A stretch of DNA of 64,000 bases, from contig JBDOQK010000062.1 in NCBI GenBank assembly GCA_040437565.1, positions 62,001-126,000 of the forward strand, in the 5' to 3' direction. Below the pieces are notes generated by a model, which saw nothing but the letters and a program-made list of their open reading frames with translations, was not told the DNA's origin and made no database searches. This stretch comes from Albugo candida. Taxonomy: Eukaryota. Below, one piece after another: positions 1-64,000 of this stretch (position 1 is its first letter; each line of letters opens with the position of its first letter). A program made the position numbers and the translations under genes.

Positions 1-41
1 CGAGCAGTCCCCGCTCAAAATACCGGTATAACCGGTTTTTT

Positions 42-1211
42 CTATTGCGATGTACGACCACGCAATGTATCCATTCCGTCGACAGCTCCAGCGACATTGA
101 GGATCGCATCGTACCATGAAACAGGAAACAGACGTATCAGGAAAAATAGCCACGGATACAGCATTCCTCTCCATCCACTCGCACACGAGATCAAAAGCGA
201 TTCACCACGAGTCATTGCGTTGAAAATGTTGCTTGCAACTTCTTCTTTGTCCAGCATTGGAGTCAGAAATTGTGAGATCTTCTTCTTCAGTGAGTCACCC
301 TCAAATGCACCTGCAAACATTCCCGTGTTCACTGCAATCGGACACACGAGCAGAGTACGAATGTGATCAAGTCCATCATGCTGAAGCTCCAAACGCACTA
401 AAGCGTCAAAATGTCAGTAAACCTTGCCTGCTACCTCAAATCTCGTACAGCTTTCGTGGAGTCCAATAGAAGCGGCTTTACTGGCGCAATAATCGCTCAA
501 TTTTGCACTGGAAACGAATCCCAACTGCATGAAAGAGGTGATGAGATATATAACTCTTCGCAGGTTACGAATTCTTACAATGGATGACACCGTCACAATC
601 ATCGCTTCTTTTGATTGTTTTAAAGAGGGTAATGCATGTTGAAGGATCCAGAATTGACCAAACACATTCACCTGAAAAGTTTGTCGAATTTGCTTGGTTG
701 TGAGGTCTTCCAGCTTGCATCCCGTGACAATCCCTAATGCCCACGCTCAGCATCGACATGTCCAATGCAGTATCCACGTACCCGCATTATTAATCACCAC
801 AGAAATCGGATGAGGAGCAACATCGCTTTTGATTTGGTCCATGCATTTGGCCACAGCGCTGAGAGAACAATTAGCGACAATAACCGCAGTGTACGACGCT
901 CACCTTTCATCCCCAATGTCACATTGATACGTACATACTCTCACGTTCCTTCCTTCCGTTAAGCTCTTCTCGACGCGTTCCAATCCTTCTCTGTCGATAT
1001 CAATCAAAACTAGAGTGATACCATCGAGTTGATCGCATAATTTGCGTGCTAAACACTGTCCCAATCCATTCGCTGCGCCCGTGATAACAATCACACGTTC
1101 ATTCGGTGCGGTTCTGTTGAAGAGTTCGACACGAGAGCTCTTCCTCCGCAGCCAATAAACCGCAACTACCGTCAGAATTGTAATAAAACCAGTCGCGTAG
1201 TCAGACAACAT
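42..1211 (-). CDS. Short-chain dehydrogenase/reductase, retinol dehydrogenase-like, multi-exon (paralog 1)
   Basis: N-terminal hydrophobic anchor, Rossmann motif TGAANGLG, NNAG and catalytic YCASK motifs spread over exons separated by short introns. ATG at 1211. Confidence 0.85.
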
Positions 1212-1358
1212 CGAAACTTTAAATGGCAATTTGCACTGCAACTACGTATCAAAATCAAAAATGAAAAATTGAAAAGAAGGGCTGCAGGAAACCCTTTGAA
1301 AACCGAATCGCTGCGTAATAAGAAAAACACTGAACTTTATTCATCCAATTTTTTGATA

Positions 1359-3032
1359 TCACGCAAGCAGACCCCAAAAAAAGGCAAAAAATGTGATTGC
1401 AAACAGCTGAGAGGCTTGTATTTGGGTGCATAATGAAGCTGGAAGGAATTCAGGGTACTGATTCGGAGTCGATGGTTCGAGTTGTTGACGATTGAAACTG
1501 GAGCGCGATACAGCAGATGGCTTGACAACCTGTTGTTTAGCGATTTTGACTGCGCGCATAGCGTCAATGAGCCCGTGACCCAGCGCATTATTGGGGTATT
1601 CCGTCTCGGAAATGTTTCCGCAGTCGTACCCTGAGCTTTTAAGGGATTCCGTGGTGACAGAAGTGAGTAAGAGATCAAACAGCTGCATGCTTGTGAGGTT
1701 GGGATTCGCACTTAACGCCAGAGCAGCGACGCCTGCAACATGAGGTGCAGCCATACTCGTCCCAGTCTGTGTCCCATACGCGTCGTCCGAAAATGGGAGA
1801 GCTGAAAGGATGTCGTCTCCGGGTGCACATACGTCCGGTTTGATACGTGGTGTTCCATTTCCGCTGCTTTCAGTCGTATTTAGTGCACTGGGACCTTTGC
1901 CGCTGTACCATCCGATAGAACCGTCGAGTGTCATTGCGCCGACTGCAATCACATTTTCAAAATCGCCGGGCGCCACTGTCGATTCACACGCTGGGCCGTA
2001 ATTCCCATTGGCAAAGATGGGGAAAATATCGGCTTCGATCCAAACGCTAATGATAGTTTTCAGAAAATCAGATGAGAGGCTTCCGCCCCAGCTATTATTT
2101 ATGATATGTGGCGCTTTCGTGCAATCGGCCGAGTGAGAATTCGAGCGCATGTCTATCGGACACGTCATAAACTGAGCACATGCGAGTAGCGCGGACTCGG
2201 AGCAGTCTGTTGGCGTGCAGGCTTTACATGCGATCCATTGTGCACCAGGAGCGACTCCGATTCCTTCGAGTCCGACCATTATTCCGACAGTATGAGTGCC
2301 ATGCCCCAAGTCGTCGTAAGGCTCTTCCAAGCCATTCACTGCATCCATCCAGCCGTATTCTTCTCGGTAGTTGGCTGCGAGAGCCTCGTGGGTCGCACGA
2401 ACTCCGCTATCGATGCTACCCACGACGACATGTTGTCCACTGACTCCAAGTTTCCACGCATCATCAGCTCCGATTCGTTTCACGCCCCATGCTCCCAGTG
2501 AATGATTGACACTATGATCGGGGTTTTGTGTGATCGGCTTCATCATTGGAATGATTCGTTCGGGTCGTATTTCAGCGACATTTGAAATATTTGCAATTTG
2601 GCTCAAAAGATCGACGGAATTGGCTTCCAATGCGACTTGATTAGTGAGCCAAAAGCTCTCAAACGATAAATTGGATGATTCATTGGCGTTCGAAAGTGTG
2701 ATGTGATTGACATTCTCATTCAATACGGCTTTCACTTGTCGTTGGCGATCGATTGCATGCGAGCGAAGTCGTTGGACCACATTTTGAAGCTTATCCTCAC
2801 GTGAGGTCGAACGCGTTGTCTGAAGAACCGCTTGCTGATTCAATGAATTCATTACTGGGCGTATTCCCGACTTGAACGTTATGATCACTTTGGAGACTCC
2901 ATGCTCCTGAAGCTGTCGATACACTTTTGGATGGATTTTACATTGAGCGATAGAGAGGACTGTTAGAAGACCCACGAAAAAGCGGATGGGAGACATTTGA
3001 CGTCGATGTAAAAATGCATGTGGCAGAGCCAT
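1359..3032 (-). CDS. Subtilisin-like serine protease (S8) with signal peptide, prodomain and hydrophobic C-terminal tail
   Basis: Intronless 557-aa ORF with catalytic triad motifs IDSGV, HGTH and GTSMAAPHVAG, plus oxyanion motif ANGN. Confidence 0.92.
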   Translation of the reverse strand: MALPHAFLHRRQMSPIRFFVGLLTVLSIAQCKIHPKVYRQLQEHGVSKVIITFKSGIRPVMNSLNQQAVLQTTRSTSREDKLQNVVQRLRSHAIDRQRQVKAVLNENVNHITLSNANESSNLSFESFWLTNQVALEANSVDLLSQIANISNVAEIRPERIIPMMKPITQNPDHSVNHSLGAWGVKRIGADDAWKLGVSGQHVVVGSIDSGVRATHEALAANYREEYGWMDAVNGLEEPYDDLGHGTHTVGIMVGLEGIGVAPGAQWIACKACTPTDCSESALLACAQFMTCPIDMRSNSHSADCTKAPHIINNSWGGSLSSDFLKTIISVWIEADIFPIFANGNYGPACESTVAPGDFENVIAVGAMTLDGSIGWYSGKGPSALNTTESSGNGTPRIKPDVCAPGDDILSALPFSDDAYGTQTGTSMAAPHVAGVAALALSANPNLTSMQLFDLLLTSVTTESLKSSGYDCGNISETEYPNNALGHGLIDAMRAVKIAKQQVVKPSAVSRSSFNRQQLEPSTPNQYPEFLPASLCTQIQASQLFAITFFAFFWGLLA

Positions 3033-3212
3033 CGGAAGCGAAACGAATCAAATTTGTATGAGAAACTAAATTCGACCGCTCAGAGCCGAAACCGACTCAT
3101 TTCAAAAAGGAACTCGAATGAATTTTATCGTTCCAAAAAAATAGTATCGTGCAATTAAGCTCAATTACAACACGCTCATAAAGTCGCCCAGCGCTAAAAC
3201 AGCATTTCGACG

Positions 3213-4434
3213 TTATTTGCTCCGCTTCACTTTCTCTGTGGCTTGAGGTCCTATGAAGGTATCCATACCGTGTTTTCCTCCGGCCAGGCCGATGATCCAG
3301 TCAAAGAAGGAAACTGGAAGGCACCGAATGAGATACAGCATCCATGGGTATGCGAATCCTCTCCATCCACCCGCACATGAAATCAAAATCTGATCTTCTG
3401 CGATCATCGCCTCAAAAATACGATGTGCCACTTGAGTCACATCAAGCAGAGGACTTACAAATCGCGTGAGTTTCTTGGAAAATTCATTGCCTTGGAACGC
3501 TCCAGCAAACATTCCAGTGTCCACACCAATTGGACAGACTAGCAGCATTTTTATTCGGTCGTTTGAATGCAATTCCAATCGCACTGGACACAGAGAGATT
3601 GTTGAGGGAAGGCTTTGAGTATGAGGCTTTTTCTCGTACAACTCTCATGGAAGGCGATAAGCGCTGCTTTGCTGGCACAATAGTCGGTTAGTTTGGCACT
3701 GGGAACCAATCCTAGCTGTTCGAGAAGGAGAGCGGTCGGATTAGTGCGTTAAGAGTTGGTCGAAGGCTTACGACGGAAGAGATGGTTACGATGTGTGCTA
3801 CTTTTGACATTTTCAATGAGGGAAGTATACATTGAAGTATCCAAAAGTGCGATAGGATGTTGACGTCAAAAACGCGACGTATTTGACAAGAAGTTAATGT
3901 TTGAAATTGACGACCCACTACTATTCCTGTACATAAAATTAGGATACAGCGGAGGGATGGTACGTGACAATGCGCACCTGCATTATTTATAATTGCTGTA
4001 ACCGATAGTGGTGCGATATCCTGCAGAATGTTATGAAAACAAGTTTGTACTTCTCTACACAGAGCGATCATAAAACTTAAAACGATATTATACGGTAGTA
4101 TGACTTATAAGACCTACGATTCATTTCCAATATCGCACGCATACGTTCGAACATCGTGATGTGGTGCGTTTGGAAGGGTAGAGACTAGATCATCCATCCC
4201 CTTCTCGTCAATGTCGATGAGAATTAACAATAGGTGATCGAGCTGCTCCCATAGTTTAAGCGACAACGATAGCCCGATCCCGTGTGCCGCTCCAGTGATT
4301 AAAATCACCTGATGGTTCCGTCTCCATTTCGCGAGATGCTGTACTCGCGCATTCACACGGTGCAACTTTGTATAAGCGTAACAAACAGCAAGCGCAAGAA
4401 GGATCCAGTATCCATAATCTATTAAACCTTGCAT
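3213..4434 (-). CDS. Short-chain dehydrogenase/reductase, multi-exon (paralog 2)
   Basis: TGAAHGIG, INNAG and DYCASK motifs. C-terminal exon LLVCPIGVDTGMFAGAF closely matches paralog 1. Confidence 0.85.
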
Positions 4435-5228
4435 TTCGTAAATGTAATTAGCCAATACGTGACGAGATCACACGGCACCATTGCGCAAGATTCGAAGAAC
4501 TGGCTTGCTGGCAAAGCAGTACCTAAGAGCCAGCTTGATGAGCAACGTTGAACGTAAAAGGTAAGCAGCCGAGTGCGATCGAGAGTGTACACAAGGATCA
4601 ATCATGTTGTTACAGTTATACAGGAACAGAAGAACGAAAGTACTCGAATAAAGTAAAACGGAAAAGAGGTACTTTAATTTATTATGGAGCCGATTGAAAT
4701 TCGATCTCATATGTCAGTGCCAATGACACGTACGATGTGTACTTACTCTTGACTTCCGCACGTGTACAATCACCCCATCTGTCTTATCACGCTTACAATC
4801 AAAATTCAGTCGTTGACATCACCGAAAACTGGGTCCTAGTCGCTTGGCATAATCGTTATTGCCGATTATCAACCTTATAAACGCACGGACTTGGTTTTAT
4901 TGTATAGGGGTGACTCTATACCAGATCAGTGCAGCTAAGTGCGCCCATCACAGCACACTATTACTAGAGCTACCTTCTTAGAAAAGCCAGATCACACTGG
5001 ATAAAAATGTCAGTAGATTTGAAATCCCTCTTTTTCCTAACAATGCGTCTAAACCAACCCTTCTGATATAAGTATAAATACATAGAGGTACAAAGGGTTG
5101 TGGTAAGGCGCACCGTTTTTCCCGCATTTGTACTGGCTTCTTCACATTCGCAAACTTGAATCTGCACAGTGCAGTCTTTTCAAACCAAATCATTCACACT
5201 CATCGAACAAACTGTGCACTCTGACATA

Positions 5229-5756
5229 ATGGCGGTTGAGATTGAGATCGCACCAAGAAGACTGGTATCTTCGTATACGTTTTGTATCACAGCTACAGGT
5301 GAATCGAATTCGCTCCCTGAGTCAAATCGCTGTCGATACAAGACTGGGAAATGTATCAATATGCGCTCACAGAAAAGGAATGGACAACCGCATCATCTTT
5401 GTCGCTATCATCGGGAGAAAGCCAATCGCATACAACGAAAATTTGATCGACAAAAACGAGAAAGTGGACGGACACGAAGAGTGGCCTCACGAGAGACTTT
5501 TACCACCGATAGATATGAAGGTCCGGCCCTGCCCCATAAAACTCAAGTGTCCACAGATATTAAAGGATTCTCGGATTCTGATTCCAGTCGATTCTCTAAT
5601 GACAGTGACGCCAGCATGCTAGGAGACTTGTGGAAGGAAATACCAAAAGCTGTGGTGGATTTGTATTCGACTACAGTGACTCAAGGAGGTCTAGTCACGA
5701 ATGACCAGTTCTCTTACGATGAATTAGTCTTTCTACGCTCGGCAATTATGGACTAG
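5229..5756 (+). CDS. Small protein with oomycete-type Cys/His basic domain (putative zinc-binding DNA-binding protein)
   Basis: Motif CRYKTGKCINMRSQKRNGQPHHLCRYHREKANRIQRKF followed by a basic helix and an acidic C-terminus. Confidence 0.7.
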   Translation: MAVEIEIAPRRLVSSYTFCITATGESNSLPESNRCRYKTGKCINMRSQKRNGQPHHLCRYHREKANRIQRKFDRQKRESGRTRRVASRETFTTDRYEGPALPHKTQVSTDIKGFSDSDSSRFSNDSDASMLGDLWKEIPKAVVDLYSTTVTQGGLVTNDQFSYDELVFLRSAIMD

Positions 5757-6196
5757 CAGTGCAGATGGTTTTTAAAGACATTATTATAAAATTATGCAAG
5801 TGATTGTGGTCCGTCATTAGCAACCTATGCGTAAGGGAAACGCAGTATCGAAACGGCTATGAACGAAATTTAGCTCATATAAATGACGATACAGTATTAT
5901 AAATTGCATGTCAATCACTATGTTTGAATACGATGTGTTTATTAGTTTCAGCATTGTTTTTCGTGATATTGGATGTTGCCCTTGATCATCTACGTGTATA
6001 TACTTATTCAAAATATGTGTCAAGTGTACTATAACACTCACGATACCAACACATCAGACTGGTAGACAATCACCGTCAAGACATTATTGATCTGGTCCCA
6101 ATCGCACCGATCATGATACCTCGCTGTTGCGCACTAGGGGAAGGGGAACGTTTAAATATTCTCACTGTCGTTACACCACATAATATGCGCACCGTC

Positions 6197-8818
6197 TCAC
6201 ATAGGGACGATTTTATGCGTACCGGTATGACTTGACATCACCCACGTGTCAGATAATGTCGTGGGACGGTACCGGAACGCATTCACAACACCCAACAAGT
6301 GTACCGCTTTCTCGGACGCTTTGACCATGATAGAAGCGCTTCTATCCGTTTTTGGAGGTGGACTTGCGGCACGCACACTTGGACCCTGGACTCTATCGTT
6401 TCTATAATATAATATTTGGAGTTGAGTTAGCCATTCGACAGTTTGTTTGATGGTTTCTTTACATAGAGCCTCTGCATATATAATTTCATTCTTGAAGAGC
6501 ATATTTTCAGCAAGTTGTTGCGCTTTTCTGATAAATTCTTCATAACCCATCTCTTTACCCTCACTACATTCACAAGCTGCTTGCACTGTAACCCACATCA
6601 CGTCAAGTAGTGGCCATAAAAACGATAGATTGAACTGCACAAGACGGCATCGTTTCCAAGCACTCCAATCGATCGAGTATACCTTAGATGCCTCTGTACT
6701 TAATATACTCACACATTCAAGCCTTGCAAGCAATGTCTCCACTTCAGGTATACAGATTTTCGGATTGGGATGATAGACAAGCTGGCTTAAAAACCGCAAT
6801 AGAAATTGAGTCGTTGGTAGTAGTTCTACATGATGAATGGCAGTCGTGTTTGTACTCCAAATTCCGTTCCTAACATTTGCGCGGAAAGAGTGGATGGCTC
6901 CAAATACAGCCATTTGAGGTACAAAGTGGTGTGCAAGTTGATTCCGATAATAATCGATCTCTAAAATGTGGGATGGCGGCATTCCTGATGGCAAGAAACA
7001 GATTTTAGTGCCGTGAATGGGCAAATCTAGTATTGATACTGCAGGCTTCCATATTTTATGCAAGTCATCCGAGAGGTGTGTTGTTGGAATGTGTCGAAGA
7101 TTGAGTTCCTTTATTAACCAATCGATATACGCTTCTAATACATCACAACTCATAGAAGAACGTTTCCACAGCAAAATAGACGCGATAATAGAGGTACTTG
7201 TGACAGTGCAAAGTTGTTGTAACCGACATCCAATGATATCTGCGACGTTATCGACTTTATCTTGAGCTTGCAAAGCGACACTCTTTCCGAAACGAAGGTA
7301 CGCGCGCCCGCAATTTGTAGAGAACAAGTTCCTAACCGATCGAAACAAGTGATACAAACTCTCTCTCTGCTTTTTCTTCCCAAGTCGTTGATTGGCGTAT
7401 TCTTTCACTTCCAAAATACGGTCATAATCAAGTGAAATAGGCACAAGCCAAATTGTTTTGGGCTTTTCCTGATTTCGAGGAAGTCGTACGTAATCGTGGA
7501 GTAATGACAAAAAACCCATTTTGAGCTGACTCACTCGACCCACACGAGACCGACCACCTTCCAAAAACACTTCGAGGGGGTTGTTATCGTCTACGAGCTC
7601 ATGAACGTAGGCTGATAAAATGCATTTATATAGCACATCATTTCCCCAGCTCCGGCGCATGAAGAAGCTGCCATTAGCACGCAGAAAAGTTCCAACAATA
7701 GGAAGGTCCATGTTGTCTCCGGCCGCTATACGAGGAATGGGAAGACCATATGCGAAACAGAGATAGCTGATTATCAGATAATCCAGATGCGTTTTGTGAG
7801 TTGGAATGTAAATCATTCCGAAATGGCATCCTTCCTTCTTCGCTTGAGCAATCAAAGCATGGATACTTTGGATTCCAACGATATCAACGTCAATGCCTTG
7901 GAATAAGACACGCCAGAGTTTGGATAAAAGCCAGCCGAAAAATCGCACTGCAGGGAAATACAAATTGGAATGCAGTTTTGCCAGTACTATTCGGATGGAT
8001 TGGGTTTCGCGGTCCAGGACCGATTGAGATGTTCGTAACCGGTTTAGTACATTCCGACAATGTGTGTTGGAACTCAAAGATGGTCGCTCTTGCAGATTTT
8101 GATTGCATCTGGAGCACATACTGAAGATAATATCGAAGCAATTGCGATGGAAGAATTTTTTATTTGATTGTTCGACGACAGTCTGCTTGACCACGTGGTC
8201 CCAGAAACAACGTTCTTTGACAGTTGCCAGTAGCCATGATCTATTCACTATGTTCACGAAACGAGGTGTGCTGTATTCAACAGCTTGGTGGGCTCGAGTC
8301 TGCGCTGTATGTCGGAGAATGTTCAATCGATCTGAGCCAGAAGCATGGCATGTCTCGTCTGTAAATAAGGTTGGACACGCTATTTTGGGAAAAATGGGTG
8401 GTCGACCTAAATGGTGTCTTGACCACAAAAAATGGTTATTGCTGGACTTTGCTTTTAGTAAATGAACGGTACTTTGTCGATTCGAATCACCGCGATTGAC
8501 TTCTACATCAGTAACTTCAACTGCATTGGGCCACGTGGTTGGCCATATCGTCTCGTTTTGTTTTCTATCTGATCTCGCACATTTTTGCCGACGAGATAAT
8601 GTAAACTTATTGAAATTTGCGTAATCTTTGCGCTTAGGTATCCGAAAGGTTCTCTCGCTATCGTTCAAGTACTCTGTCTGATTGGGATGTATACCACCAC
8701 GGCAGTGTCGATATGTGGTTGTTTTTTTGCCCTTGATTTTTTTCCGGGTTGAAACACGTTTGCTGTCAGCGTGTGCAATAGAACTTCTAACCGGAATTTG
8801 GCTACTTTTGTCAGGCAT
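6197..8818 (-). CDS. Glycerol-3-phosphate/DHAP acyltransferase (PlsB/GPAT family)
   Basis: 873-aa ORF with acyltransferase blocks PTHKTHLDY (HX4D), GSFFMRR, FLEGGRSRVG and VPISLDYD. Confidence 0.88.
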   Translation of the reverse strand: MPDKSSQIPVRSSIAHADSKRVSTRKKIKGKKTTTYRHCRGGIHPNQTEYLNDSERTFRIPKRKDYANFNKFTLSRRQKCARSDRKQNETIWPTTWPNAVEVTDVEVNRGDSNRQSTVHLLKAKSSNNHFLWSRHHLGRPPIFPKIACPTLFTDETCHASGSDRLNILRHTAQTRAHQAVEYSTPRFVNIVNRSWLLATVKERCFWDHVVKQTVVEQSNKKFFHRNCFDIIFSMCSRCNQNLQERPSLSSNTHCRNVLNRLRTSQSVLDRETQSIRIVLAKLHSNLYFPAVRFFGWLLSKLWRVLFQGIDVDIVGIQSIHALIAQAKKEGCHFGMIYIPTHKTHLDYLIISYLCFAYGLPIPRIAAGDNMDLPIVGTFLRANGSFFMRRSWGNDVLYKCILSAYVHELVDDNNPLEVFLEGGRSRVGRVSQLKMGFLSLLHDYVRLPRNQEKPKTIWLVPISLDYDRILEVKEYANQRLGKKKQRESLYHLFRSVRNLFSTNCGRAYLRFGKSVALQAQDKVDNVADIIGCRLQQLCTVTSTSIIASILLWKRSSMSCDVLEAYIDWLIKELNLRHIPTTHLSDDLHKIWKPAVSILDLPIHGTKICFLPSGMPPSHILEIDYYRNQLAHHFVPQMAVFGAIHSFRANVRNGIWSTNTTAIHHVELLPTTQFLLRFLSQLVYHPNPKICIPEVETLLARLECVSILSTEASKVYSIDWSAWKRCRLVQFNLSFLWPLLDVMWVTVQAACECSEGKEMGYEEFIRKAQQLAENMLFKNEIIYAEALCKETIKQTVEWLTQLQILYYRNDRVQGPSVRAASPPPKTDRSASIMVKASEKAVHLLGVVNAFRYRPTTLSDTWVMSSHTGTHKIVPM

Positions 8819-9148
8819 TTGAGATCAGCTCTCCAACCTTGAACAGCGGCTTGTATTTTGGATTATATTTGTGACAACCGTCCAAGCTTGTATTGTGGAT
8901 GTATCAGTACTATAATTTTTGCGACTCGTAATCGAGGCAATACGGTGATCAGACATACTACTATTGTGGGAAACATTGCAAAAGGTAATACGCCAGAGCA
9001 AAAGTGGATCTTGCCCTATCGATATAATGTCTGAAAGGTGAAATCAATTGCGGCTTCCTCAATCGACCAGTTGCATGTTTGTATGTTTGTGTACAACTGA
9101 CTGATTTCTGATCACAATCGAACAAACAAAAAGTATACACACGCATCC

Positions 9149-11498
9149 ATGCAGGCGACACGATGTCAAACATGTGAGCATCCCACACGCAGCGAAATAC
9201 CCTTTTGTGCTGCTTTTATATCTTATTCCACGTGCAAGACCAATTTATCCTGGAAGGTTCTGGTACGTATGCTTAATCTTTGACCGCTTGCAACTCGCAA
9301 ACAGCAAACTTTCGATAGGATGAAGTTGCACGGCAATCGTACATGCGGATAATTTCTTCGCCTCCGACAACCATGGTGTCTCACGAGCTGTGTGCACAAT
9401 CCATCCGGCATATACAATGCGCGCGGTACTTTAGTGTCTGTGAGCTCGGTACTTCTCAGCTTCTGTGTCGGTCGGATTGTCAGAATGTAAGCACATGATG
9501 TTAATGAGGTTATGTTATGCTTAAGGTTATTCGCTTTTATAGTCAATAGCAGCCAATTGTACCTCCGACTCTGCTGATGCATTGCATTCGAATGCCACCA
9601 AGTGGAACACGTCCTTGGAACATTACGTGTGTGGAAATGATATACATCATGTTGGTGGGATCGTAGCTCCAGGTAAATGCTTCAAGTTAGCGTATAACGG
9701 CCCAGAACGAAGCGCCTGGGTACTTGGCTTTTCAATCGCTATCATATTCTCATTTCTCGCCAGGTACGATCACCAACTCTTCAATTATCTCTGAAAGTTG
9801 TATGTAATCTTGAATGCTAGTGTGGGTATTAATTTACAAAAAAAAGCTCTCAAGCAAAATGAGCTTAGTGCTAACGAACACGAACAGGATCCTCTGCCAG
9901 TTTATCGACTACCTCTCTGGATCGTTGGCTTCGTGTTGATCGTAGCTGGATCGATCCTAGATTTTGTGGCGTTCGGCCTGGCACCTCAGAGTCTATTGGC
10001 ACCGCTAGCGGCATTGACACTTGTGTGGAATATGGTAACTTATCTCTGCTACCTAACCGTCTTCTTTCTCATATTACCAACTCAGATGCTAGCACCATGT
10101 TTCAATAAAGAAAAACTCGAATGCAAAGACATTGTTGCAACACTCGTTATTTTCGCTGGCGCAACTTTGGCTGTGGTATTTGCATCACACACAACACCAT
10201 CTTATACCCTCACGATGCTTTTGACACTTTACGAAAACGTTCTCACATGTGAGGTGTTTTTTATGTCTCTCCTCATGTACTTATATCGTTCGTCATTTAG
10301 GTGTTTACTTTGCATTTGTAATTGTTTGCATCGTACTCCATTATGGAATGATCAAAGTGGTGGAAACATGCCACCTCAATACTCGACAGCATCATATGAT
10401 TGAGTTTGGGAGTCTAGCATTTTGGACACGAGTCCGTATGATCGGATACGCTGGGTATATCACACCTCAATGCGTGATTATTTGAGTGATCTCACATCCT
10501 CTTTGTAGTTTGGCTGGGACGCTTGGTGGGCAATCAGTACTCTTTGCGAAATCGTGCGCAGAGTTACTCAAGTCGAGTATGAGTGGGGACAGCCCCTTCA
10601 AACATTTTGAGACCTATGCGTTCATCGTCGCCTTATCATTCTGTCTTTTATTTCAAGTAGGCACTCGATTTTGCAATTGGTGAATTTTTCTTCATATGTT
10701 TTGTAGGTTCACTTTTTGAATTGTGGTTTACTTCATTTTGATGCGTTGTTGATGGTACCGGTGTACCAGGCGTACTGGATTGTGAGTAGTGTGCTGGGTG
10801 GAGCGATTTATTTTCAAGAAATTCGTAGTTTCTCAGTCGTGCAAGCGGCTTGTTTTGTTATTGGTATTACAACGACCATCGCAGGTGTTATTTTATTATC
10901 TCAACGAAAAATTGTACCGGAGTTGACCCGGAAAAAGTCTGGGACGACGCATCGAGAAATGTCCGCCGTCAAAAGCAACATATCTAACCACTCACTAAGT
11001 TCGGGCTCGAGTGACGATCGCAGTGACCGACCAAGTCGAGTATTGCCTTCATCAGCAGTCACAGAAGGCGGTGCCACGAGTGATCAACATGAGGAAATCG
11101 ACCGACTGAGGTACAAGGAGTGTCTAACGAGGGATGCAGAAGTTGAGGAGAGTAAAGCTTACGAGAGTGCGGAAGGTGTTTCCTTTACTGAGACGCATGA
11201 TGCAAGTCGAGTCAGTCGTCAAGCGATTGAAAATTATTTCGATATGTCTGCTGGCACTTGTATCACAGAACTTTTGGGTGAATTGGGTCTGGCGAGAGCA
11301 AGCCATGTCCCGTTGCATTTGCGTCGGTCTCAAACTCGGACTCCGCATCAAACGGTCGATGATATTGAAGTAGGTCTGCCAGCCTCAAGGAAAAATCCTA
11401 GAAATCCGCCGCCTAAAAGACGATCAATTACCTTTACAGCATTCCATCGGGGTAAACAATTCAGCGAAAACTCGCAAGGGAAACAAGATTCAAGCTGA
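9149..11498 (+). CDS. NIPA-family (DMT) Mg2+ transporter with N-terminal Frizzled-like cysteine-rich domain, multi-exon
   Basis: NIPA motifs GINLQKKA, DFVAFGLAPQSLLAPL, MNCGLLHFDALLMVPVY and GAIYFQE. Upstream exons 9149-9262, 9319-9486 and 9543-9763 join in frame through GT-AG introns. Confidence 0.8.
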
Positions 11499-12018
11499 TG
11501 TATTTCAACCAATACAAGCTGTGCCATTATTGTATATTGAATCTGTAACAGGAGTTCAGTGGACTTTGCCTAGTTCTCGGTTGATGTACGTCGAGACTTT
11601 ATAATTATAGCATAGGAATATAAACTTTGAAATGATTCCAGAAGGTGATGGAACACATCACATGTAAATTCTCGATCTCGCGTCCGGACCAGAAAAAGCG
11701 TTTCGGGTCTTTATTTATTTGAGCGCTTGTTCTTTCTGATCAGGGAAAATAACCCAAAACGCTATTCCGCACCTTAATCGCAGAAACCATAAAAGGTGAG
11801 AGGATTACCGGCACTCAAGTTTATTTTCTCTTAAAATCCGACAAAAGAGACATATTGAACTTTAAGCATTGCCTTTCTTGTTACTTTGGCACACTTCGTG
11901 GAGCCCCTGTATCACGCAACTAAGCTTTGATGGCCGGTAAGAAAAGCACGACATGTCTATAGCAATCATATTTTCAAGTATTTTATTATTGAGATATTAC
12001 AGCATATAACCGACCAGA

Positions 12019-12685
12019 TCACGTAAGAATAGCGGATAAGTAGCGTTTCAATGCAAACATTCCATCTGCCGTGAATTCAGCTTTACGCATAAGAATTTCA
12101 TCCAATTCCATAAGTAAGACATCATCAACCTCTTCCTTTTCAAGAACTAATTCTCCATCATACGTGCACTCATACAGTGTGCCCCATATACTACCCCGTT
12201 CTTCGCTATAATAGAATGTATCAATACGTTGTAATGGCACGTCCTTGATTCCCATTTCTTCAAATAATTCCCGTTCTGCTGCCGAATACACATCTTCACC
12301 ATATTGCACAATTCCACTTGTCACTGGATTCAGTAGTCCTGCACTGAAATCCTTCTGCATGGACCGTCGTTGCACGTAGAATTGACCACTACAAGTCACA
12401 TGTCAGTTATCTGTTGGCACGTTTGAGGTCATGATATACCTTCTGCTTCGTACAATGATATACACCACACGGAACGGTAATCTGAATTCGCGCTAAAAGA
12501 TTTATACGATGAGTATACGCTGAATACGGTGTCGCACTGGGAATCTTACAGCCACTGCGCGATCAGCTTTTCCAACGACTTCATTCTTTGAATTAACGAT
12601 ACAAATCTACACAACTTGGATAAGTGCGCGTTCATTGTGTGTGAAGAGTGTTCGAGCGCACCTGTTCGCTGTTTGTCCACGTCAT
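12019..12685 (-). CDS. Nudix hydrolase (YfcD/IDI-like), multi-exon
   Basis: Nudix box GIVQYGEDVYSAAERELFEEMGI. Small upstream exons start MTWTNSEQ. Confidence 0.82.
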
Positions 12686-15600
12686 CTTGAAGTTTGCGTC
12701 TCAAATTGAATAATGTATAACGGACAGCGTAGACATGGATAGTCCAAATCGTAAGTTCCGTCTTCGAGTTCTATATCACATGTAATAAACTGAACACGCA
12801 ATATGTCCTGTGAGACTTATGACCACCCTCGAGAGATTATATTTCATCACCGTCCAACAGTACTGTACCATATTCCCACTAGACTTACTGCCACTATTAT
12901 ATAGGGAAGTTCGCTTGTCCACTTTGAAAACCATGTGCGCTCGCTGTGATTGCATAGAGTGGTTGATGGTACTAGGTGCGATTTTTACGTAGCAGGTTAC
13001 CTAATGCGCCTCTAGCAGTGCGTCAATTACGTAGAATGTAGTCCGACACCTCGTGTCTTTCAGGGTCTCAAGCCACTACCAGGTCAATTACTGTGCATAA
13101 CTTTGATATGATGCCGCGATATATCTCAATTGATTGCATTGTAAACGGCTGTATTTCTTTCGATCACCTTGTAGAAGGTCTTGTTCCCGAATTTGGTTAA
13201 CGGGAAGTAACGTCAAACTGATAACGCACGCATGACAGCAATGCGAAAGAGTCGGTAGAGGGAGTAGTCGTATTTATGATGTGAGTGTCACAATTCTGGA
13301 GAATAATCGCCGTGCACACGATTGTATCGAGCGATGCACAGTTAGTGTGTGTAAAAGACGTCGATGAAGCAAAGTTGATTTCTCGTAAGTCTATACAGGA
13401 CACAGTAATCAGGAATATGGGAACAATGTCTAAGAAATTCGATTGGTACTATCATAAAGAAAAGTGGCAGTCAACTTTGACTCACACTCCTGAAATAATT
13501 TACTTTCGGGTTACGGTGTCCTTCTATGAGATGCGATTGCTGGAGAAATCATTGTTCTTGCTCCATTTATTATGGGTTTTGTAGACCGATGTGCGGCTAG
13601 CTACATACCCGTTACATTTCGGTTTGGGCTGACATTGCAATGTATTCCATCCTTTGTATTAGATTTAAGTCACGCGTAACATATAATCTACCTACCAGCA
13701 CTGGTCGCACCATCAATCAGGTGATCGTACCACGCATTTGTATCGATGTACGAAAGTCTTACTCTTTTTATTGATGCCCGGCGAAGAATAAGAACATGGT
13801 GCCCCTGATGTGCAGATGTCATCGACACAGCAAGGGTCCGTTTTTTATCTCTGTGACTGGGCTGTGTGAATGAAAACATTCAAAGCATCGATCAGACATC
13901 TCGCCTCGCTAATGAAAGCTGCCAAGTATGCTAGATCAAATTCAGCTGGCTGATAGTCCCAACAATGCAATAGACTAACCTTCTGCATTATCACAACTTA
14001 GTTGACCCAGCAAGCAAGTTTTCATCAACGCAATCCCCCAGTATCCCTAGGTTTACGAGTTCTTTTTTTTTGGTATGTGGCACATATCACGATGCATGTG
14101 TTTGAGTTAGATGCCGCATTAGGGCTAACTCGAGTGTCGATCAGAAATCTGTGATTGAAATGATGTTTTATGTGGGATGCAAAGCGTGAAGTTGCAGTAG
14201 GTGAGTATCAAAATACTTATCCCTCCACCGAACGAATGAGAGCAAAACTTAGATCGAGTCAAGCCAACACTCGCAAACGAAACAACCGCGAATACCTGTA
14301 ACCACCACCTGATCACGGCCGAGGCTTGTCAGGCACGCCTCAAACCTTATCTTTACTAAGCAGATATTATCTGTACCACCTCCACCGGTGATTTGAGACG
14401 TCTAATGCATAAAGCATAATTTGAGATTACGCCGAATCACCTTTCCGATAAAAAAAAGCTGAAAATCGAAATTTTTGGCACAACAAAGAGTAACTTCTAT
14501 ACAAATGTAAGAAAGCTGCCAGTTTGTTCACATGTTGAGGCAAAGCAGACATAGATAAGAGGTGACAAGACGATCTGTCTAGCGTTAATAAGTAGACTGA
14601 CTCGGCTCGTGTTATGGCACAAATAGGCAAGAATTGAAAGAGTTACTTTTTAGGTACTAATATAGGAGCTGCCTAGATAGTTGGTCAGCAGAAAGAAGTG
14701 ATTACAAAGACCGTTTAGAACGTCATGAAAGTATAACTCACCAAGATCGTTTAAATCATGAAACAATGCTGGAAGACTTCAGATACCCAAAATTAGAGAC
14801 CTCAAAACGGGACGTATTGTATGTCGGGCTAGCGTGCGAGACTTTCAACAATGTGACAACCGCGGTTTGATGTAAGTCTGCAAGGAAAGCCCTAAAGCGT
14901 ATTTCGGATGAGATTTATACTTGCCAATAGCACCAGAACTCTTCATAAACTTCTCGAAATCAGCAGTTTGGACTGAGGACGGCAGTATTGAGATTGACAG
15001 ATATTAGCATTTCAATGGTATAATACAGCCAACGCGAGAAATAGGACCGCGAATTGCGCTTCTTCCAGCCGAGAAGGTCTTCAACTGTAATATGGGGAAC
15101 ACGAATACTCTCCCTCAATTGCAAACCTACATTTGTCGCTTGATCTTCTATGAAAGCTGTCAGGAAGGTTACCGAAAGAATCGTTATGAAAGATCTGTCG
15201 TAGTGCTTGCCTTTCACCATAGAGAGGCTTTAGGATCCTATAGAAAACCTCGTTCCGTTGATGTCAGGATCAAAAGTGTTCTTTCGCACTCGGGTTCTCC
15301 GAAGAAACCGGATATAATTGCGCTACTGAATTCCATTAGAGTCCAAGATCGAAGACGGATCTATAAGATCAAACGTACATTTGGAGCATCACGCTGCTGA
15401 ACCCATTGCTCATCAACCCTTAAGGAATCACGATACCATAAAAATTGCTTGACTTGACCTGATTAATGTGGTTCCGGACGTTAACTGCAGCAAGAAGTTC
15501 CTCTTCTTAACGTAAAATTCGCTTATACAATAAACTCTCGGACGAAATGCTAATCAATTGAAAATGGGACTCCTTTACATCGATTCAATGCTCAAAAGTT

Positions 15601-16015
15601 GAGCGACGAAAGGAGTATCATCAATTTCAAAAGGTCAGTACGCTCACCGAATATAATGTAAATGTGAAGTCCTGGCAAAATGAAGATAAATCTTTTTTGC
15701 TTGCAATAGCCAATTATGAAGGTAAAAACAAGGTAATACCAAAGCTGTTTTTAGCATTGTTGGAGATTGGCTTCGAAGCTATGTACTTGGTGCATATCAA
15801 AACTTTATAAATGGACTTGTAGAGACGGTGGCTGAACATGCTTCATGTTGAGCGCTCTACTTGAGGTCACAGCAACTCGTTTGAAAAAGCAGGGCGCTAG
15901 TTGCCGTTGGGTTGAGACTCATCTCATTTCATACTTTCTGATTTACAAGAGTAGTCACAACTTTAGCTTATTCAATAACATATATTATATAATTACAAAA
16001 AGAGTTGTGCTTTTT

Positions 16016-17561
16016 CTATAATACTAGCTTATGTCCTTTTCGTATTGGCTGCAGTAAATCATCTTCGAATAGATCTGTAATTTCGACTTTTACCGTTTCA
16101 TTCCTTCGCAGCATATCCGCTTCGATCTCTATCTCGCCCGCAAAAGTGTCGGCTAAGCGTGGCATTAGCGTATTGTGTTGATTCGTATCAAAGCAGCCAT
16201 TAGTTGAAGATCTTTTTCTGTTATCAAAAGAGCTGTTTGCTTTGCTCAACGTCGAATACTCCGAAAGCCTGCAGGATACTCTCTTTGACCGATACTGATC
16301 TATGTTGGCCAAGGAGGCAGCTCGGAGCATCTCATCCAGCTCACCACTTTCTAAAAGCTCCTCAGGCGACATATCGTTGAAAGACGCCAATCCTCTCGTG
16401 CTGCCAAAGCTCAATAAACTCGCGGAACTGGAGCGCAGCAAAAGCTCTGCTAGGATCTCGGCATCATTCTGATCCATTTCTTCGTTAACCGCGTTATTTG
16501 ACCGAAGTGATTTGGCTTCATTTGAAGTTGAAGATGCGATAATGGAATCGACATTGGGCACGGAAGGTAAGCTCAGCGTTCTTTCACCTTCTTCTTCTTC
16601 TTGATTTGTGCCATTATACTTCACATGGTTTCTTGGTGCGGCGATATTCGACTTTCCCGTACTTTGTAGGCTATTCCTATTGATGCCGGATATAAGCCGT
16701 GGTCGACCGGGTTTGGTAACGGATTTTGCAGCGGGATTCAGCTGCTTCCATCGAGTCTTCACTGCATCATCTGTTCGTCCCTGAGAAGAAGATGTGAAGA
16801 ACTGAGATTGCATGGAATTTGTTCTCTAAATACCGGTAAAAGCTCTGCGATTTTAGTCCACCGATTTCCGATCGATTCGTACATAGTTTGTATGAGTTTA
16901 TCTTCTTCTCGCGTAAACGGTCTGAAAGAGAAAGTTATTATTGATGTTGATTGAAACTAAGCTCAGTACGAACGCTTTGGTAATGCTTGGATCCAAATGG
17001 TTCTTCCATCGTTCTCGACACTGTTTGGCAGTCCGTCCGGGAATGTTTGACGATACTTCTGCCCAGGAATGGCAGCCCCGCAAAACCATTTTCTCCAATA
17101 CATAGTCTTCATCACGACTCCAATGTCCTTTGACAAGTCCTGGCTTTAAGACTTTACTCCAGCGCTGTAAACATTGAGCGTGGTTTCGACCAGGAACGTA
17201 TAACGCAATGGTCTGACGTAAATAATGTAAGCTACATAAAACATGTGCGTATTTTGGGGTCGAACCTTCCAATTGCACTGGCCAATGGCTTCGACGGCAT
17301 TTCGAAGTGCCTCGTCCTAATGGATAAAATTAGTGATGCGCAGCATTTATTTCAGCCTATAAAGTCTCACTTGTTCTGATGTCCATCGTTTGCTGCTCAA
17401 CGCCAACTGAGAACCAATCTCCTTTGAGCTTTGCGTCACACCTTGGCGGTTAGAGTAGTTCTCGTCGCGTGCTCGTTTACTATAATACACAAACCGCACT
17501 AAGTCACGTCCAAGTCACATGTTGTGGAAACGTACATGCCAAATTCTGAAAGCTTAAACAT
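16016..17561 (-). CDS. Myb transcription factor with three repeats, multi-exon
   Basis: Repeats KRWTSEQ|DEALRNAV...QCLQRW, KGHWSRDED...QCRERW, and ...GRTDDAVKTRW, joined across short introns. Confidence 0.85.
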
Positions 17562-17915
17562 GAGATCGAGTGAGTGGTATAAATCAAGCGATCGAATTGT
17601 GCTGCCAAGTTGTGAATAGGAGGAAGCGGTTCACAAGCAAGTTACGTCGAGAATGACAATCCTTGGGGTTTTACCCCTACGCTAGGTGGTGACTCATGCT
17701 TACTATAATTAGGTCAGTCAGATCGCTCAAATTGGTCACTGTAGGGTCGACATGACGTGTTATGATGTTTCTGCGTAACTTCTTGTAACGAACATATCTA
17801 ACACGTTTCTATCGTGATAAATGACACCATAGCGTGACATTCAACGTGTCACGACGTTATGACAATGACACGATCCAATACAATTACCAAGTTTATTTTC
17901 ATTGCCTGATATTCA

Positions 17916-18838
17916 ATGCATCAGGACTGGTTGCTGCTTGCGTGGATGTCAATCCATAAAGCAGCGTCTGAAAATGCCGATACAATTTGTAAAGTCAGCA
18001 GATGTTTCGTATCCGGCTCCATACTTCCGCATGATTGTACAAGTCAAAAGTGTCCGCCGTGTGTGAAGAAAGTGATTTTTGGCATCTCCAAATGTTATGA
18101 CCTGAATAGCACGCATACGTGTGCCTCAAGTTACACGTATTGTCCACAGCTGGCAGATTCTTCCAGTACGTGATATTATCAGTTTTATATGCGGACTCCG
18201 GGTAATCTCTGCATACAACAGGTATGAATGCTACGCTCATCTCAGGCACCACAGAAAAGAACACAAAGGCCGCAATTACCAATGTCATCACTCCAACCAA
18301 TAAAACAGAGTCAAATATTAGTCAACCATCGAATACCTCGATAAAGCAAGAGTTTGATACTCCGGCACTATCTATAGGGGTACCTCAACTAACCGATCAA
18401 GTGAAGAAGAATGACACATCAATGCCACTGGAGCCTGTAGCAGCTACCAGTCCGAATTCTACCACTGGTATCACGCTTATGATCGCAGCTTTAGTAGGCG
18501 CTGTGGTCGCGTTGATTGTGGCTGGAGTTGCACGTTATTATTGGAAACGTGTTCATAGCGACGAAGAGGATGATGATTCATTCAATCGGTCAAATGACCT
18601 CAGCGAGCAGTACCATTCTTATCGCCAGGCCAAAAATTCCAACATTTCACCAAAGTTTAACCGCGATGTTTACTCACCGCAGCAACATAGAGTGGAGAAT
18701 CCTTCCGTGAACGAACACCCAGGACAACGAAGTGGTGAAATAGCTTCGATCCAGTCTCTTATACACCCGCTGAATCGCCCCAGTACACCGTCAATTGAGT
18801 CGAAGCGGGCGGGGAGTACCGTATCCGTGGAGTTCTGA
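17916..18838 (+). CDS. Single-pass membrane protein: Cys-rich N-terminus, Ser/Thr stalk, TM helix
   Basis: Exon 1 has 8 Cys (CTSQKCPPC). A phase-1 intron at about 18166-18221 joins it to an ORF containing TM segment ITLMIAALVGAVVALIVAGVA. Confidence 0.65.
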
Positions 18839-18872
18839 TACCATCTACGCTATTGGCTAGAATTCACACCGC

Positions 18873-20238
18873 ATGACGACGGTTTCCCATTCGTCAACAC
18901 GAAAAGCTCACGCTGATGTGATTGTACGTTGCGTACCAGCATTTTCACGGACGCGGCTGTTTCACAAAAGGTTCTAGGGCGATGTCGCACTTGCAGGGAA
19001 ATTGATAAGCGCAGGCGAGATCATGAAACGAATTGATCTTGTGGGAGCATCAGCATGCAGACATGTGAGCAACAAAGCATGTGTCACAGTAGCCATTGAT
19101 ACGTTCAAGATGGAGCGCACGCTCTTCCACGGGGACTTTGTACGCCTCGAAGCTATCGTGAATCGCACGGGGAAGTCGTCACTTGTCACACAGGCAGATC
19201 GCTATTGTCCTACTTTGATGTCTCCGCGTGACCTTATATCTGGGTCGTCTAGGTCAGCGCGTATCGTCATGATACTGCGACTCAGGAATTTCAACTCGCA
19301 TGTAATGCCATACTTACATTCGTTGCCATCGACGAGAATGGGAAGCCAACGCACGGCCTTCCTGTGATTGCATATCCAGAAGAGCAAGTCATGCAGGCTT
19401 TTTTGAATCACCGCAATCATCTTGACACAAAATGGAAATCGGCAATCCAAAAAGTGAAAGAAATCGTGCCAATCACTTCTGGAATCGTTCAACAATTCAA
19501 ACGTGATCATCAGATGCCTTTGAACCACCTCACTCAGCTAAAAGTAGATATCCAGGACACGACTACGGAATTATGTGGTGGCTTTCTATACAAAGATGCA
19601 AATGCGCTTCATCAAGTGTTTGGTGGCGTTATCATTAGCTGGATGGTTTGTTATGATGTCATCGCCTTACAAGTGAAAATTTATTGTAACTGATAGGATC
19701 GAGCTGCAGTACAATGCGCTCGTAAGCTTACGAAGAACATGTACATGGCGACGATAGGTATCAGCCGCTTGCATTTCAAATTGCCCATCCTTGTCTCGGA
19801 TGAGATTATCGTACGAGCACAAGTCTGCCACGTCAGGTACACATCCCTTCTCACGCGTGGAATTCCATCTCGATGATGTCGCACACGTAGAACTTTTGTT
19901 CTCGAGATCGAAGTGGCGGTATACCGATCCGTACCTTTCAAACCTCCGCAACACTCTCACAGCGGGTACGCTTATGCATGTTTCATATCATGATGGTAAC
20001 TAACCAGGATTCTAGGTATTTCTCAGTAATCAATGTGGACGAGAAGAATCAGCCAATGCGAGTTCAGGCTCAGGTGTATGCGACCGAAACGGATCAAGAT
20101 GGTATGCGTGCAATATTGCAAGCACTTCATTGGCAGGTGCTTGAGAAAAAAGATCAGGTTTCGCAAACATTTCCCATAGTTCCTATTCGCTTCATGAGAA
20201 ATGGCCAGACTCAATCAGAGCTTGCGAGTAATCTGTAA
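18873..20238 (+). CDS. Acyl-CoA thioesterase with two HotDog domains, multi-exon
   Basis: Motifs AGEIMKRID, VNRTGKSSL, ILTFVAIDENGKP and DANALHQVFGGVIISWM. Confidence 0.8.
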
Positions 20239-20704
20239 TAGTTATTATGTTGAAATATCCGCTTTGTGATAGCCCAACATTTTTGTTGTGTGTGTTTATG
20301 ATACAGATATCAAAACCGGCTTTTTTCTTGTTGAAGGGAAACATAGCACTAGCGAGTCTGCAACACTCTGCGTCTCTTTCTCCCTTATAGGACTATGCAT
20401 GGCTGCTAATTGGACCCATGCGGCACGCGAGAGGGTGAGAAGATTAGGGTCGAGAAAACGTATCGAGTTAGGACAAGTGATTGGGTAGTAATGTAGTACT
20501 TGGTTGCCATGCGATTTAAATAATTCGTCTGTCAGCAAGTAGAAACGCTACATAGTATAGCTCTATAATTACCGTTAGAGATGTTAGTACTACAAGTACA
20601 ACTACATTTGCGGCTAAAGTAATTTGTACACGCACGGTATAGAATTGTGCCTCACTACCCAGATCGAAAACGTGGCAGCGCAGTTGACGACTTTTGTTTC
20701 AAGT

Positions 20705-23686
20705 ATGCCGATTGGGATTGGTATGGTTCTCACACGCTTGGCGGATTCCCTGCAAGGAAAGAAGAAGCTCACGGCGGCCCCGCACACAAGAGCAAGAGCA
20801 AGAGCACCCGTCCTAGCTGAGACGATTTCATCCTCTTCTACCGCTGCATCTGCCAGTACAATTAGTGTGGCTTCCCCAAAATCTAGTCCAGCGCGACCAC
20901 GCTCTCAGAAGCCGACATGGAATGAGCAAAATAATAACGTTTTTGTTACAAAAACGCTCTTACGGCATTTACAGTCAGTGACTGCGGCTTTATACACAAA
21001 ATGCAATAGCGTCACCCTAGACCTATTGGAACGTACCTCTCTCATGTTGGCACAACACGCACAAACTGTGCATCCATTCCCGCTTTATACGGCTAGCGAA
21101 GAGGCGCACAATTCGAGTACAGACAGTTCGACAGACAATGATGGTCAAGGTCAAGATCAAGATCGTGACAAAAATCGCATTTTTCGGCATTCGCAAGCGT
21201 CAAATAAAGGCCGTATGACCTCTATAGCATTGGAAGAATTTCTTAGTTTAATGATAGTACTGCTATCACAAATCTTCCAATTTTATATGAGATCGCAAAA
21301 GTGTATGGAAGAAAGTATTGGGTCGCAGAAAGAGAGTCCGAACATCGATACAACACAACAGAACGACGAATTTGTTGCGGCAGCACTCGGATTACGATTC
21401 TCACTGAAATGCTCGGCTCAGAAAATCAGGAAAACGTTTTATTCTTCGGAATCGGATGAAGAAAGTGATCAACGTGACTCTTTCGCGATTCAGCTTGCTG
21501 CTCTGAAGCTCATTCAAGTGGTTTTGGAGCAATTTGAGTGGGAACTTTTATACATTAAGGTAGCTACAGTAAAATGTGGTACACACGAAATGAGCTCATG
21601 TCCGGAACCGTGTACCAGCAATACCGAATCAAAGGAGGCCAAGACAAATAGGGAGCACACATCGGATGCAAGGATTGTTTCTAAGAGTCGGACAAGGACG
21701 AATAGGAGACGACTCTCACGTGTTTCAATTACCATTGCAGAACCAAAGAAAGCTGCAGATGAAGCACAGCACGCCACATCAGATGAGCAAGATCTGTCCT
21801 CGCGAAATAGTGATCCTAGAGGATCCAATCGAGTGCATCGGAAACAGTACTTTAGTCAAACGCTTCCGGCGAAAGCACGAGCTATCGCATCACCAGGTCG
21901 GAAACGATCAGGATCCACTTCCAGACGGAGCAAAATCTCCATAGCGAAAATGAAGAAAAAATACAGCAAGGGCGCTTCTCGTTTCAACTGCGATCTATTG
22001 GATAGGTTCATGAAGCTCCATGCGAAATTCTTATCGCATTTCGGTGATGAAGTCATGAAGCATTGTTTCAGCGTCAAACTTACAGGATCAAAAGAAGGAC
22101 GACTAAATGACATGAAACAAGATCTTTTGTTCACACTATTAGCATCAGGCTACCTTCGGTTCCCATGGAATCGCACGGAAATCATCGAGCACCTCCGAAA
22201 TAAATTTGAAATAGCCGAACGAGATCCGAGCCTTGTCATGTATTGGAAGACGACAATGCCAGTTCCTTCTAACGGATATAGCTCTAATTTCCTGAGAGAA
22301 GCTTACTGGCAATGGCCAGCGTTTTGTGGGCAGGTCTGTCGGGATACTCTGGAAGGGAAAGGTTCCGAAAAATCTTGGAATCAATATTCGTGGCTCGATA
22401 CGGTGTTTGCTCGACATGATTTCTGTGCCTTGTTTGGCGCAACACTCTTGAATCGAGTCATGTCAATTGCATACAAAATAGGTGCGAAACAACTGCAAAC
22501 AGAGTGGATTCCAGGATACAAGTGGATATTCGAACTTCTTAAAATATCAACCAAGGAGATTTATCGCTCATTATTATGTCAGCTAGAGCCTGTCATTTCA
22601 GATGATTCCGAGTCCATCGACCTTCATACAGTCCGTTACCAGAACATTATCAACAATCTTTTCACACCGAATGCATCACCTACGTCATTATCGTTCTCAT
22701 CTTCTTCAGCGTCGATTCCAGTAACCTTATTTCATCATCTGTTCGAGCTCATGAAGTTATCGCCTTCGACTGTCCCCGATATTCTATTGACGATTCTCAG
22801 TCAGACCAATTATCAGCTACCGTATCATGTCGTATTGTGCTTCAAGTTTATGGAGCGGTTGCTATCGGATCATCCACATTACTTTTCGAACATGAAACCC
22901 GACACATCCAAGCAGCAATCTACATCGCAATCTGGCTTATTTGGCTATATATTCGCATGCTTGCTAGATTCCGAGCATTTCGAAATACTGAAAATGACCG
23001 AACTGTTCTTGTTGAAACATTTCAGTATGTTTCCGACATCGATTCAAGATCAAATTCTAAAGATACTGGAAAAGCAATGGCAGCGTTTGTTCTTTCATTG
23101 GCATCGAGATGTTCGCTACTGCTTCTTTCACATTCTACTGTACTTGGTCTACCCTGGAAATCGCATCGTACTGAGTGCACAATCGGATGAGATCATATTG
23201 GGAAGCGAGAAAGCGAGTCGCACTTTCGATTGCCCAGGTATTATTCGAACAGACGATGAATCTTCACAGCGCTGGGAGCAATATTTTGAAGGACGAATCT
23301 ATCAATCGATAGTGTATCACCAAATGCTCACTCGAGAATCTCGACAACCAGACACAAAACCGAGTCGGAAGGCTGGAAGTGATCTCGACAAATCTGCAGC
23401 TTCAGCGAAATTGGGCCGACGAATGTACGACTCTAGGAAATCAAATTATCGATCGGCAATGAACGCTATATCGAAAGAAACTTGCCGAAAAGAAGCAATT
23501 GCAGTGAAGAAGCCCGTCAAACCGCCAACGCTGGAGATTCCCAATTGGCTTGCCGAAGTATCCAAAGTCTATCTCATACGTTCAGTCGAAGAATACCAAG
23601 TGATCGTAACGACTTATTATTCGTACGCAACGCATCACTCGTACGATCAAGCGCTCCCGGTGCCCGAATTTGACACGAAATCATGA
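20705..23686 (+). CDS. Large protein (~990 aa) with DUF1765-like C-terminal helical region
   Basis: Long intronless ORF. The segment LFFHWHRDVRYCFFHILL resembles the DUF1765 motif as I recall it; family assignment is tentative. Confidence 0.6.
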   Translation: MPIGIGMVLTRLADSLQGKKKLTAAPHTRARARAPVLAETISSSSTAASASTISVASPKSSPARPRSQKPTWNEQNNNVFVTKTLLRHLQSVTAALYTKCNSVTLDLLERTSLMLAQHAQTVHPFPLYTASEEAHNSSTDSSTDNDGQGQDQDRDKNRIFRHSQASNKGRMTSIALEEFLSLMIVLLSQIFQFYMRSQKCMEESIGSQKESPNIDTTQQNDEFVAAALGLRFSLKCSAQKIRKTFYSSESDEESDQRDSFAIQLAALKLIQVVLEQFEWELLYIKVATVKCGTHEMSSCPEPCTSNTESKEAKTNREHTSDARIVSKSRTRTNRRRLSRVSITIAEPKKAADEAQHATSDEQDLSSRNSDPRGSNRVHRKQYFSQTLPAKARAIASPGRKRSGSTSRRSKISIAKMKKKYSKGASRFNCDLLDRFMKLHAKFLSHFGDEVMKHCFSVKLTGSKEGRLNDMKQDLLFTLLASGYLRFPWNRTEIIEHLRNKFEIAERDPSLVMYWKTTMPVPSNGYSSNFLREAYWQWPAFCGQVCRDTLEGKGSEKSWNQYSWLDTVFARHDFCALFGATLLNRVMSIAYKIGAKQLQTEWIPGYKWIFELLKISTKEIYRSLLCQLEPVISDDSESIDLHTVRYQNIINNLFTPNASPTSLSFSSSSASIPVTLFHHLFELMKLSPSTVPDILLTILSQTNYQLPYHVVLCFKFMERLLSDHPHYFSNMKPDTSKQQSTSQSGLFGYIFACLLDSEHFEILKMTELFLLKHFSMFPTSIQDQILKILEKQWQRLFFHWHRDVRYCFFHILLYLVYPGNRIVLSAQSDEIILGSEKASRTFDCPGIIRTDDESSQRWEQYFEGRIYQSIVYHQMLTRESRQPDTKPSRKAGSDLDKSAASAKLGRRMYDSRKSNYRSAMNAISKETCRKEAIAVKKPVKPPTLEIPNWLAEVSKVYLIRSVEEYQVIVTTYYSYATHHSYDQALPVPEFDTKS

Positions 23687-23795
23687 GCCCAATACGATCG
23701 GTAGTTCGAATTCCAACACTATTACCTTTTTGGCAGGTACATCTTTAAAATACATAAATCTTTTGCAGTCTTATTAGCGTTATACAATCTCGGAA

Positions 23796-25300
23796 TCAGC
23801 AAGACCCGCAACTCACACATGGTCTCGATCTCAAACACGGATGCACATTCACAATGCAATTGGAAAGTTTCCCATCACTTCCATCGCCTTTCGACGTTTG
23901 AGTATCATCGATCGAATCAAACTCATCGACCAGATCGTAATCCATCAGCTCTTCCGCCGTGCAAATTGCATCGTACTCGCTGATGCTCTCATCTTCTGTC
24001 ACGTATTCGAAATCAACACCACAGTCAATATCAAACAATCGATAAATCTCCATCGCTTGAGCTTTACGTTTCTGCAAATGTTTCTTGCGTAGACGGGTTT
24101 CGATCGTAGCGGCGTAATACTCACGAAGCGCTTGGACTCCATCAAGTGAAATTCCACCGAGAAAAGCTTTATTCATTGCCAAACGGATGAGGATATCACA
24201 TGTGCATTCGTCTCCATACACCAAACGAGATTGATGCGGCTTCAACAATGCTCCAAGGGACTCATGCGTGTACTTGAGAGCAGCATACACTTCCATGGCA
24301 TCTTCACAGAGAATAAGGTCGTGTTCGCTCAGCTTCAGCAATGTCAACGCCACTCGCAACACCACATGACCGCCTTCATAGAAAAAGACATCCCAAATTC
24401 GCATTACCATTTCAAGTGGAAGTGTGTTGATGAAAAGGCAAAGAAACCATTTCATCGCAAACGGACCGAATTCGACGCCAAGTCGTTGAAAGTGGGCATA
24501 CAAATTCGGAAGCATCTGTTCGACAAGATCCGACAGAACGAGTTGCTCGACCCGCGAACCTCGCATATTGCGCTCATGGAACTGAGGAATCAAATCTTCA
24601 ACGATCACAGCCAAAACCCAAAACGATTCCTCTTCACCCAATTGCTGTAACAACATCGCACCGATAAAATTCATGCTTTGGCAGTACCCAACACACGGAT
24701 TCCGAAGACTGTATGCTTGGAGGATGCGACGCAATTCCGCCATCGGATGGCTCGCATTATCAGTACCCAATTCTGCCGCAAATGTTCGAGGAAGATCTTT
24801 CTCAATTTCCATCACAACGCGAGGACTAAGCCACGATAACGATCGTTCGACTAAGTCTCCATATGAATCAGCCGCCGAAGCCTTTTTCTGCTGGGCCAGA
24901 GTACATTTCCACCAAATCGCACCCCGCATGGAGATTGGTATTCCAGCGCGTAGCATGAGTCTCCGCTGTCGACACCAATTGGAGTCATTCGTAACAAGCA
25001 GAAATGTCGTCAGCATCGACTTCCAAGAGGGTATTTGCGTCCGTACGTGTTTCTCATCCTCACTTTCGACCAAAGATTCCGTCTGCTTTCTCTGACAATC
25101 GATGCAATAGGATTCCTGCGGGAAAGACGAGCGATTTGATGTCCAATAAGGAATGAGAGGTTTCATATAAAGTTTTGTAGACTGTTGCCATTTGTCTATC
25201 CATTGCATCTCTTTCTGCTGCATCATTTTCTCATGAAAATCGAGCGATTCCTTTAGAATTTGCGATGGTATAGCACTGTGATTTCCTCTGATTCCATTAC
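23796..25300 (-). CDS. Rab-GAP TBC domain protein (copy before the gap, 5' end cut by the gap)
   Basis: Motifs GIPISMRGAIW, IEKDLPRTF (Arg finger), GYCQSMNF (Gln finger) and RIWDVFF. Confidence 0.85.
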
Positions 25301-25400
25301 NNNNNNNNNNNNNNNNNNNNNNNNNNNNNNNNNNNNNNNNNNNNNNNNNNNNNNNNNNNNNNNNNNNNNNNNNNNNNNNNNNNNNNNNNNNNNNNNNNNN

Positions 25401-27664
25401 GACATCGATTCAAGATCAAATTCTAAAGATACTGGAAAAGCAATGGCAGCGTTTGTTCTTTCATTGGCATCGAGATGTTCGCTACTGCTTCTTTCACATT
25501 CTACTGTACTTGGTCTACCCTGGAAATCGCATCGTACTGAGTGCACAATCGGATGAGATCATATTGGGAAGCGAGAAAGCGAGTCGCACTTTCGATTGCC
25601 CAGGTATTATTCGAACAGACGATGAATCTTCACAGCGCTGGGAGCAATATTTTGAAGGACGAATCTATCAATCGATAGTGTATCACCAAATGCTCACTCG
25701 AGAATCTCGACAACCAGACACAAAACCGAGTCGGAAGGCTGGAAGTGATCTCGACAAATCTGCAGCTTCAGCGAAATTGGGCCGACGAATGTACGACTCT
25801 AGGAAATCAAATTATCGATCGGCAATGAACGCTATATCGAAAGAAACTTGCCGAAAAGAAGCAATTGCAGTGAAGAAGCCCGTCAAACCGCCAACGCTGG
25901 AGATTCCCAATTGGCTTGCCGAAGTATCCAAAGTCTATCTCATACGTTCAGTCGAAGAATACCAAGTGATCGTAACGACTTATTATTCGTACGCAACGCA
26001 TCACTCGTACGATCAAGCGCTCCCGGTGCCCGAATTTGACACGAAATCATGAGCCCAATACGATCGGTAGTTCGAATTCCAACACTATTACCTTTTTGGC
26101 AGGTACATCTTTAAAATACATAAATCTTTTGCAGTCTTATTAGCGTTATACAATCTCGGAATCAGCAAGACCCGCAACTCACACATGGTCTCGATCTCAA
26201 ACACGGATGCACATTCACAATGCAATTGGAAAGTTTCCCATCACTTCCATCGCCTTTCGACGTTTGAGTATCATCGATCGAATCAAACTCATCGACCAGA
26301 TCGTAATCCATCAGCTCTTCCGCCGTGCAAATTGCATCGTACTCGCTGATGCTCTCATCTTCTGTCACGTATTCGAAATCAACACCACAGTCAATATCAA
26401 ACAATCGATAAATCTCCATCGCTTGAGCTTTACGTTTCTGCAAATGTTTCTTGCGTAGACGGGTTTCGATCGTAGCGGCGTAATACTCACGAAGCGCTTG
26501 GACTCCATCAAGTGAAATTCCACCGAGAAAAGCTTTATTCATTGCCAAACGGATGAGGATATCACATGTGCATTCGTCTCCATACACCAAACGAGATTGA
26601 TGCGGCTTCAACAATGCTCCAAGGGACTCATGCGTGTACTTGAGAGCAGCATACACTTCCATGGCATCTTCACAGAGAATAAGGTCGTGTTCGCTCAGCT
26701 TCAGCAATGTCAACGCCACTCGCAACACCACATGACCGCCTTCATAGAAAAAGACATCCCAAATTCGCATTACCATTTCAAGTGGAAGTGTGTTGATGAA
26801 AAGGCAAAGAAACCATTTCATCGCAAACGGACCGAATTCGACGCCAAGTCGTTGAAAGTGGGCATACAAATTCGGAAGCATCTGTTCGACAAGATCCGAC
26901 AGAACGAGTTGCTCGACCCGCGAACCTCGCATATTGCGCTCATGGAACTGAGGAATCAAATCTTCAACGATCACAGCCAAAACCCAAAACGATTCCTCTT
27001 CACCCAATTGCTGTAACAACATCGCACCGATAAAATTCATGCTTTGGCAGTACCCAACACACGGATTCCGAAGACTGTATGCTTGGAGGATGCGACGCAA
27101 TTCCGCCATCGGATGGCTCGCATTATCAGTACCCAATTCTGCCGCAAATGTTCGAGGAAGATCTTTCTCAATTTCCATCACAACGCGAGGACTAAGCCAC
27201 GATAACGATCGTTCGACTAAGTCTCCATATGAATCAGCCGCCGAAGCCTTTTTCTGCTGGGCCAGAGTACATTTCCACCAAATCGCACCCCGCATGGAGA
27301 TTGGTATTCCAGCGCGTAGCATGAGTCTCCGCTGTCGACACCAATTGGAGTCATTCGTAACAAGCAGAAATGTCGTCAGCATCGACTTCCAAGAGGGTAT
27401 TTGCGTCCGTACGTGTTTCTCATCCTCACTTTCGACCAAAGATTCCGTCTGCTTTCTCTGACAATCGATGCAATAGGATTCCTGCGGGAAAGACGAGCGA
27501 TTTGATGTCCAATAAGGAATGAGAGGTTTCATATAAAGTTTTGTAGACTGTTGCCATTTGTCTATCCATTGCATCTCTTTCTGCTGCTCATTTTCTCAGA
27601 AAATCGAGCGATTCCTTTAGAATTTGCGATGGTATAGCACTGTGATTTCCTCTGATTCCATTAC
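25401..27664. repeat. Near-identical copy of 23035-25300 across a 100-N gap (probable assembly overlap)
   Basis: By eye the sequence is identical apart from two 1-nt indels near 27587-27599. Confidence 0.9.
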
Positions 27665-27893
27665 TATGCGAAAGAGTCAAATGACATCGCTGCATGTGAG
27701 CATTTTCGCAGTGACACGAGCGATTTAATTGGAATATGCTGTCCGCATTCCATCCGCTTCGAAATCGCTGCAGTGGACGAAAGCATGCCAATTGATGGCC
27801 ATGACGTACCGAGATAGTCATTCCATCGGATATTTTATCGTCTTCTTCGCTGTGTGCGGTCTCGACGCAGCACAAAGTTGATTCTTTTATCAT
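26162..27893 (-). CDS. Rab-GAP TBC domain protein, full-length locus (~577 aa), frameshifted in this copy
   Basis: ORFs 27588-27893 and 26162-27574 fuse into one frame if the sequence of the other copy (DFHEKMMQQKEMQW) is used. Confidence 0.8.
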
Positions 27894-28071
27894 ATTCTTT
27901 CGACGTTTAGAAAATGTGTCGACTTCTTCAAGATTGCGAGTATATATATAGCATAATTATGTATTCATGCAGGTTATGCGATATACCGACTCCCTCTCCC
28001 ACATCGTTTCCACGCACATCCATCAAAGTATCACTTTGAAGCGTTTGTTTCATAGCTGTACAGCTACACTC

Positions 28072-29116
28072 TCATCTACAAATTTGGCTATTCACAAGCA
28101 CACGTGATTTCCGCGTATTTGCTCTTGAAATTACAGTCTCCGCGACGCTCATAGAGCTCGTAACAGAGACAATATCACAGCCTCCTTTTCCTCGTCGTTT
28201 AGTCGTACTTTTGACACTTTTTGCGCCTGAAACAGACAACGCCGGTGACACTTTCAACACCTCACGTGTGATCAGCTTTTTCTGTGGGTCAATGGCTCGC
28301 TTTGGGAATGGAATGCCTTCAATATGTTCTGGATGAAAGTCGGCGTACTCCAAGATCCCGCCAGTGAGAACGTACAGATTATCAAATCCTCGCTGTACGA
28401 GCACATGCGCTGTTTGTGCGACGTTCGTATCGTCCAAATCGTAGAGAATAATCAGATAATTTTCTTGATTTTTCTGATAATGAAAAGGTACTCAGAAACT
28501 CAATTTCAATGGAAATTGTGTACTCACAAACTTTTGCATTTGAGGGAGGATGTAATCTCGACACACAAAAGACGACGGAAAACTCTGAGCGCGCTGTAAT
28601 CTGTTAGTCGTGAATTCCTCTTTCGATCGAGTGTCCAGGATCAAATACGGCGCGTCATACTCCTCGACTTCGTCGGCTTCATAACTGATCACTCGGGGTC
28701 CTCCCGAATTATTATTCACAGGAACTCGGTCCAAGCAGTATTTTCCATCTCTTTCGACCATTTTTGCCAGCATCTCGGGTCCAGGAGCACATTTACCATT
28801 GGTGTCCTCATACTCTCCGAATAATTCCGCGAGACATTTGCATGTAATCCGACGAAAAGTCTCATCTCGGCGCTTAAGGAATTCCCTCTGAGCTTTAAAA
28901 ACATTCAGATGACAACAAATGGAATGAAAACGCTTACATATCTGTCGAACTTTATTCACTGTCGTTCCACTGTCAATTTTACTCTTTGTGTCTTTATACT
29001 TTGCATTTTGTGGAATTCGTCGCTCCATCATCTGCTCAGATAAAGTGAGTTTGTGCGGGAAAATCGCTTGTTGACGCTCGTACACTAAGAGAAGGCTTTG
29101 TTTTCGCACGATACAT
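28072..29116 (-). CDS. CEP41: Centrosomal protein 41-like (rhodanese domain), multi-exon
   Basis: Segments RRIPQNAKYKDTKSKIDSG, YLILDTRSKEEF and QRGFDNLYVLTGGI. Confidence 0.75.
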
Positions 29117-29300
29117 GGCTTTCTGTCGCGTTACGAGCTCAAGGGCCCCGTTGTCGCGCGCTAATATAAGCTGATACTATAATTATCCGCAGGAGAACTG
29201 AAGCTTAAATGCCGAGAAAAAAGAATTGGGGAATTCGACGCTGTTATTAGTTACAATGGCTAAGGAATGAGATCGATAGAGCAGGTGACTGTTAATTCCG

Positions 29301-29546
29301 CTACTTCTTATTGCGCATATCTCTGGCGATTTCTTCTTTCAATGCTGATGTAAATTCCTTCACTCGTGGAGCTGTTCGTTTCCATGTTTCTACGAGATTT
29401 TCTGCGCCTTCCGAAGCGATGTTCTTGACATCATTCACACGGTAATGAGTCTTCAATGCGAATTGCTGGAACGCGCGGTTGTTTGCAAGCGCTTTGACTG
29501 CGACATCATTGATAAAATACGACACAAATCGCTGTAAAAATGACAT
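29301..29546 (-). CDS. Small 81-aa protein, possibly mitochondrial, resembling the NCBP2-AS2 / plant small-protein type
   Basis: MSFLQRFVSYFINDVAVKALANNRAFQQFALKT: amphipathic N-terminus. Similarity is recalled, not searched. Confidence 0.6.
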   Translation of the reverse strand: MSFLQRFVSYFINDVAVKALANNRAFQQFALKTHYRVNDVKNIASEGAENLVETWKRTAPRVKEFTSALKEEIARDMRNKK

Positions 29547-29637
29547 TTCAATGAATGGATTTCCAAAGTATACTAATTTAAAGTGGTACACATATAATAA
29601 AACGAACGCAATTCGACCACACAGAAAAAGGATAAAA

Positions 29638-30387
29638 ATGCTGAAAAGGCTGAGCTTTTCCGTGATCTCACAGCGAGCAAAGAGCGTGCAAAGTATGTCG
29701 AATCGATCCAATACCTTCCTTACCATCCATTGTTAACATCCACTCACTTTTTCGAATCTCATTCAAATCGTATGCGTAGCAAAAAATGGAATTTGCAGAT
29801 TTTTAAGCACGAAAAGCGAGCTTGTGGACGATATGAGCACTCCGGATCACTATTTCGAAACAGATCGAATCTCTAGCGGAGATCCCACACGACGAGCGTT
29901 CACGTACTTTGTGTTGGGAGGCGCACGGATTATGTATGCGACCGCAGCGCGTTTGGCTGTCATCAAATTTGTGGGAAGTATGAGCGCTTCCGCAGATGTG
30001 TTGGCACTCGCAACAGCGGAATTCGACTTATCATCGATTGATGAGGGAGCTACAGTGACTGTGAAATGGCGTGGAAAGCCTATTTTCATCAAGCATCGAA
30101 CAGATCAAGAAATCGAAGCTGCTAATGAAGTGTCTGTGTCAAGCCTACGCGATCCCGAGACTGATGATGTTCGAGTCAAAGATCCCAAATGGCTCGTGGT
30201 GCTTGGAGTGTGCACGCATTTGGGATGTGTACCAATCTCCAATGCCGGAGAATACAAAGGATGGTTCTGTCCTTGTCATGGTTCGCATTATGACGTATCC
30301 GGGCGCATTCGAAAGGGTCCAGCACCACTCAATTTGGAAATTCCTCCGTATCAGTTTCTCGAAGATAACAAGATTCTTCTCGGCTAA
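29638..30387 (+). CDS. RIP1: Cytochrome bc1 Rieske iron-sulfur subunit
   Basis: CTHLGC and CPCHGS ligand motifs and KWRGKP. Transit-peptide exon MLKRLSFSV joined by a phase-1 intron at about 29693-29779. Confidence 0.95.
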
Positions 30388-30569
30388 AAGTAATCACTCT
30401 GCCGATTTGAATCGCTGTGCAAATGAGATGGGATCGTTAGGGTGTAGCGGATTCAATTCTGAGAGTCGACATATATTTTCATTTGGTCATTTTTTATCGT
30501 TTTTGAGCGCTTTTCGCTTGCATGTATACGATCATGTTCGACTGATCGATATCTCTGAAGAAAATGAGC

Positions 30570-30955
30570 TCATTTATTCGCATTTGCCTCTCGCCTCGCC
30601 GCGTCCTGCAGCAAGTCGATGTCTACTTCCTGCGCTGGAATTTGGACGTATCGGATAACGCTTCCCCTTATAAAGCAGTTTTTCATATTCATCTGCAGCG
30701 AGTGTGTGAGTACGAGAGGTGCGATTGGATGGAAAAAAGTACCAATTGCGGATATTTGTCACTTTCCACAATTGAGACACCCATTAGCTTTATATTGAGA
30801 TATTGATCGACAGAATGGAGGGTTCCCATAAGTGCGACGTCATTTTTGAGCTCTACAGCGACTTCTTTGCCTACTAATGTCTTGAAAAACGAGTAGAAGA
30901 GCTAGAAAAACGTGAGAAATAGATAGCGCGCATGTACGATACAAAAACGAACCAT
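30570..30955 (-). CDS. LSM2: U6 snRNA-associated Sm-like protein LSm2 (3 exons, absent from the ORF track)
   Basis: Exons 30955-30953, 30901-30743 and 30692-30570 translate to MLFYSFFKTLVGKEVAVELKNDVALMGTLHSVDQYLNIKL...KNCFIRGSVIRYVQIP...LLQDAARREA. Confidence 0.93.
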
Positions 30956-31291
30956 TTTCAAAGGAACAAGTCGATTGTTATATAACGGTAGGAGCTGTTA
31001 TACAGCGAGCACATAACGTTACGTAGTAAGTTGACATGCGCTTGGAGATAGCAATGTATACGCAGAGACAGGAGGTTGACAGGTTACTTATTGTAGTACA
31101 AAAGTGGTAGGTAGAGCATATAGAAGCCGATGGCCAATTACGAGTAGAAATGCTGCTAGGAATCATATACTTGATGTAATACAACTCTCATTATTCCACA
31201 CCAATACTTGACAATGTTGCGCGAATGTATCTCTCCCGCAATACTCGAAACGTTTTCGCGCCAATTTTACATGCGGATACGAAGCTTTCCT

Positions 31292-33400
31292 ATGGAAGAA
31301 TACGACCGAGGGAATCCGCTATTCGATCAGCGATTGAACATCCTGATTCAATCCGTAGACAGAGAAGAGAAAACGCTACCCATAACAGTCCGACTCGTAT
31401 TAGGAACACGCGTACGTGCATCTAAACATTGCAATCCTCAAATCCCAAACTCTTCTCTGTAGCCTCACGCAATCACAAACCAAAAAGAAAAGATTTTTCG
31501 CGTCGAGCTGACCGACGACGACGGTATCGATCCATTTTTCCTCTATCTATGGAGCATCTCCGAAGAACAATTCCACGACGTGAAGCAGCAGCAGCGATTA
31601 TTAGTCGATTTTGAAAACTTTCCAATTCATTTAATCAGTCTCCTCGAATGCTGTCTCAAGAACGACTCCACGTGCAATGAAGGTTCTAAACAGGAAGTAA
31701 AAGACGCTGAATCCGATGATATTGACTCTTCTCCAATTCTATCAAACATGGAGACCTCCAATTGCCACAGAAGAAAGAGATCTCATGGACCTGAGCCACT
31801 GAGTTACCTTGCAGTTCTCAATATCTCCGAAGACGCTACCAGCATGTTCAGCATCGTGGAGACCAATATCTTTAAGCATTTAACGCATCTATCCCTCCCT
31901 TTCCAAGCTGGAAACGATGACGCGGTCAAACGTTATTTAGCAGCTCGATTATGTCAACGGAATTCCGAGAAGAAACGAATGAATAAAAGTCTCACAGAAA
32001 CGTTGGAGCAATTAAAGCACTTTAAAGAGACAACCAAACAGCTGGAGAAGACGCTCGAGGATCTGGAACGCAAGCATTCGATTCACATATCAGAGGAAAC
32101 GATACGATTCACGGAACAACTCCATTCTCAGGTCGGTGGGATACAATCGTTTTCTCAATATTCTCATTCGAATTTCAGCGAGAAAAAGCCGCAAAAAATC
32201 TCACCGAACGTGAGAACGAGCACACAAAGAAGCTGGAATCGCTGATGGTCAAGTACGAAGATGAGGTCTGTCGACACAAAGCAAGCAGTTTGCGTCTGAT
32301 GAGCTGTGTAGGTCTCCAAGCTTCAATGTCGAGTCAAAGCGCAAGAAGATGAGATCCAAATGCTTACAAAGAAAACGTACCAGCAATCTGTCAAAATTGA
32401 GCAATTGTCGACGCTTTGTGAAGAGAATCAGCGGGAGAGAGACATATTGGACAAGGCACTGGTCGATTTACGTACGATGAATAAAGAGCTCGATCATCGT
32501 GTCTTCACGCAAGAAAAGACCATCACGCAGCTGGAAGTACGTCATGAAGCTTTAAATCAGCAGCTTTGTGATAAAGAGCAAGTGCTTACGAAGACGAGCC
32601 AATTGCTTGACGGAGCTCACGACCACAAGGTGCGATGTCCATTGTCTGTTTTGATCGCTTCCAATCTCAGCATTCCACACAGCAACAAGTCGATGAAAGC
32701 TTACGAATGTATCGCGATAATCACGCGATTTTGCATCAGAAATTGGAACTCAGTGTCGCTGAAATCAATAAGGGGAATGAGATCATCGAACAGATGCAAA
32801 AAGAGATCCAAAATCTTCGCCTGAAACTCAAAAATCGAATCAAAATCATCAAACAACAAGAGCAGGTACGAGTCACAACTCGCGCATCTCTCTCGTTATC
32901 GTTCGTCTGTAGCTGCTCCAAGAAACTCGACGGAATCAAAGCGATGACAAACATCAATTGGAAGGCCTCCGCGTGGAAATCCAAAAACGGAATGAACAGA
33001 TTCTTCAGCTCAAAGTCGGTGATAATTGGGAATTTGTATGGCATTTGGCTCATTTTTCGCTGTAAAAGGACAAAAATATCGATTTGATTCGTAAATTGGA
33101 AGACAGCAATAAAGTTCTCTCATCGAATCAAAAAGGTCGGTGGATTTTTTCGTATGGACGGAATTTGATGGGAATTCGATGCAGTGATCCAATGGCTCAA
33201 TAAGGAGATCACAGAGACGCAAATGGCCGCACATAAGAGTGAGAATGTGTCTGTGTTTGCATATCATCCAACCGCATCGGTACGAATTCTCACGCAAATC
33301 GAATGAGACAACTGACATTTTTTGTACAGCGAGCGATGGAAAAAGAGCTCTCTTTCAATCGTTCGCCGCTCGCCAATGCCAATGCCAATTGCCCGTCGTA
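31292..33400 (+). CDS. SAS6: Spindle assembly abnormal protein 6 (centriole cartwheel), multi-exon
   Basis: Head-domain segments LTDDDGIDPFFLYLWSISEEQFHDVKQQQRLLVDFENFP and VETNIFKHLTHLSLPF, followed by a long coiled coil. The 3' exons are approximate. Confidence 0.85.
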
Positions 33401-33554
33401 ATGTATCGAATCTGACAATGAGACGACAAAAAGTAGCACTGTACCCCCACATGAGAAATTGGAAGCATTTTTTGTGGCTGGAAAAAGTGGACTGAGAAAT
33501 TCGATTTGCACGTGTGCGGTCATAATTAAATTCTCTCTGAAAGCAGCGGATCAA

Positions 33555-34631
33555 ATGGTTGTAGGAAATGCGATTTTCGCGCTATTTTGGTGCATATGTG
33601 TCTCAGCAAAACACGAGGAATTGTGTGCACTTGTGCCCGAATCGTATGAAAAGGCCAAACCGATGTTTCCCGACGCACGATTCGCCTTTGATACCATGGA
33701 GACGTACACAATTGCTACGTGGTACACGGATCGTGATCCCAATAGCGATCAAGTGCTGGAAAAGCTTTTGAACAAGTGTTCATTGAGCTCGCGTATCGTT
33801 CTTGTGGTCTACGGAATACCTGGAAAAGACTGCGAGGGTCAATATTCATCGAATAGTGCTTCTGTGAAAGACGCCAAATCGTATCGCGCGTGGCTGCAGC
33901 ATTTGGTGGAACGCATGGGCGAACGTAAAGTCCTTTATATCGTCGAGCCCGATGCCGTCTCACTGTCAATGGACAACAAATGCGGAGTGATGAACCATTA
34001 CGCATCTTATCTGAACACAGCGATCGAATTGCTCAGCCGCAACGAACATGCGAATGTGTACTTGGACGTTGGCTTCTGGTCGGTGTCGTCGATAGAGAAA
34101 GCAAATCAACTCGCACAGTTCATAAGAGATATCTGTGGCGATCATAAGATATCGGGGATCGTATTGAACACATCAAATTATCGTCCAGTTGCTGAAATCG
34201 TGAATGATTGCAAGAATTTCCAAAAGGCCATGCATTCCGATACGTATCGTTGTGTGGTAGACACTTCTCGCGATATGGCGGGAGCTTCCCCCAAATCGGA
34301 ATGGTGTAATTATAAGGACGCAGGGATCGGCAGCCCACCGACGGTGGAATCTCCGGACTCGTGTGTGAGCTATCTTTTGTACGTCAAAGTTCCCGGACAT
34401 AGCGATGGCTTTTGCAACGATCCGAAACGAACCTCTGACGCCGCACGGGGTCCCACTGCCGGGGAATTCAGTATGGAGCTGTTTAAGAATCTATGGAATA
34501 ATGGCTACTTTGTGAAGATGAAAGGAGCAAAGCCTATTTTGGCGAGAAACGACATACGAAAGCCTGCGGCAAAGGCGCATCCCAAAGTGAAAGAGAAAGC
34601 GCTTCGAGCGGATGCGCGCGCGTATTGTTAG
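33555..34631 (+). CDS. Secreted glycoside hydrolase family 6 (cellulase)
   Basis: Signal peptide and motifs YGIPGKDC, IVEPDA, YLDVG, NTSNY, DTSR, WCN and KVPGHSDG. Confidence 0.88.
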   Translation: MVVGNAIFALFWCICVSAKHEELCALVPESYEKAKPMFPDARFAFDTMETYTIATWYTDRDPNSDQVLEKLLNKCSLSSRIVLVVYGIPGKDCEGQYSSNSASVKDAKSYRAWLQHLVERMGERKVLYIVEPDAVSLSMDNKCGVMNHYASYLNTAIELLSRNEHANVYLDVGFWSVSSIEKANQLAQFIRDICGDHKISGIVLNTSNYRPVAEIVNDCKNFQKAMHSDTYRCVVDTSRDMAGASPKSEWCNYKDAGIGSPPTVESPDSCVSYLLYVKVPGHSDGFCNDPKRTSDAARGPTAGEFSMELFKNLWNNGYFVKMKGAKPILARNDIRKPAAKAHPKVKEKALRADARAYC

Positions 34632-34883
34632 TGAAAGGAGAAATTAATGCAGAGAATACACCCTTTTTGCTTTGCATACAACCACACGATTCCGCGGAAT
34701 GATTGTTTCCGTAAAGATGAAATGTTTCCTTTGTTAAGTGCGCTGTANNNNNNNNNNNNNNNNNNNNNNNNNNNNNNNNNNNNNNNNNNNNNNNNNNNNN
34801 NNNNNNNNNNNNNNNNNNNNNNNNNNNNNNNNNNNNNNNNNNNNNNNTCCTTTGTTAAGTGCGCTGTACCTTATACAATTTGT

Positions 34884-36140
34884 ATGGAAATTTGCGCATT
34901 GAAAGTGCGTTTAGAGAAAGCGTTGGAAAAGCGGAGAGAGATAGGAACGTATCGCGAATTGAATTACGATGCGTCTGGTTCCTATTCGGACTTTAGCAGC
35001 AACGATTACCTTGGATTTGCGCGAAATGAGAATTTGAGAGCTTTTCTCGATGCAAAACGCAGTGATTTTGGAAATAGCGCAACATTGGGATCGACGGGGT
35101 CTCGATTGCTCAGTGGAAACTCCAGTCTCTGCATGCGCGTTGAGCGCAATCTCGCGCGATTTTATAGAGCGGAAGCTGCGCTTTTATTCAATTCGGGATA
35201 CACTGCGAATTTGGGTCTTCTTTCATGTCTTCCTTCGATGACCGATTGGGTTCTGTATGACGAATATATTCACATTTCGTCGTATGAAGGAATCCGTCTC
35301 AGTCGACCGTTCCAACAGCATCGTATTAAGTCATTTCGGCACAACGATACGACTCATTTGGAAGAATTACTGGTGGAATTACAAGGACATCCGATTTCAA
35401 ATTTTGCTATTTTTATTGTCGTCGAATCGATCTACTCGATGGATGGGGATGAAGCTCCGGTCAAAGAGCTTGTCCGACTGTGTAGAAATTATAGGAACAC
35501 ATATTTGCTCATCGATGAAGCACATGGAGTCGGTGTGTATGGAGACACAGGCGCTGGGCTTTTGGAAGCCAAAAGTTTGTTAAACTCGACAGAAAGTTCG
35601 TTGATGAGAAGTTTGAACGATATTTTATGCTGCCGGGTGTATGCTTTTGGGAAAGCGATGGGAATCCATGGAGCTGTTGTTTGTGGATCACAAACGGTAA
35701 TCCGTTATTTGGTCAATTACGCGAGACCATTCATTTACACGACATCTCTTCCTCCGGAGCATTTGATCACCATTCAATACGTTCACGAATTCTGCAAACA
35801 AAGCAGTGATTTACGCGATCGATTGCGCGATCTTGTTCGATACTTTCGACAACAGGTGCTTGCAGTCCGAGAAATTCCATCGACCGCTTTGATGCACAGT
35901 CTGTCTCCGATTCAGGGACTCCTTATTGCTGGAAATGAAGCTGTGTTGTGGGCAGTAAAACAGATAAAATCACGAGGATTCATGGTGTATGCAATTCGTG
36001 CGCCTACGGTGCGTAAAGGAGAAGAACGAATTCGTATCAATATCCATTCTCACAATACAAAAGACGAGATTGATCGATTGGTAAAGGCGACGGCATTTGT
36101 ATTTGCCGCTCTTACAAAAGAGCCGAAACCAAAACTTTAA
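34884..36140 (+). CDS. bioF: 8-amino-7-oxononanoate synthase (class II PLP enzyme)
   Basis: Motifs DFSSNDYLG, GSTGSRLLSG, FNSGYTAN, ESIYSMDGD, DEAHG, FGKAMG and ARPFIYTT. Confidence 0.88.
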   Translation: MEICALKVRLEKALEKRREIGTYRELNYDASGSYSDFSSNDYLGFARNENLRAFLDAKRSDFGNSATLGSTGSRLLSGNSSLCMRVERNLARFYRAEAALLFNSGYTANLGLLSCLPSMTDWVLYDEYIHISSYEGIRLSRPFQQHRIKSFRHNDTTHLEELLVELQGHPISNFAIFIVVESIYSMDGDEAPVKELVRLCRNYRNTYLLIDEAHGVGVYGDTGAGLLEAKSLLNSTESSLMRSLNDILCCRVYAFGKAMGIHGAVVCGSQTVIRYLVNYARPFIYTTSLPPEHLITIQYVHEFCKQSSDLRDRLRDLVRYFRQQVLAVREIPSTALMHSLSPIQGLLIAGNEAVLWAVKQIKSRGFMVYAIRAPTVRKGEERIRINIHSHNTKDEIDRLVKATAFVFAALTKEPKPKL

Positions 36141-36170
36141 CGTTCCGCGAATTTCGTTTTTCACGCTTCA

Positions 36171-37135
36171 CTAGACAGCTTTTTCTATTCGAGCCGAGCC
36201 TACGCGTAATGAAAGAGCCGCGTCCTGATCTTTGCTTCCGCCTCCGTTTTTATCAACTGTGATCCGGGCCATTGCTCGTTGTAAGAGTCGAGAACACCCG
36301 ATGTTCCCGCTTTGTTCTGCCAGCTTTAATGGAGTACGAAGATCGACATCCGTACGGAATGGATCAGCATGATATTCCAGTAGTAGCTTCAAACATAGAG
36401 CGTGTCCACTAACAGCGGCCAAATGGAGCGGTGTAAGCTTTTGATCGTCGTGAACATTAGGATCCGCTCCGGCTATCAGAATCATTCTAAAGCAATTCTA
36501 TCAGCTCTGTAACCTCAAAAAGAACATTTAGTACCTTGTGCAATCATTATGTCCACCTCGACAAGCATAGTGAAGTGCTGTCAAATTCTCCGGACTTCTT
36601 CCATTGATATCGCGATTCGTGGAATTGACCCAGCGTCTTACGACCCGAGTGCTTCCCGATTCTGCAGCTAATCGTGCGAATTCCGGGAGGCTTTTCGCAT
36701 TGATTATATCGTTATCTGTCAGGAGATTAGAAATGACGTTTAGCGCACTCACAGCCGTACAAATAACAAAATGTCTTTGCCTTGTTTCATAGGCTTTCCC
36801 GAGGTAATTCGCTTCCGAATCAGACGACGAGCCATGTACTGGAGCCGCTCGCGCTGATACGACGTGGTTGTGACGACAATGACCAATAGTAGTAGCATGA
36901 GAACTCCAACGGCGACCGCTAGAGGGTGTATTTTGCCGCTATCATTGTCCAAAGCATCGGAATAAGTTGGAGGAATTGTGTCCGACATTTGCNNNNNNNN
37001 NNNNNNNNNNNNNNNNNNNNNNNNNNNNNNNNNNNNNNNNNNNNNNNNNNNNNNNNNNNNNNNNNNNNNNNNNNNNNNNNNNNNNNNNNNNNAAGCATCG
37101 GAATAAGTTGGAGGAATTGTGTCCGACATTTGCAT
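36171..37135 (-). CDS. Ankyrin-repeat protein with N-terminal TM helix, multi-exon (spans a gap overlap)
   Basis: Ankyrin motifs TALHYAC, TPLHLAA and TPLKLA; TM segment LAVAVGVLMLLLLVIVV. Confidence 0.75.
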
Positions 37136-37237
37136 TTGACCTGTATGAATGCATTTTCTCTCATGCTGAATACACGATAGCATAGCGAACTTAAGAAGTT
37201 CGCACTATGCTACCAGCCATTCGTCATACTGACGATC

Positions 37238-38287
37238 ATGCAAGCTTTTCGAGCATCTTGCCGGCAAATATCTTGCTTTCAAGGCATTGGTAGCTGGCAA
37301 GGTAGTGCGAATCGTACCTGTCGTACGCAGGGGATACTCTACATCAATCAGCATTCTTGTTTTGCTTCATCTACACAGAAAAAAACAAAAGTTCCATGGC
37401 GTAAGAAGCAGCGCCAATTAGCAGCCAAGCAAAAAAGACTTCAGGAAGAAAAAGATGGAACAGCTAATCCGTACAGACGTGAAAAGATTCGACGGCAGAA
37501 TCGCATTATTGATCTTCCCGTAGACGACGGTAAACGATGGAGAATTATGGCTGCTAGTATCTTGCATCGATATCCTATCATTCAGCCCGATCTTGAAGAT
37601 TGGGAAGAAGATTTTGAAAAAGTTCGCTATGAAAAGAGCCTTCGAGAGGATATGCGCATCCCGAAAGGCTTTTGGACAGTAGAACCAGGAACGGAAGACT
37701 TGTCACCAGAGGAAGCGCCCTCTCCATTTGAGCCAGATGATCCTGAACTGATTGTTGGTGATGGATTTCATTTAGCTCCGCGGATCACAGAAGACGGTGA
37801 GGTATTTTGGTAATTGCAGGGTAGAATGCGCACTCATATTGACTTTTTTTCGATAGATAAAATCAAGAATCAAAAATCACTGGATCGCGCGCTAGCGAAC
37901 CATGTAGTATTGCTTACCCGACAGCCACAAGATCAGCGAAGAAGTCCTTACGATTGGTTTTTTCCATTTGGTGAGTTTAAGGAAGGCGTGAAAATGCGGA
38001 AAATGGCAATTCGTCAATTGAAACGCACATGTGGCAAAGAACTTGACGTGTATCCAATTGGTAATGCACCGATCGGATACGTCTCTTTCTTACATAAAGA
38101 GAAGCAATCAGAAGATGCTTTTGATGGCACGAAAATCTTCTTGTATAAAACTCGATTGATGGGTGAAGCGCAAATCACCTTGAACGCTTCAAGAGCTACA
38201 GACTACGTGTGGGTTACGAGGGAAGAATTGAACGAATATCTAGAACCCGAGCTTGCTTCTTACATTTACAAACTTTTGCCACCATAG
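37238..38287 (+). CDS. MRPL46: Mitochondrial ribosomal protein mL46
   Basis: Motifs APRITED|DK...SLDRAL, WFFP, GNAPIG, KIFLYK and DYVWVTREEL; one intron at about 37797-37855. Confidence 0.8.
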
Positions 38288-38394
38288 AATGTGTAGATAA
38301 CTAATCACGCTCGTAATAGATCACAATTGCGTTATTCTGTCTCAGTGTGACACTCACAGCAATCCATTCCCTGAGGCTAAGCGGAAAAGGCTGG

Positions 38395-39879
38395 ATGAAG
38401 ATACCACCAACAAGAATCATTGGCGCGCATATCTCGGCCTCTGGAGGACTTGGATCGTTGTTGAAGAATGCGGAAGCACTCGGCCCATGTGCTCGCTGCT
38501 TTGCATTTTTCATAAGACCACGTATGACTTGGCGAAAGTTTCCTCCTTTCAGTAGTGAAATTGTATCAGAATTCCGGGAAAAGTTGGAATTGAATGAGCA
38601 ATTTTGTTTAGAGCATTTAGCTGTCCATGGATCGTATTTGGTCAATTTAGCTTCTCATAATGCCGAGCTTCGCGCAAAGAGCGTTGGTTTGATGACGGAA
38701 GAAGTTTCCAAATGCGAACAATTAGGCATCCCTTACTACGTATTTCATCCTGGTTCTTGCACTGGGCATACAATTGTCAAGTCAAAAAAGCGTTTGAAAT
38801 GCGAGGAGGATATTCGGATCGAAGAAAATCGGAAAAAAAATCTCCGCATTCAAAGCAAAAAATATGTCGCTGAGAGTATGATGCAAGTACTATCGAAAAC
38901 CAGTCATGTCGCTTTGGTCCTTGAAAACACAGCTGGGCAAGGGAATTGTCTCGGAGCTGATTTGGCTGAATTACGAGAAGTCTTGGACTCGATCGAGATG
39001 CTGTGGCAAGAGAATGGCTGCGGGAGCGCTCCTTATCAAAGACTGGGTATTTGCCTCGATACTTGTCATCTTTTTGCAAGCGGTACTTGCATTGTTAAAG
39101 ACGGAGGAGATTTGTTTGTCGAGACGAGTATGAGCGTATATGAGGAATTATGGAATTTCATCGCAAACTCTCTTGGAGCTCGATGGATGAATCGGAATGT
39201 GCTCAAGGTTGTTCATCTGAATGACTCGAAAGCGCCCGCTGCTTCAAGAAAAGATCAGCATGCGAATATCGGGAAGGGATGTATGCCCATTGAATTTTTT
39301 TACTGGATGATGCAAAGTGAGCATTTTGAGAATATTCCAATGATCTTGGAAACACCTCGTAAAAAGGCTAATAAAAAGCGGAAATCGAAANNNNNNNNNN
39401 NNNNNNNNNNNNNNNNNNNNNNNNNNNNNNNNNNNNNNNNNNNNNNNNNNNNNNNNNNNNNNNNNNNNNNNNNNNNNNNNNNNNNNNNNNCTTGCATTGT
39501 TAAAGACGGAGGAGATTTGTTTGTCGAGACGAGTATGAGCGTATATGAGGAATTATGGAATTTCATCGCAAACTCTCTTGGAGCTCGATGGATGAATCGG
39601 AATGTGCTCAAGGTTGTTCATCTGAATGACTCGAAAGCGCCCGCTGCTTCAAGAAAAGATCAGCATGCGAATATCGGGAAGGGATGTATGCCCATTGAAT
39701 TTTTTTACTGGATGATGCAAAGTGAGCATTTTGAGAATATTCCAATGATCTTGGAAACACCTCGTAAAAAGGCTAATAAAAAGCGGAAATCGAAAACAGC
39801 AAAGGACAAAGTTTATGAGATTGAGCCCCTATCTGCGAAGGAAGAAATAGAGCTTTTGACGGGATGGGTTGGGAAGTAA
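38395..39879 (+). CDS. APN1: AP endonuclease family 2 (endonuclease IV/Apn1); internal repeat is a gap overlap
   Basis: Motifs GAHISASGG, HGSYLVNL, FHPGS, LENTAGQG, CLDTCH, HLNDSK, DQHANIG and ILETP. Confidence 0.9.
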   Translation: MKIPPTRIIGAHISASGGLGSLLKNAEALGPCARCFAFFIRPRMTWRKFPPFSSEIVSEFREKLELNEQFCLEHLAVHGSYLVNLASHNAELRAKSVGLMTEEVSKCEQLGIPYYVFHPGSCTGHTIVKSKKRLKCEEDIRIEENRKKNLRIQSKKYVAESMMQVLSKTSHVALVLENTAGQGNCLGADLAELREVLDSIEMLWQENGCGSAPYQRLGICLDTCHLFASGTCIVKDGGDLFVETSMSVYEELWNFIANSLGARWMNRNVLKVVHLNDSKAPAASRKDQHANIGKGCMPIEFFYWMMQSEHFENIPMILETPRKKANKKRKSKXXXXXXXXXXXXXXXXXXXXXXXXXXXXXXXXXXCIVKDGGDLFVETSMSVYEELWNFIANSLGARWMNRNVLKVVHLNDSKAPAASRKDQHANIGKGCMPIEFFYWMMQSEHFENIPMILETPRKKANKKRKSKTAKDKVYEIEPLSAKEEIELLTGWVGK

Positions 39880-40512
39880 GCCTTTCATCCTCTGAAACGC
39901 GTTTAATTTGGTCTCCTTTTGTATGAATTTGACTGCGATTGGAGGACTTCCCGCCAACTCGGTCTCCTTTCAGAGGATGCTGACCAGTAGCTGTTTCGCA
40001 ATAGTTGAAGTTGCTGTAAAATTTAGCATATTTGGTCTCCGTAGTGAGCTTGTACTCTTTCTAAGCCAGAAGTTGGATAGACAATAGCTCACAATATAAT
40101 AAAGTTGCAATAGTGCTGACAAGAGAAGTCCAAAGGTCCAATTCATCGCTCCACCTCCATAGCACGCTCAAATCGAATCCATTTTAGCGATAGTATTACC
40201 TTTCAACTTCCATAAGCGCCAATACTTTTTCAAAGTCATTTAGCGTTTGCTTGTCCAGCAAAAGCCTCTGATGGAGGTGCATTGTTAATGCGATAAAATT
40301 TTTATCCTCACCATCGAGCTTCTTCTCCCACTCCAAGGTTGAGCTTGTTTTCAAGTAGATCCATGTCCTTTTGTGTACGCATCTAAATTGCTGAAGATAT
40401 GATAAATCGCGTGATCTTGGTGAGAATTTTCTCTTGATGATGTCACTCTCTGGCAGTCTTCCGTATGCTATGCGAATTATGGATAAAAATGCGAAGTTCA
40501 GTGTCTACAAGT

Positions 40513-41050
40513 GGCTTCCCAGCTCTTCCTTATCAAGATGCAATATATCTCACGGAAGTATCGACGATAGACGATAAACTATCATCAGAGTCACGCTATC
40601 ACAGCTGTCGCTTCAAGCGTCTAGGAGGTGGATCGCCAGATCTCATCCGCGCTTAACAGCACGTATTTTTTGCCATGATGCCACTCGTATGTGTTACAAG
40701 TTTTTTTAATAATACATATCCCGTCTCAAAGCAAAAAATGATACGCTCTTCCTTGAGTTACCAAACAGAGGCAAGTTGAATTGCTGCATCCGGTTGATTA
40801 CCGTTTGCATTTTCACATTCATGGCCATTGCGGATCGTACTGAATAGTGTATAGCACACATGAGTGGCATCTTTGCAAAAATTTGTGCTGTTAAGCGCGG
40901 ATGAGATTTGGCGATCCACATCCTAGACGCTTGTAGCGACAGCTGTGACAACGTTCTACTTTGACAGCATGACTCTATTAATAGTTTATCGTCTGTCGTC
41001 AATAATTTCTTGATACACATTGCATCTTGATAAGGCAGAGCTGGCAAGCC
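40513..41050. repeat. Imperfect long inverted repeat (arms ~40513-40697 and ~40852-41050)
   Basis: For example CCTTATCAAGATGCAAT, CAAGCGTCTAGGA and ATCTCATCCGCGCTTAACAGCAC in the left arm have exact reverse complements in the right arm. Confidence 0.9.
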
Positions 41051-41355
41051 TAGACGATCAGACAAGGTGAGGGACATTCAAAAGCCTCCACTGTTTCATT
41101 ACGTGCGTTGAAGATAACTTCAACATTCTTGGTTTTTAGCCAATAGGAAGAAATGCTCTGTGTGTTGTATTTTTAGTGGTCGCAATTATGTCCAAAGTTT
41201 CCGATGAAAAATTCGANNNNNNNNNNNNNNNNNNNNNNNNNNNNNNNNNNNNNNNNNNNNNNNNNNNNNNNNNNNNNNNNNNNNNNNNNNNNNNNNNNNN
41301 NNNNNNNNNNNNNNNNGGTCGCAATTATGTCCAAAGTTTCCGATGAAAAATTCGA

Positions 41356-44300
41356 ATGGATGAAGCCTCAAAAGGAAACCTAGCATGGCGACATCAAATG
41401 CGCTATTTAGTGTTCGTTACACCGATTGGGTCCATTTCGGAATCAGACTTTTACGACTTTCTTGCCTTGTTGAGACATCATTCTACCCTCCCTCTTGAGA
41501 ATCTCACTAAACCAAGCAATCACGCTATCGAATTATCTCCCTTCCCATCTTTTTCGTGGGATCGAGCGGATACGGCATTAACGTTTGAATATCAGTATAA
41601 ATCGGTACAAGACCTCCAATCCGTAGCAGAAGGAGAGGAAGCTCATGTGAATCTCGTTCATGCTTGGAACCGTGTTATCGGTATCATTGGTCTGGTACAC
41701 TATCCTACATTTATGTGTCAGAAGGATGTCACACATGGACGTTTGGAATTGATTGAGAACTCATTTCATCAAATTGTCGAGAAAATACCTTACTTGGATC
41801 AGCTGATCTTCCAGAAGTGCTTTGTGTTGGAGTATGGCTTCGATTTGAGTCGGGAGAACCGCTTCCTAGGCGAAAGAGAATCGAATGGTAATATGAATTT
41901 GGTTATTTTTCCAATGTATCAAACCTTAGCGAATGGCGAGTCGACGCGAAGTGTTCACCTGCAAGTCGTTTTGGATACATTGGCGGTCACAGTGATTATT
42001 GCATTAGGAAGGCTCATTCACGCAGTGTTGAGCGATATCGACGGTGAATCAAGCTTTACGGATGACACTAGAGTTGGGAAACGAGCCAATATCTCAGCTC
42101 CGATTACGTTTGGTGCTTCGTTCTCGCCTTCCGCTATGGTTTCAGCTGCCGCTGCAGCTATTTCGAAGAGAAGCGGTATGACACCCTCCGGAGTTGGTCA
42201 AACTGAAGCTCTTACTCGTGGAAGTAAGAGTCGACTTTCAGGAATCGCTTTATTTCGAACCAACATCGAGCCTGGATTCATGAAATCTGAGGAACCGAAA
42301 GCGAATCTCAAAGTGAAGGACATCCGTCAGCAATGTAGGTGGAGAAAGGAAAAGCTGATTGGAGACTATGCAATGATGCTTTCATGCTACACTGATGCCA
42401 AATTACACTACGAAAGAGTGATTGAGCATTTGCGTCAAGAAGAACGCCACTTCACATTGCCTCTGGATTTGCTTAATTCGTCTGGTGCTAGCCATTCATC
42501 AAATGATCAAAGTTTGGCACAAAGTACTGGAAATGCACTATGGTTTGCAGCTGCTCTGGAAGGCCATTTGCATTCTCTGATGTGTGAGAATGAGAATCGA
42601 TTCTCATCAAACATATTGGAACAAGGTAGTGAAGCACTCGTACATTATTCACGTGCGTGCACACCTTCACTGGAAATCCAATTGATACAAAAAATGGGAA
42701 GGTATCTTGTTTTTGGAATTGAAGATTGTCCGGAAACCTCATCGGAAGTACATTTTTGGTGCAAACGTTTGCTTTTAGAAGTCATTCAACGCGGATTTCT
42801 CATCTTTCCTGTACTTTCCTGGCGGCACCAAATGGTATTTCTCCTACATTTCGAGGAAATGTTATCCACGATTAATTACAATCGTCATGCTTTGATGCTT
42901 CTTATGGAGGCCTCTGACGCATTGTTGAAGCAAGAAACGCATCAGCTTGATTCGAGGAAGTTTCACGATATTCTCATACGACGGCTGAGTACACTGTTAT
43001 CGAGTCCCGGAACAAAAGCACCGATATGGCTTGATCTTCGATTTCACGCTCTGCGTCAGCTCTGTGCATTGGCAATGAAAGCAAGAAAGTGGTCACTTTG
43101 GCTCAATTTTGTGCATCAATTGTTATGGAATTTGGTGGAACACGATCAACGGATACCAAAAGGAGACACGTATCATGTCGAGGATGAAAACTATGCTCGT
43201 GTTCCGCTATTACAATCATCATGGTCGTCCACCATCACAAGAGGAAGCAACGTGGAATGCAATCTATCAAATCAGCATTGGCCTTCTCTTCCAAGGGATC
43301 CGAGTCACAAGCAAAGGGTACTGATGAATTTTTATCGTAATCGAATGATTTGTGCAGTCAAAGCATTAGAAATCGCTGGTGCAAGTGCTAAAGTGACATC
43401 TGTGAACCTTTTCGGTGTACTAAGCCTTTTCGATCGCACAAGTATTTACTATCAACAAGTACCCTCATCGTTGGATGCCTCTATTCTGATGCAGGGTGAG
43501 AATTTAGGATCAAACGTACGGAAATTCATCCCATTCTCATTGTTGGCTTCTGGAACGTCTCCTTTGTCTGCTATGAGCTCAGCAGCTGAATCGATCTCTT
43601 CCGCCTTGGCAAGTACACCCCGAATGCTTATGAGTCGAACACCTCGACGTCAGACGATTACTTCTCTAATGAGATCACCTTCCTCGTTCGACTCGGGGGA
43701 AGTACGTAAAGCATTTGATGATGATGACTTGGAACCTCTCAAGCTTCGAACGTTTAGTAAGGAACAGGCAGCTTTGGGTCGAGAAAAAACTGAATTTATG
43801 GAAGAACGGAATAGTTCTTATCATATTCCGGGTGATCCTTCCGTACGAGGTTTCGATCAATCACGTTGGAATCTTCAATCTCGTCGATGTATAACTGCAT
43901 GTCAAGAAGAAGCACTACGCCTTTTGATCGAGTTCTCGTCGTCCTCAAAAGGCTGGAATTTTGTACCAGACACAACGCGATGCATCTTACTCTTGCTATG
44001 CATGCAGCCGAAATGGGAAAATTATCGTCGATATCCCATTTTATTCGGATCGGACGCGATACAGCGACTCCAAGCTCGTGTCGAAAAGCAGCAAGGCAGA
44101 TCAATTGACCAAGAGAATGCATTTCTGTATTCGCCGTTCCGAGACTCACAGACAAATCAAGCACTTGGAACGCCATTCCCTTCAGCAAAACCCCTCGAGA
44201 GCAACGCCGCTGGAAATGAGGCTGTCTCTGATGCCCAAAATCGAATGAAGCGGATGACGCTGGAAATGGAACTGTCAAAAGAACTTCAAGCGTGTGCGGT

Positions 44301-46119
44301 TTATGAAGTAATAACATTCGACTTTCTGCTGAGGAATCCTCTTGGAGTCTCTCTCTCAATCAGTGACGCGACGGTATGTGCTCAATATAGTTCCAGGGCT
44401 GAGAACGCATCAGAGTACGAAATTTACTCAACGATAGATTCAGCGCCTGATTTGGAATGTCATCCAGTTTCATTCACCATTCCCCCGTACCAAGACGCTT
44501 TTCATTGTTCTCTGGTCTTTCGTCCATTGCTTCCTGGAACAATCGAAATACGAGGAATTCGATGTGAGGTTGCCAATCACAAATTTCAACTGTCAACTGA
44601 GAAGATCTTATTGCACGTTTTACATCCGATTCCGCTAGTAACAATGCAATTGAAGTCCAATCAAGCGTCTGATGTCACTCTTCCAGACACCAGGGATTTC
44701 AGCGTCTCGAATGGGAGTGGAAATCAACAATTATGGCTCTATGAGTGCGAGACAAAACGATTTGAAATATTGATTGAGAATATCGGAAGACATCGAGTGG
44801 TGGACTCGCAACTTCTGGTTGAAATTTGCGAATTAGACCAACGTTCTAAGCAGGAGAAGCTGCTGGATGCGATGATTGTTTGGGGCGGTAAAGAAGGCAA
44901 TCAAGCAGTTCAATCGATACAGAGCCGACGGATGTGGCTAAAGATCGAACGTTCTGGATGCCGGACAACTTCAGTGGAAATAGAGCAACGCATATCTGTG
45001 TTCTTCGATGTCGGCTTCATGCTGTCGGAACCTGACACCCAATATAGCAAATCATCAAGACGTAAGCTGTCTTTGAAATGGAAGCTTGTGTCTACGTCAA
45101 TGGCAAGAGCATTCGGCGATACAATCACAGAGCGATATTTTCGTGAATCGAACTTGAGTATGGTACTTCACCTCCTTCCTTCTTTGGCACTGAAAAGCAT
45201 TTGGGTCGAGAACGCGAACATGTACACTCCAAGCGTTCCAAACGATAAAGCAACAAAAGCAATTCTGAGCGATAGTTTGTGTTGTTATGTCATTTTTCAA
45301 TTATGGAACCCGACCGAGTCGCCATTCCGAGTCACCGCAAAAGCATTGGATCCTCGATACCCCATAGACCCGGAAGTTTGCGCGGATATCGATCGTCAGT
45401 GTCTTCGTCAAATTGCTATCCAGCTTGCACTTGACTCATTTGCCGCGCTTTTAGTGGAAAGTCCATTATCACCCTCTTGGAAAGATCGTTTTTGCGAATT
45501 GTTACAAGCTCAAATCAAACTTGACTGGCATACACGTTTTCAGAGTAGCGGACACCTCGAATTCCAACCTGATATGCTCAAGCAGTCCTGTGAACAACTT
45601 GCCATACAACTACTCCCGGCTCATGTCGTCATGCACCTTAGCTGTGTTCCGCATCAAATACATTCATCTGAGTCGAAATCTCTTCAAACGAGCAATGATA
45701 CCTCATTTTCCTTTGCTTTCACACCGCATGTACGTCAGCGACCATTTTCAAACTCAGTAGCCGTAAATCAATTTATATCGCTGACATTGAGGCTGGAATT
45801 GAAGCAGTCGGACTTGTTATGGGGCACTTTAGTTCAAAACGAAATCGAGTTAGCAGTGTTCATTCGGCAACCTGAAGGCCCATGGCTTCATGATCAATCG
45901 GATGGGTGGAAGCATTTCGTACTTTGCGGGAAAACCGCTGTTCGTGTCGATGCCAAAAGTATCAATGGGACTCAATTGCTGGATTTGAAAATACTTTTTC
46001 TCACTCACGGAACTTTTGAAATATTCAGTCGCGTTAGGTGTTTCTCCTCTTCCAAGCACGACGGCTGCATCGACATGTACTGTCGAAATCCGTTGATGTT
46101 CCACGTTCAGGATCCGTAG
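41356..46119 (+). CDS. TRS120: TRAPP II subunit Trs120/TRAPPC9-like
   Basis: 1587-aa ORF with KLIGDYAMML...DAKLHY, LWFAAALEG, FLYSPF and LRNPLGVSLSISD motifs. Confidence 0.72.
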   Translation: MDEASKGNLAWRHQMRYLVFVTPIGSISESDFYDFLALLRHHSTLPLENLTKPSNHAIELSPFPSFSWDRADTALTFEYQYKSVQDLQSVAEGEEAHVNLVHAWNRVIGIIGLVHYPTFMCQKDVTHGRLELIENSFHQIVEKIPYLDQLIFQKCFVLEYGFDLSRENRFLGERESNGNMNLVIFPMYQTLANGESTRSVHLQVVLDTLAVTVIIALGRLIHAVLSDIDGESSFTDDTRVGKRANISAPITFGASFSPSAMVSAAAAAISKRSGMTPSGVGQTEALTRGSKSRLSGIALFRTNIEPGFMKSEEPKANLKVKDIRQQCRWRKEKLIGDYAMMLSCYTDAKLHYERVIEHLRQEERHFTLPLDLLNSSGASHSSNDQSLAQSTGNALWFAAALEGHLHSLMCENENRFSSNILEQGSEALVHYSRACTPSLEIQLIQKMGRYLVFGIEDCPETSSEVHFWCKRLLLEVIQRGFLIFPVLSWRHQMVFLLHFEEMLSTINYNRHALMLLMEASDALLKQETHQLDSRKFHDILIRRLSTLLSSPGTKAPIWLDLRFHALRQLCALAMKARKWSLWLNFVHQLLWNLVEHDQRIPKGDTYHVEDENYARVPLLQSSWSSTITRGSNVECNLSNQHWPSLPRDPSHKQRVLMNFYRNRMICAVKALEIAGASAKVTSVNLFGVLSLFDRTSIYYQQVPSSLDASILMQGENLGSNVRKFIPFSLLASGTSPLSAMSSAAESISSALASTPRMLMSRTPRRQTITSLMRSPSSFDSGEVRKAFDDDDLEPLKLRTFSKEQAALGREKTEFMEERNSSYHIPGDPSVRGFDQSRWNLQSRRCITACQEEALRLLIEFSSSSKGWNFVPDTTRCILLLLCMQPKWENYRRYPILFGSDAIQRLQARVEKQQGRSIDQENAFLYSPFRDSQTNQALGTPFPSAKPLESNAAGNEAVSDAQNRMKRMTLEMELSKELQACAVYEVITFDFLLRNPLGVSLSISDATVCAQYSSRAENASEYEIYSTIDSAPDLECHPVSFTIPPYQDAFHCSLVFRPLLPGTIEIRGIRCEVANHKFQLSTEKILLHVLHPIPLVTMQLKSNQASDVTLPDTRDFSVSNGSGNQQLWLYECETKRFEILIENIGRHRVVDSQLLVEICELDQRSKQEKLLDAMIVWGGKEGNQAVQSIQSRRMWLKIERSGCRTTSVEIEQRISVFFDVGFMLSEPDTQYSKSSRRKLSLKWKLVSTSMARAFGDTITERYFRESNLSMVLHLLPSLALKSIWVENANMYTPSVPNDKATKAILSDSLCCYVIFQLWNPTESPFRVTAKALDPRYPIDPEVCADIDRQCLRQIAIQLALDSFAALLVESPLSPSWKDRFCELLQAQIKLDWHTRFQSSGHLEFQPDMLKQSCEQLAIQLLPAHVVMHLSCVPHQIHSSESKSLQTSNDTSFSFAFTPHVRQRPFSNSVAVNQFISLTLRLELKQSDLLWGTLVQNEIELAVFIRQPEGPWLHDQSDGWKHFVLCGKTAVRVDAKSINGTQLLDLKILFLTHGTFEIFSRVRCFSSSKHDGCIDMYCRNPLMFHVQDP

Positions 46120-46700
46120 CCATCGACAGGATTTCGGGTAGCGTACAATCGCCCAAATGGAATCGAACGCCAGAAACCTCACACTTGATGCACGCGCTCT
46201 CACATGATCGATAGCGTGCTTGTAGTAGAAACTGAACGACCAAATCGATTAGATAGTTATTATGTGAGCACGAGGACTCGATGAGCTCATAATGAAAAAG
46301 TCAAATGTTTTTTACGCGTTTGGTGAATGCGTTTCAAAGTTGGCCATCGTTTATTAAGTTAGCTTACCCACTAGCTTGTCACAACTTATGAATCTCTGTT
46401 ACTATTAAGATCCGCCACACTAGGCTGGAGTAGGATCTGGTCCGTCCACATGCACTTTCACTTACTTTTGCGAGTCTTGTCACGGAAAATATTACTCTGT
46501 AGAATGACTAGATATGCAATAACCTGCGTCGAGTGAGCTTGTAATCTTGTAATGAAATAGGAGGCAAACTTTCAATTCTCTCAAGGGATGACTTTAAAAA
46601 CAACAATATAGCAGAATGACTTATATTAATTACAATTATGTGTTGCACTTAAACTGAACAGCTATTTCAAACAACGACAATTCTTCAGCTTCATTTTGGC

Positions 46701-47700
46701 GCTATTGCTAAATGACGTGATGAGGTCATTGAACAGATGCACTTGATGTCCATGAAGTGTTGCTATTGCTAAATGACGTGATGAGGTCATTGAACAGATG
46801 CACTTGATGTCCATGAAGTGTTGCTATTGCTAAATGNNNNNNNNNNNNNNNNNNNNNNNNNNNNNNNNNNNNNNNNNNNNNNNNNNNNNNNNNNNNNNNN
46901 NNNNNNNNNNNNNNNNNNNNNNNNNNNNNNNNNNNNCAGATGCACTTGATGTCCATGAAGTGTTGCTATTGCTAAATGACGTGATGAGGTCATTGAACAG
47001 ATGCACTTGATGTCCATGAAGTGTTGCTATTGCTAAATGACGTGATGAGGTCATTGAACAGATGCACTTGATGTCCATGAAGTGTTGCTATTGCTAAATG
47101 ACGTGATGAGGTCATTGAACAGATGCACTTGATGTCCATGAAGTGTTGCTATTGCTAAATGACGTGATGAGGTCATTGAACAGATGCACTTGATGTCCAT
47201 GAAGTGTTGCTATTGCTAAATGACGTGATGAGGTCATTGAACAGATGCACTTGATGTCCATGAAGTGTTGCTATTGCTAAATGACGTGATGAGGTCATTG
47301 AACAGATGCACTTGATGTCCATGAAGTGTTGCTATTGCTAAATGACGTGATGAGGTCATTGAACAGATGCACTTGATGTCCATGAAGTGTTGCTATTGCT
47401 AAATGACGTGATGAGGTCATTGAACAGATGCACTTGATGTCCATGAAGTGTTGCTATTGCTAAATGACGTGATGAGGTCATTGAACAGATGCACTTGATG
47501 TCCATGAAGTGTTGCTATTGCTAAATGACGTGATGAGGTCATTGAACAGATGCACTTGATGTCCATGAAGTGTTGCTATTGCTAAATGACGTGATGAGGT
47601 CATTGAGCAGATGCACTTGATGTCCATGAAGTGTTGCTGTTGGGTAATGACGCGATGGGGCATTCCGAAGATGCGCTTGATGTCCATGAGACGTCGCTAT
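46701..47700. repeat. 61-bp tandem repeat, at least ~14 copies, interrupted by a gap
   Basis: Unit GCTATTGCTAAATGACGTGATGAGGTCATTGAACAGATGCACTTGATGTCCATGAAGTGTT. Copies are identical with no spacers and degenerate at the right end. Confidence 0.97.
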
Positions 47701-49699
47701 CTGATTGAAGCTGGTAATCCAAGCTGCTTGAATTCCAATCCGGCACGAAGTCCCGCTTCTCGTCACTGTTCCAGTTTCCAATTGCAAACCTGTCCAGCTG
47801 CATTTGCAATAGCTCCTTGTTGTACTCACAATCCTTCAGTTTCACTTCCAGCATGTATACTTTCATCCTCAATGACGTGATGAGGCCATTTTCGAGATGT
47901 ATTTTCTGTCCATGAACTGCCACTCCTTGTTCGCACTCGATGTTTCCAGCGGCTTCGATTGCAACTGCATCTGTTGGACTGAATTCTTTGTTCGCATCCA
48001 AAGACGCGAGCTGATTGTTCATAAAATCCTCAAAGTCTTCAAGCATCGACCTTGACTTGACAACCTCCGTTTTGAGCTCCATGTTTTCCTTTATCATATC
48101 CTTCATCTTGATTTCGTCCTCTTCGTGCTGTAATCGGTACAGGCGCTCCCTCGAGTTGCTTTGGGTGCCCATGGCCGTTGTTTGCACTCCAGTTGAGACG
48201 GAAGTATTGGTACCACGCGTCTTCTGCATGTTGTCCAATTGGTTTCGTTGCACTTCCATAAAGATCTTCAGGTCCTGGATCATTGTATTCGACTCAAGCA
48301 ACTCCCGCTTGAGCTGTTCGTGTCCATCCGTAAGTTGCTTTAACTGATATGCATCTTCTTCGTGAATCTTCATCGCATCGTCCAGCTTGCTTTGATTCAT
48401 GATGTTGCGTTTTCGACTTGCGTGCAGGCTTTTTTCTAGTATTTCGACATCCATCTTGAGCTTGCTCACTTGTTCAGTGGCATCTTGGAGCTGAGTCGTT
48501 GTATTCATCAATGTCCGCGAAAGCTGCGCATTATCGTTCTTCAGCTGCGCATCATCGTTCTTCAGCTGCGCATTATCGTTTTTCAGCTGCGCATTGTCGT
48601 TCTTCAGCCGCGCATTTTCGTCCAGACGCGTTTGAGTTGCCGTAATTGGTCTTGGACGCGTTTGAGTTGACGTAATTGGTCCTGGACGCACGACGGGAGC
48701 ACGGATCGTCGTTGATTCAGTACCACGAGTCATCACCAGAGATGCTCGTCTTGTGGCAGTAGCCCGTGCTGCATTTGTCGCTGGAACGCGAGCCAGGGTC
48801 GACGTTCGTCCAGTTGGATTTGTTCGTGTAGGAGGTGTCCTCGAAACGCGAGCCGTGGTCGATATCGTTCCACCGCGTGGTGCGTTGGCTCGCGCCGTTC
48901 GCGTCGTTGTCGTTGTCGATGTCGGTGTTGTTGTCGGTGTTGTTGTCGGTGTTGTTGTCGGTGTCGGTCGAGCCACGCGCTGTCGCGTTGGTGTCCTTGT
49001 AGACGTATCTGTCGGATGTGCTCGTAGCACATACCCACCGCCGACACGCTTCATTGTCGACGGTGTCGCATTTCTCGCGGATGCAAGCATATTTGTTGGC
49101 GTCGTCTTTCGCACTCGCTGTATTCGTAAGATATTAGTTGACTTGAAACGAGTATGCATGAGAAAAGCGGTACGTACACATGTTGCCCTGACCTCCCAAG
49201 TCTCTTAGCATGATGCTTCATGNNNNNNNNNNNNNNNNNNNNNNNNNNNNNNNNNNNNNNNNNNNNNNNNNNNNNNNNNNNNNNNNNNNNNNNNNNNNNN
49301 NNNNNNNNNNNNNNNNNNNNNNTGTCGGTGTTGTTGTCGGTGTCGGTCGAGCCACGCGCTGTCGCGTTGGTGTCCTTGTAGACGTATCTGTCGGATGTGC
49401 TCGTAGCACATACCCACCGCCGACACGCTTCATTGTCGACGGTGTCGCATTTCTCGCGGATGCAAGCATATTTGTTGGCGTCGTCTTTCGCACTCGCTGT
49501 ATTCGTAAGATATTAGTTGACTTGAAACGAGTATGCATGAGAAAAGCGGTACGTACACATGTTGCCCTGACCTCCCAAGTCTCTTAGCATGATGCTTCAT
49601 GCTGATTGGGAGAATTCGCGCATGATGCATGTCGATTCTGAGGAAACGGAGTCGATATCGGCGTCGGCGCATGAGATGATATCGGTAGGTGTATTTCAT
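47600..49699 (-). CDS. Orphan protein: Thr/Arg/Pro-rich N-terminus plus long coiled coil with LKNDNAQ heptad repeats
   Basis: 519-aa ORF at 47600-49159. A likely 5' exon lies upstream of an intron ending CTAAT...TACAG|CGAGTG. 49323-49601 duplicates the sequence before the gap. Confidence 0.65.
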
Positions 49700-52600
49700 T
49701 TTGTGTGTTCTTTTGCATTGATTGATCGATGCGAAGGACACACAGAATGACATACACCCATCGATATGTGCAACTGATGCATTTTGGCATTGCCGCCGCT
49801 ATTTTTAGATAATGCGGCGGCGCGATGTACCGTGTATCCCAAAATTGGCGGCGGCTTGCACATGCGAGTGCTTTGTAGACGGACGTGTTGTACTGAAGTA
49901 TAGTATGTAGAAATGAAATGAAAGTGAATTCATTTTAGTTATGTAACACGGTTAGAATGACACAAGGAATAGATGCATGGAATATATTTACATAATTAAC
50001 CGCAGTCTATTTGGCAGAAGTGCAACTTGTGCGAATTTCAATCCACAAGCTTGAGTGCCGTTGCCGTTCTGAAAGCAATGATCCTTTCTGTCTTGATAGT
50101 GATGCTGCCGTCGAAGAGACAAAAGTGTGCGCTGAATGCGTGTATATCCCGGTAAGTTGAGTACTGGTCAAGCGACCGACGATCTCGATTGCACCAGATG
50201 ACCTGCAGCTACACATCCTGGTGCAAGGCGGCATCTGCATCTGAACGTTGAAGAAGTTGGCGAGAACAAGAAGACCAGGACTTGCTGAGAATTGACGAAG
50301 GCACACTGCACTCATGTTGCCGAACTGTGTACATGCACTTCCATCAGCGCAATTGCATCTGACCATGAATCGCCAATTCATGTCAAACTATTTCCTCGTT
50401 TTTCATCACCAGTCTTGAAATCTTGATTCGCTACCCAAGAACATCATTGCGGCCTAATTGCTCAAAAATCAACCCAGCAGAGGAGTTGAAGATACTCAAA
50501 AAAATGATGCTATTACTGCAAAGACTCGGTTTCGTGCCCTGCGTCTGGAGCGGTCGTCGTCGTCGATTTCTTTTACGAGTTTTCGTGTAGCGTCGCCTTT
50601 ATAACCGTGTTCAGCTTTGCAACCAGCTTCGAGATTTTGTAATGACTCCTACGACAACATTATGGAACAAGGTTGACAATTTGCGTACTCGTCTTGCCTC
50701 GGTTGGTGACGAGAGGATCCACGATAGATGCAGCATTAGATAAATAGTTTGGAGAAAGCTTTGCCTAGACCGTGCCGATTACTGCACAGTGTAGTGCAAA
50801 TGGTAATTCAACCGAAAGCAAGGAATTGCTACAGCCATCGATTAAAGTACTCTATCTGAAAGTCTGAGCGCTTCACTCAGTGAATATATTGGTTTACGAG
50901 AGATTATCTTGTGCTCTCTACACATCTGGCGTGGTTTGGAGTGGAAAACCCAGCGTCGACTGCTAATAACAGAATTCAAGGGTAAAGGCCGTCGGGCAGC
51001 AAGTTATCTATTATATTACTCAATACTCTAGCCTAGAAGAAGTGTTGTACTGGGTCAACGAAGTTTCAGCATTTCTGGGACGTAAGCAACGAATTGATGG
51101 ATAAGCAAAATGACGGCCAGATCTTGAAGTGAGGATTCTATATCCCGGTCGTAAAGCAGAGAAGTACTAATAGAAGCGGACGGTATGCTTTAGTAAGCTT
51201 GATGAACTTTCCAAATCTCGGGTCGCAAGAAGTTCTCATATCCCGCGTGAATTTAGCTCCAGGCGACAAGCCGACACAACCATTTTTATTTCACGCAGCT
51301 TATAACTCAGACTTGATCAGCCGAGATTGAATAGTTGATGACGAGGCCAATAAAGTGTTACAATTGTGGAAATTGGGCGTATGAATTATCGTTGGAATGG
51401 GAGCCATATAGGAGATCGCAGAAATCGAGTGTTTTCCAAAATGGAAATAGATTGGGAAGAAAGTGGAGAATAGAGGTTAAGTCCGAGGAGTTGATCAACG
51501 GCTCACTCAGGAATGTCATATCTTACGACGTACAATATGCAGCATTCACTTTGCATTCTTGTCTAATACGGAACCTAGGGACGGCCATCAAGTGGATAGA
51601 TTCAGGTATCGCATTTTAGTGAAAATGGTACGAAAAAAGCTCGTTTTTGTGACAGAAAGAGGGTGATGCGCATTCAGGATAGTTGATGTACTGGCTTCAC
51701 TAGAGCCTTCTATTCACCGACGATTTGGCCATCATAGCTGCGACATTACTGAGCATAGAGAGAATATAAGTACTTGTAGAGATCTAGATTGATGCAACCA
51801 GGTGTACAGAAATCCGAAGTACGTTGGAAAGCATTACCAACAGAATGAATCGACGCTTAGGTACGTGCAGCTACGTACAAGCTCCGAACAAGCTTCAAGA
51901 TCTACGAGGAACGGATATGCTGTCAATGAACGGACTGTTATTGAGGTATTCTGCTGTACATCTGGCTAAATTCAACGGTGAAGGATCTGGAACGGTTGGA
52001 CAATTCTTATCTCACTTTGGATTGAGATTCGAATGCAATGTACGTCGATTTCGAATTTGTGATAGTGAAGGATACATTATAGTCGACAAATGTGCAAGGA
52101 ACCCGTAATAATGAGACAGATAAGCGAGGCTTCATATCAGTCCAAACAAAACATCAGAACGAATGCACCGAGTGCCATGAACACATCTTCATATAATTGG
52201 AAGCGAGGTGGCTTCACAATTTGAGAAAACTGCAGCAGATGCCACTTAGTAGAAGCTCAATCAAAGCGAACCAAGGGAGGAAATCACCCCTGAAGGTTTT
52301 AATCCGAAAACACATTTGACTGATAGATTGCGTTCAACTTGACTCGACTGTTGCAAGAGCTGGAATGAAATGGGTGTGTCAATTGAAACGTTGATGAGAT
52401 CAAGAGGTACCTAACATATAGAGGTCAAAATCAATACGTGATTTTGGATCGAACGTGAAGTCTTTTTCGGAAGCAACTGCCACATCACTGTACATCTCTT
52501 AAAAGAACTTTGAGGTCACTTGTGCGAAGTATTCAAGCAATGCCAACAATGAAAGCGCCATGAGGACGATACAAGAATGGAATTGATTAACGTCGGCATA

Positions 52601-53146
52601 GATGCGACGGGAAATCACACAAAGCAGTAATCAAGAAGAGAAAGACCACCTAAGGAGATGTTTTCTGTCGTGATCTGGCCGAGTACGAAGACGTTTCATC
52701 AAGGAATAAATCATGCACGTTGAATGGAATGAGGCTGCAGACGAAGCAGTTTGGTTCAAAGGTCTGCATACCAAGCGGGTATCAAACGAAAACGTAGGCA
52801 GACGGCAACCTAGAGTGGCTCAAGGGCAAGAACGGTTGCAAGTGAAAACGAAAAAGTTTCTCGGAACCAACTTGAACTGGTACGTCACAGGAGTCTTGGA
52901 CGTGAAGACAAATAAGCTATACGGACTATGGCAGATACACAAGGTATTCCATCACGGTATGGTGACTTACCGCGCGTACGATTACGCCCCAATCAGAAAA
53001 TTGCTGGATCTTTATTTCAAAAAATTTACAAAACGATAACAGACTATCGATATCGCGACTGCAATAGAGTTTTATGATTTGAACAGCAGATCAGTATGGA
53101 GCTTACTGTGTTTGCAAAAGTGGCCAATGCAGGATCTAAGCAAAGC

Positions 53147-53899
53147 TTAACCAATACTGTTGGCTGGTATTTTTTTTGGGTTTTGATATGGTGTCGAACT
53201 GATTATAAGCTGCGGCGGGGACGTCGATTCCGTGTCTTCTTTTATGATTGCGAACTCGAGGTTATCCAGCGCTTGCCGTCCAAGAATCAGTGCATTTCTG
53301 TGCCACACACACACTCGACCACGATTGAGTGATATACTGACGCTAGTTGTTGTATCAATCGGTTTTGCTGGATTGTCTCGGACTTGGAGAGATGGAGGAA
53401 CGAGTTCCTTCGTGAAAGTCAGTTTTACTGAATTACGCCCAAGAGCTGGAGGAATCTTTAGCTCCATAGTTTCAGGCAATAACGTCCTCAAATCTTGAAA
53501 ATCGTAAGAAATCGTAGGATTTAATGGGTCCGTGTATTTTGAGACTGTCTTCGCGCCCGATTATATCGCACCGATTATAACTATTGGTCGTTCTGGCATC
53601 CAAATTGGAGATCGCTCCAACGGTCCTTCTGATATTTTATATTCTTGCAGGCCTTTAAAGATTATGTGAAATGTTGAGCAGCCTAAAATTTTGTTGGGTG
53701 ATTGAAGAACATTCTTTTGTAGAAGTTTAAGAGTATGAATCTCGATTGACGGCTTCGGGGTGCAATCGTAGTTAAAAGGATCGTCGGGAAAGACAGTGCA
53801 CTTAATTTGTTCTTTCAAAAAACAACCATTCACGGACGATCGTGTGATCAGTATAGACCATGCGAGTACGAGATGGAAAAAAGCTGAGATTTGTTTCAT
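53147..53899 (-). pseudogene. Candidate secreted protein (~250 codons) with one internal TAA
   Basis: Signal-peptide-like MKQISAFFHLVLAWSILITRSSVNG. After the TAA at 53561-53563 the same frame stays open to 53147. Confidence 0.55.
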
Positions 53900-56065
53900 G
53901 GAAGTTGAGTTGTTGCGGATGAAAGAGAAATCAAAAGTGATTGTGAGGAATGCTGGCACAGCCTCAACTATATAGTCCGTCTTGATTTGTATCTGATATC
54001 GCAACGTCGCACGACTGACGCTAGCGGATCCATGTATACATGTCATCATAATAATCGAACTGTCCCGTCGTATATCCTTGAACGTTGCAGGATCGTTGTT
54101 GGAGAATAGATTTAGTACATGCTTTTTGCGCAACGTTGCAAATTACAAAAAATAGAATCACATTCGATTTATAAAAATAGACACATAGGGCTGACTTCAG
54201 CTCTGTCTACATTACACTTCAGTATGTAGTTTCCCGTGAACGGATCGCTTGCATGTACGAGCGCTCGTTTGTAATCCGAATTGAAAAGACGTACTTCAGT
54301 TTTACAGAAGTGGCATTGCGTCCCTGACATTTCTTATTGCCCTACACTCATTCTGTCGACAGCAAATGGCGGATGTGTTAAGTCAAACATGTTGACTTAA
54401 CTGCGAACGGAAATGTTAAGACAAGGACTCCGCGTTTGAGAATCCTTCTGTATCGCACAAGGGAAACTACAGATGATAGGCTTTCAGTCGCAAGCAGTGC
54501 TATTCTCCGGATTTACTCGAATTGCCCTTCGGACAGATCTTCAGCGTCGTTGCAAGGACACGTACATAACCAAAATTATGCTCTAATAAGATCAAATCTC
54601 ACCGTACGAGGGGAGCTTTATAAATCGCATTGTGCATAATCTGGTCTCAGTTTTTGGCACAGCAATTCCCATTTTAGGCGATTTGTTGTCCAAACGCGGC
54701 GTTGAGGTACTCAATTAGTTGACACCTGTCCGATATGCACGAACTTCGAATGGTACTGTACACCGGCATTTGCTTTAGCACGAAGAAGACTGAGAAGACC
54801 GCTACGTTAAGAAAGCCAATGCAGTCGACGTCCCTAATACTGGGAATTGTGCCGCTCTGTGTCTGATTCATTCGAGTATTCCTCGCACAGTGAAGGGTCC
54901 CGTTGTTGCTTCTCATATATCGTCCGACACACCCTTTTGCTTCGTTGTCGATGCATATTTGCTACAAAGACTCCATCAGCTGAAATTGTGATTGTAGCTG
55001 ATTTGGTAAATAACAGTGTCCTTGCTCGCCATCCACCTCGTTTGTGACAGAATGGTATTTTAATGAAGAACACTCCGAGCTTAATAGATTCGATTCATAT
55101 GTTTGAATTCCTCCATACTTCTTCTCCTTGGAAATAAAATAGGTCCACGGTTATGACATAGCTTCCGTACAAAATTATGTGCTCTTCTTGTTCAGTCGGA
55201 AATGCCCATTTACTTTGTGGTAGTTTCTGATTAGAGGATTCAGGCGCTGCGAGTATAAGTAGACAATATACTGATAAGTAACAAGTGCTTGAGGAAGCGT
55301 GTCGATTATTGAAAACTTTCAAGCCTTCCATAGCACTCTTCATGAGTTCCGGACTGGTAAGCAAGTTCTAGCGCTGATTCAAGCCTACAACTTTGTAGGC
55401 TTGAAATCAGCGCTACCCGATTTTCANNNNNNNNNNNNNNNNNNNNNNNNNNNNNNNNNNNNNNNNNNNNNNNNNNNNNNNNNNNNNNNNNNNNNNNNNN
55501 NNNNNNNNNNNNNNNNNNNNNNNNNNTTGAAATCAGCGCTACCCGATTTTCACGCCTATCCTTCAAGACGACCATAGCATTGAAAAGTAGAGGAGGTGGA
55601 GTTGTAGTGCGTAAATACAGTCAGCCATCAAGAAGATTCACCCTTGTTGAGACGTCTTTTGTGGTTCGTCCGATGCACCTACTAAAGCTGCAAGTTCATA
55701 TAAAGCTGGACTGTGGAGAAAGGTTCAGAGTCCGAATGTGACTCCGATTTTTCAGCGAGACAGCAATCCATGCTTCCATTACGTCATCTGACAACATACG
55801 TCTTGAAATATCACATTATGGGATAGCATATTTGTGTGTCATTCCTGAGTGTCGAAAATAAAGTTGCGTGGACATGGCAGATGCAAAATGGTCATTAAGT
55901 TCGACTGCGGACCATACAAAAAATAAGCCAAAATGTTGCGAGATNNNNNNNNNNNNNNNNNNNNNNNNNNNNNNNNNNNNNNNNNNNNNNNNNNNNNNNN
56001 NNNNNNNNNNNNNNNNNNNNNNNNNNNNNNNNNNNNNNNNNNNNCCATACAAAAAATAAGCCAAA

Positions 56066-57034
56066 ATGTTGCGAGATGATGGCCGCAATTGCAATGAATT
56101 ACGTCAGATTGCAAGCGAACAAGGAACCTTGAACCGAGCGGATGGATCTTCAAACTTATCTATTGGTGATACATCAGTTCTAGTGGCAGTCTATGGACCA
56201 GGACAAGCTAAAATTGTCCGTAATGAACTCGTGGACAAGGCTGCCATCGATGTTTGTGTGCAAGTTAATCAAGGAATTGCAGGTAAGAGTCGAATCGATG
56301 GCATCAATCTATAGCGTACTTTCCATCGCATCAGGTGCAAAGGAAAAGGAATTAGAGCTGATTGTTCGGAGATTGTATGAACCGATAATCGAGCGACAGG
56401 AGTTTCCTCGGACGATAATCAGCATCGTAATCCAAATCATCGAAGACGCTGGATCGATATCTTTTTCGAAGAACTTTTCCTACGATAGACTCTGTTTCCT
56501 GAATGGGAGTTCCTTGACTATTTATCTCTGTACCTTGTTTCAACAGTGATTGATGCAGTGACAATGGCACTAATGGATGCTGGAATTGTGATGCATTGTG
56601 TTGTGACTTCTACCACATGCTGCCTTACAAAAGATGGCTCTCTCCTATTGGATCCTTCTCAGAAAGAAGAAGCGGTATGTAGCGTTGCCCAATTCCCATC
56701 GACTATCAAGATACGTTTCAATTAGGATTGCACCGCGCAAGTGATCTGCGCGTGTTCTTTCCAGCTCGCGGAAGATGGTGTGCTGTTTCTTTCCAGTGAA
56801 GGTACGAAGTAGCCTTCATCGCTCGTCTGCTCTCATGTGACTTGACGTCTTTTTCTAGGACTTTTATCCGAAGAGCAATTATTCGCTTGTGCGGAAGCGT
56901 GTAAGCGGTATGCGAGCAATCACGTTTCCGGCGGGCATGATGATGACTGATGATATGTTCACTTTAGCGGATCCAGATGTATTGAGACATTTATTCGACA
57001 ATCGTACTCCAAAAGGCTACAACAATTAATCTGA
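56066..57034 (+). CDS. RRP46: Exosome complex RNase PH subunit Rrp46, multi-exon
   Basis: Motifs GTLNRADGSS, TSVLVAVYGP, FPRTIISIVIQIIEDAGS, MALMDAGI and LLLDPSQKEE. Confidence 0.85.
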
Positions 57035-58195
57035 TCTCAGATGATTCCCATTAGTACATAGTGTCCATTTTGGCTATATGATCCATAGAAATCAAAAGTT
57101 AGAAAATATGGTATGGATTTCCAGACTAGCAACAGCATATATCGTGCCAAGCATGCAAAACGTTGTACAAATCCTCGCATTCGTCATCAACAAATGTGGT
57201 TTGAGAATTGCTCACCTCACACTTGTGTATGAATTTACCTGTCTTACCGGGGTCATCCGTCCAACAAAATTGAAGACGTGTGCAATTTCTGGTAACGAAA
57301 AGAAAACCATCAGCAAGAATTGAATGGATTGATCACGTAGCTGTTGCTCTTCAAAGAGACCTCGAAGCTGCAGGTCCCTTTCCTTTCTTGATTGTATACA
57401 CAATGGCTTCAAGCACTTCTTTGAATTGTTCCAAATGATGGTGTATACAATTCTATCTTTTTCTCCATGAACTCAACAGAGCCAAAGTCGGAAATTACAT
57501 TCCCGTCGCTCAGTGTGTCACTGCCTACGCGGTTTGAGAGGCATATGCTATCACTTCATCGAAAAATGTGCACCCGCAATTGATCAGAGGCTAGGTTGCG
57601 ACCGCGCATTGTCGGATTACTCGTCATTGAAGCACAGTATTTGGCTCACATTCAGTCAGATTCCACACCTCATCCACGATGTACTCGCTCGTTAAAATAC
57701 GCTTTTTCTCCGAGTGTCATATGCATTTATTCGCGGCTCATAGATCTATACTTTGTAATGACAAGACAATCATTTGAATTCCTACGTCGCCTTCAACAAT
57801 CGCTTTCTTGTACTCACGATAAGCATGTTATACTGTTCAAGTTAGGATCATTCCGACTGCGACCGCACATTCAAAATGATTCTTTGCGCTTCATCCCACG
57901 ATCCATAAGGTACCTGGCAACTATGTGGCTGATCATACAAGTATAAAAGTCATGCTGCTAATCTCTTCATAGCAATTGGTGCATCGTACAGACCGATTCC
58001 TATATCTCGATTTTTACAGATATTTCCACGATCGCCACTTTTGATTATCAGCTTCTTCTAAAGTATATCGTATCGTTTGCCTGCACATTACGATGCGTGC
58101 TGCGCCCTACAGGTGGACGGATATATAAACATCCTTCCGAGCCGAAGAGCCACGTTTCAAGCGCCTGACAGAATACAGCGAGTCCGACTTTCTTA

Positions 58196-58985
58196 ATGGC
58201 AAATACGCTACCATCACCTCCTCACTCACTGGTGCTATACAGCGACCCAATTTACACGGGAGAGCAATTGGACCTGACTAAGAAATGTGAGAGTCAATCA
58301 AATCGTGTTGATAAAGGAGATACTTCTTTGAATAGGATCGAAGATGTTTTGCAGGCTATGCTTCCGCCTCAGTACGTACCTTTCGTTGAAAGAGAGTTGA
58401 CTGCTAGATCGTTTATCCAGAATGTGGCATGAGGAATCCGGTTATTGGCTTCGGTATGTCTCTTCTTGTCTATCCACGAGACTCGATGTGATCAAGCTAC
58501 AGGAAGAGATTGATACAACACTTTCTAAACGACAGGCAAAGGATTGCGGGATTTGTCTCGTTCGAGAAGACATATACGCCCAAGTTTTTGATGAGCTCAT
58601 CCGTCAAGTGACTATCAATAGTCCGGAACAAGGTCTCCTTCTACTACGAGTTCGTGATGAGCTCAGACTGACGATCGATGCGTACAAGATGCTTTTTGAA
58701 AGCAGCATTCTCTTTGGTATTCGAAAACAGCTTCAGGCTGAGGAAGGTACCGGAGACATTCAACAGAGAATTACAGAATTAACGGAAGAGAAGCATGAGA
58801 ATGAATGCAAATTGATGTCACTTAGCAATAAATTGGAATTGATTGAGAAAAGAGCGGGCGAAAGAAAAGCGATGCAGGACAAGAAATTCAAAGAGGAGAT
58901 CGATTTTTTGAAATATCAAAATCAGCATCTGGAAGCCTTTCTTAAAGCGGCGGGAAGCAGCGGGATAGCCGCTTTGAAAAAATAA
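58196..58985 (+). CDS. DNALI1: Axonemal inner-arm dynein light chain p28
   Basis: Motifs DVLQAMLPP, RQAKDCGICLVREDIYAQVFDELIRQVTINSPEQGLLLLRVRDE and FGIRKQLQAE; one intron. Confidence 0.92.
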
Positions 58986-60000
58986 ACGATTACGAACTGT
59001 AGAAAGCCGCAAATTTCTGTTCATGTTGAGGTGATAGTCGAGCAATCTGCATGACATGAACCATACCACTAGGTAGTAGTCTACCCATTGTGCGCAGATC
59101 TCTCATTTGCCTTGTCGGCTCTTGCACAGCGTCATTGAATGAGCTATCTTCTTCCCTGCCTCACGGATTCGTTCTCCATATCCAGCATTCCCTGATATCA
59201 GCTCAATACGTCATATTAAAGCCCACACTACACCTGCGTATGCTAGAGCTTTTCTTGTCCCTTGATCTGCAGTCAAAGATGCACAACAAGAGCTTTGCGC
59301 TTTCTGCGACCAAATGTCTACCATTCAGGTGTAATTGAGAGCAATACTTACTCATCTTTCTCAAGAGCTTATCAGCCCGTTGCTCCGATACATGAAAAGC
59401 TAGCGCAATATTCACATCTTAACGGCAGCAAACTCAGTACGATCGACGTAGTGGATGTGCTGGAATCTCACACTCAAAGAATATTGCTCCTGCATAGAAC
59501 TGAGGAGCACGCAGATGGAGTGATTGATAACAGCTGACGATCTCAAGACATTCTGTGCTCTCATTGAATCGTCTTTCAAACATCGAATCGTAGTGTATCA
59601 ATCACTATTTCGAGTATTTCTCTTCCAAGTCTTCGTCTCTACACAGCATTAACAATATAAAGTCACCTCTTTTCACCNNNNNNNNNNNNNNNNNNNNNNN
59701 NNNNNNNNNNNNNNNNNNNNNNNNNNNNNNNNNNNNNNNNNNNNNNNNNNNNNNNNNNNNNNNNNNNNNNNNNNNNNCTCTACACAGCATTAACAATATA
59801 AAGTCACCTCTTTTCACCGTACTGCTTCCATTGAAGCCCCACTATCAACCACAATGAAGCTGAAGTATTATGCAAAGAGGTGTTTGCACACGTAAGACTG
59901 CATATCGCAAAGCTCGTGAGACAAAATCGCTGCCAGCTCAGACAGGGTACTATTCCATAAATGACTAGTCTACTGAGTCGCTGTGTGGGCACACACGTCC

Positions 60001-60699
60001 ATGAAGCTACATCACGTGACCGTCGATGTCAACAATGATGCTTGCAGTTCATCCACACAGGTGCAGTTGCTCTTCGAATGCGATTGGAGTGTGGGTATCG
60101 GAGGTTCTGTATGGACCAGCGGCGAAATTCTCACGTCATACTTTAAAAGGCATCGTGAGCACCTCGATACACTTTTCCACGGAAAACGGGTTGTGGAGCT
60201 TGGAAGCGGTACTGGGATTGTCGGGCTTACGTGTGCTGCATGCTTTCAGCCATCTCAAGTCATATTGACAGATTTATCTTCTCAGTTGGATTGCCTGCGC
60301 AATAATGTGACTCGAAACCAAGATAAGATCTCGGGCATCTCTGTGGCTGAACTAGCCTGGGGGGATGAAGAGCACATCGACGCCGTTATAGCACAAATGA
60401 ACGTGGATTCCAGCACTTGTAAGCCATTTCAAGTCGACGTTATCTTGGGAACTGATGTAGCGTACTTGGAAGAAGCTTACGTGCCTTTATCATCGACCTT
60501 GAATCGTTTAGCACAAGCGCACACGTTGATCTTACTCGTGATCAATCGCATGGACACCAAACTCGAGTTTTTCGGTCTCCTCGAGGGTTTTGGATTCAGC
60601 TACTACAAAGTCTCCGATCGTTACCTACCGAGCGAATGCCGAGGAAAAGATTACGCGATTTTTGAAATCAAAAGGATCCAAGGTTTTGAGTCAAGCTAA
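60001..60699 (+). CDS. METTL21/Methyltransf_16-family protein lysine methyltransferase
   Basis: Motifs GGSVW, VVELGSGTGIVG, ILTD, LAWG and ILGTDVAY (DxxY). Confidence 0.87.
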   Translation: MKLHHVTVDVNNDACSSSTQVQLLFECDWSVGIGGSVWTSGEILTSYFKRHREHLDTLFHGKRVVELGSGTGIVGLTCAACFQPSQVILTDLSSQLDCLRNNVTRNQDKISGISVAELAWGDEEHIDAVIAQMNVDSSTCKPFQVDVILGTDVAYLEEAYVPLSSTLNRLAQAHTLILLVINRMDTKLEFFGLLEGFGFSYYKVSDRYLPSECRGKDYAIFEIKRIQGFESS

Positions 60700-60746
60700 G
60701 GACGTGTTTTAAAGACATTAAATGAATTACACGGCTAATATGAACC

Positions 60747-62225
60747 TCATCTACTCTCCTCCAGCAGGATGACGATATCATTGACAAGCTCCGTCGGCAA
60801 AATATTGCTCGCGTATCGCTCACGAACACGCCCTGTCGAATCGACCAGAAACTTTGTGAAATTCCACTCGGTAAAACAACCTAGCGGCCCAGGACATTCT
60901 CTATTAAGATGAATAAAGACAGGGCGAGCATACGGGCCATTCACATCCTGAAGCTGCATGAGAGGGAAGCAAACTTCGTATTCTTTGCAAGCCTGTACAA
61001 TTTCCTCGATATTTCCATACTCGAAATCTTTGCCAAATTGTCGGCAAGGGAATGCAATAATCTGAAAATTCTCATCTTGATATTGTAACGCCAATTCGAC
61101 GAGTCCTCGAAATTGAACCAAAGCCTGTGGATCTCGTGTGGCCACATTCACCAAAAGTAGTACTTTACCAGAGAATTGCTTCATTCCGATGTAATTCCCA
61201 ATTGCGTCATACTCTTCCAAATCGTATAAAGCGTTTTTTGTATCACTTTGTGCCGGTTTTGTAGAGTCTTTGGCTAGAGGATGAACTTCCTGGTACCTTG
61301 CACCGCATTGCAATATGGAAAGCATCCATGCATCTTGTAATGCCTTCCTGACAAAATCCACTTGCTCCACTTGCACAGCCTTGTGACCCTCCCACCGCGA
61401 CAATTTGATGCCGTGATACAAAGCCGTGCCCCTGGAGGACGGGGTGGAATACTGCGCGATCGTTCCCTGATCGAGCTTGAGGTACCCTGTATTCTTTCGA
61501 GCTAAATCAGATGCAAAGAAGAAAAGTGCATGATATCTTGTCTGATTCACCACAGCATAACATTTTTTTTCGGCGCGTGATGCTCCACAGGTAACTACTT
61601 TATAAAGCACATCGACAACAGGTCCGTAAGACGATACTCTGAAAAGGAATCCTGCACGAGTAGCACCATCGCAAACTTTCCACACTGAAGTCGGTGTCGA
61701 ATGAGTCGGCAACTCGACCCGTTCTGTACTCATTTTTTCTTTCTTCATCAATGGTACTGGGGTCATCAGCTCATAATACTCGCTCTGCACGACAATCGGA
61801 AGATTGTCGTGTTCCGTGCTGAGCTTTTCTTCGTGAATGGGAGTGATCATTCCACTGAGCAATAACGCTTCCGAAATTTGCAACGCCGCATCTGTTCGAC
61901 TCCCTGTTGGTTCTATACGACTTAGGTAGTCCTCGACTGCTTTGTATATCGCCTCTCCTTTAGCACAAGGGCCTACTGCATGTCGATGCCTCCACGCCGG
62001 ACTGGAGAATACTTTTTGTCTGATTTTAGGTGTTGTAAGTATGTACATACAAACTGCATCCGCCTGAAGCTTTAACGTCGCTGGAAGAAGACGGTATTGT
62101 CGCAATCGTTCGAATACTCTTCCTCGCACAGCATCATCCAGCAACTGATACTGTTGCGAATTTAGTTCGCTTGAATGCACTCTTCCCGATTCACTTTCAT
62201 TGGTGTCAACACTTTCGCCTCCCAT
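60747..62225 (-). CDS. DEP-like + PH-like + glutathione-peroxidase-fold fusion protein
   Basis: Single ORF. C-terminal GKVLLLVNVAT, IIAFPCRQFG and WNFTKFLVD. N-terminal region has a DEP-like segment (AALQISEALLLSGMITPI) and a PH-like segment (AGFLFR...DAWMLSI). Confidence 0.78.
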   Translation of the reverse strand: MGGESVDTNESESGRVHSSELNSQQYQLLDDAVRGRVFERLRQYRLLPATLKLQADAVCMYILTTPKIRQKVFSSPAWRHRHAVGPCAKGEAIYKAVEDYLSRIEPTGSRTDAALQISEALLLSGMITPIHEEKLSTEHDNLPIVVQSEYYELMTPVPLMKKEKMSTERVELPTHSTPTSVWKVCDGATRAGFLFRVSSYGPVVDVLYKVVTCGASRAEKKCYAVVNQTRYHALFFFASDLARKNTGYLKLDQGTIAQYSTPSSRGTALYHGIKLSRWEGHKAVQVEQVDFVRKALQDAWMLSILQCGARYQEVHPLAKDSTKPAQSDTKNALYDLEEYDAIGNYIGMKQFSGKVLLLVNVATRDPQALVQFRGLVELALQYQDENFQIIAFPCRQFGKDFEYGNIEEIVQACKEYEVCFPLMQLQDVNGPYARPVFIHLNRECPGPLGCFTEWNFTKFLVDSTGRVRERYASNILPTELVNDIVILLEESR

Positions 62226-62607
62226 GTGTACTGATACAATAAAATGTATGGGAAATTCCTCAAGCTTCCGGCAGTTGGCATCCAATCGATCGGTCGTCCA
62301 TTTTTCACAGTTGAGCGGGTTACTTAGTTACGTGGTCGGTTATGCAGTTGCGCATGTAATCTGCCAATGAACGGTCGACTTCGGGTGACTCAGTTATGAA
62401 TACGGTTATACATGTATACTTGTAACCTGCCCAATGAACGGTGACCACATCATGAGTTGTTGAGGACTGCCATCTGTACCCCTCATAACCTCCCAAACTA
62501 CGCATAACTCTGTCAGCATCTACGATGCGATCGTAATCTTTCTACTGTGTATGATTCCGAGCGCTATATGAGTCATTTTCGATTTCACTCGGCGTTTTGT
62601 GAACGGT

Positions 62608-64000
62608 ATGTCGTCTCTGTTCCAAGTGGGAAATAATGTCGAGCTATGGCGCGTCTTGATGATGCTGTCATTTCTAGTGTTTTGTGTGATCATATTGGAG
62701 CAGATTTTGCATTACCTCGAACGTCGACTGAATCATAAAGAAAAGTATAATGAGATGCTGCGAAAGGTTTATCGGGAACTGATGGTGCTGGGGCTCATTG
62801 GGCTGTCCGTCAAGCTCTTAAAGGAGATGATTCATTTTGCAGAGCACTCACTGACATTTATCGCCTTCGAGGTCGCCGATATGATGATTTTTATATTAGC
62901 ATTAGCGCTTGTATTTCAGTCACTTTGTATCTATCTCTGGCTGCGTAAGGAAGATCAACGGCTCGGGTACAACGAAGTATTGACCGCGCAAGATTTACTG
63001 GAACTCATCAAAGCAAAAAATGAGCAAAAAACTGGAACTAAATTACCCGGTGGAAAGTCATGGTGGCCTTGCGGAAAAAAGCCTCGAGTCGTCACTGAGT
63101 CACAATTAACAGAAATAGTGGAAATGCGGACATTACGCCATTTTTTCCTGACAACGTATCAACTTCCGCAGATTTTCCCGTTTTCCAGCTATCTCAAACA
63201 CGCTCAAGATAACAAGATCGCATTTATGATTGATGTAGACGTATCGACATGGATTCTGCTGTTATTCTTGTTATTTTGTCTTGATGCCGTTGCCAAGCTC
63301 TTCCAAGATGTCAAGAAGGAATTAGAACCGGGTTCCATTCTTCGCACATTTTCGATTCTAGCGTGGTTACTGTTCATCTTTCACGTATTAGTCGCTACGT
63401 TTCTAGCCAATCTACTGAATAAAATCGTTGAAGAAGCTGGCTACGATTCAAAGAAAAAAGAAAAGGAATGGCTTGTGAATCTTGCTCAATTAGAGCGATT
63501 GCACCAAACCGACGAAACTGATGCATCCAAAGTCATTGATGTAATGCGTCATGTGGAAGAAGAGCAGGAGCGGATTGATGAAAAGGATAAAAAATACGAC
63601 TCCAAGTGTCACGACAGTGGCATTCAACTGATCTATCGATGTATACATGGTCATCATAAAATGGAAAATAGGTCCAGAAGTTGCGATGCAGACGCCGAGG
63701 ATCTCGCCCCTCGACCCAGCTTGCGTCTAGCAGGCTTCAATGTGCGTATTTGGGAGCTACTAGTTCGACTTTTGCTCATGTTTAATGGATTCTACCTGGC
63801 TCTATTCTTCGAATGTATCCTGTACCAGTTCAATGATATCAAACAATCAATCGTGATTGCGCTGGCGCTTTTCCCGCTACCACTACTGATAAATATGGTT
63901 TTCCTTCAGCCTCGAATTTTCCGCAACTTCATGTTCGTGTCCAGCGTATTCTCCGTGGACGTCTCAGCTTTAAGCGAGACAATTGCTCAATTTACAGCCA
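62608..64000 (+). CDS. MLO-like multi-pass membrane protein (3'-partial, absent from the ORF track)
   Basis: Frame is open from ATG 62608 to the window end. MLO-type motifs LEQILHYL, KVYRELMVLGLIG, IFILA, LRHFF...FPFSSYL...W and LLLMFNGFYLALFF. Confidence 0.8.
   Translation, partial: MSSLFQVGNNVELWRVLMMLSFLVFCVIILEQILHYLERRLNHKEKYNEMLRKVYRELMVLGLIGLSVKLLKEMIHFAEHSLTFIAFEVADMMIFILALALVFQSLCIYLWLRKEDQRLGYNEVLTAQDLLELIKAKNEQKTGTKLPGGKSWWPCGKKPRVVTESQLTEIVEMRTLRHFFLTTYQLPQIFPFSSYLKHAQDNKIAFMIDVDVSTWILLLFLLFCLDAVAKLFQDVKKELEPGSILRTFSILAWLLFIFHVLVATFLANLLNKIVEEAGYDSKKKEKEWLVNLAQLERLHQTDETDASKVIDVMRHVEEEQERIDEKDKKYDSKCHDSGIQLIYRCIHGHHKMENRSRSCDADAEDLAPRPSLRLAGFNVRIWELLVRLLLMFNGFYLALFFECILYQFNDIKQSIVIALALFPLPLLINMVFLQPRIFRNFMFVSSVFSVDVSALSETIAQFTA

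What the first reader, a model, noticed from the sequence alone, without database searches (positions are those of the whole stretch)
9149..9763. Frizzled-like cysteine-rich ectodomain fused to a NIPA Mg2+ transporter
Seen in sequence: three exons upstream of the NIPA core (the first two absent from the ORF track) splice in frame through phase-0 GT-AG introns at 9263-9318 and 9487-9542. They give CQTCEHPTRSEIPFCAAFISYSTC...ELCAQSIRHIQCARYFSVCELGTSQLLCRSDCQNSIAANC...VC...KC, 12 Cys in all, directly before TM1. Established knowledge: this spacing resembles the Frizzled/Smoothened CRD (CEP.TIPLC..I.Y; C...L..FLC..Y.P.C......PCRSLC), a lipid/sterol-binding fold, while characterised NIPA proteins have short N-termini. 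Inference: a ligand-gated transporter or transceptor, which would be of interest in a lineage that may depend on host sterols. No clear signal peptide was found.
Basis: partly seen in the sequence, partly recalled or inferred. Interest (0 to 1): 0.8.

Follow-up and report, generated by a model that had tools for sequence, protein, structure and literature searches.

The report
Frizzled-type domain on an oomycete NIPA transporter
This Albugo candida gene really does encode a Frizzled-type cysteine-rich domain joined to a NIPA membrane transporter, an arrangement shared by other oomycetes and never studied, but nothing yet shows that the domain binds sterols or gates transport.

Summary
Spliced RNA-derived contigs skip exactly the two proposed introns (9263-9318, 9487-9542) and five more. 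This gives one 657-aa protein: a 152-aa N-terminal domain with 12 Cys, then TM1 and a NIPA (PF05653) core, then a long C-terminal tail.

The N-terminal domain is a divergent Frizzled-type CRD:
- Pfam Fz hits are sub-threshold but recur across the family.
- All 21 PDB profile hits are Fz-type CRDs.
- An AlphaFold model (pLDDT 79.8) is closest to MuSK and ROR CRDs (Z 8.6-9.6). The top 12 of 48,161 chains are all Fz-type CRDs.

The fusion is not peculiar to Albugo. Globisporangium, Pythium and unnamed relatives have it, and UniProt already calls the G. ultimum orthologue "FZ domain-containing protein".

Those relatives carry a signal peptide. Both Albugo proteins start 5 residues before the first Cys and have none.

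A fixed 12-residue linker ties the CRD to TM1, which is part of the lid of the outward cavity in human NIPA2. Glu70, a substrate-site residue of human NIPA2, is Ser here.

The ligand-gated or sterol idea is untested. The nearest CRDs (ROR2) lack the lipid pocket.

Verdict: a real, conserved, uncharacterised variant of a known transporter, of moderate interest.

The parts
9098..9100 (+). In-frame TGA upstream of the start codon. It closes the reading frame, so ATG 9149 is the first possible AUG start.
   Evidence: Sequence. The stop-to-stop ORF 9101..9283 is.
9149..9262 (+). Exon 1: Met1-Leu38, with Cys6, 9, 20 and 29 (start of the CRD). It has no signal-peptide-like leader.
   Evidence: The RNA contig is collinear over 8400-9261 and spliced at 9262|9319. 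The A. laibachii protein has the same N-terminus.
9263..9318 (+). Intron 1 (56 nt, GT..AG, phase 0).
   Evidence: Skipped in X1 and X4 contigs (table 5). Fragments P0009 and P0014 from other taxa run into non-homologous sequence at the same place, so the intron position looks conserved.
9319..9486 (+). Exon 2: Asp39-Asn94, with Cys63, 72, 79, 88 and 92 (core of the CRD).
   Evidence: On its own it hits Pfam Fz PF01392 at E 2.7e-4, 21.9 bits, profile positions 38-80 of 110.
9487..9542 (+). Intron 2 (56 nt, GT..AG, phase 0).
   Evidence: Skipped in X1 and X4 contigs.
9543..9763 (+). Exon 3: end of the CRD (Cys100, 124, 140), the 12-residue linker, and the start of TM1 (Trp153 at 9717-9719).
   Evidence: The linker is 12 residues in 10 of 10 family members that span it. 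The Pfam NIPA match starts at residue 98 of P0002, which is residue 154 of the full model.
9764..9820 (+). Intron 3 (57 nt, GT..AG, phase 2).
   Evidence: Skipped in X1 and X6 contigs.
9821..11498 (+). Exons 4-8: 9821-10034, 10086-10248, 10301-10454, 10509-10656 and 10707-11498, including the stop codon. They encode the NIPA transporter core and a C-terminal tail of about 195 residues with conserved motifs.
   Evidence: Introns 4-7 are skipped in X1, with partial support in X4 and X6. Pfam PF05653 scores 121.7 bits. The match to human NIPA2 chain 9z7s_B has E 2e-15. The translation is identical to P0002 from residue 57.

Best explanation
Shown:
- The gene (9149-11498, + strand, 8 exons) encodes a 657-aa membrane protein of Albugo candida.
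- An N-terminal Frizzled-type cysteine-rich domain (about 150 residues, 12 conserved Cys) is joined to TM1 of a NIPA-family (DMT superfamily) transporter by a linker of invariant length, 12 residues.
- A long C-terminal tail with conserved motifs follows the transporter core.
- The fusion is an old oomycete family, not an Albugo novelty.

Inferred from the human NIPA2 structure (9 TM helices, N-terminus outside, C-terminus inside; the upper parts of helices 1-2 plus helix 3 form a hinged lid over the outward-facing cavity):
- The CRD sits on the extracytosolic face, directly above the substrate cavity, and is held to the lid helix.
- Its most likely role is therefore a built-in extracellular cap. 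The cap would stabilise the transporter or control opening of the cavity, possibly in response to a bound ligand. The CRD of FAM155A does something comparable in trans on the NALCN channel.
- The substrate is probably a divalent cation and/or a nucleotide-like solute, by homology. Specificity may differ from NIPA2, because the site-1 Glu70 of NIPA2 is Ser here, with an Asp one turn later.

Albugo-specific point: the ancestral signal peptide is missing. If the CRD is exported, TM1 must act as a reverse signal-anchor.
For: Gene structure and expression: spliced contigs support all 7 introns, and the model is identical to P0002 from residue 57.

Fz-type CRD, sequence evidence:
- Pfam Fz scores E 6e-5, 24.0 bits, over residues 16-110 (profile positions 5-95 of 110) in P0001. 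Exon 2 alone scores E 2.7e-4.
- 8 of 10 further family members give sub-threshold Fz hits, 14.4-28.9 bits.
- 21 of 21 PDB hits of the family profile are Ror2, Smoothened or Frizzled CRDs. The best is 7me4_A at E 0.0042, with six Cys aligned to six Cys.

Fz-type CRD, structure evidence:
- The AF2 model has pLDDT 79.8, pTM 0.79 and four helices.
- VIA-align gives MuSK Z 9.6 (rmsd 3.1 over 110 residues), Nrk 8.9 and ROR2 8.6.
- In the Foldseek-independent search of 48,161 chains the top 12 rows are all Fz-type CRDs. Only 4 chains reach Z>=8.
- The ESM Atlas leads point the same way.

NIPA core: PF05653 scores 119-122 bits against a cutoff of 26.2. Human NIPA2 chains match at E 2e-15.

Topology and lid: PMC13500462, passages seen.

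Conserved fusion:
- 5 of the 11 true hits extend into the NIPA region, and a sixth family member, P0016, is a full-length orthologue from P0004's cluster.
- The linker is exactly 12 residues in 10 of 10.
- The family's Atlas cluster has a 660-aa representative and 104 members, mostly Oomycota.

Selection in Albugo: all 12 Cys are kept in both species. The CRD is 74.5% identical between them.

FAM155A CRD as a cap on NALCN: PMC7712781, passages seen. Structural similarity to it is Z 5.1-5.6.
Against: - No Fz hit reaches Pfam's gathering score of 32.1 bits.
- Foldseek gave no match with E <= 0.001. The best was E 0.11 with TM 0.51.
- Z values of 8.6-9.6 are only modestly above what unrelated helical models can reach, according to the tool's own note.
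- The cap or gating role is inference only. The full-length model was too poor (pLDDT 46.1, pTM 0.30) to show how the CRD sits on the transporter.
- Both Albugo proteins lack a signal peptide, so export of a 152-residue domain is not assured.
- The CRD evolves faster than the core: 74.5% against 95.2% identity.
- NIPA2's Glu70, reported as necessary for transport, is not conserved. Even the transporter activity is therefore unproven.
- Introns 1 and 2 are supported by runs of one study only.
Confidence: 0.8

Rival explanations
1. The CRD is a lipid- or sterol-binding sensor, as in Smoothened or Frizzled. Ligand binding gates the transporter or signals through the cytosolic tail (a transceptor), serving sterol-auxotrophic oomycetes.
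For: - The fold belongs to the Fz-CRD group, and several members of that group bind lipids. Smoothened CRD structures with cholesterol or 20(S)-hydroxycholesterol are among the matches, at Z 5.6-6.1.
- The NPC1 and NCR1 N-terminal domains appear as distant matches, Z 3.7-4.4.
- Peronosporales do not make sterols, and how they take up and sense sterols is unknown (PMC8211186, passages seen).
- The short fixed linker to a lid helix would allow coupling.
- The C-terminal tail carries conserved motifs.
Against: - No pocket, ligand or binding residue was tested, because no model coordinates were available.
- The closest CRDs are MuSK and ROR. They score more than 2.5 Z units above Smoothened.
- The ROR2 CRD is reported to lack the hydrophobic lipid pocket (PMC11219042, abstract seen).
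- PMC8211186 does not mention Albugo (0 occurrences).
Confidence: 0.15
2. The CRD is a passive folding, trafficking or oligomerisation module with no regulatory or ligand role. This would resemble the need for the FAM155/NLF-1 family for membrane localisation of NALCN, and the impaired secretion caused by ROR2 CRD mutations.
For: - NLF-1, the C. elegans homologue of FAM155, is required for membrane localisation of NALCN (PMC7712781, introduction passage seen).
- ROR2 CRD mutations impair secretion (PMC11219042, abstract seen).
- NIPA2 is a dimer.
- The CRD is structurally nearest to the MuSK and ROR type.
Against: - Ordinary NIPA proteins fold and reach their membrane without such a domain.
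- The linker of exactly 12 residues (10 of 10) and the invariant Cys-x4-Tyr-x-Gly motif before TM1 suggest tight mechanical coupling rather than a loose accessory.
- Nothing here separates this rival from the cap or gate reading.
Confidence: 0.25
3. In Albugo the domain is a relic. After loss of the signal peptide it stays in the cytosol, cannot form disulfides and no longer functions. Only the NIPA core matters.
For: - Both Albugo proteins have a 5-residue leader. All 10 of 10 other family members that include the first Cys cluster have a hydrophobic leader of 26-44 residues.
- No convincing upstream exon was found. Six frame-compatible combinations exist, and the best has a hydrophobicity of only 1.26.
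- The CRD is less conserved between the two Albugo species than the core (74.5% against 95.2%).
Against: - All 12 Cys, the reading frame and both introns are intact in two Albugo species.
- The exons are present in an abundant spliced transcript.
- The CRD is more conserved than the C-terminal tail (65.3%).
- Four N-glycosylation sequons lie in the domain.
- An unfolded Cys-rich domain could still be translocated by an N-out TM1 (inference).
Confidence: 0.1
4. Annotation artefact. Exons 1-2 belong to another transcript, or are non-coding 5' UTR, and the protein starts at Met57 as in the public A. candida model.
For: - The NCBI model P0002 starts at Met57.
- The X1 contig merges with the neighbouring gene's transcript, so the transcript start is not defined.
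Against: - Spliced contigs join exons 1, 2 and 3 in frame in two runs.
- The X4 contig reaches 9161, upstream of Cys6.
- Exon 1 residues and their four Cys are conserved in A. laibachii and in 30-36% identical relatives.
- A start at Met57 would remove 4 of the 12 conserved Cys.
Confidence: 0.03

Closest known systems
Human NIPA2 (PDB 9z6n, 9z7r, 9z7s, 9z7t; PMC13500462)
   Same: - Same family: PF05653 at 119-122 bits and phmmer E 2e-15 over residues 99-432 of P0002.
- 9-TM DMT-type transporter with N-terminus out and C-terminus in.
- Site residues Q232, S192 and Y252 are identical, and F256 is replaced by another aromatic residue, Trp.
   Different: - NIPA2 has about 11 residues before TM1. 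Here there are 152, folded as a CRD.
- Glu70 is replaced by Ser, with Asp at the position of N73.
- Y253 is Gln, F28 is Ile, G89 is Ala and S92 is Thr.
- A conserved C-terminal tail of about 195 residues is present.
- Transport was not tested.
Fz-like CRDs of MuSK and ROR receptor kinases (3hkl, 9lgg, 9fse, 7me4)
   Same: - Best structural matches: Z 9.6, 9.0, 8.6 and 8.9 over 110-117 residues.
- Best sequence-profile match: Ror2/Nrk at E 0.0042, with six aligned Cys.
   Different: - 14-17% identity.
- Those CRDs sit in single-pass receptor kinases next to Ig or Kringle domains, not on a transporter.
- This family has 12 conserved Cys rather than 10. The figure of 10 is from the abstract of PMC6938638 in the listing.
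Frizzled and Smoothened CRDs (class F GPCRs), and sFRPs
   Same: - Same fold group: FZD4 Z 7.3-7.7, sFRP3 6.8, SMO 5.7-6.3.
- The domain lies N-terminal to a multi-pass membrane protein.
- Pfam Fz is the only CRD family hit.
   Different: - No Frizzled 7TM domain. No Frizzled 7TM family was listed at E <= 1.
- The membrane part is a DMT transporter.
- The linker is 12 residues.
- Lipid or Wnt binding was not tested.
FAM155A (NLF-1, Mid1) CRD on the NALCN (Cch1) channel
   Same: A Fz-related CRD sitting on the extracellular face of an ion-conducting membrane protein (PMC7712781). Structural similarity is Z 5.1-5.6.
   Different: - There the CRD is a separate subunit acting in trans on a four-domain channel. 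Here it is fused in cis to a transporter.
- The similarity is weaker than to MuSK and ROR.
- This is a functional analogy only.
Globisporangium ultimum K3WIL3, 'FZ domain-containing protein' (P0016); G. splendens 'Nipa protein 2, partial' (P0004, P0015)
   Same: - Orthologues with CRD, NIPA core and the same C-terminal motifs.
- 52-53% identical to P0001 overall.
   Different: - They have an N-terminal hydrophobic leader of 31-32 residues that Albugo lacks.
- They are known only as automatic database entries.

Membership tests
Fz domain (Pfam PF01392, Frizzled-type CRD) | Significant match to the family profile | tested here: inconclusive
   P0001 scores E 6e-5, 24.0 bits, covering profile positions 5-95 of 110. 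Exon 2 of the window scores E 2.7e-4, 21.9 bits. 8 of 10 relatives score 14.4-28.9 bits. All are below the curated cutoff of 32.1 bits. The family profile hits only Fz-type CRDs in the PDB (21 of 21, best E 0.0042).
Fz domain (Pfam PF01392, Frizzled-type CRD) | Ten conserved cysteines in the canonical order | tested here: met
   12 Cys columns are conserved in 6-7 of 7 CRD rows. Six of them align Cys-to-Cys with Ror2/Nrk in the HMMER alignment. The other four canonical positions are assigned only by their place in fold alignments spanning residues 5-140 and by a recalled spacing pattern. The two extra Cys (6 and 29) are specific to this family. Disulfide pairing was not checked.
Fz domain (Pfam PF01392, Frizzled-type CRD) | Mainly helical CRD fold | tested here: met
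   The AF2 model has pLDDT 79.8 and helices at 35-52, 62-76, 90-104 and 108-119. The top 34 rows and the top 12 of 48,161 chains are Fz-type CRDs (Z up to 9.6). The first unrelated chain scores Z 5.1.
Fz domain (Pfam PF01392, Frizzled-type CRD) | Extracytosolic location (secretory-pathway entry) | tested here: inconclusive
   10 of 10 non-Albugo relatives have a hydrophobic leader. The two Albugo proteins do not. The N-out topology is inferred from the human NIPA2 structure. No signal-peptide predictor was available.
Fz domain (Pfam PF01392, Frizzled-type CRD) | Hydrophobic lipid-binding groove | not testable with these tools
This groove is not a universal feature of the fold: ROR2 lacks it (PMC11219042 abstract).
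NIPA (Pfam PF05653, DMT superfamily) | Match above the curated cutoff | tested here: met
   P0002 scores 121.7 bits and P0001 119 bits against a cutoff of 26.2, covering profile positions 4-293 of 295. Human NIPA2 chains match at E 2e-15.
NIPA (Pfam PF05653, DMT superfamily) | Nine transmembrane helices | tested here: inconclusive
   The hydropathy scan gives about 7-8 separate hydrophobic segments between residues 150 and 461. The low-confidence full-length model shows 11 helices between 145 and 454. Neither count is reliable.
NIPA (Pfam PF05653, DMT superfamily) | Substrate-site residues of human NIPA2 (E70, Q232, S192; Y252, Y253, F256, F28, G89, S92) | tested here: not met
   From the pairwise HMMER alignment: 3 of 9 are identical (Q232, S192, Y252), 3 are similar (F256W, S92T, G89A) and 3 are changed (E70S, Y253Q, F28I). 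E70 is reported as necessary for transport. These residues define the NIPA2 mechanism, not the family. The protein stays in the family but may be a functional variant.
NIPA (Pfam PF05653, DMT superfamily) | Mg2+ (or nucleotide) transport | not testable with these tools
   Needs liposome or cell flux assays.
Frizzled/Smoothened class F receptors | Frizzled-type 7TM domain after the CRD | tested here: not met
   The Pfam scan of P0001 and P0002 at E <= 1 lists NIPA, Fz, EamA, Saf_2TM and DUF3040, and no Frizzled 7TM family. The protein is not a Frizzled receptor.

The most novel reading that the evidence does not exclude
Oomycetes carry a receptor-transporter. A Frizzled-type CRD that predates the animal, fungal and amoebozoan Frizzled receptors binds an extracellular, possibly host-derived, lipid or sterol. 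Through a rigid 12-residue tether to the lid helix of a NIPA/DMT transporter, it gates solute flux or signals through the conserved phosphorylatable tail. In Albugo this 150-residue disulfide domain would be exported without any signal peptide.
Probability: 0.12. Interest if true: 0.8.

Novelty: new variant of a known kind. Interest (0 to 1): 0.55.

Why it matters
- Origin of the Fz domain. Fz-type CRDs are usually discussed as parts of animal, fungal and amoebozoan receptors. The review passages read place the origin of the Frizzled family in the ancestor of opisthokonts and amoebozoans. A conserved stramenopile CRD fused to a solute transporter widens the known contexts of the fold. It suggests the fold was used as an extracellular module on transport proteins outside that group.
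- NIPA biology. This is a natural experiment: a large domain hard-wired to the lid helix of the recently solved NIPA2 mechanism, together with a changed substrate-site Glu.
- Oomycete pathogens. It is a conserved, surface-exposed, lineage-restricted membrane protein of unknown function.
- The Albugo-specific loss of the signal peptide poses a clear, testable question about membrane-protein biogenesis.
- Practical point: the public A. candida gene model is 56 residues too short.

Tried and rejected
- Whole genome: none is held for this window. No search for paralogues was possible, and no A. laibachii DNA was available for dN/dS.
- Word-indexed protein searches found only the two Albugo proteins: 2 of 2 candidates; 2 of 76; 2 of 5103. 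They did not even recover the Globisporangium orthologues, so they say nothing about distribution.
- phmmer of the single CRD against the PDB gave 0 hits at E <= 10. Only the family profile gave hits.
- Foldseek against the PDB gave 0 of 110 matches with E <= 0.001. The fold assignment rests on which families fill the top ranks and on VIA-align Z scores.
- The full-length AF2 model has pLDDT 46.1 and pTM 0.30. It cannot be used for the CRD-transporter arrangement, the TM count or the tail.
- No RNA holder is listed on record for this stretch. The runs used are labelled "RNA?" as a guess. Their spliced contigs are what shows cDNA origin.
- The transcript start could not be placed. The X1 contig runs on into the neighbouring gene. 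The X4 contigs leave 9133-9160 uncovered.
- Scan for a hidden signal-peptide exon in 8300-9148: 6 frame-compatible ATG..GT / AG combinations. The best has a 10-residue hydrophobicity of 1.26 and lies at 8462-8554, inside the neighbouring gene's region. None is convincing.
- P0006, an 857-aa repeat protein that matches only query residues 85-126 in 5 stretches, was judged spurious and left out of the alignments. P0009, P0011, P0013 and P0014 (short fragments) were left out of A1 and A2.
- In one search the rows for P0002, P0011, P0012 and P0015 were dropped from the leader count. These proteins are N-terminally truncated, and the pattern caught a later Cys cluster.
- Earlier findings of the scan: nothing found.
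- Literature: nipa / frizzled / oomycete, 15 of 190 listed; 6 terms, 15 of 799 listed; frizzled plus four oomycete genera, 12 of 3,691 listed. None of the listed papers describes an Fz-NIPA fusion. Most matching papers were not listed, so this is weak evidence that it is unpublished.
- PMC12223298 had nothing relevant.
- Disulfide geometry and pocket analysis were not possible, because no model coordinates are exposed.
Full report
**Observation**

The window is Albugo candida. The database protein P0002 ("hypothetical protein ABG067_006643 [Albugo candida]") is 100% identical to the exon-2 translation over the 68% of it that aligns.

- 9149-9262 (114 nt), 9319-9486 (168 nt) and 9543-9763 (221 nt), each bounded by GT..AG.
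- They join in frame and give 12 Cys in the first 167 residues.

Contigs of public runs laid on 8400-11800 settle the splicing:
- In run X1 one 5306-nt contig (depth 98) skips seven GT..AG introns: 9263-9318, 9487-9542, 9764-9820, 10035-10085, 10249-10300, 10455-10508 and 10657-10706.
- Run X4 (same study) skips introns 1, 2, 6 and 7.
- Run X6 (another study) skips introns 3 and 4.
- Run X5 is unspliced and looks like DNA.
- Introns 1 and 2 are thus supported by two runs of one study.

The eight exons translate to 657 residues. From residue 57 on, the translation is identical to P0002, so the public A. candida model is 56 residues short. The A. laibachii orthologue P0001 (649 aa) begins with the same exon 1 joined to exon 2 in the same way.

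TM1 begins in exon 3 (Trp153, 9717-9719) and runs into exon 4. The Cys-rich part cannot belong to a separate protein.

**What the N-terminal domain is**

Sequence evidence:
- Exon 2 alone hits Pfam Fz (PF01392) at E 2.7e-4, 21.9 bits.
- P0001 hits Fz at E 6e-5, 24.0 bits, over residues 16-110, which is profile positions 5-95 of 110.
- Both are below Pfam's cutoff of 32.1 bits. The signal recurs in 8 of 10 further family members, at 14.4-28.9 bits.
- A profile built from seven CRDs plus the three window exons (A1) was searched against all PDB sequences. It finds 21 sequences at E <= 10, and all 21 are Ror2, Smoothened or Frizzled CRDs. The best is 7me4_A at E 0.0042, with six Cys aligned to six Cys.
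- The single sequence found nothing.

Structure evidence:
- AlphaFold2 on residues 1-147 of P0001 with A1 gave pLDDT 79.8, pTM 0.79 and four helices.
- Foldseek gave no match with E <= 0.001. Ranks 1-28 are all Fz-type CRDs, led by the MuSK CRD (E 0.11, probability 0.95, TM 0.51).
- VIA-align gave MuSK Z 9.6 (rmsd 3.1 over 110 residues), MuSK 3hkl 9.0, Nrk 8.9, ROR2 8.6, FZD4 7.7, Smoothened about 6 and FAM155A 5.1-5.6.
- The Foldseek-independent search of 48,161 chains put Fz-type CRDs in all of the top 12 rows. Only 4 chains reach Z >= 8, and the first unrelated chain scores Z 5.1. Glypican, the NPC1 N-terminal domain and Juno score 3.6-4.6.
- The ESM Atlas leads agree.

I therefore read the domain as a divergent Frizzled-type CRD, closest to the MuSK and ROR kind. 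It has 12 family-conserved Cys, against the 10 said to be conserved in FZ-CRDs (PMC6938638, abstract in the listing).

It is not a Frizzled receptor: no Frizzled 7TM family was listed at E <= 1.

**The membrane part**

- PF05653 (NIPA) scores 119-122 bits against a cutoff of 26.2.
- Human NIPA2 chains (9z7s, 9z6n) match at E 2e-15, with NIPA2 residue 12 aligned to TM1.
- The 2026 NIPA2 paper (PMC13500462; abstract, outline and passages read) reports the following:
  - nine helices, an extracellular N-terminus, an intracellular C-terminus and a dimer;
  - transport of Mg2+ and nucleotides;
  - a hinged lid made of the upper parts of helices 1 and 2 plus helix 3;
  - site residues E70, Q232 and S192 (site 1) and Y252, Y253, F256, F28, G89 and S92 (site 2).
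- By the alignment, Q232, S192 and Y252 are kept. F256 is Trp, S92 is Thr and G89 is Ala. E70 is Ser (with Asp at the N73 position), Y253 is Gln and F28 is Ile.
- The Ser/Asp arrangement is shared by the whole fusion family. The substrate may therefore differ from that of NIPA2.

**Distribution**

An exhaustive phmmer search of the CRD against 1.84 billion representatives gave 12 proteins at E <= 0.001. One, P0006, is a repeat protein that I judge spurious.

Of the other 11:
- Five extend into the NIPA region with scores above Pfam's cutoff.
- Six are short fragments.

Names where given:
- Globisporangium splendens, "Nipa protein 2, partial".
- G. ultimum K3WIL3, "FZ domain-containing protein" (677 aa).
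- Pythium insidiosum hypothetical proteins.

The Atlas cluster of the G. ultimum protein has a 660-aa representative and 104 members, mostly Oomycota. The fusion is thus an old oomycete family and is already flagged automatically in UniProt. In the papers listed by three literature searches none describes it. Most matching papers were not listed.

**An Albugo peculiarity**

- All 10 non-Albugo members that include the first Cys cluster have a leader of 26-44 residues with a hydrophobic stretch (10-residue Kyte-Doolittle maximum 2.0-3.2).
- P0001 has a 5-residue leader, and the A. candida model starts the same way.
- In A. candida an in-frame TGA lies at 9098-9100 and ATG 9149 is the first AUG after it.
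- The X1 contig is collinear from 8400 to 9261.
- A scan for a hidden leader exon found nothing convincing.
- The transcript start itself is not defined. The X1 contig merges with the divergent neighbouring gene. X4 leaves 9133-9160 uncovered, and its downstream contig starts at 9161.
- Against simple decay: all 12 Cys and the frame are intact in both Albugo species. Identity between the two species is 74.5% in the CRD, 95.2% in the TM core and 65.3% in the tail.

**Mechanism**

Shown:
- The CRD is fused to TM1.
- The distance from the last Cys to the TM1 Trp is exactly 12 residues in 10 of 10 members, with an invariant Cys-x4-Tyr-x-Gly before TM1.

Inferred:
- With N-out topology, the CRD sits on the extracytosolic mouth of the transporter, tethered to a lid helix.
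- It most likely acts as a built-in cap that stabilises the transporter or controls access to the cavity.
- The nearest precedent is the FAM155A CRD, which binds on top of NALCN and reaches over the ion entrance (PMC7712781, passages read).
- The full-length model was too poor to test this (pLDDT 46.1).

The nearest solved CRDs are MuSK and ROR, and the ROR2 CRD is reported to lack the lipid pocket (PMC11219042, abstract read).

The C-terminal tail carries motifs conserved from Albugo to Globisporangium, including a basic-Ser motif (KRRSITF). This fits a regulated cytosolic tail (inference).

**Verdict**

The domain assignment is supported. The functional interpretation is speculative. This is a real, conserved and uncharacterised variant of a NIPA transporter, with an extra oddity in Albugo. 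Interest is moderate.

Noticed in passing
window 9149-9375 versus database protein P0002: The public A. candida gene model (601 aa) starts at Met57 and omits exon 1 and the first 18 codons of exon 2. That removes 4 of the 12 conserved Cys. RNA contigs and the A. laibachii orthologue support the longer 657-aa model.
   Followed up: yes
window 9098-9163: Both Albugo proteins lack the signal peptide that all 10 other family members with a complete N-terminus have. The Albugo start codon lies about where the mature N-terminus of the relatives begins.
   Followed up: partly
window 9930-9950 (TM2; GSILDF motif): Glu70 of human NIPA2, reported as needed for Mg2+ and nucleotide transport, is Ser in the whole Fz-NIPA family, with Asp three residues later. 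The substrate may differ from that of NIPA2.
   Followed up: partly
window 11180-11460 (C-terminal tail): The otherwise variable, probably disordered tail holds blocks conserved between Albugo and Globisporangium (VSRQ.I.NY.DMSA, VDDIEVG.P, KRRSITFT.F). The last looks like a basophilic-kinase phosphorylation site (recalled consensus).
   Followed up: no
window 8400-9261 and the neighbouring gene at 6200-8818 (-): The divergent neighbour is a GPAT-type acyltransferase (PF19277, PF01553). In run X1 its transcript and the Fz-NIPA transcript assemble into one contig, so RNA cover is continuous across the roughly 330-nt intergenic region. This fits overlapping 5' ends or a shared bidirectional promoter. 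Two short upstream ORFs (ATG at 9075 and 9083) would lie in the leader if transcription starts upstream of them.
   Followed up: no
P0004 (G. splendens); P0007 and P0017 (P. insidiosum): Public models of orthologues look mis-spliced. P0004 lacks the segment holding the fourth Cys. The P. insidiosum models lack the central CRD (fifth to ninth Cys) and part of the TM core. Fz is not detected in the latter two.
   Followed up: no
window 23799-25409 (-) and 26165-27595 (-), N run 25301-25400: Two RabGAP-TBC ORFs are identical at 1431 of 1432 aligned bases and flank a 100-N gap. This is probably a scaffolding duplication rather than a true tandem pair. The window has ten 100-N gaps.
   Followed up: partly
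window 62572-63999 (+): An ORF running off the window end has a weak Mlo-family match (PF03094, E 2.1e-6, 26.8 bits against a cutoff of 24). Other neighbours are ordinary: subtilase, NUDIX, Rieske, SAS-6, GH6, aminotransferase, dynein light chain.
   Followed up: no
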